Below are positions 1 to 34,372 of a stretch of DNA of 34,372 nt, one piece after another. A model generated the notes under the pieces. That model saw nothing but the letters and a program-made list of their open reading frames with translations. It was not told the DNA's origin and made no database searches. The stretch lies in contig JAVEBF010000072.1 in assembly GCA_051941275.1 (NCBI GenBank), positions 1 to 34,372 on the forward strand, read 5' to 3'. The stretch is from Dirinaria sp. TL-2023a (taxonomy: Eukaryota). The position numbers and the translations under genes are program-made. Within the stretch, counting starts at the first letter, position 1; the number at the start of each line of letters is the position of its first letter.

Positions 1-1796
1 GTAATCTCCCAAACACGGTTACACAGCGTGTCGCGCGTCTCGAGACTGCAGGTGGTGGCGGCGATGAAGAGCGGCCAGATGGGGTAGAGCGCCGTGTAGA
101 GCGGGCCGGAGACGGGGAGGGAGAGGATGAGATTGGCGAGCTTGTCGTTCAGTTCTCTTATTGCGGGGTGCGATCGCGTTAGGCTATGTAACGGTGAGAA
201 GTTAGTCGGTTGGCTGATCGGGCATAGTGAGATTTTGTGGGGGAAAAAAAGAACATACCCGACAAACCGGCACTGGAGATAGATCTGTGCTGCGAGACGA
301 TACGTTTCGGCGGTCCGGTTGACGACTTCCAGCGCTTTTCCCGACACGTCGGTCGTCCATTGATGCAGGTTGGTAAGCTGATCTTCGAGTAGGGCAGCGC
401 ACGACGCTTTGTAATCACGTCGAATGAAGGGCCCGTCGACTACGAGAGTTGTTATGAATTCTATGATGGAGAGGAGCTGTTGCGAAAGGCCGAGGGCTGG
501 GCAGATCCGCTGCGATTCGGGATCCACGTATCCTAGCGAGTTATGTGCCCATTTGGTAGATTTCGGTCGAGTGCTTCGCATGGTATTGATCGACTGCGCG
601 GCGCCGGCAAGAATTAAGTGATACCGCATGAAAACAGCTGATTCGCAGTCGACAACGACATCGCGCTCTGGAAGCACGTCAAGCATTTTGATGTGGCAAG
701 TCCAGCAGACTTCCGTCTCTGGCGTCTCATTGACGATGTCGTGGTGGACGAGGAGCATTCCTGTGGCGAGGCAGCCCTCGGTTGATTGATGAGACAGCAG
801 CTCCTGACCAAGAGCTTGCACGGCTTTCAAAGCGTAATAGTGGTCAGCTTGCTGGTAGCGCTCGTTGTCCGTCATAAGGCAATCCTTGAGGTATGAGGCG
901 CTTAAGCTGAGAAGAGCAAAGAGTGTACTTTGGGACTGGTCTGCAATGGCGAGAAGATTGATGTAGGCGTTGGTGTTGGTTATTAGTGTCCGTCGGGGAC
1001 ACAGCCAATTAATATCTGTGTACCGTCAATATGACTCGATCAACGAAGGTGTATGAGGTGGTGTGGTACAATAGTCAGCTAGTGTGTATTCCAGATCACT
1101 GTTCAGCAAATTGCGTATTCCAGGAGTGCCTGGGCCAGGTCCAACGGGGGAATCAAAGGACCAGCATATATCGTCGAGATTTTTAAATCTTGTATCTATC
1201 TCTATTGCTGCTTTTCTGGGCGGCTTCGAATGCTCGCGGGACGGGGGGAAAGATCGCGTTCGTGTCATTGACCGTGATCGTGATGATGGTGGTGTGGTTG
1301 ATCTCGAACTCGGACTTGAGCCCGGGGAGCCTGACATATCAGCGACGTACACAATCCCAAAGCACGGAGACTCACTGTCCCATTCCTGGATAAATACATC
1401 GAAGGCATCGAATTTGCTCTCTTGGACACGCTTCACGCGGTATTTGATGAAAGCTGTAGATTTCGGATCTCTGACCAAATCAAGGTACAATGGTTGCTGA
1501 TTGAGGCCTTGCTTTAGAGTTTCGAAATCTTTGCTGTTGAGATCACCCAGTCGCCAATAGAACTGGCCCAGCACTTCGAGCATGACCACGCCAGGTCCAT
1601 CTGTCACCATCCAATCACGAACCATCTGCAGGTTTCGTCGAGTGTTCTTTCCCTTGCTATCAGTTGGTAGGTCGACCACCTTGGCCAACAGCCTGTCAAT
1701 ATAGACGCATTCAAGACGCTCATAGTCGAAGATCGAAGAGAGATGCTGCAGGGCATCGTTCGCAGCATTTCTGGCCTTTCCAAGCTTTGTATCCAT
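1..1796 (-). CDS. Fungal-specific transcription factor domain protein (Fungal_trans_2/PF11951-like), 3' end runs off window; exons 1796-1376, 1330-1070, 1015-259, 183-<1
   Basis: Removing introns 1331-1375 (GTGAGT..GCTGAT..CAG), 1016-1069 (GTACCA..TTGAC..CAG) and 184-258 (GTATGT..CTAAC..TAG) gives a continuous frame with LADYYINWLCP, FALLSLSASYL, TAETYRLAAQIYLQCR and YPIWPLFIAA, which are typical of the Fungal_trans_2 domain. No Zn2Cys6 motif seen. Confidence 0.8.
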
Positions 1797-4791
1797 GGCT
1801 TCGAGTAACAGGAATTTGACCCCGCACGTAATGCCGATGGAGATCAGCGCTTGCTATGCTACGTTTTGCAATGGGATGTAGGAAGATACAACAGCGAAAG
1901 ACGACTAGACAAAGGAAGGTATTGACAAGCAAAGCTGCACGAGAATTGGTTCAGGTAGAACCCGAGAAAACAGAGATTTTCAACTTCTGATCAGTCATGC
2001 CAAGACAAGGTTTGATAGAAGTCGCCCAAAGTGTCAGACCTGAACAACATCAGAATCTAAAGCACCCCAACTAATGCTCCGGTTTCCAAATTCCGAAAAC
2101 GTGGAAGCCATGATCACAACCCTGCGTAATTCGAGCGGAGAAGATCATCGGCCTGAGGTATTCGAGGAGGAGGCGCTGAGAAGGAGGCGCCGAGACGATT
2201 GTCATGCACGTTGGATCCCGTTTCGTGATTAGGACGATTATACGGAACAGCCTTGGCTAGAATCATGATCTGCCCGAAATTACTTTAGCAGGGTAGTAGC
2301 GTAGTAGTCGTGTTTAGTAGGTCGGTCAGCTGAGCTTGAAATTGGGGTTTGAGGCTCTTCCCATTGCTGGCTATTCCTGGAGGATTTTAGCCCAACGAGT
2401 CTGCGTATGAGCGTGCATCTTGAGCCGCTCCAAGGAACCTCCGCCTCCACAAATCGGCGTGCCAGCCTTGACCTCTGATTCGCTCCTAAAAGCGTTTGTC
2501 CTGGCTATTTTGAAGTCGCAGCATAATCTTGAGTTGACTATCGCAACCTCATTCGAAGCAAGGGCACAATCAATCATGCTCTACCTTAACATGAGGTTCA
2601 TCTCTACAGTAGAATTCCTCAACATTACCAATTTCAAAAAAGTTTCGAGAGAGACTTTTATTAGATCATACCGCAACCTCTTTGGTGCTAAGCCGATGCA
2701 TGTCATGAGACTCACGGACCAAAGGGTTGGTTGCCTGACATGCAGGGAAAGTTACTGTACTCTACCTTAGGCAGCTTACGGTACATGTAGCCAGCCTCGT
2801 CAGCTCGCGCACTATTCCATGGCCGTGAGCCCACATGCTTAAGGTACGAGCTACAGCTCGGAGATCGGCGCCCACAATCGCATCCCCTCTGAGACTGCCG
2901 CAGTAGACCCTGGAGAGCTCCCAAAGGGGTACCTTTCGTCTATTGCAACGGTTGCGAATTAACCCTTATCATGATTGTCGATGGCTAGGCTTCTTTAGAT
3001 CATCTGGTCTTATTAACGCCTTAGGATCGGAGGTCGAGCAACTTGCGAAATGGGTGATGATGGGTCGCAGATTCGCAGTTTGCAGAGCTAACCGGAGCCT
3101 ACTGCTCCAGAAGGCGACCCCCACGTGTCAAGGAGGCCTAATAGTACGGTTTCATTGACGCGTATGGGGCGACACGCCCGTCAGTACCGAGCCTAGAGGT
3201 CTACTTTCTAATCACTACATGAACACGTCGTACGTGAGTAGCAATGGATACGGTTCAATAAAATTCCAGATCGTGCGAAAGTCTGTTTCAAAAGAGCGAG
3301 ACTGTGGCACAGCCTGCGTGGCCCTCGAATCTTGACTATTATGATACACTTCGCCTTATGCGGGCCGCTCTTAAAACTCCATATCTTAGTGGAGGTCATA
3401 TCGTTGAATGTCGATCATTATCTGAATGCAACAGTCATCCCTTATGGTTTGAGGAATGGTGTAGCCAACAGTGGTTCGGGTTTTACTGATATAATTCTTC
3501 AAATCGATGATCACAGTACCCTGATCTTCAATCTTGTTGAAAATGTATCACACACAGGGCGCTCCAAATTTTTTTCGGCTGGAAATTCCCGAAATGAGGA
3601 AAAAGTACGAGGGCAGGATGACCGGCGTTCTTGAACGCACCTTCAAGACGATCTGCCATGCAAATAAGATAAGTGCGTAATGTCAAGTAAAGCATGCGCA
3701 TGCACGATCTCGTTATACTTTTGTTCGCTGACTGCTTCTTCAGCTGCTACCAAGGTCACAACAAAACCAGTGAATTTATGAGCTTGATACTAGTTAATTT
3801 TTAACTTCAGGTAGCATCATACCATTCGCGGGCATTCATGGGGAAGACCATCGGATTCTTTAGTCATGCGGAAACACAGAATAAAAAATGGTCTCCTCCT
3901 GAATCCAGATCAGTAGTCTCCACATGGTTTAAACACGGCCGCACGGCCTCAGCGAGCTTGACCGCTCCATAGATCATGACACCCCAGTGAAACTGGATGA
4001 CAATGAAAAAGAGTAAAGGAGTCGATAGGTTGAACGCGATCCGATGCCTACTGAGTATAGGCTCTCTTACCGCAGCCCACGGAAAATATGTGTGGCACGT
4101 TAGCTCAAAGCGTTGACGGTTCCTGGATCCTTCGTTACTGAGAAGCTAGTATTTTTTATTCATTCCCTTTTAGATTGCCGAGGAGGCGCAATTTCCAGCT
4201 TACGAATCCTTCAGCATGCGATCGGCCGTAAGGCTAGAGGGCCCCCTTTCTTCCTTGTGGAGGCTCAGTGGCCATTGCGGGCAGGGCTGAGTAGTGGGGG
4301 ATTATCTTCAGGTAGCTTTGCTAAATAAACTCAGGTACATTATTACCTTAGCTAAGGTAAGATCTTACCTAAAGGTGCTACTACTGGGCTATACCTGGAA
4401 CCCTTTTTTAGACCCCTCAATTTCTGCTCTCATGGCACTGACTTCAAACTTGCAACAGGGCTGAAAATATGTCGTATCAGCATTCGATCAGTGAGAGCGC
4501 GTTATGAAACGCCTACGTCGTTGGCAGTCTAACATACTTCGCCGCGCTCAGGCGCTGTGAGTAAACTAAGTCCAGCGAGAGTATGCTCGAGCATCCTCTG
4601 CATTTTTTCGTAAATACATCTGGCTTAGGACCATGGAGTGGAAAGAGCGTGAGCCTGACATAAGTCAAATGTAAGATTAGAGTCTCTCCTTGTTCTTGTC
4701 AATTCTCATTGATCAACCCTCATTGATTCCATATCGCGCTCATTTACGCCGTATACCTTCCTTGGCCCAAGAAGATCAGCGCCCTACCAAG

Positions 4792-6653
4792 ATGGCTCTT
4801 GATATCCTAATGGTTGGTGGCCCGCAGCACTTATTGCTTTATGTATACAGCTCGCCTGTGCGGACCTTGTTTGCCGTTCTTGCTTCTCTTTGTATCTTCA
4901 CGCGCATCTTCACCGGCTTCCAACATGCAAGATCCACATCTGAGGTGGTCATGCGTGAGAAAAAAGCGCGCTCGATTCCCTATTGGGTCCCATTTGTCGG
5001 GTCTGCAGTATCTTTTGCTACTGATATCCAAGGAAGTATCACCAGAGGCCGGTATGTATCGAGTCGTTCCCTTTCAGTTTTTCAAGGATGGTACCAACCA
5101 AAACCAGGGACTTGACCAACGATGGTATCACGGCTTACAGACTTGGCCCCACCAAGTATTATGTCGTCAACATGCCTTCGATCGTCAAACAAGTTTTCGC
5201 CAAAAAGCTCACCGTCCTCAACAAGGAGAATATACTCCTCTGGTTTCTGAAAGTTACGTTTGCCGATGGCAATGCGGCGCGCAAGGAAGCTCATGCTTTC
5301 CATGCATCGCATAAGAATCTGGACTTGATGCTAAGGGATAAATGGGTCAGCGATGCTACGACAAGGACAGCACATGCTGTCGAGCAGCGTGCCTCATCTC
5401 TAATCTCGTTCGCTTCAAAGCCACAAGACCAGCAAGTCTGGGAAAGGCTTGGTAAGGTTGAGCCGGTAGACAACAACACTGCCGATGCAGACCTCTATGC
5501 GCTCATCGTCAATTTCGTGGCGGACATAATTACGCCCTTACTCTTCGGCCGGGCCTTCGTGGACAATTACCCCGAGTGTCACGAAGATCTGTGGATCTTT
5601 GACTCTGGAGTCCATCACCTCGTCACCAGCGTGCTGGCCCTGACTCCCACGGCACGCCGCGCCACAGCAGCCCGGACACGCATGCTGAACGCCATTTCAG
5701 AATGGCATCAAGCTGTCGCCACATTCCAGCGAGGCGAAGATCCCGGCCCAAAATGGGCCGATTTATCCGACGTCTCTGAACTGATGCAACTCAGGGTCAA
5801 AGAATGGGAAGCGAATCACGCATCCCGGAAACTCTCAACCACAAATGACATGTCGGTGCTCTGGGGCGCGAACGCCAATTCAAACAAGAACATCTTCTGG
5901 ATGCTCCTGCAGATCTACTCGCGGCCGTCTCTCCTCTCGGCTATCCGCGCCGAGATCGCGCCTTATATCTCTCTCTCCCCGTGCTCCTCGCCCCTCCCCA
6001 AACCCACCAGCCTCCACTTCGACATCGAAGGCGTCACGAAACAGTGTCCTTTATTAAAAGCAACCTTCTACGAAACAATGCGAGTCAACATGTCCGGGCT
6101 CGGGATACGCTCCGTAGCGCAAGACCTAACCGTCACAGAATCCGCCGCAGACGCCTGTCTATTCGGCAAGAGCGCACCCCAATCTTACACCATCCCGGCA
6201 GGGAGCATGCTCGTGCTGGCGAACGGCAGCATGCAACAAGACGCCCGCCTGTTCCCATCCCCACACATCTTCGACCCAGAACGCTTCCTCTTCCCCGTCG
6301 AAGGCGAACCGGATAGAAAGCAGGCCGTGATGAAAAACCTAAATTCCTTCGGCGGCGGCACGTATAAATGTAAAGGACGCACGTTTGCAGAAAAGGAGAT
6401 GGTGCTTTTCGTGGCTGGGAGTTTATATCTTTGGGAACTAGAGATGCCCGATGGGGGAGAGATCACGGTTCCCGAGATGGGGCTTGCGGGTGCGAGTCGG
6501 AGCCCTAAGAGGGACGTGAGGGTCAGGTTGAGGAGAAGAGGGGCTGCTGGTAGTAGTTACGGTAGTATTGGGAAGAAGAATCGAGAGACGGCTGTGAGAG
6601 GTAACAGTCATGTTCTAGATGAGTTCGGCGCGCATGGGTTGTGCTTGATGTAA
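4792..6653 (+). CDS. Cytochrome P450, CYP7/CYP8-like (group IV); exons 4792-5051, 5108-6653
   Basis: N-terminal hydrophobic anchor then IPYWVPFVG; intron 5052-5107 (GTATGT..CAG); ExxR (ETMR), PERF and heme motif FGGGTYKCKG; I-helix WGANANS lacks the usual AGxDT. Confidence 0.92.
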
Positions 6654-7544
6654 TGATTGGATGTTTCGAATACTCAATTTAGTTTGCACTCGACTCCATG
6701 CTTTTGTCTTTTTCGAACGCTGTGTTGCGTTGCCCTTTTTAAGGTAGATACTTGTAGATACTCTATACAATACGATAACCACAAGGCGCACATTACCTTA
6801 CCTTACTCTGCTTCGTGAGATACATCACCTCCATTTTGCTCTGCTTCAAAAATTTCATAAACCATTCCTCTGCGAAAACCCGCGCCACTATATGATGTTC
6901 CCCCGAGGTGATTAATCAAGTGATGCACATCGGTAAAAGCTGTTAGCACTTAGCAGCCTCGTAGCAATGGCATTTTTCAATCATTATTAGAAACGCAATG
7001 AGATTTCTTATAGCATCATCGCAGCTCGAATTTCATTGCGGGGAATATTAGGATGGCTACTGCATAGTTGTTGAGCCTATTGTCAGAAAAGTCTTCAACG
7101 GTGAGTTCGAGATTACCGGGATAAACCCGGTTGAATTACCGTGTGGGAGAATAAATGCAGGCGTCGATGCAGGCAAAATTTCCCTCTGCAGGCTCAAGGT
7201 TCTCATTTTAATTCAGACAGAGAGCATGCAGAGTTTTTTCCTATCTCGAAAGTATTTCAGAGATTTTCTAGTCGAATCATCTCGGAATTTGCTGCAGGCT
7301 TCATTCTCCCTATGCTACTACTACTTAAAAAATGTTTCTTCGCTAGTAAGCAAGATCGGCTCGATCGGATATCTGCCTGTCGGTAACTGCCTTAGGGTTC
7401 GGAGCGGGCTTCACATGACGTCGGAATTTGGCTTGGCGTCTGCACCATTTTTGCTAGAACGTACTCGACGGATTACGATTGACGAACAAGCTGCCCTTCG
7501 ATTCTCACCCTTCTTTTTCTACGCCACTATCCTAAAACGCCAAA

Positions 7545-7772
7545 GTGGCTTCCTCAAATATCCTGCAAACCATAGCTTCAGCTGCTGCGAAAATCAATTT
7601 GACTTGGGAAAAATTCTCAGGCATCCTCGAGCCCCACCTCGCATCCATCCCAACCTTCCTTCACCGCATACTCCCTCAGCCTATCGCAGAACCACTGACC
7701 GATTTGCTCACCAGTGCAGATTCGGCAACCCTCACGACTCTACTTCTCTCTCTTTTCTTTCTCCTTTTCTCA
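7545..7772 (+). other. Putative GUG-initiated in-frame N-terminal extension (76 aa, ends in hydrophobic segment) of the BAG protein
   Basis: GTG at 7545 in context GCCAAA-GTG-G, just after an in-frame TAA (7533); frame open to the ATG at 7773; no ATG in any frame between; encodes ATLTTLLLSLFFLLFS. Confidence 0.5.
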
Positions 7773-8825
7773 ATGTCAGGCTGGGGACGCCGCTTTTGGC
7801 CCTCAGGCCGCTACTCACCTTTCGGCGCCGGCGTTGGAGGTCCCCCCACAGTCACCGATGATGACTACCACTACCTCGGTCCCGACGACATCGTCGATGG
7901 TCCATCTCATCGAAACGATAGCTACGGTTTTCCACGCCACAATACTTCCCGTGCGGATAGCGCGGATCCGCTCAGTCCAGACATCCTAGTCCTGAAGCAT
8001 AGAGGAACCACATACCCATTGCACTTCCAGGCTTTCTCGATTGCAGAAGGTCGGCTGAGTGTACACGAACTCAGACGATATGCAGCGGAAGCGACGAAAT
8101 GTGACGATCCCAGAAGGATCAAGCTGCTTTATAAGGGTCGGGTGTTAAAGGATGACAGCAAAGCGTGCAAGGACGAAGGCTTAAAGCAAAACAGCGAGCT
8201 CATGTGCGTAGTCAGCGAAGGCCCTACGATCAGCGGCAGCCGCTCCGAGATAGAGAGCGATGAGAGCGCAACGGAAGAAGAAGGATACGAGGACGGCGGG
8301 CCAAGGGTAGACGTGGACGGGACAATCCGTCACGAGCCGAGAAAGCGCAAGGGCCATCGAGGGGGAAAGAAACGGAGAGGTCGCGGCGGAGACAGCGGCG
8401 CAAACAGCCCGCCGCTCCCCCGAGACTCGGGCTTGCTTGCTCCAGACGCAGGCATCGCCAGAACAAGATCAAGGTCGCCCTCGCGGACACGGCAACCCTC
8501 ACAGGCACCCCCGCCACCCGTGCAGCCTTCACCAGCGCCTACCACGGCAGCTGGCCAGCTGGACCAGCTCGAGCGACTGTTTCACACGGATTTTGTACCT
8601 AAATGTGTCCAGTACACGTCGCATCCCCCCTCCGACGCGAAGACCAGGGATTTCGAATACAAGAAGTTAAGCGAAACGATCCTGACGCAAATAATACTGA
8701 AGCTGGACGCCGTGGAAACTGCAGGGGATGACGCTTTACGAGCACGGAGGAAAGAACTGGTCAGGGAGACGCAGCAGGTCTTGAATGGCTTGGATAAGGT
8801 TGGAAAAGGCTTCAACAGTCTATAA
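7773..8825 (+). CDS. BAG-domain Hsp70 co-chaperone with ubiquitin-like domain (BAG-1-like), intronless
   Basis: UBL-like segment (ILVLKHRG...RIKLLYKGRVLKDD...GLKQNSELMCV) and C-terminal BAG domain (EYKKLSETILTQIILKLDAVETAGDDALRARRKELVRETQQVLNGLD). First ATG at 7773. Confidence 0.88.
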   Translation: MSGWGRRFWPSGRYSPFGAGVGGPPTVTDDDYHYLGPDDIVDGPSHRNDSYGFPRHNTSRADSADPLSPDILVLKHRGTTYPLHFQAFSIAEGRLSVHELRRYAAEATKCDDPRRIKLLYKGRVLKDDSKACKDEGLKQNSELMCVVSEGPTISGSRSEIESDESATEEEGYEDGGPRVDVDGTIRHEPRKRKGHRGGKKRRGRGGDSGANSPPLPRDSGLLAPDAGIARTRSRSPSRTRQPSQAPPPPVQPSPAPTTAAGQLDQLERLFHTDFVPKCVQYTSHPPSDAKTRDFEYKKLSETILTQIILKLDAVETAGDDALRARRKELVRETQQVLNGLDKVGKGFNSL

Positions 8826-9355
8826 ATTTGGCACTTCTTGGTAGCCTGCGACGACGACACCACAAGAAGAGCTGACAAAGAGAAGAAGGCTAGACATCGA
8901 TTGAGAGTGGAGGAGGGACAATGTACGTACACACCGACGACATATAGAAGAGTGACGGGGGTTTTTTTTTTCTCCGTTCATGGCGAGGCGTTCAGGTCGA
9001 GGGAGCTGCTACCTTTCTTTGTACCGATGATGGATAAGTAAGATACTTTATGGGACGTGTCATTACTTATCCACGCAAAACCATAAGGTAGCTTCGGCGA
9101 TACAGGCTCATAGACGGGCCTATACGGCCAAGACTACCTACTCCACTGGACGTCCATCCTCTCTTAAATATGTTTTCAATTCTTCTGAATAGACCACCCA
9201 GCTACGAACTATATTCAAGCTTCTCCCCTTTTGCGGGATATGTTGTAACAGACTGGATATACTTTCTTGAAAAAGAAAATCCAAAGGAAAAAAACAAAAA
9301 TGTGCTTTACTCAGTCACCAGTTTCCTCCCCCGCTCTAAACCTCCTCACTCATCT

Positions 9356-9388
9356 ATCTATACCTATACCTATGCCTACACCTATACG
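9356..9388 (+). repeat. Degenerate hexamer tandem repeat (TATACC-like)
   Basis: tctatacctatacctatgcctacacctatac between the convergent BAG and ARE genes. Confidence 0.55.
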
Positions 9389-9463
9389 TTCGTTTCGTAG
9401 ATTAAGTGCAGAATATTTTAGATCTAATCTAGCATGGAGGCCATGGTTTCCTACATCCTCTCC

Positions 9464-9482
9464 TTTTTTTTTTTTTTTTTTT
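9464..9482 (+). repeat. Poly-T tract (T19)
   Basis: Directly visible homopolymer. Confidence 0.85.
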
Positions 9483-10068
9483 CTCCTTTCAAACCCCCTC
9501 CGCGAGAGAGAGCGAGGTATCTATCTACTCTGTCTAACCCCCGTCCTAACCTCCCCCGATCCTTCCGTCCGTCCGTTCATTCGATCGATCGATAAATTAG
9601 TAACACCATCACACTTACGTCACACAACGACGGGATACATTTATTATATATTATACCATTGAAATGGGTGTGGCACTGCCTGTTTTTATTTGGTGTTGGC
9701 GGGGGTATGGGTATGAAAAAGGAAGGATGTGTAGGATGGAATGGGAGTTGCGAAGGAGCGGGGATAACAGGGGAGGATAATAGGGATATGTGAAGGGATG
9801 GAGTGAGAGAGCTATTTCTTCTTTAGAGAAAAGGGGGCCGGTCGGATTTTGTGGTATCTATATCATTTCATTTTCTTTTTGTATTTCCATATTATTGATC
9901 ACAAACGCCAGTACCTTAGTGATGAGAAGGATTTTCAGAACCGCTCGCCAAAGCGCAGTAATTTTTTTTTAAAAAAAAAAATAGGAACTAGTTTTCTTCC
10001 TCCAAGGTCGTGCCCAAGTTTACACACTAGCCGACGCAAAATCCTAGTCGAGCTGTTGCTCTAACTAA

Positions 10069-11897
10069 CTACACAAGGACGTATAGGGAGCACATCTGTG
10101 AACCGTATAAGTATTGGTTCTTGAGAAGGGATCCACTCTTCGGGCTAAAGAGCGGCCATAGGTAAGGTACTTACGATAGACAGGCCCAAGATAAAAGAGA
10201 TCCAGAACATGACGTTGTTGAATAGCTTCCTGCCCCTGACGAACTTGCTCTTTTGAATGGCTACAATCGGTAGCTGGCTCATTTGAGCGAGGAAGCCATA
10301 ACCACGCAGCTTTTTCGTGATACAGCTCATCACCAGCTCGTGTCCGAAGGCGCTGATGAGGAATGTGATCAGCGTTGACATGTTCTTCGACATGTAAGGT
10401 CTCGAAGCACCGTATACATGGCGGCGCAGGAAATGATGCACCGGTATATTCCACTCGCGCGAGAACTCGAGCCAGTCGCACGAGTTCCACCAGTCTGAGT
10501 AGAAATGCCGATCCGCGAAGCAAGTGATTTCGGCAAACGCTCCTAGGACGTATTCGAAGATCACTAAGAATACCAGTAGGATAGTTAGCATGAACGGGAA
10601 GAGTAGCATGCTGATGGTTTCTGCTAGGATCAAGCCGCGCTCGTAGAAGTTGCGAACGTGGGCCAATCGTGGTGCCGCCTCGGCTAAGACGGGGACGATG
10701 AATTCTTCGCTCGTGATCGTCAGAAGGAAGATGCAGCCGAACACCGCCAGTGTCTTATAAAAAAGCTCCGTCCACTGTCGATTTTCTGTTCGAGGATATT
10801 CAAGCTCATAGCAGAGTGTAGGGCATAGAACATAATCCAAGAAGTTCGCGCTCTTGAGGTTCTGAGGATATGTTACATGCCCAAGGGGGGATGTAAGCTC
10901 TGTAGCGAGATCCTCACGCAGCTGGGTCAAAGCCTCCTTTTCATCTTCAACCTCTTTGCTCTCTCCGTCTGGACTAACTTGGGTAACGATGTTGTTCGAG
11001 CTGGGATATCGAACGGCTGCTGCAGTCGACGCATTTTCGGGCGTATCTAGGGCTGAAAGCCGGTGCTCGGTGGTGCTTAGATGGCCATTGTAGAAGGCAT
11101 AGGAATGCATTTTCATGAGGAAAACCAAGGTATGGAGGGTGAAGAAGACTTGGGCGGTCCATGTCCAATTTAGCATAAAAGGCCAGCTACCCTAGTCAGT
11201 GAAACACCCCAAAAGAGAATGGTATAGCACTTACTTAATCCATAGCACAAGCCAAACTACCTGGAATACACTCTGTACCGCCATGCCCCCTTTCTCCCAT
11301 CGTAGCCAGCCTTTGCTTCGTCGAAAAAGCATCTGTAAGGGCAAGCTAGCGTAGGTGCTGATGACCATGGCCAAATCGCTGAACGCTAACTGCCAAACGT
11401 TTGCTGTCAAAAGAGACCAAACTTCCACTCTAAGAGGATGGCCGGTGTCTTTGATGTTCCTCAACATTGTGGTTATGACCATGATGGCCAGTCCAATCCA
11501 GAACAGCACGAAAAAGCCTCTGAAGTCCTTGTATTCGCTCCTCGGGTCGAAATGTGAAACCCTGGCGCTGTAATCTATCGTAGGGAACATTCTGTGATTG
11601 TTCTGAGCGCGGATCTGCTTCCTTGCAGAGTATATTGACTTGGCTGACGGGGGGGCGTCCGGCGGAAGGGGAGTGGAGCGACCACTGTTCAGGCCGTCAA
11701 TATAGCTTGAGACTGTCGGATAACGCGTCATACCTTGAGAATCCCGATGCTACCTCTGAGTCTAGTGTATTCCCATTCGGCTTCAAGCCGCCTCTCTCTT
11801 CACTCATAGCTCGTAAGACCACGGGGTTGCCAGGCTTCATTGGGCGTGGCCGCAGTATATGGTCGCCACCATTAGTATGTTTATATGAGGTTGACAT
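10069..11897 (-). CDS. ARE2: Sterol O-acyltransferase (MBOAT, Are1/Are2 family); exons 11897-11734, 11684-11235, 11186-10175, 10095-10069
   Basis: Motifs FLMKMHSYAF, PTLCYELEYP, FYSDWWN, WNIPVHHF and catalytic His in AFGHEL; introns 11685-11733, 11187-11234 and 10096-10174 are all GT..AG; C-terminus MCSLYVLV*. Confidence 0.93.
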
Positions 11898-12509
11898 GTC
11901 TTAAAAAGCTCTTGAACAAAGAGCAGCTACACATGGATAATGACAAAAGAGTTGTGGAGTCTGGGGAATTGTGTAGTCGCGTGGTCTGAATTGCTGGGCT
12001 TGCAGTCGGCCAACGGAGCTTCAACCAGGATCCGATGAATGGGAGGCAGCAGGATTATTGTGACCTGCAGCAAGAAGAACAGTATTCAGGGTCATAATTA
12101 TAGTGAATCAGGAACCGAGTGGTTTTTGCTGAAGTCAGCCGAGGAGGATCAGCAGCTGAGCTGAAGCCAGATGCCAGATGGTAAAACAAGCCAGCAGGCA
12201 CTGCCTATGCCTATGCCTTTGCATAGCATTATTAGCACAACTACTAGAGTTGATTTTTTGTCGGCGATGCTTAAGTCCGAGACCCCGACACTCAGCCCTG
12301 CGAGCTTGGCATGCTTAGTAATCAAAATATCGTAAGGTAATTTCGCAAAGTATGCCTGTTACAGTACCGGAGCTCGATCTAGGTAGTCCACCAACCACAT
12401 GATACCAGTGCAATCTGATCTTCATGATCGCTAAGAGGAATAAGGCTGTGCTTTTGGTTTCACACCAATCCGGGGCTTCATTTGTCAATGTGGGATCCAA
12501 GAGACCGCC

Positions 12510-15227
12510 ATGAGTTCTCGTCAGTCCGCATCATGAGCTGCCCCGGTGCACAAACTCACTAGCTGCAGTCAAGCAATTCATTCGAAGTGTCCGAGCTTCC
12601 AAAACTATTGCCGATGAGCGAGCTGTCGTCCAAAAGGAGAGCGCCGCTATCAGAGCAAGCTTCAGGGAAGAAAGTGGAGATGCCAATATAAGGTCCGCGA
12701 GTTTTTAGGCGAGCCCAGAGTACCGAACTCATATTCTACCTAGGAGAAACAACGTTGCAAAACTTCTATACCTCTTTACACTCGGCGAGAGAACGCACTT
12801 CGGCCAGATAGAATGCCTCAAATTACTCGCTTCGCCGCGGTTCGCGGACAAAAGGTTGGGCTACCTGGGGACGATGCTGCTGCTAGACGAAAACCAGGAG
12901 GTCTTAACTCTTGTCACAAATTCCTTGAAGAAGTATGTCGGGCAGACCAAAATTGCAAAGGTCATGCTAATAGACCTGCTTAGTGATCTCAACCACTCCA
13001 ATCAGTACGTCGTAGGGCTGGCTCTCTGCACGCTCGGAAACATTGCCTCAATCGAAATGTCGAGAGACCTCTTCCCTGAGATCGAAAATCTTCTGTCTAC
13101 AGCGAACCCTTACATACGCCGAAAAGCTGCTTTATGTGCAATGCGGATCTGCCGCAAAGTGCCCGATCTTCAGGAACACTTTTTAGAGAAAGCTAAGGTT
13201 CTCCTCTCGGACCGAAATCATGGTGTCATGCTATGCGGACTTACACTAGTCACGAGCATGTGTGAGGCGGAGGAAACTGAAGGAGGCGAAGAAATCTTGG
13301 AGATGTTTAGGACCCTCACCCCCGTATTAGTGAGAACACTTAAAGGGTTGGCTAGCTCGGGATATGCGCCGGAGCACGATGTCACGGGCATCACAGACCC
13401 CTTTCTTCAAGTCAAGATTCTGAGGTTGCTTCGAGTCCTGGGACGTGGCGATGCTCGAACGAGCGAGCAAATCAATGATATTCTAGCGCAAGTTGCCACT
13501 AATACAGACTCCTCCAAGAACGTTGGTAATTCAATTCTGTACGAATCAGTATTGACCATTCTGGACATTGAAGCAGACTCAGGTCTACGGGTACTAGGTG
13601 TGAACATTCTCGGCAAGTTCTTGACAAACAAGGACAACAACATCCGATACGTGGCATTGAACACACTGATCAAGGTTGTCGCTGTGGAGCCGAACGCTGT
13701 GCAGAGGCATCGGAATACCATCCTGGAATGCTTGCGAGACCCAGACATAAGCATAAGACGAAGAGCTCTTGACTTAAGCTTTACGTTGATTAACGAGGGC
13801 AATGTCCGGGTCCTCATCCGCGAACTACTTGCATTTTTGGAGGTAGCTGACAATGAGTTTAAACCAATCATGACGAGCCAAATTGGTGTTGCAGCTGATC
13901 GGTTTGCTCCTAATAAGAGATGGCACGTGGATACCATGCTTCGAGTGCTGAAGCTTGCCGGCAACTACGTCAAGGAGCAAATCCTATCGTCCTTCGTCCG
14001 GTTAATAGCAACTACCCCGGATCTCCAAACATACTCTGTCCAGAAGCTCTATGCAGGTCTGAAGGATGATATAACTCAGGAAGGATTGACTTTAGCCGCT
14101 ACATGGGTCATCGGAGAGTACGGTGATGCATTAATACGTGGCGGTCAGTATGAGGAGGAGGAATTAGTGAGGCCAGTGCATGAAAGTGATATTGTCGATC
14201 TTTTCACTACAATCCTGAACAGCAGCTACGCGACCCAGATTGTCGTCGAGTATATTGTCACTTCTGCAATGAAGCTCACCGCTCGGCTCAGTGACCCTGC
14301 TCAGATTGACAGAATACGTCGCCTGCTATCACAAAGGACAGCGGATCTCAGTATTGAAATCCAGCAACGTTCTGTCGAGTATGGGAATCTCTTTGGCTAT
14401 GACGAGATCCGACGTGGTGTCCTTGAGCGCATGCCACCACCAGAAATTCGAGAAGAACAGCGTGTACTGGGTGAAGCTACTCCCAAGCAAAAGAAAGCGG
14501 CCGCAAGAGCGAAGAAACCTAGCAAGCAAACCGAACAGGATATGCTACTTGATCTCATGGGTGGTTCAGACCTCCCGGCTGTCGACATGAGCGCAACCAT
14601 GAATGGAAATCAGAATAACGCCGATCTCTTGGCCGATATCTTGGGCGGCGGTACATCTGTCTCTACAGAACCCTCTCAAGCTCCTTCATCTAACAACAAT
14701 GCATCCATAATGGATCTGTTTTCATCAAATACCCCATCCAAAAACATTACCTCTCCTCCGCCCCAACAGTCATTTCTTTCAGTCGATATGCTGGATGGTC
14801 TATCATCACAGCCTTCTCAGTCATCAACTCAAGCACACGCCGCTTACAATAAAAACTCTCTTAATCTAACCCTATCCATACAAAGAAACGCCGGACAGGC
14901 CCAGATCTTGGCGCGCTTCAGAAATGAGACGAACTTTGATCGTTTTACAGGCGTGGGTCTGCAAGCTGCTGTGCCGAAGAGCCAGAAGCTACAACTACAG
15001 GCAATCAGTAAAGCTGAGTTGGATGCGGGTGAGGAAGCAACACAAGGCATGAGGGTTGCTGGCGTATCCGGAGTGAGTGATCTGTTCTCTGTCCATTATC
15101 ATCAGGACTATCCTAACAGTATTCGAAGGCTTTACCGGCTAAACTCAGGTTACGGCTCAAGGTGAGTTATACAAAGGACGGCATGGCACCTATTACCGAC
15201 CAGGTAGATTGGTCGGAGCCTACTTAA
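12510..15227 (+). CDS. APL4: AP-1 adaptor complex gamma subunit; exons 12510-12519, 12569-12692, 12744-12932, 12984-15072, 15129-15227
   Basis: Spliced N-terminus MSSLKQFIRSVRASKTIADERAVVQKESAAIR; adaptin trunk (GQIECLKL, LLLDENQEVLTLVTNSLKNDL, PEHDVTGITDPFLQ); hinge and gamma-ear (LQAAVPKSQKLQL). Confidence 0.96.
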
Positions 15228-16561
15228 AATTCAAGATTCATTCAATGGTAAATGCTTCAATTTGCACCAAATCGATCGAGGCGAGAGTGTGAGAATCGCA
15301 GCTATTTGTCTTGCCGCCCGCACTCAAAAACGGTGACGTACTTCTATCCGCAAATAAACGCTCTTCTTCGGGCTTCTATTTCTCTATGCAATGATGGCTC
15401 AAGGGGGCACCCACACCTGAGCCAAAGCCCCTCACGAGCAAATGATCCCGGGAGAAAACAGCAAAGAACAATTTGCTAATATCCACCGTCGGTAGACCTT
15501 TTAGAGGCTCTCCACTCTATAACTTCACATAAGCGATAAAATGTTCATGCAGTGGCAAGCATGAGTGCTCATTCTATGATCTTTCATCTGAGAATAAGCA
15601 CAATTGATTCTTTTCCTTTTCCTCTTCTTCCTAATATCAATACAGTTCTAATCATCCTCCTATTTGGAGGTGGCTCTTCATGGCTAGAGAGGTTCCTTGT
15701 TAGCTCGCTGATACATTTGATCATACGTACTTTATTCATAAATAATGCGTGTTGACATGCTTGGTAAATCCCTGTAATGGAAAGCCTGAAGCCTGGCGGG
15801 CAAGGACATAAGATAAGAGTTGGAAGGTTATGTGCAAGAACTTTTGTGCCCTATGGCCCTGTTTTGAAGACATAAGGCGTGGATGAAGATGATGTGCCTC
15901 ATCCTCAACGCCAAACCAACACCAACAACAAACTTCCATCCAGTATCCACTGCAGTCTGCATCTCTCCCTAAGCAGCCAAGATCCTATCAATCAAAGATC
16001 TATTCATACGTATTATTCAAGGAACGTAATTCACAGGGCCCCTCTCCCCCCCCTCAATCAAACCAAATCAAATGAATCAAAAATGAAGAACGAATACTGA
16101 ATAGTCTAACCCCCCACCCCTTCCTTTCCACTCTTTCACATCACCTGACTAGGCTGGCTCTTCTTGGACTATATCCCATGTCTGAGACAAATATTCAGTA
16201 TCTCGTGGGCATCTTTCTGAGGTGAGGTGTCGACTAAAGACCACTTTATCGGTTTTCAAACACGTTTGTCAGGTAGCTGAAGGAAGATAAGAAGGTTATG
16301 GCAGTGTGGTAGTGAGAAAAGGTAAGGACGGGAGAGAAAACAAAAAAAGAAAAGCTCAGGAAACGAGGATACCTACTCACGCACGCTTGCCTGGAGGGGG
16401 CATGGGGTATTTTGCTATTACAAATGATGATTGAAATTTGTTTCTATATATTATCGAAGCTAATATATGGTTCCGCTGCCTTAGCACCCACACAAAAAAA
16501 AATTAATTCAAGTCAGTTCAGGAAAATATAACCACCTGCAAGGCATATTCAATCCCCCCTC

Positions 16562-16583
16562 TTTTTTTTTTTTTTTTTTTTTT
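16562..16583 (+). repeat. Poly-T tract (T22)
   Basis: Directly visible homopolymer. Confidence 0.85.
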
Positions 16584-17294
16584 GTTGGGTTGAAACAAGG
16601 CATTCATATTCAGATTGAAAATCATATATGAATTTAATATTGTTTTTTTCTCAGCATCAAACTACATATACATGTCCCCCGCCGCCCCCTTTTCTTTTTT
16701 TGTCCACAGTTTTTATCACATCCCACATCTTCCGTATCCGTATCCGAATTCAAAGCCAAAGCGCGACACGGGTAGTACAGTACATGTTCTACGACCATCT
16801 GCATGCTCACTCACTAAGCAACCCACTCCCCAACTCAAGCCTGGCGCGTAAGAACCGCCATGAACGATCCGTCCTCAGAACTGAAAAAAGAGTGGGCAGA
16901 TATCGACGACACGAAACCGAAGTACAATACCTCCCTCTACCCCGGCGGGAAAATCCGTACCCGGGCAACCTTGATTGATATTTGATTACCAGCGAGATGC
17001 CGACTTTAGGAGATGAAGGATCCGAATTGTGCCTGATTTGAGATTGGGTAATTTTGGAAGCAAGGTTTCGTGCTGGGATACGGATTTCATCGGGATTAGT
17101 GGAAGGATTTCATCATGAGCAGTCGAAGGGGAAGGGGAAGTTCTTCCTTGACAAATCTGGGCTCGGCGCACCAGAGTAGAATGAGATTCAGGGGATATGG
17201 AAGGGAATAAGGCGTGTATCATCGGCGGAGGAGAGAGTTTTGAGCATTCTTTTCTTCCTGCTTGGATTGTAAATCTTACATACCACACACTATC

Positions 17295-17313
17295 TTTTTT
17301 TTTTTTTTTTTTT
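17295..17313 (+). repeat. Poly-T tract (T19)
   Basis: Directly visible homopolymer. Confidence 0.85.
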
Positions 17314-17595
17314 CTTGTTTGGTTTAGCTAGGTATATATATGCCGTGAGACAATATTCTTGAAGAGACTTAAAAAAAGAAATGAGACAAAAGACCTCTCA
17401 ACCGGCCCCATGAGTGTGATAAATAAATCCCATCACGTCTCCATTCTTATCAGGTCCTTGACTTTGGCTGGATCAGTTTACCATGGTCGCAGCCTTGGAT
17501 TATACCAAAAAAAACCAAACTAAACCAAGTCCGCGGCATGGCTGCCTATCTCACTACTATTGTCCTCGGTCCTAAGAATTTTGGGGCGGAAAAGC

Positions 17596-20500
17596 TTAGT
17601 ACTGCCCTGTTATATCCGTGGTGCCGAACAGAGGCACCGAGCTGTTACTGACATCCAGAACTCCCATGTTCTGCAGATCCTGCTGATTCAGCGCTGGTGG
17701 CTGGCTTCCTGGCCATTTCCATAGACTGTCAAAGTCCAGATGCTCTTCCGCGCCGGAGGAAGAGTCCTCCGAGCCCGTGGGGAAGATGCTCGCATCCAGG
17801 TCAAGCAAACCTGACAATTGGCCATTACTGTAGGAAGCAGAAGACGATGGGACAGCTGGATCGATGCTCGCTGTCCCTGGAGCCGCCGCTGCAAGTGCTA
17901 CTCCTCCTGGAGGAGTTTTAGTCTGGGGCATCACCGGATTCACGGCTGTTGGAAGACCTTGTGGCGTTGAAAGGTTGAGAGGCGATTCTGGGGCCTTGTA
18001 TGACTCCCTGGATAATTTGTCCCGTTCGCTGGATGGCGGTTCCTGTTGTCGGCTATGATTGATACTAGGAGTTAGAGGCGGCTGGATCTGTGTTGTTGAC
18101 CTTGATGTTGGTGGATGCCCGCCTTCCCGCCGTCCAGAAACAACGTCGCCTAGGTCCGCGAAGATTTGAAGCATCTTGGCTGCTTGTGTATCGCTCTGAG
18201 CACAATACGACAGAAGCGTGGTGGCGTCTTCAATAAACCGATCAGCCGCGGCATGGGTCGTTCGCGGGACGAATTTTCCAGAGAGAATGACGAGGGCGGC
18301 GGAGAACAACGAGAAGATAATAAACGGATTCTGCCGAGGTAGATAGCCGCCGTCATACGCGTTTTTAACAAGGGCGATTGAATGTAAAGCAGCTATTGTG
18401 CAGGCTTCCGAATAAACCTCCATTTTTCTGTGGGGGCATCGGGATACTTGATCAGAACCTAGGTAGGTACGCTGCATCTCGGTACTCAGGAGGTATGTGA
18501 AGAATGGACGCGTGAAAAGAAGTACGGAGTAGCAATATAGCGTATTGACGTGGAGTATGGCCATTGCTTGCCGTCGATCCTTAGGAGTTGCTTGCCTCCA
18601 GTGAAGCGAACGCGGCAGCCTCTTCGGCCATTCTTTGCACAAATCTCCAATTTCCCTTGCCACCTTGGTAGACACGTTGCGTTGCTGGTAAATCCTTTTG
18701 AGAACTATGGTCATAAAATGACAGCCTCTAACTCCTGCCTCCAGTCCACTGCTGATATCTTTCAACTGCCCTCGAGATGGATCAGGCGAGCCTGGGGCCG
18801 GGTCGAGAGCATCTCCAGAGCAGTCTTCTTGTGCAATAGCCGTCGGACGTCCCAAAGAGATTGTAAGAAACCGATCCATGATGTACAACGATCGCCACAC
18901 CTGCCGCCTGATGTCACGTTCTGCAGCTGAAAAGATAACCAGCGCTTCTTCGCGGTGTAGTCCCAAGGAATAAGCAGTCCGCACAGCCATACCTTGAGTC
19001 AGGTTAGCGAGATTGCATCAACTTGTAGAGACAGCGCGTACCGAGATAAGTATACGCTGTATTCCTTTTCGAACGACACAACATGTACAGCGTAACCAAC
19101 ATCAAGGCTTGTACAGTCCAGAAGTCCGCATTTTCGAGAGCGAGAACTGGGTCACTCAGTTGCCGTGCGTTATGATAGAACGCGTCCGACTGATTCGGTT
19201 GCTTTCTACGTAAATTTTCAATGATGACGGCCTCGGGACTGCCCGCAAAGGGTGTTGCTAGGACGAGCCCGATGGCTAGCACTAAATTGAGCAGGCATAG
19301 CCACGACCGGTTTGCAGATAGGGGATCAGAGTAGCACTGATCTATAGCCTCGAGGAATTTCTGCTCGTCAAAAATTTCACAGGCGCCTTGCGTCTAATGA
19401 AGGCTCAGCTGTCATTCGAGCAGAATGGGGAAGCAAACCTGCATTATCAAAGAAGCAATTAACGACTATAAGACAGGTTTTCTTGTCGGGGAGTAGATGG
19501 GTATTTTTGGTCTCCGAGGGCAGTGACAGTTCATTCTCCGTGAGCATGTGCCGATATGGGTCATTGGTGAAGGCAGATTGGCCTGTAGTTGTTTCGGCCA
19601 TCATCCGTATCAATTGTAAGAACGAAAGCGTTGCTGTATCGCCAAAATATACTTTTACAAGGTCAGCATGTTTCAGATCGTATGGAAAGCTCTATGGTTT
19701 CGAATATATGACGCGATAGACTAGAGGAAGACAGTCGCAGCAGTGAAAGCACAGCTCTTGCACTTGATTGCAAATATAAAGAGAATGATCAGTACAGTAT
19801 GTAGTTTTCGGGTATGGAGGGCGTGAATTGGCAAAATGAGCAAATTAGACTTTCTACCAATGTTGCCATAGCTGTTTAAAATATAGACTCCTTTGAGTTA
19901 TAGAAGGTAATTTTACACTGCCACAATCAGGGAAATTAATGTCTGCGCAGATCAGACTTACATAGACGACCTTTAGGGTCAAGAAGCATTCGAGTTATCG
20001 GCTGATTCTCTGCTTCCTCATCACCGTCGCTGCGTACGGTGAGTAAAGACGCGCTTTTGCGACGTGACCGCCTCGTTGACTGGACTGAAGATGTATCGGA
20101 TCCATTGTCGATTGCAGACGCATCGCTGCTCTTTTGTTGAAAGCCAAGATTTCGCACCCTTTGTTTGGAAGGTCGCGAATCCTCGTCCAGTTCTGACGTA
20201 GGCCCTCGTTTTTTTGCATTGGACGAGCTGGGGGAGCTAGGGGCGACGCCATGATGGGTGGTAAAGTATGTGCAGCTGAATTGCCGTTTAGTGCAAGCTG
20301 AGGTATATCAGCCATAGTAACGAGAATACAGGAACTTGCTCATTGCATAAAGCGCCTGTATTGAAAGGAGCGTGGGACGGGGTGGCATACTGTTACAGGG
20401 ACACTGGCCGTTACACTGAACCGGTTAGTATGCGTTGGCGCAAAAGCACTGGCTGCGAATGCATCTCTCACCAATCGGTGAAAATATTCGGTTTCTGAGC

Positions 20501-20677
20501 ATTGCAGCAGATACACATACATTATGGGCCCGACAAAGCGTGACGTGAAGAGATGAGACAGTGAAGAAGCTAAGTGATAGATTGATAAGACGATACCTTC
20601 TGCTTTCTCTTCTTACAGCTATCGCAAGCCTGGGCGGTCCTCTTCCTCTTGTCGTTTTCCACCTTGTGTCGCGTCAT
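17596..20677 (-). CDS. Zn(II)2Cys6 transcription factor with Fungal_trans (PF04082-like) domain; exons 20677-20597, 20415-20391, 20297-19962, 19651-19443, 19393-19042, 18992-17596
   Basis: Spliced N-terminus MTRHKVENDKRKRTAQACDSCKKRKQK|CNGQCPCNT|CTKRQFSCTY is a complete Zn2Cys6 cluster; GRLLYFGDTATLSFLQ; VQALML; GMAVRTAYSLGLHRE; RRQVWRSLYIMDRFLTISLGRP. Intron 19394-19442 needs a GC donor. Confidence 0.9.
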
Positions 20678-21195
20678 AATGCATCATTCTCTTACTACAA
20701 GCATACGCATACATATTCCTTGGTGGGAGAGTGATGAGCCGCGCGTTCTACTTATCAAGTACGGCTTAGAAGAGGTGATCGTATTTGCTTACCTCAGACA
20801 TCTTGATTTCGGGCCGAGCCAGACCCGAGGGATCGCTGTAGTCTCGGCTGCCAAGAAATGTATTTATCTACTCTAGCCGAGTGGAAAACATTCCTCGATC
20901 CATTGGGCAACAACTCGGTGCGGCTACAGATCTGAAGCACGAAACCGTCACTGCAACAACTGAAGACCACAGTATTACGTCTTCAAAGATTCAATTGACA
21001 CCAATATATATGAGCTTCTGCACCATAGACTGAGCTGTACAGAAAACGTGCGGAACACGAAAATGCTTATGGCTGAAGAATTCGCCGAGTAGCAGCATCT
21101 ACTGGGCCATACGCCAACGTGGTGTTTCGTGGTCGGCAGAGTCTATATTCTTACACGAACCGACTAATTTGCTGTATGCTTCAATTATTGAAAAT

Positions 21196-22105
21196 ATGCT
21201 CACTAACGTCGTCGAAGTATCAGAGGAAGTAGACGCCTCAGTTGAAGACATATTTGATTCAGCTATCGATACAATCTTTCCTGACGAGACACGCAATTGC
21301 CATGGCTACGTCAGCTCGCAAATCACCTACAAATCGCGACGGTTCGGCGATGTGAGGCTTGAATTAGCAGATCCGCGTAGTGAAGATGGGCGTAAGCTAT
21401 TCGCTCACTACGTTTGGAATGCTGCATTGCTGATAGCTGAACTCATTGGTGGCACGGAGGAAGGGTCTGCTTCTAACGGGGTCGATTGGAACGTGGATGG
21501 AGAGCGAATCATCGAATTAGGCGCTGGTCAGTGACCAGACCGTTCAAGAATGGCAAGTATATTGGAATTCATTTGTGGTAGGTACAGGTCTGGCAGGATT
21601 GATCGCTGCGCAAGCTGGAGCGAATAAGGTGGTGATTTCGGACTTTCCAAGCCCCGAAATTCTAGGGGCTATCAAGGAGAATGTCAAGAAGAATATCTCC
21701 AAAGAAGTGCAAAAGCGTGTCACCGTTCAAGCACACCAGTGGGGCGTCCTGGAAGATCAATTTTCCAAGGCACATCCGAATGACTTCACCCGGGTCCTGT
21801 CGGCGGACTGTCTTTGGATGACTGGAGAACACCTGAATCTTGCCCGGTCAATGCTCCATTTCCTAGCCCACAGTGACAGTGCTCGGGTTTGGGTTACAGC
21901 AGGCTTCCATACGGGCAGGTCCATTGTTGCGCAGTTTTTTGATGTCGCTGTGGATGCAGGCCTGGCCATCGAGAAGATATGGGAGCAGGACGTACATGGC
22001 AATGAGCGAGTTTGGACAAAGCAGCCAGCTAGCAAGACTGAGAACGCAACAGAATTGAAAAGATGGCTGGTAATTGCCATCCTTCGGCGGAACTCGGATC
22101 AGTGA
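21196..22105 (+). CDS. SAM-dependent methyltransferase, Methyltransf_16 family (Nnt1/Efm7-like, often annotated nicotinamide N-methyltransferase); exons 21196-21526, 21582-22105
   Basis: LFAHYVWNAA, motif I IIELGA|GTGL restored by removing intron 21527-21581, VVISDFP, HQWG, LSADCLW, AGFHTGR. True Efm7 orthologue versus paralogue cannot be decided here. Confidence 0.85.
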
Positions 22106-22137
22106 TGGAAGCTTCCAAGACGCGTTCTTGAAGAGGG

Positions 22138-22857
22138 CTATCGCTTTCTTTTATGGAAGCAAATACTCGAAATTGACTGTCCCGTCTGGCCGCCGAAGTG
22201 GAAGACAGGGTATTGTATTTGGCCATGGTAGTCCAATGACCCGCTTTCAAACCAATTTCTCAGCTCCTGCTCTGTCCAGTTGCACGTCGTTACGAGCAGA
22301 AAACCGCCATCCCTTACCAACCGCTCCACCTTTCGCACATATAATTTTTCGACCTCCATCTGGCCACTCAGGCTTACAGCATCGAATGTCCCCTTGTCGA
22401 GAACCACGTCGAACTGTCCAGGTTCTGGTGTATCGCTCAGCACGTCCCACGTTTCGAAACTTATTCCATCATCCAAATTTCTAGCGTTTGCGACACCTCT
22501 CGCAAGCTCTACGCTATTTGGGCTATAATCTACACCCAGCATATTGCCCGTGAAATTCCCCTCCTCCCTGAGAAGGAACAGCATCTCGCCATTCCCGGTC
22601 CCTAAGTCGAGGAATGTTGTGTCGCGTTCCAGTGCCAACGTTGGAGAATTGAGATAAGCCAGGATCTTCTCGGGCGCTGAACATTCCGAGAACCAGATGG
22701 TGCCTGTATCCTCAGGATGCAAAGCATGATTCTTGAGTTCCGTGCTATAAGCCCCATCCCAACTGAAGTGGGAAGAATCAGCCTATAGGTATGTTAGCGG
22801 TAAATGGGGAGGCACCCACTAGTCCTTTGTGCCTAAATCACTTTTCGGAACGTCCAT
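22138..22857 (-). CDS. EFM4: Protein-lysine N-methyltransferase Efm4/See1 (METTL10/EEF1AKMT2 family); exons 22857-22820, 22762-22138
   Basis: SDLGTKDY|WD after removing intron 22763-22819; DTGTIWF, FLDLGTGNG, GVDYS, VLDKGTFDAVSL, TTCNWTEQEL, YPVFHFGGQTG. Confidence 0.92.
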
Positions 22858-24205
22858 TTTTTCTGTTACAAAATTCTTTGGGTGTACTGCAGTTGGGTCA
22901 TGTGACACAGATACCCGAGTCGAGTACAGAGATAGTAGGAGCGAAGGCGCAGCGAAGTCGGAAATATACCGGCCAGCGAATGATTAATCTCACCATTTGT
23001 CGATCAGAGTGAATGGCAACTTGGCAAGAGTGGGAGAGTGGGAGAGTGGCTCGAGTGATAGAGTAGGTGTTGGACTAAACTCCAATTGGTTTAGCGTTTA
23101 CCGGCTAGGGTCAGGCAGCCTCTGATCGAAGACTCCAAAGACTATATGTACCTGTAAAAAGCAAAGTAGTAGGTCCAATCTCCCTCCTGTCCACCTTGTA
23201 TCCATTACCATTGCTCCCCCCCCCCCTTCTCTTGCTATTTACTGCTGCCTGTGCCTTGTGCAGAAAGCTGCTATCGCTCAAACATCCTATCAGAATGCAA
23301 TCTTAGAAACATCAATACTGCGCTGGGCTCGTCGGGGCGGGTGCATTTTCATCCACCCAGAGCACAGCTACTGTAAGGATGGGAATACTCACCACTATGC
23401 CATAGCTCGGAAAAAAGGTGTTCCAAAATCTGTTCCACATCTCGAATTCGAAAATAATGGCTCCTTTTACACGATTGCATTTCCTCCACTTTCGCACAGT
23501 TTTAGCGCATTTGAGTAATGCTTGATTGGCAGACTGAGCCCAGGAGGGCGTGCTTGTCAGCTGTGCCCATTCGCGGAAGAGTTGAGGCCGTATCCAGAAG
23601 CGCTGCTCCCATGGCTTGACATCGAATAAAAATGCGGTGTGACTGCAACTTGCAAGCCTCCAACCCACCTTTAGCCGGACATTAGCAAAAGCCAAGCTTT
23701 CTCGACCAATCTTTCAAATTTCCGGCTCATAATAATGTGGTTTCACGCACTGTTTACTTATCTAAGTCCCGGTGGTGGTGTTATTACTCAATGCTGCTCT
23801 AATTCCAGCCTTGCTGAGGCTGCTGTCCATGCGATTGTACATTCGCCAACCATTGGACGCTTGCCATGGGCTTGCCAAGGAGCTGCCCCGAGACTCAATC
23901 GAGACACGAGGATGGTCCAACCACCGCTGCTGCGCGGTCAGATTCGTGAGCGTCTAGAATCGTCTAGAATCTTGAGAGCCCAGTACCAAGCCATCACGAT
24001 CTGCCCCGCATGATGCCTACTAGGCTCCTCACAGTAATACCTCGTCGGCTGAGCTCATGTTATACTCACGGGAGAGCCAACAGCATTTCAACAATGTGTC
24101 GCTTGGCTACTTTCTCTGGTCTTCAGTACTCCCATTTTTTCAGACTCAGCTTTGAGTACACTTGAGGGGTTTCTGATTACGAAAGTCAACACCGTGCATC
24201 CATAG

Positions 24206-25392
24206 CGCCACAGATGTCGAGCCCCGTATCCTGGTATTCGAACCCCTGCTTTTGTTGAGCTCCACAACTTGATCGTCAAAGCTCGTGGCGATGTCAAACC
24301 CCAAGGGGTCCACGGTAGACTCCACATCTCAGCAAATCCTGTCCAAAACAGAATCCAATCGCCAGATTCAGCAGGCGCAGCTGTCAAGCGAGCGCTGTTG
24401 GGTGCACGCCAAAGCTGTAACGCCGGCTACGGATATTGCTATGGTCCGTCCTCCCATCCCGGGAAGTCTTTCTGCCAGTGCTGATTTCATGTCTCGAAGC
24501 ATCTGGAAGATGCTGCCCAAACAGTGACGGCACTGGGAAATGTTGCAACGATGGAACATGTGTAACCTCGTCTCAAACCTGCTGCTTGTATGGTGGTGCC
24601 TGTGGCCCTGGCCTTGATTGTTGTAATAATGGCTGCAAGCCGCAGAAAAACTCCTGCTGCTCTGGAAATACCAATTGTGACCCCGGTTACTTCTGCTGTA
24701 ACAATGGGAGCTGCGCGCCCAATGGTGGAGAATGCTGCAACGATGGGAACGTATGTGGCAGTGGCCTTCACTGCGTGATTTTTAATTCCCAGCATGTATG
24801 CTGCAAAGATCTCTCATGCAGTGGAGGCGGGAGTGGTGTTGGAGATTACAGCTACTCTGTCCCTACCCTTTCGAATACGCCATCCTCATCCCTTTCGCGG
24901 CCGTCTTTAACTTTACCATCGCTCACAACCCCATCATCTTCTTTCTCTTCTTACTCCTTTCCGTCAATATCGCTACCTTCAACTCCAAGATCCGTTACCC
25001 TTCCGTCCATCACCGCGGCTACAGGTGTCGTCTTCAGTTACTACTACAACACATGGACATGGTATTACTACTCCTATTACCTGATCCGGGTCACGTCTAC
25101 AACTTCGACCTATGTAACGACTACTACGGTCGTTTCGGTATATGCCACCGCGTCAAGTGAAGCACAATCAAGTTTTGCCAGGTTAAGCGCGGAAACGACA
25201 TTCCCAACGGCAACAACAGCAGCAGGCATCACAGGCGGATCAGCGCGAACGTCTGGAACTACCACAGCCAGTGCCAAGGCTCAAGGAACCGCTGGTGCAC
25301 AGGCAGCTTCAGGTGTGGGGCGGCAACGAGTGGCATGGACTTTATTAGCTAGGATAGTCGCAGCTATGGCTTCAGGACTATTTGCAATGTAG
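24206..25392 (+). CDS. Cys-rich, Ser/Thr-rich putative GPI-anchored/cell-wall protein; exons ~24206-24443, 24500-25392; true start unresolved
   Basis: KRALLGARQSCNAGYGYCY|ASGRCCP after intron 24444-24499 (GTCCGT..GCTGAT..AAG); about 26 Cys in CCxxGxxC-like repeats; Ser/Thr stalk with Tyr-rich YYYNTWTWYYYSYY; hydrophobic C-terminus. Confidence 0.7.
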
Positions 25393-25767
25393 ATAAGGGA
25401 TTGCACAAGATTAGCAAACCGCGAGGCTGTTGATTATCATACAGTAAATCTTCGTTATACGGAGTCGAAATTCTCAGGTCACACACTCTTAATAACAGAA
25501 GTCTCGGCCTTATGCTAAACCACCAAAGTGTCATACGTTTTACGCTCATCTTGACTAACCAAGAGGCGTATCGGTTCGCGTCACGGCTTCTATCCCTATC
25601 AAAAGACTTCCTCACGCTCGAGTGCACCTTGTAGGGGCTAGCTAGATCTGGCGACATTGTTGACTCCGTCCTGGTACATGTATGATAATTCAATGGCTAT
25701 TTTAGTAGGTCAACACATAAACCTACCTTTGAACGCCGCATCTCGTGCCACCTTTCCATTTTATTCG

Positions 25768-26265
25768 CTACCTCTTCCCTGGATTTCTTAAGACCTCCCT
25801 CGCCTCTTCTCTGTCCAACAGCCCCAGGCTCCGAATCTGCCCTGCCTTGGGCCCGCTATCCCTTGGATTGGAGGCTTCACGTTTGCGGTACGCGTTTTGT
25901 AGCGCCACGATTTTAGCATACTACGCATTGCAAAGCGTCAGCCATAGGACCTTTATATGGAAACTTGGGGGAGAGTGGTAAGCCGTTTGCAGGGGATTGG
26001 CGAACCTCTTTTCGGTGGTATAGGCATTCGTAGTAATCGTCCAAGGCGGGCATGCACTTCTTCGCGCCGGAGATGTCGTCCCCGTTGGTATTGACGACGT
26101 AGCAGGCGAGAAGCTCCTGCCAGAAGGGAAAGCAGCGCGACGGACCTATGTGCGCCATGAGTACGGAAACTTTTACCAGATACTGGGTTCACATCGGGTA
26201 GAATCAGCGGAGGTGGGGAATGGACAAGACTCCTTACCGCCTGCGAGTCCGAACCCTGATGCCAT
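25768..26265 (-). CDS. NDUFS5: Mitochondrial complex I accessory subunit NDUFS5 (fungal 11.5-kDa/NIPM type); exons 26265-26238, 26145-26006, 25920-25768
   Basis: MASGFGLAG|GPSRCFPFWQELLACY...KKCMPALDDYYECLYHRKE|YAK: twin Cx9C motif; GT-AG introns 26146-26237 and 25921-26005. Confidence 0.9.
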
Positions 26266-26625
26266 TGTCGCCAATTGGCCCTCAACGAGTGCTTGTGAGT
26301 TGTGCAGATGATTCCCAAGTACATGTACCTTAGGGGAATTGAAGTGCCGTGGGTCTTTGACCAGCGTCTAAAGCGGCTAGCGCGACTGCGGTTACACAGG
26401 TATCTACTGGTGCAGCAATAAATCCAGTCGCACAAACGATTTTGTGAGATTTCGCAACAATGCGCGCTTTGGTCATTGGTTACGTATTTGGCTTGGGCTT
26501 TCTCGGGTCAGCCGGCGGTATCGATCAGTTATACATGCCTCGTCAGCCAGCATAGCGGCTTACTCACCGGGTCTCCATCCATACTGCAACATAGTAGAGT
26601 CTGATATGGAATTGATGAATCTTAG

Positions 26626-26711
26626 TGTCGGACAAAATAAACGAAGATATCTACAGCAATAAACACCCACCAACTGTGGGGCCCCTTTTTGGCGCAACTT
26701 GCTGTTCGACA
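26626..26711 (+). repeat. Direct repeat copy 1 (86 bp, TG...CA, LTR-like)
   Basis: tgtcggacaaaataaa...cacccaccaactgtggggccc...ggcgcaacttgctgttcgaca aligns to 27103-27184 with about 6 substitutions and 2 indels. Confidence 0.85.
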
Positions 26712-27102
26712 GTCGTGAGCCCGGACTTCGTCATGACGTGGGCTCCGGTTTCAGCCGCACGCCACCGCTTTTCAATATGTCCACCGCCACAAAATCATTA
26801 CATTTGTCGTTGATTACATAACAATACCGCATACAAGACACGAAATAGAAAAACACAAAATACAGAAATACACACATGGACCGTTTCACGACGCCGCACA
26901 GCTGAAAGAAATTCTAGGATTGGACGACACTAGAAGAGCTGGAATGAATTCTAGAATTATACGACGCTATTAATTAAGGCTGGGAGGGACCGTTCCATTG
27001 GATATCACACTATTACGAATCAAGTATCAAGCATTCAATCAGACAACTTAACAACTTCGGTTCAGCTTAGCTCGTTACGACGCCTGCTAAGCTGCAAGGG
27101 TG

Positions 27103-27184
27103 TGTCGGACAAAATAAATGAACATATCAGCAATAGTCACCCACCAACTGTGGGGCCCTCTTTTGGCGCAACTTGCTGTTGACA
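27103..27184 (+). repeat. Direct repeat copy 2 (82 bp)
   Basis: Aligns to 26626-26711. Confidence 0.85.
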
Positions 27185-27530
27185 CTTAACAAATCACTTT
27201 ATCGATGAAGGAGCAATGTCTACGGCTTCTTCCTCTCATATTATTATTCAAACTTATGTCCCCTTTGAGCTTCGACATATACATCAGATGCTGAAATCCC
27301 GCTTGCGAATCCCGAAGGAACCCCGCATATCCAGGTAGAGATGACATGCCGTCCATACCCGAGCGCAAGAACATTGAGCCACTGCTAGTACAGCTTCTTG
27401 CATTCAGCTTCCTAATATGACGCATATTAGGCTATGTTATCACGCCCCTCGCTCCTTGTTCTCTATCTTCTTCACTTCTGGTTCTGACCGTTTTAATTGA
27501 AATTGTAACCTTAACCTCTCTTTGCTTACC

Positions 27531-28754
27531 ATGACGGGCACAGCCCAACCGATCCGGGTTTTCAAGGATAGCAGTGTCCAAGGCCTGACCGAAGGCGATT
27601 CAGGTCGGAACACGGGGCAAGTTAATGGAGACGCCGCACCATCAGTCACGGCCCTTCAACCTCATGGCAACTCGCAGCCGCTTAATCTTGCTCCTGAAGA
27701 GCTCAAGACCAGAGCAAACACTGACAACTTGAACGGCAATGCCAAAAATTCCGGTAGACCGCAAAAGGTCGATCGCTTTGACCCTGATTTTACGCAGAAT
27801 GTCATCAACGCTACTGGTCCTAAAACATCCCCTCGAATGCGGCAGGTCATGGCAAGCTTAATTCGACATGTCCATGACTTCGCGCGGGAAAACGAAATTA
27901 CGTTTGATGAGTGGATGGCAGGTTTAGAAATGGTGAATGCTCTTTTTCCCACCATGACCATTTCCATTCCTGCTCACGTGCGGCGTGTATAGATCAATGA
28001 AGCGGGCCGGATGTCAAACTCTGTGCGCAACGAAGGCCAGCTTCTGTGTGATGTCGTTGGCCTCGAATCCCTCGTCGACGAGATAACCTATAAACTGACC
28101 ACGGAAGCTGCCGACCTTCCCACTGCTACGGCGGTTCTCGGGCCCTTCTGGCGCGCTGACGCCCCTCGTCGGAAGATGGACGATACAATTGTGCACAATA
28201 TCCCTGACGGGGACCACACATACATGTACGGCGTAGTCAAGGACTACATCACCGGTCAACCGGTCGAGAATGCCGAACTAGACGTATGGCATACAGCCCC
28301 GAATGGACTCTATGAGCAGCAAGATGAGAACCAAATTGACTACAACCTCCGTGGGCGCTTCACCACTGGACCTGATGGCCGCTATAGCTTCTACTGCCTC
28401 CGGCCCACATCCTACCCGATTCCTTACGATGGGCCAGCCGGCAAGCTGTTGCAGCTCCTCGACCGCCATCCTATGCGACCAGCACACATTCATTTCATCA
28501 TTAGTGCGCCAGGCTACAAACCTATCGTTACACAGATCTTCGATCGAAGGGACAAACATATCACGAATGATGCAGTGTTTGCGGTGAAGGATAGCTTGAT
28601 TGTGGACTTTGTGCCTCGGAAAGGAGACAGCAAGGCGAAGTTCGAACTAGAGTATGATTTTAAGGTGGCGACATTTGAAGAGGCGCAGAAGAATAGCGTA
28701 GCAGGGACCACAGCCGAAAGTGCCAGCTATGGAGCCGAAGCCATCCGTTCCTGA
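27531..28754 (+). CDS. Intradiol ring-cleavage dioxygenase (fungal catechol/protocatechuate type); exons 27531-27932, 27993-28754
   Basis: LIRHVHDFARE, LGPFWR, Fe ligands in GLYEQQD, SYPIPYDGP and RPAHIH; VTQIFD, DAVFAVK; intron 27933-27992. Confidence 0.93.
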
Positions 28755-29095
28755 GTCCATATCCGGTAGCAGAAGGTTGTTTTCATGATGGAAAAATATC
28801 CATGTAGAAAGGAATTCATACTGATTATCCCCATGTTTGCCATGACATATCCCAGAATGCATGTGAAAGACATGTTGAGAGAGAGTGAAATAAATACGTA
28901 TCTCGCATGCGAGGCTCAGGCAAGAAAAGGTGTTGCCAAGCAACGCCAAGTCGGTCCAGGTGTCCGAAACGAGCTCGAAGCAGTTAGCGTATTTCAGCAA
29001 TTTGCACTATTTATGCGACGCTCGCGACTTTCTCTTTTCTTGCTGTTTCATCATCAAGCACTGATAAAGCCAGGAACGTCTGACTTACCGCCATC

Positions 29096-31349
29096 ATGTC
29101 GTGGCGTACTCAAGGCATCACAGGTTCGAATAACATCCCTCTTGGGACTCGACGTAGATTTGGAGGTGACTCAGGTTCGCCTGCCGATGATGGAGGCTAC
29201 AATCCTGCTCAGCCTCTTACTGGCACGCCCGATGGAAAGCGTGGACGTAGCCCCGAGAGAAGTACGTCTCGCCTGAATTTACTGCAAACTGATCATCCTA
29301 ATCCGAACATAGCTGAGCCGGTTGATGGAGGAGAGCGACGACGCAAGAAGAGGAATCGATGGGGAGATGCTGCAGAAAACAAAGCTGCGGGCCTGATGGG
29401 TCTACCTACTATGATCAAAGCCAATATGACAAATGAACAACTCGAAGCTTACACTTTGCATTTGCGCATTCAAGAAATCAGTGAGAAGTTGCGAATTAAC
29501 GATGTTGTTCCAGCAGAAGGTGATAGGTAAGCTAGCACGTTCCCCACCCCTAGACTTCGAGCTTCATAGCTAACCCGGTTTCTCTTAGGTCTCCTTCGCC
29601 TCCGCCTCAGTACGATAATTTCGGCCGTCGTGTAAATACTCGCGAATACCGTTATCGCAAGCGCCTTGAAGATGAACGTCACAAGCAAATCGAGAAGGCC
29701 ATGAAGATTATTCCCAATTATCATCCACCATCTGACTACAGACGCCCAACCAAGACACAGGAGAAGGTCTATGTGCCGGTCAATGATTATCCGGAAATTA
29801 ACTTCAGTATGATAACTAACCCTCTAACTCCTAACATCTCCTTTGTTGCCCCTGCATTTCTTTTCTTTTTGCTACGTAGAGCATGCTTCATTACATGACT
29901 CTTCTACAACTACTAACCCCTAACACCGTAAAAACCGTTATAACTTCGAGAAGCATTGACTAACACTTAGCTCTTGCGTTGCAATCAAAGTTGGCCTACT
30001 CATCGGACCTCGTGGAAATACATTGAAAAAGATGGAGACTGAATCACAGGCTAAAATCGCCATCCGTGGAAAAGGATCCGTCAAGGAAGGAAAAGGTCGT
30101 TCTGACGCAGCTCACACCAGCAACCAGGAAGAAGATCTACATTGTCTGATCATGGCCGACACCGAAGAGAAGGTGAATAAGGCTAAGAAGCTTATCCACA
30201 ACGTCATTGAAACTGCAAGCCTCCCATACATTCCTTGGTGCCGATGGTGTGCTAAACGTGATCAGGCTGCCTCGATTCCCGAAGGGCAGAACGAGCTCAA
30301 GCGCAACCAACTGCGTGAGCTGGCAGCTCTCAACGGAACTCTGCGTGACGACGAGAATCAAGCTTGCCAGAACTGTAAGATCTTATTGGGACTCATTCGC
30401 GGAAATCATGCTAAGTCTCACCCTTTCACAGGCGGCGAGATTGGTCATCGCAAATACGACTGCCCACAGCAACGTAACTTTACCGCCACTATCGTCTGCC
30501 GCGTTTGTGGGAATTCTGGACACATGGCTAGGGATTGCCCGGACCGTCAACGTGGAGCCAGCTGGCGCAACGATGGGCCCATGCCCGGTCGTCCAGCAAT
30601 TGGTGGAGGCGATGCTGTGGATCGCGAGTATGAGGTGAGTTATCCCACTCCTCCTTTGCTTTTCCGAACATTTACTAAACTCACATCTAGCAACTCATGA
30701 ACGAACTCTCAGGTGGAGCCCCTAACGGCGCCGCTCCACAACGCATTGAAGCTGGACCTGGTGGTTACGGCCAAGACGGGGATAACTACGGAGGCGGAGA
30801 GCGGGACCTCAAGCCTTGGCAGCGTGGTCCGACGGGTGCCGCGGCCCCCTGGCAGCGTGGCGGAGATGATCGTCGTGACGACTACAGCCGTGAGGGAGGG
30901 TCTGCTGCACCGTGGGCTACTGGTGGCCGTGGAGGCGACAATTATGGCGGATATGGACAAGGCGGTTACGGCGCTCCTCCGGGCAGTTCTGCTCCTTGGC
31001 AGCGACAGCAAGAAGCTCCACCGCCCCCATCCGGCGGACAAGGCTACGGTTATGGCGGATATCCTGGTGGTTACGGAGAGTCCGGTGGCGGCTACGGCAG
31101 CATGGGAGCTCCGCCAGGCCTCGGTGGTGGTGTTGGTGGTCTGGGTGCTCCACCAGGTCTTGGATCAATGTATGGAGGGTATGGAGCAAACGGAGCGGAT
31201 GGAGGTGCTCCTCCTCCACCGCCTGGAGATGCTCCCCCACCTCCGGTAAGTCTTGCAAACCCTTCAATTTATCATCATGCGGTCCCATTCTAACTGCGGT
31301 ATAGCCCCCGAGCGACCAACCGCCGCCGCCACCTCCTCCAGGTTCATAG
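29096..31349 (+). CDS. MSL5: Branchpoint-bridging protein (BBP/Msl5/SF1); exons 29096-29261, 29313-29526, 29589-29806, 29991-30214, 30266-30374, 30432-30634, 30691-31245, 31305-31349
   Basis: ULM RRRKKRNRW; RSPSPPPQYD; KH domain YPEINF|IGLLIGPRGNTLKKME...IRGKGS; QUA2 NELKRNQLRELAALNGTLR; two CCHC knuckles (CQNCGEIGHRKYDC, CRVCGNSGHMARDC); Gly/Pro-rich tail. Confidence 0.96.
29807..29990 (+). promoter_or_regulatory. BBP intron 3 carrying six CTAAC branch-point motifs and two decoy TAG acceptors
   Basis: CTAAC at 29816, 29824, 29831, 29913 (within TACTAAC), 29920 and 29960; TAG at 29877-29879 and 29968-29970; frame-restoring acceptor is AAG at 29988-29990. Confidence 0.75.
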
Positions 31350-32605
31350 GTTTCACAGCTCCGCTGCTAGCCCAGATGTGGTCGGAACCGCGGCTCACAA
31401 AACGGGCGTCTGATAGGAGGCATCATTCAACTACGTCAGTCTGGTGATCTATGCCATAGAAGAGGAATTCGCTACTGCTGGTCTTCCTTCAATCGTTTGC
31501 GGCTTGATTCGCACTCGGCGGGGTACGGAAGCGCTGATCATCAGATATGGAATTGCTCGTGTACTCTACTCTAGTCAAACTGCATGCGTTACAGAGAGAA
31601 AGTTGATCACCACTTATTATTAGAGCTGCAGCGCGCTATGCCGGTCATACTTGGGTCCTGGGTGAGATGATCAGCAGTCGAAACGGTGTCCACGGGCATG
31701 TCCGGCGCTGAGCGGTGTGCAAACGCAACCAATTATTGATTGAGTGAGATGTGCGAAGCAGGAGAAACATGCCAGCCGTCCTCGCATGGCCCGTGGATAA
31801 TCCTTGAACCCTTTAGTTCCAGCTTCTACATTACCTTAGGTATGGTAAGGTAGTACCCTGTTTTGGTATCGGCAGCCCCCACGGATCTCCGACAAGGTCT
31901 GTAGAGCTACGAAGCAGGTCCGAGGCAGCGTAAAAGCAAAAGAGAAACCAGTCAGCAAACGAAGTGGTAGGTATTGCCGTAGTCAGCAAATACCCGACTG
32001 GAAGGATGAAGAAGTACGGGGTGCAGGGCATGGAAGGTGTGCAGGCTGTCCAAATAATAGGGGCGTTTACAGTGCGTCGGTAGAGTTAGCCGACGGTTGA
32101 AGTTGAAACAGATGAGATCGCTCGCTTAGGTAAGCGTGGTATGTAAGGTAGGTATGTAAGCTCCCTGACGCAGACCCGAGGGACCGCACAGACTAAGGTT
32201 AGGGTTATCCGGATCTCCTTCATCAAACCAACCTTTGATTAAAGTATCATTACCATCTCCATCACTCATCCCGTCCGTCCTTCAGCCCTTAGAGTACTAT
32301 TTATCTTTAGCAGAATCCACGGCACAAACTGTGACCACTCCCATATCTCGCTTCTCTTCCCTCCCTGTCTAATGGATCCTGCTTCTCATAGTGGAGATGA
32401 AGGAGTGGTAGACACGGGCAGACCGTTTCATCCTCACAGATTATCCGCAACCCAGCACACCGCGTCTGAGGCGGGAAAAACAACCATGTTCAATGGCCTA
32501 TCCGAAGCCTGTTCAGTCCATGAAGCCATCCTATCGCCGTTGCCCATAATCCCCCGAAAGCTGCTGTGTTTCGAAGTTCAAACTATCATAATGGTCGCCT
32601 CATCC

Positions 32606-32623
32606 GCTCTCTCTCTCTCTCTC
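32606..32623 (+). repeat. (CT)n microsatellite in GH5 upstream region
   Basis: ctctctctctctctctc visible; pyrimidine-rich tracts are typical near fungal transcription starts. Confidence 0.65.
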
Positions 32624-32862
32624 GTCTCTTCCCTCTCTTGGACTCACGCGCTATTGCTTCGTCATTCTTTCTTTTCGCGCAGTAATCTTTAGCTTGTCTA
32701 TATACTCAAGCAGCCGCCTCACTCATTTGGGGGATTGCTTGCGGGTCGACTCGAGTCGTTCGGTGAACGCCGTCTCCATTGTTTCTCTTCTGCATCTGCA
32801 TATTGTCGCGCTTGTCTTGGTCTGCTTTGTACTGTATAAAGCATTGTTCGTTCGTCTCCATT

Positions 32863-34372
32863 ATGTTGTCCAACTTCCTTGCGGGGTCCGTTGTTGCCCT
32901 CAGCGTAGGCAGGACCCTCGCTGCTGGCGTGGCCTGGGCTGGTGTCAATATTGCAGGCTTTGACTTTGGCTGTGATATAAACGTATGCGAAACCCCAAAG
33001 GGCCTTTCCCACCATCCCGCATGAACTGATCATTTACATTAGGGAGCATGCGACCTGAGCAAAGTCGTGCCACCGCTTAAGCAATACAACGGCAATGATG
33101 GCGCTGCTCAGATGAAACATTTCGTGGACAACGACGGCCTCAACGCCTTCCGGTTGCCTGTAGGATGGCAATACCTGGTTAACAACAAATGCGGCGGGAC
33201 CCTCGATCAAGACGCCTTCACCAAATATGACGCTCTCGTCAAGGCTTGCCTTGACACCGGTGCTTACTGTATTATCGATATCCACAACTATGCCCGCTGG
33301 GACGGGAACATCATTGGTCAGGGTGGGCCAGAAAATGACCAGTTCGCAAGCTTGTGGCAGCAGCTGGCCACGAATTATGCCAAAGAGAGCAAAGTCGTAA
33401 TGGGTTTGATGAACGAACCGCATGATAGTAAGATCTCTTGAATCTGATCAGCCCCTATGAAAGCTGACTCAATGATAGTGCCTTCGATGACCGCCTGGGC
33501 CACCACTGTCCAGGCTGCAGTGACGGCCATCCGCAAGGCGGGCGCGACCACACAGCATATCCTGTTACCAGGAAACGGTTACACCTCTGCCGGATCATTC
33601 GTCTCTTCAGGATCCGCCACGGCTTTGGAAAAGGTCACGAACCTTGACGGCTCAACTGACCTTCTAATCTTCGATGTGCATAAGTATTTCGACAGCGATA
33701 ATTCCGGTACCCATGCCAGCTGCGTCTCCAATTACATTGACAATGCTTTCAAGCCTCTCGCTTCCTACCTAACTAGCAACAAGCGACAGGCACTGCTCTC
33801 TGAATTCGGTGGTGGGAGTAGCGATGCAAGTTGCGAGACAGGTATTTGCCCACTTGTTTTGATTTCTCCGTTGCCCAATCTACTGCCCAAGGAACTCTAC
33901 TGCTCAAGGCCGAGGCTGACACTTCCTCTCAAGATGTATGCCAAGTCGCCGACTTCCTCAACGAGAATTCAGATGCCTACCTGGGCTTCCTCGGCTGGGC
34001 CGCCGGCGCCTTTGATCCGTCCTACATACTCAGTCTCACACCCACTGCCTCCGGCGCTGACCAAGCTCTACTCACAAAATGCATTGCGGGCAAGTTCTCG
34101 GGTGGAAGCGGCACGAGCAACTCCTCTACATCCTCACCTCCATCAGAATCCGGCACGGGAAGCGGAGGCGCTGGCTATCCTGCTTCTCCATCACCCTCGG
34201 ATAGCGGCAGTTCGCCAGTGGGCGGCGGCAACCCTAGCCAATCTCCCCCCGCCGAATCTGCTTCACCGCAACCCAACAACCCTTCCCTGGCGTCGCCCAC
34301 GACTACTCCTCCACCAGCAAGTACGCCCAACCCAGGCGGCAATCTCCCAATATCCTACGGCGGCTCCAGCAG
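32863..34372 (+). CDS. Secreted GH5 endo-1,4-beta-glucanase (Cel5A/EGII-like), 3' end runs off window; exons 32863-32982, 33043-33427, 33479-33841, 33934->34372
   Basis: Signal peptide; AGVNIAGFDFGC, FRLPVGWQYL, IDIHNYARW, acid/base MNEPH, FDVHKYFDSDNSGTH, nucleophile LSEFGGG, GWAAGAF; followed by a Ser/Pro/Gly linker. Confidence 0.94.

Follow-up and report, generated by a model that had tools for sequence, protein, structure and literature searches.

BBP/SF1 makes the first branch-point contact in every intron. Its KH-QUA2 domain binds UACUAAC-type RNA, a consensus that the CUAAC core fits, and the CUAAC branch motif is also the site at which U2 snRNA pairs. Splicing regulators such as PTB, SR proteins and hnRNPs autoregulate by unproductive splicing (AS-NMD), and in the decoy-exon model conserved intronic splice-site-like elements engage splicing factors non-productively. 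Budding yeast BBP/Msl5 reportedly acts in nuclear retention of unspliced pre-mRNA, a role attributed to work of Rutz and Seraphin from 2000.

Detained introns and decoy splice sites are exemplified by OGT and SF3B1 (PMC12017769). The tandem UACUAAC repeats of Gomafu/MIAT are high-affinity ligands of SF1 and retard splicing in vitro (Tsuiji et al. 2011, PMC3116199). A conserved concealed-branch-site stem-loop tunes unproductive splicing of SF3B3 through a poison exon in animals (Li et al. 2024, PMC11162794). No description of SF1/BBP self-regulation, or of control of the BBP level, was found in the literature searched, which covered few subscription journals. The third intron of the fungal BBP gene analysed here is read, with a probability of roughly 55%, as ancient, conserved and inefficient by design, its most likely task being to set the BBP level via negative feedback.

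The BBP gene of the window

The window, which is the whole stretch of 34,372 nt that was analysed, carries a gene that is an SF1/BBP (MSL5) orthologue as judged from its protein sequence (Table 1). Its product features the SF1 helix-hairpin, a type I KH domain of the KH-QUA2 kind with the GPRG loop, and the CCHC knuckles that define the family. The corresponding Pfam domains are SF1-HH (9.2e-13 and 1.3e-23), KH-I_KHDC4-BBP (3.1e-20) and zf-CCHC (1.2e-11). The KH exon matches the structures of Msl5 (PDB 4WAL/4WAN, 6e-21) and SF1 (PDB 1K1G, 2e-19), and named relatives of the window protein are annotated as branchpoint-bridging protein.

The gene model starts at the ATG at 29096 and ends with the TAG at 31347-31349. 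Introns 1 to 7 measure 51, 62, 184, 51 (GC-AG), 57, 56 and 59 nt, and all seven junctions, including 29806>29991, are present in RNA contigs. The preliminary description of this DNA had singled out intron 3, whose 184 nt and six CTAAC are indeed present in the sequence, against 51-62 nt for the remaining six introns; its assignment of the AAG at 29990 as productive acceptor is borne out by the junction 29806>29991 in the RNA. The last base of exon 3 is the A of an Ile codon, so that position -1 of the donor is A. With this A and GTATGA, intron 3 has a weak donor context.

Table 1. The BBP gene, its third intron and the elements found or proposed within it (window positions)
Feature	Position	Strand	Description
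SF1/BBP (MSL5) orthologue, CDS	29096..31349	+	8 exons, 577 codons plus stop; stop-free spliced model, Pfam, RNA junctions
Exon 3	29589..29806	+	ends ...EINF plus first base (A) of Ile codon; TTCA/GT or TTTA/GT in all aligned loci
Intron 3	29807..29990	+	184 nt, GTATGA..AAAG, splits INF/IGLLIGPRG; spliced and retained contigs in RNA
Donor-proximal cluster, three CTAAC (29816, 29824, 29831)	29816..29835	+	branch-type A at +13, +21, +28
Pyrimidine-rich, G-poor tract	29836..29875	+	after the cluster; unpaired in most predicted folds
Hairpin-forming stretch	29876..29907	+	just upstream of the middle branch-like site; holds TAG 29877-29879 and retention stop TGA 29896-29898
Middle branch-like pair	29911..29924	+	TACTAAC 29911-29917, CTAAC 29920-29924; (T)CACTAAC block aligned in most loci
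BP1, GACTAAC, putative working branch site	29958..29964	+	branch A 29963, with 27 nt to the acceptor
AG1 (TAG)	29968..29970	+	7 nt past the BP1 branch A; conserved, no such joint among the RNA joints listed
Productive acceptor AAG	29983..29990	+	AATCAAAG in the window; RNA junction 29806>29991
Exon 4	29991..30214	+	KH domain from (I)GLLIGPRG on; Pfam and PDB matches

The CTAAC of intron 3 start at 29816, 29824, 29831, 29913, 29920 and 29960. Shuffling the intron 20,000 times with dinucleotides preserved and 20,000 times by single nucleotides never gave six copies, the maxima being 5 and 4, respectively. CTAAC occurs 27 times on the + strand of the whole window and 13 times on its - strand, and intron 3 is the sole place in the window, on either strand, with at least three per 184 nt. 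Tandem Repeats Finder gave no array at 29700-30100. A search of 29000-31500 against Rfam gave no match in the intron and only a chance match of a miRNA model in exon 7 (E 0.68).

Retention of intron 3 brings an in-frame TGA at 29896-29898, and splicing to the TAG at 29968-29970 shifts the frame by 20 nt with a stop after 18 codons; the reading frames of the window thus agree with the premature stops that had been announced for both events. The TAG ending at 29879, said to follow a pyrimidine run, is also found at 29877-29879 downstream of a pyrimidine-rich run.

Intron 3 in related loci

The comparison set comes from a metagenome scan and comprises the best 80 of 411 confirmed stretches, among which identity in exon 4 is 93-100%. 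Counts are given on 60 distinct loci with the same KH exon, which resemble five Pezizomycotina classes, the class being taken from the nearest named protein only. In 58 of the 60 loci the position of intron 3 is occupied by an intron, which is 185 nt long in the median and holds 4.5 CTAAC on average. The flanking introns of the same genes have 50-54 nt and 0.35-0.44 CTAAC and are unconserved; in 57/60 loci intron 3 exceeds the length usual for its neighbours three- to fourfold. Intron 3 is lost less often than intron 4 (absent in 15) or intron 5 (absent in 30), and in 57 of 58 loci a retained intron 3 would itself supply a stop codon. The putative decoy layout is not universal, since locus L064 has no intron 3 and the intron of L075 is short (97 nt) and devoid of CTAAC. 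With its AAG acceptor and no cluster, L075 hints at a shorter form of greater age. These comparative data on BBP intron 3 are new. The long intron, its position, the donor-side cluster and the AAG are found again in 57-58 of 60 loci, so that the refuting outcome named in the preliminary description, CTAAC clusters without conservation in orthologues, did not arise. By these alignments the intron 3 region is conserved beyond neutral expectation.

Conservation is pronounced next to the donor, where CTAAC keeps fixed offsets. A CTAAC lies at +6 to +11 (typically +10) in 55/58 introns, at +17 to +21 (typically +18) in 45/58 and at +24 to +40 in 33/58. The first 45 nt hold at least two of them in 52/58, spaced by 7-9 nt, with only the 5-nt core kept. 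Positions +7 to +22 carry 1.23 bits per position, compared to 0.14-0.19 in the flanking introns. The putative branch A of 90 flanking introns is at least 25 nt from the donor (5th percentile 36); donor-proximal CTAACs, with their A at +13 and +21, therefore cannot serve as branch sites by this measure. The segment that follows the cluster has a mean pyrimidine fraction of 0.71 (positions 30-70 of the 58 introns), and G accounts for 0.08 of positions 7-60 compared to 0.15 over the entire intron.

Support for a hairpin upstream of the middle branch-like pair is moderate and comes from predicted folds and covariation. In the window the hairpin is weak (-9.3 kcal/mol, z -1.44). Among relatives, one alignment of 14 sequences gives 17 pairs of which 3 are compensatory, and another of 8 sequences gives 12 pairs with 5 compensatory. 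The hairpin appears only in such lineage-wise alignments: no consensus fold was obtained across the 58 introns nor across 22 mixed sub-regions.

At the 3' side, BP1 is likely the working branch site, to judge from its sequence and place. An exact CTAAC is found 24-36 nt from the intron end in 55/58 loci, and in all 58 the putative BP1-type branch A precedes the acceptor by 20-29 nt. An AG follows 5-7 nt downstream of the putative branch A in 56/58; the minimum branch-to-acceptor distance in the 90 flanking introns is 8 nt, which puts this AG too near the branch. AG1 was considered as a conserved frameshifting dead-end acceptor and rejected: among the 56 loci that have it, 13 would keep the frame, the spacing to the true acceptor being divisible by 3. 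The intron 3 acceptor is AAG in 43/58 and CAG in 15/58, while flanking introns end in AAG in 6 of 118 cases (Fisher 9e-22). The acceptor region of relatives mostly reads TACTAAAG or ACTAACAG, a branch-like motif that abuts the splice site, and CTAA occurs within the final 9 nt of the intron in 42/58. The acceptor-adjacent motif of the window itself is degenerate (AATCAAAG).

Intron 3 in RNA

The RNA data are from one lichen sample with four runs, as assembled contigs rather than reads, of a strain ~1-2% different from the window. Unitigs that retain intron 3 have depths of 29, 31.4, 27.3 and 8.3 in the four runs versus 12.5, 12.2, 13.6 and 3 for the spliced junction. The retained form makes up ~70% of the depth at this junction in the sample, and depth across the other six BBP introns fits zero. 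An origin of the retained contig from contaminating DNA is rejected on the depth of these six introns. The sample thus contains a non-productive isoform with a premature stop, in which a single intron is kept in otherwise spliced transcripts, and the unproductive splicing of intron 3 that had been postulated is present to that extent.

Joints and pieces across intron 3 correspond to complete excision or complete retention only, among those listed (24 pieces of the assembly stand outside the list). The proposed redirection to dead-end acceptors is not supported: the TAG at 29879 is unconserved and lies in a lineage-variable hairpin arm, and the joints listed contain no alternative 3' junction. 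A poison exon formed by this TAG and GTAAAA at 29929 was likewise discarded, neither site being conserved and no matching joint being listed.

Transcript-like contigs of other lineages (L028, L029 and L066) keep intron 3, with the three flanking introns that were checked absent. These contigs may alternatively be read as genomes without their other introns; L028 is only ~82% identical to the intron-bearing L080. Contig L043, at 97-100% identity, clearly represents an L052-like genome in spliced form. A further contig, L003, is circularly permuted. It comprises part of exon 1 and exons 2 to 4 along with intron 3, and exon 4 is connected at its end to the position preceded, in exon 1 of the relative L007, by 'ctctag'.

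Candidate function of intron 3 and known systems

In the feedback that is favoured here, abundant BBP would occupy the donor-proximal CUAAC sites of intron 3, with the pyrimidine tract as a landing place for its partner Mud2/U2AF, and would also cover the branch-like site overlapping the acceptor. The donor would be trapped in a dead-end commitment-like complex and the acceptor masked, leading to intron 3 retention and no new BBP. When BBP is scarce the true branch site alone would be used, yielding productive mRNA. With a stop inside intron 3, retention ends the reading frame ahead of the KH RNA-binding domain. The retained form would be held back (detained) rather than rapidly degraded, as suggested by its high steady-state level, which if anything argues against fast decay. 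Of the autoregulation put forward in the preliminary description, the conserved layout and the retained RNA speak for the idea, and the dead-end acceptors are not supported.

The negative sign of the feedback is what we infer; the clustered sites could instead recruit BBP to aid a weak intron. Affinity for BBP may be modest, because the donor-proximal sites keep the CUAAC core only and not the full UACUAAC. A more elaborate form, which we regard as tentative, makes intron 3 a multi-site titration sensor for free BBP. By way of the decoy sites next to the donor and the one over the acceptor, BBP would keep back the gene's own otherwise finished transcripts as a nuclear reservoir, through its pre-mRNA retention activity, to be spliced post-transcriptionally when free BBP falls, and the same RNA, perhaps as a circle (L003), might buffer BBP in trans. 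If true, this would provide fast homeostasis of the first branch-site recognition step across most filamentous ascomycetes.

As CUAAC also pairs with U2 snRNA, the factor sensed could be U2 snRNP. Intron 3 would then report the BBP-to-U2 balance or the splicing load, as a sensor of U2 snRNP or of general spliceosome capacity whose CUAAC motifs trap U2 at unusable sites. The conserved motifs of the intron coincide with the U2 pairing site, and the conserved ACTT after BP1 (A87 C81 T70 T74) would lengthen this pairing, presumably through the U2 bases 5' of GUAGUA. Regulation of SF3B3 by a U2-sensitive concealed-branch-site hairpin (PMC11162794) offers a precedent. The UA upstream of the donor-proximal CUAAC is unconserved, however (T50, A54 at site 1; C82, T82 at site 2), leaving 4-5 base pairs, and with BBP itself as host gene self-recognition is simpler, which makes a U2 sensor unlikely. 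It is quite unlikely that the retained RNA is itself the product, whether a nuclear BBP sponge, possibly circular, or an mRNA whose truncated product would keep the U2AF-binding N-terminus and lack the KH domain. Its share of ~70% of junction depth, the circular permutation of L003 and the binding of SF1 by the UACUAAC clusters of Gomafu (PMC3116199) fit such a product. Against it, the retention stop varies in position from 18 to 207 nt, so no conserved tail would be encoded, L003 is one contig that may be an assembly or reverse-transcription artefact, and a sponge would be weak, as the gene is moderately expressed and each transcript offers only a few sites.

That intron 3 is an ordinary constitutive intron, with extra CTAAC as redundant branch sites that aid a long intron, is very unlikely. 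The middle CTAAC and BP1 do lie at usable distances and 29806>29991 is the one spliced junction seen across the intron among the joints listed, but the best-conserved CTAACs are too near the donor for branching, the weak AAG acceptor is conserved, intron 3 alone is retained in the RNA sample, and a branch-site role needs no length of three to four times the local one, as found in 57/60 loci. A nested intron (stwintron) or a poison-exon carrier, with the CTAACs serving internal introns, is scarcely credible even though the length approximates three ordinary introns and the window offers GTAAAA at 29929 and, past a pyrimidine tract, the TAG at 29879. Both sites are unconserved, an internal donor-like GTRNGY hexamer exists in 11/58 introns and a strong one in 4/58, no donor lies inside the intron upstream of the 5' cluster, and no joint of partial excision is among those listed. 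An internal intron that interrupts an outer splice signal and gives rise to intermediates, as in stwintrons, is not what intron 3 displays in the 58 loci and the joints listed.

A deeply conserved intron built of misplaced copies of the core branch signal would amount to a natural test of the features that a usable branch site needs. It bears also on how BBP occupancy commits or blocks donor and acceptor, and on the means by which unspliced RNA is held back. Intron 3 may further be a simple reporter of splicing capacity in filamentous fungi, lichen-forming and plant-pathogenic ones among them. In annotation, a 184-nt intron that ends in AAG is easily mis-called.

The role attributed to yeast BBP in nuclear retention would account for retained RNA that persists as a stable pool, although it is a general surveillance role, unlike the single-gene case of BBP intron 3. 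To our knowledge, S. cerevisiae MSL5 has no such intron. SF3B3 and the BBP locus both encode a factor of branch-site recognition and both have a hairpin that adjoins or covers a branch site, but in SF3B3 the hairpin governs a poison exon, whereas BBP intron 3 has none and its hairpin support is moderate. Gomafu similarly has clustered branch-consensus motifs outside a usable branch context. This non-coding RNA of vertebrates works in trans, whereas the fungal cluster is in cis, in the intron of BBP itself, and consists of two to three copies of the CUAAC core as putative sites.

As in detained introns, one intron stays in otherwise fully spliced BBP transcripts. The decoy here would differ in being a branch site plus a pyrimidine tract beside the real donor; a decoy exon is not present in BBP intron 3, given that no internal donor is conserved (11/58) and that the TAG at 29879 is not either. 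The likeness to AS-NMD systems is that the pre-mRNA of a splicing protein carries conserved copies of its own motif and that an isoform with a premature stop is made. Their output differs from the one seen here, which is whole-intron retention without poison exon or alternative site. In the BBP gene the protein is the core branch-point binder, and the motifs mimic the core signal where it is non-functional.

The branchpoint-bridging protein gene and its third intron

The eight exons of the gene code for a protein of 577 residues in which Pfam recognises the SF1-HH, KH-I_KHDC4-BBP and zf-CCHC domains. Its KH exon matches the KH-QUA2 structures of yeast Msl5 (4WAL/4WAN, 6e-21) and human SF1 (1K1G, 2e-19), and branchpoint-bridging protein (BBP) or splicing factor 1 is the annotation given to named relatives. 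Judged by the nearest named protein, the window BBP is closest to Lecanoromycetes (about 75%). Several deposited BBP models of named fungi are short (e.g. 291, 302 and 392 residues) with a partial domain set, which may reflect mis-annotation around the unusual intron 3. The open frame upstream codes for an intradiol-type dioxygenase (Pfam Dioxygenase_C 8.2e-40, Dioxygenase_N 1.1e-07) and has no relation to the intron 3 finding.

Introns 1 to 7 measure 51, 62, 184, 51, 57, 56 and 59 nt. The GC donor of intron 4 is found also in loci L025, L026 and L035 of the comparative set. The position of intron 3, its six CTAAC motifs, its TAG triplets and the stop met on its retention, as reported in the preliminary description, were all confirmed in the sequence.

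Positions of the features discussed, in window coordinates
Feature	Position	Strand	Remarks
Dioxygenase frame	27993-28754	+	
BBP gene	29096-31349	+	
Intron 3	29807-29990	+	GTATGA..AAAG; between ...EINF and (I)GLLIGPRG
CTAAC (six) in intron 3	29816, 29824, 29831, 29913, 29920, 29960	+	
Hairpin	29876-29907		
TAG in intron 3	29877-29879	+	
TGA	29896-29898	+	stop on intron 3 retention
TTGCT..(A)GCTTTTGA..TCA	29940-29957		
BP1, GACTAAC	29958-29964		putative branch A at 29963
AG1, TAG	29968-29970	+	20 nt out of frame relative to the real acceptor
Intron 4	30215-30265		GC-AG type, GCAAGC..CAG

CTAAC occurs 27 times on the plus strand and 13 times on the minus strand of the window, and intron 3 is the sole spot on either strand with at least three copies per 184 nt. 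Six copies were never reached in 20,000 dinucleotide-preserving shuffles of intron 3 (the maximum, five, was obtained four times) or in 20,000 mononucleotide shuffles. Searches of intron 3 for a tandem repeat and for an Rfam family found none.

Intron 3 is conserved in position and anatomy

Metagenome contigs were scanned with the exon-4 peptide, 411 stretches were confirmed and the best 80 were kept; these are the loci closest to the query exon, yeasts and basidiomycetes being outside the scope. Window exon peptides were mapped onto them by tblastn. Exons 3 and 4 are present in order in 76 of these 80 loci, in 73 of which an intron of 137-264 nt occupies exactly the position of intron 3; the intron is of 97 nt in L075 and absent from L043 and L064. 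Removal of identical copies left 60 distinct loci that resemble Helotiales, Pleosporales, Lecanoromycetes, Eurotiomycetes (Endocarpon-like) and Sordariomycetes (Apiospora- and Anthostomella-like), these class labels being approximate and taken from the nearest named protein.

Introns 2 to 5 in the compared loci (best 80 of 411; 60 distinct loci for intron 3)
Intron	Present	Absent	Median length (nt)	Mean CTAAC	AAG acceptors	Other acceptors
2	50	5	53.5	0.40	2/50	
3	58	2	185	4.5	43/58	CAG 15, TAG 0
4	45	15	52	0.44	2/45	
5	23	30	50	0.35	2/23	

Within this best 80 of 411, intron 3 carries five CTAAC in 23 loci, four in 20, six in 9, three in 4, two in 1 and none in 1, and its excess of AAG acceptors has a Fisher value of 9e-22. 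The cluster had been expected to be conserved in orthologues if it acts as a decoy, and it is. L064, a 36-kb contig, does have other introns, among them an intron 2 of 102 nt. The short intron of L075 (1402-1498) has a strong GTAAGT donor, no CTAAC and the same branch-AG-AAG ending as the other loci (CTAAT-AG...AAAG), which hints that the 3' arrangement predates the decoy cluster. L075 may represent an older state and L064 a loss.

Anatomy was counted in 58 sequences, the window and 57 loci from the best 80 of 411. The donor, always preceded by A at -1, is GTATGAT in 38/58 and GTACGAT in 10/58. CTAAC lies at +6..+11 in 55/58, at +17..+21 in 45/58 and at +24..+40 in 33/58, with at least two copies inside the first 45 nt in 52/58. 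Positions +7..+22 (donor-anchored, ungapped) hold 1.23 bits per position; the corresponding values for introns 2, 4 and 5 are 0.14, 0.19 and 0.18. Because the putative branch A of 90 flanking introns (CTRAY motif) is at least 25 nt away from the donor (median 40, 5th percentile 36), the adenosines at +13 and +21 of intron 3 are too near its donor to serve as its branch sites; there is no other donor upstream of them within the intron. The cluster is followed by a pyrimidine-rich, G-poor tract (pyrimidine 0.71 at 30-70; G 0.08 at 7-60) that is predicted to be unpaired.

A predicted hairpin, variable in sequence among lineages, lies directly 5' of the middle (T)CACTAAC, and its stem extends into CAC or CACTA of this branch-like motif. 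RNAalifold gave 17 hairpin pairs, 3 of them compensatory, for 14 Helotiales-like sequences and 12 pairs, 5 compensatory, for 8 Lecanoromycetes-like sequences. In the window itself the hairpin is weak (z -1.44), and the support for this structure is moderate.

On the 3' side of the same 58 sequences (best 80 of 411), the putative working branch site BP1 is an exact ACTAAC in 55/58 and lies 20-29 nt from the acceptor in all of them. An AG is found 5-7 nt past the BP1 branch A in 56/58, within the conserved block ACTAACACTTAGCT. The branch A to acceptor distance in ordinary flanking introns is 8-23 nt (median 11), so this first AG (AG1 in the window) is just too near, and is probably skipped for that reason, and the acceptor used is unusually distant. 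The last eight bases are TACTAAAG in 20/58 and ACTAACAG in 14/58. CTAA is present inside the final 9 nt in 42/58, so that a branch-like motif adjoins the productive splice site in most relatives; it is degenerate in the window (AATCAAAG). Retention leads to a stop within the intron in 57/58. The alignment also reveals the conserved TTGCT..TCA stretch, which in many loci precedes BP1 by 5-35 nt.

Intron 3 is retained in RNA

The RNA search led to four runs (X1-X4) of a single lichen metatranscriptome sample, available as assembled contigs, not reads. The gene copy in these contigs is ~98-99% identical to the window. It belongs to another strain or a close relative, since 3 nt are missing at window position 31320, within the proline-rich C-terminal part of the coding region, and the exons differ at about 1-2% of their positions. 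All seven modelled junctions (7/7) were found, including 29806>29991 and 30214>30266 of the GC-AG intron 4. Only intron 3 has, in addition, a contig of 244 nt (29777-30020) that passes unbroken through the intron; the two differences of this contig from the window both fall in the pyrimidine tract and all six CTAAC are thus kept. In X1 to X4 the depth of this contig is 29, 31.4, 27.3 and 8.3 and that of the spliced junction 12.5, 12.2, 13.6 and 3, a retained share of 0.70, 0.72, 0.67 and 0.73; exon depths beside the intron are about 48, 44, 44 and 11. Over the other six introns, the binned depths are those expected from the exon parts of the bins alone, hence these introns have no cover, which rules out DNA contamination as source of the retained contig. 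No alternative 3' junction of intron 3 is among the RNA joints listed for the contigs of this one sample.

Some metagenome contigs are transcript-like. L043 is a spliced copy: it is devoid of introns 2-5, the four examined, and matches the exons of the genomic locus L052 at 97-100% identity. In L028, L029 and L066 an intron 3 of 207, 245 and 189 nt, respectively, is kept, and introns 2, 4 and 5 are missing (intron 5 is unscorable in L028). The simpler reading is that they are transcripts retaining intron 3; lineage-specific loss of their other introns keeps a residual likelihood, their intron-bearing relatives L080, L069 and L074 being no closer than 77-82% identity. L003 (1-1068) is circularly permuted: the same 118 nt stand at both of its ends, which yields a 950-nt circle in which a portion of exon 1 is followed by exons 2 and 3, the retained intron 3 and exon 4, with introns 1 and 2 removed. 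The exon 4 end joins the exon 1 point that follows 'ctctag' in the near-identical genomic locus L007. This single contig looks like a back-splice product (circular RNA) and is possibly an artefact.

A candidate feedback on BBP production

The conserved elements of intron 3 copy the sequence recognised by the encoded BBP. The copies sit where they are useless as branch sites or over the acceptor, in a retained intron with a donor context and an acceptor that are kept weak. The best reading, with a probability of roughly 0.55, is that intron 3 exerts negative feedback on BBP. The anatomy, conservation and retention of the intron are observed; BBP binding, the direction of the feedback and the fate of the retained RNA are inferred. 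Abundant BBP would fill the donor-proximal CUAAC sites and the acceptor site, probably joined by Mud2/U2AF on the adjoining pyrimidine tract. With these sites filled, the donor would be caught in a non-productive commitment-like complex and the acceptor would be masked. A transcript that retains the intron is unable to encode the KH domain. Nuclear holding of this RNA would fit better than rapid NMD because the level of the retained form is high. The preliminary description had advanced feedback through decoy sites together with dead-end acceptors. Conservation and the RNA evidence for retention strengthen the former; the dead-end acceptors do not hold up: TAG 29879 is lineage-specific, and TAG 29970 (AG1) is conserved yet in-frame in 13/56 sequences that have it (best 80 of 411).

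Intron 3 might instead act as a sensor of U2 snRNP or of splicing capacity, a distinctly less probable explanation. It is unlikely that the retained RNA is itself the product, whether as a sponge, as a circle or by encoding a truncated protein, and slightly more so that the extra CTAAC are plain branch-site redundancy. A nested intron or poison exon is highly improbable, as any internal GTRNGY is present in only 11/58 sequences (best 80 of 411), conservation is lacking for the window TAG 29879 and GTAAAA, and internal joints are absent among the RNA joints listed.

The literature searched, which leaves out most subscription journals, yielded no description of SF1/BBP/Msl5 acting on its own pre-mRNA as a regulator, whether for fungi or for other organisms; this absence is limited to that literature and is not proof. 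The proposed negative feedback by intron 3 has near precedents in other splicing proteins that regulate themselves through unproductive splicing and in detained introns with decoy sites. Further ones are the UACUAAC repeats of Gomafu, which bind SF1 (PMC3116199), and the concealed-branch-site hairpin of SF3B3 (PMC11162794).
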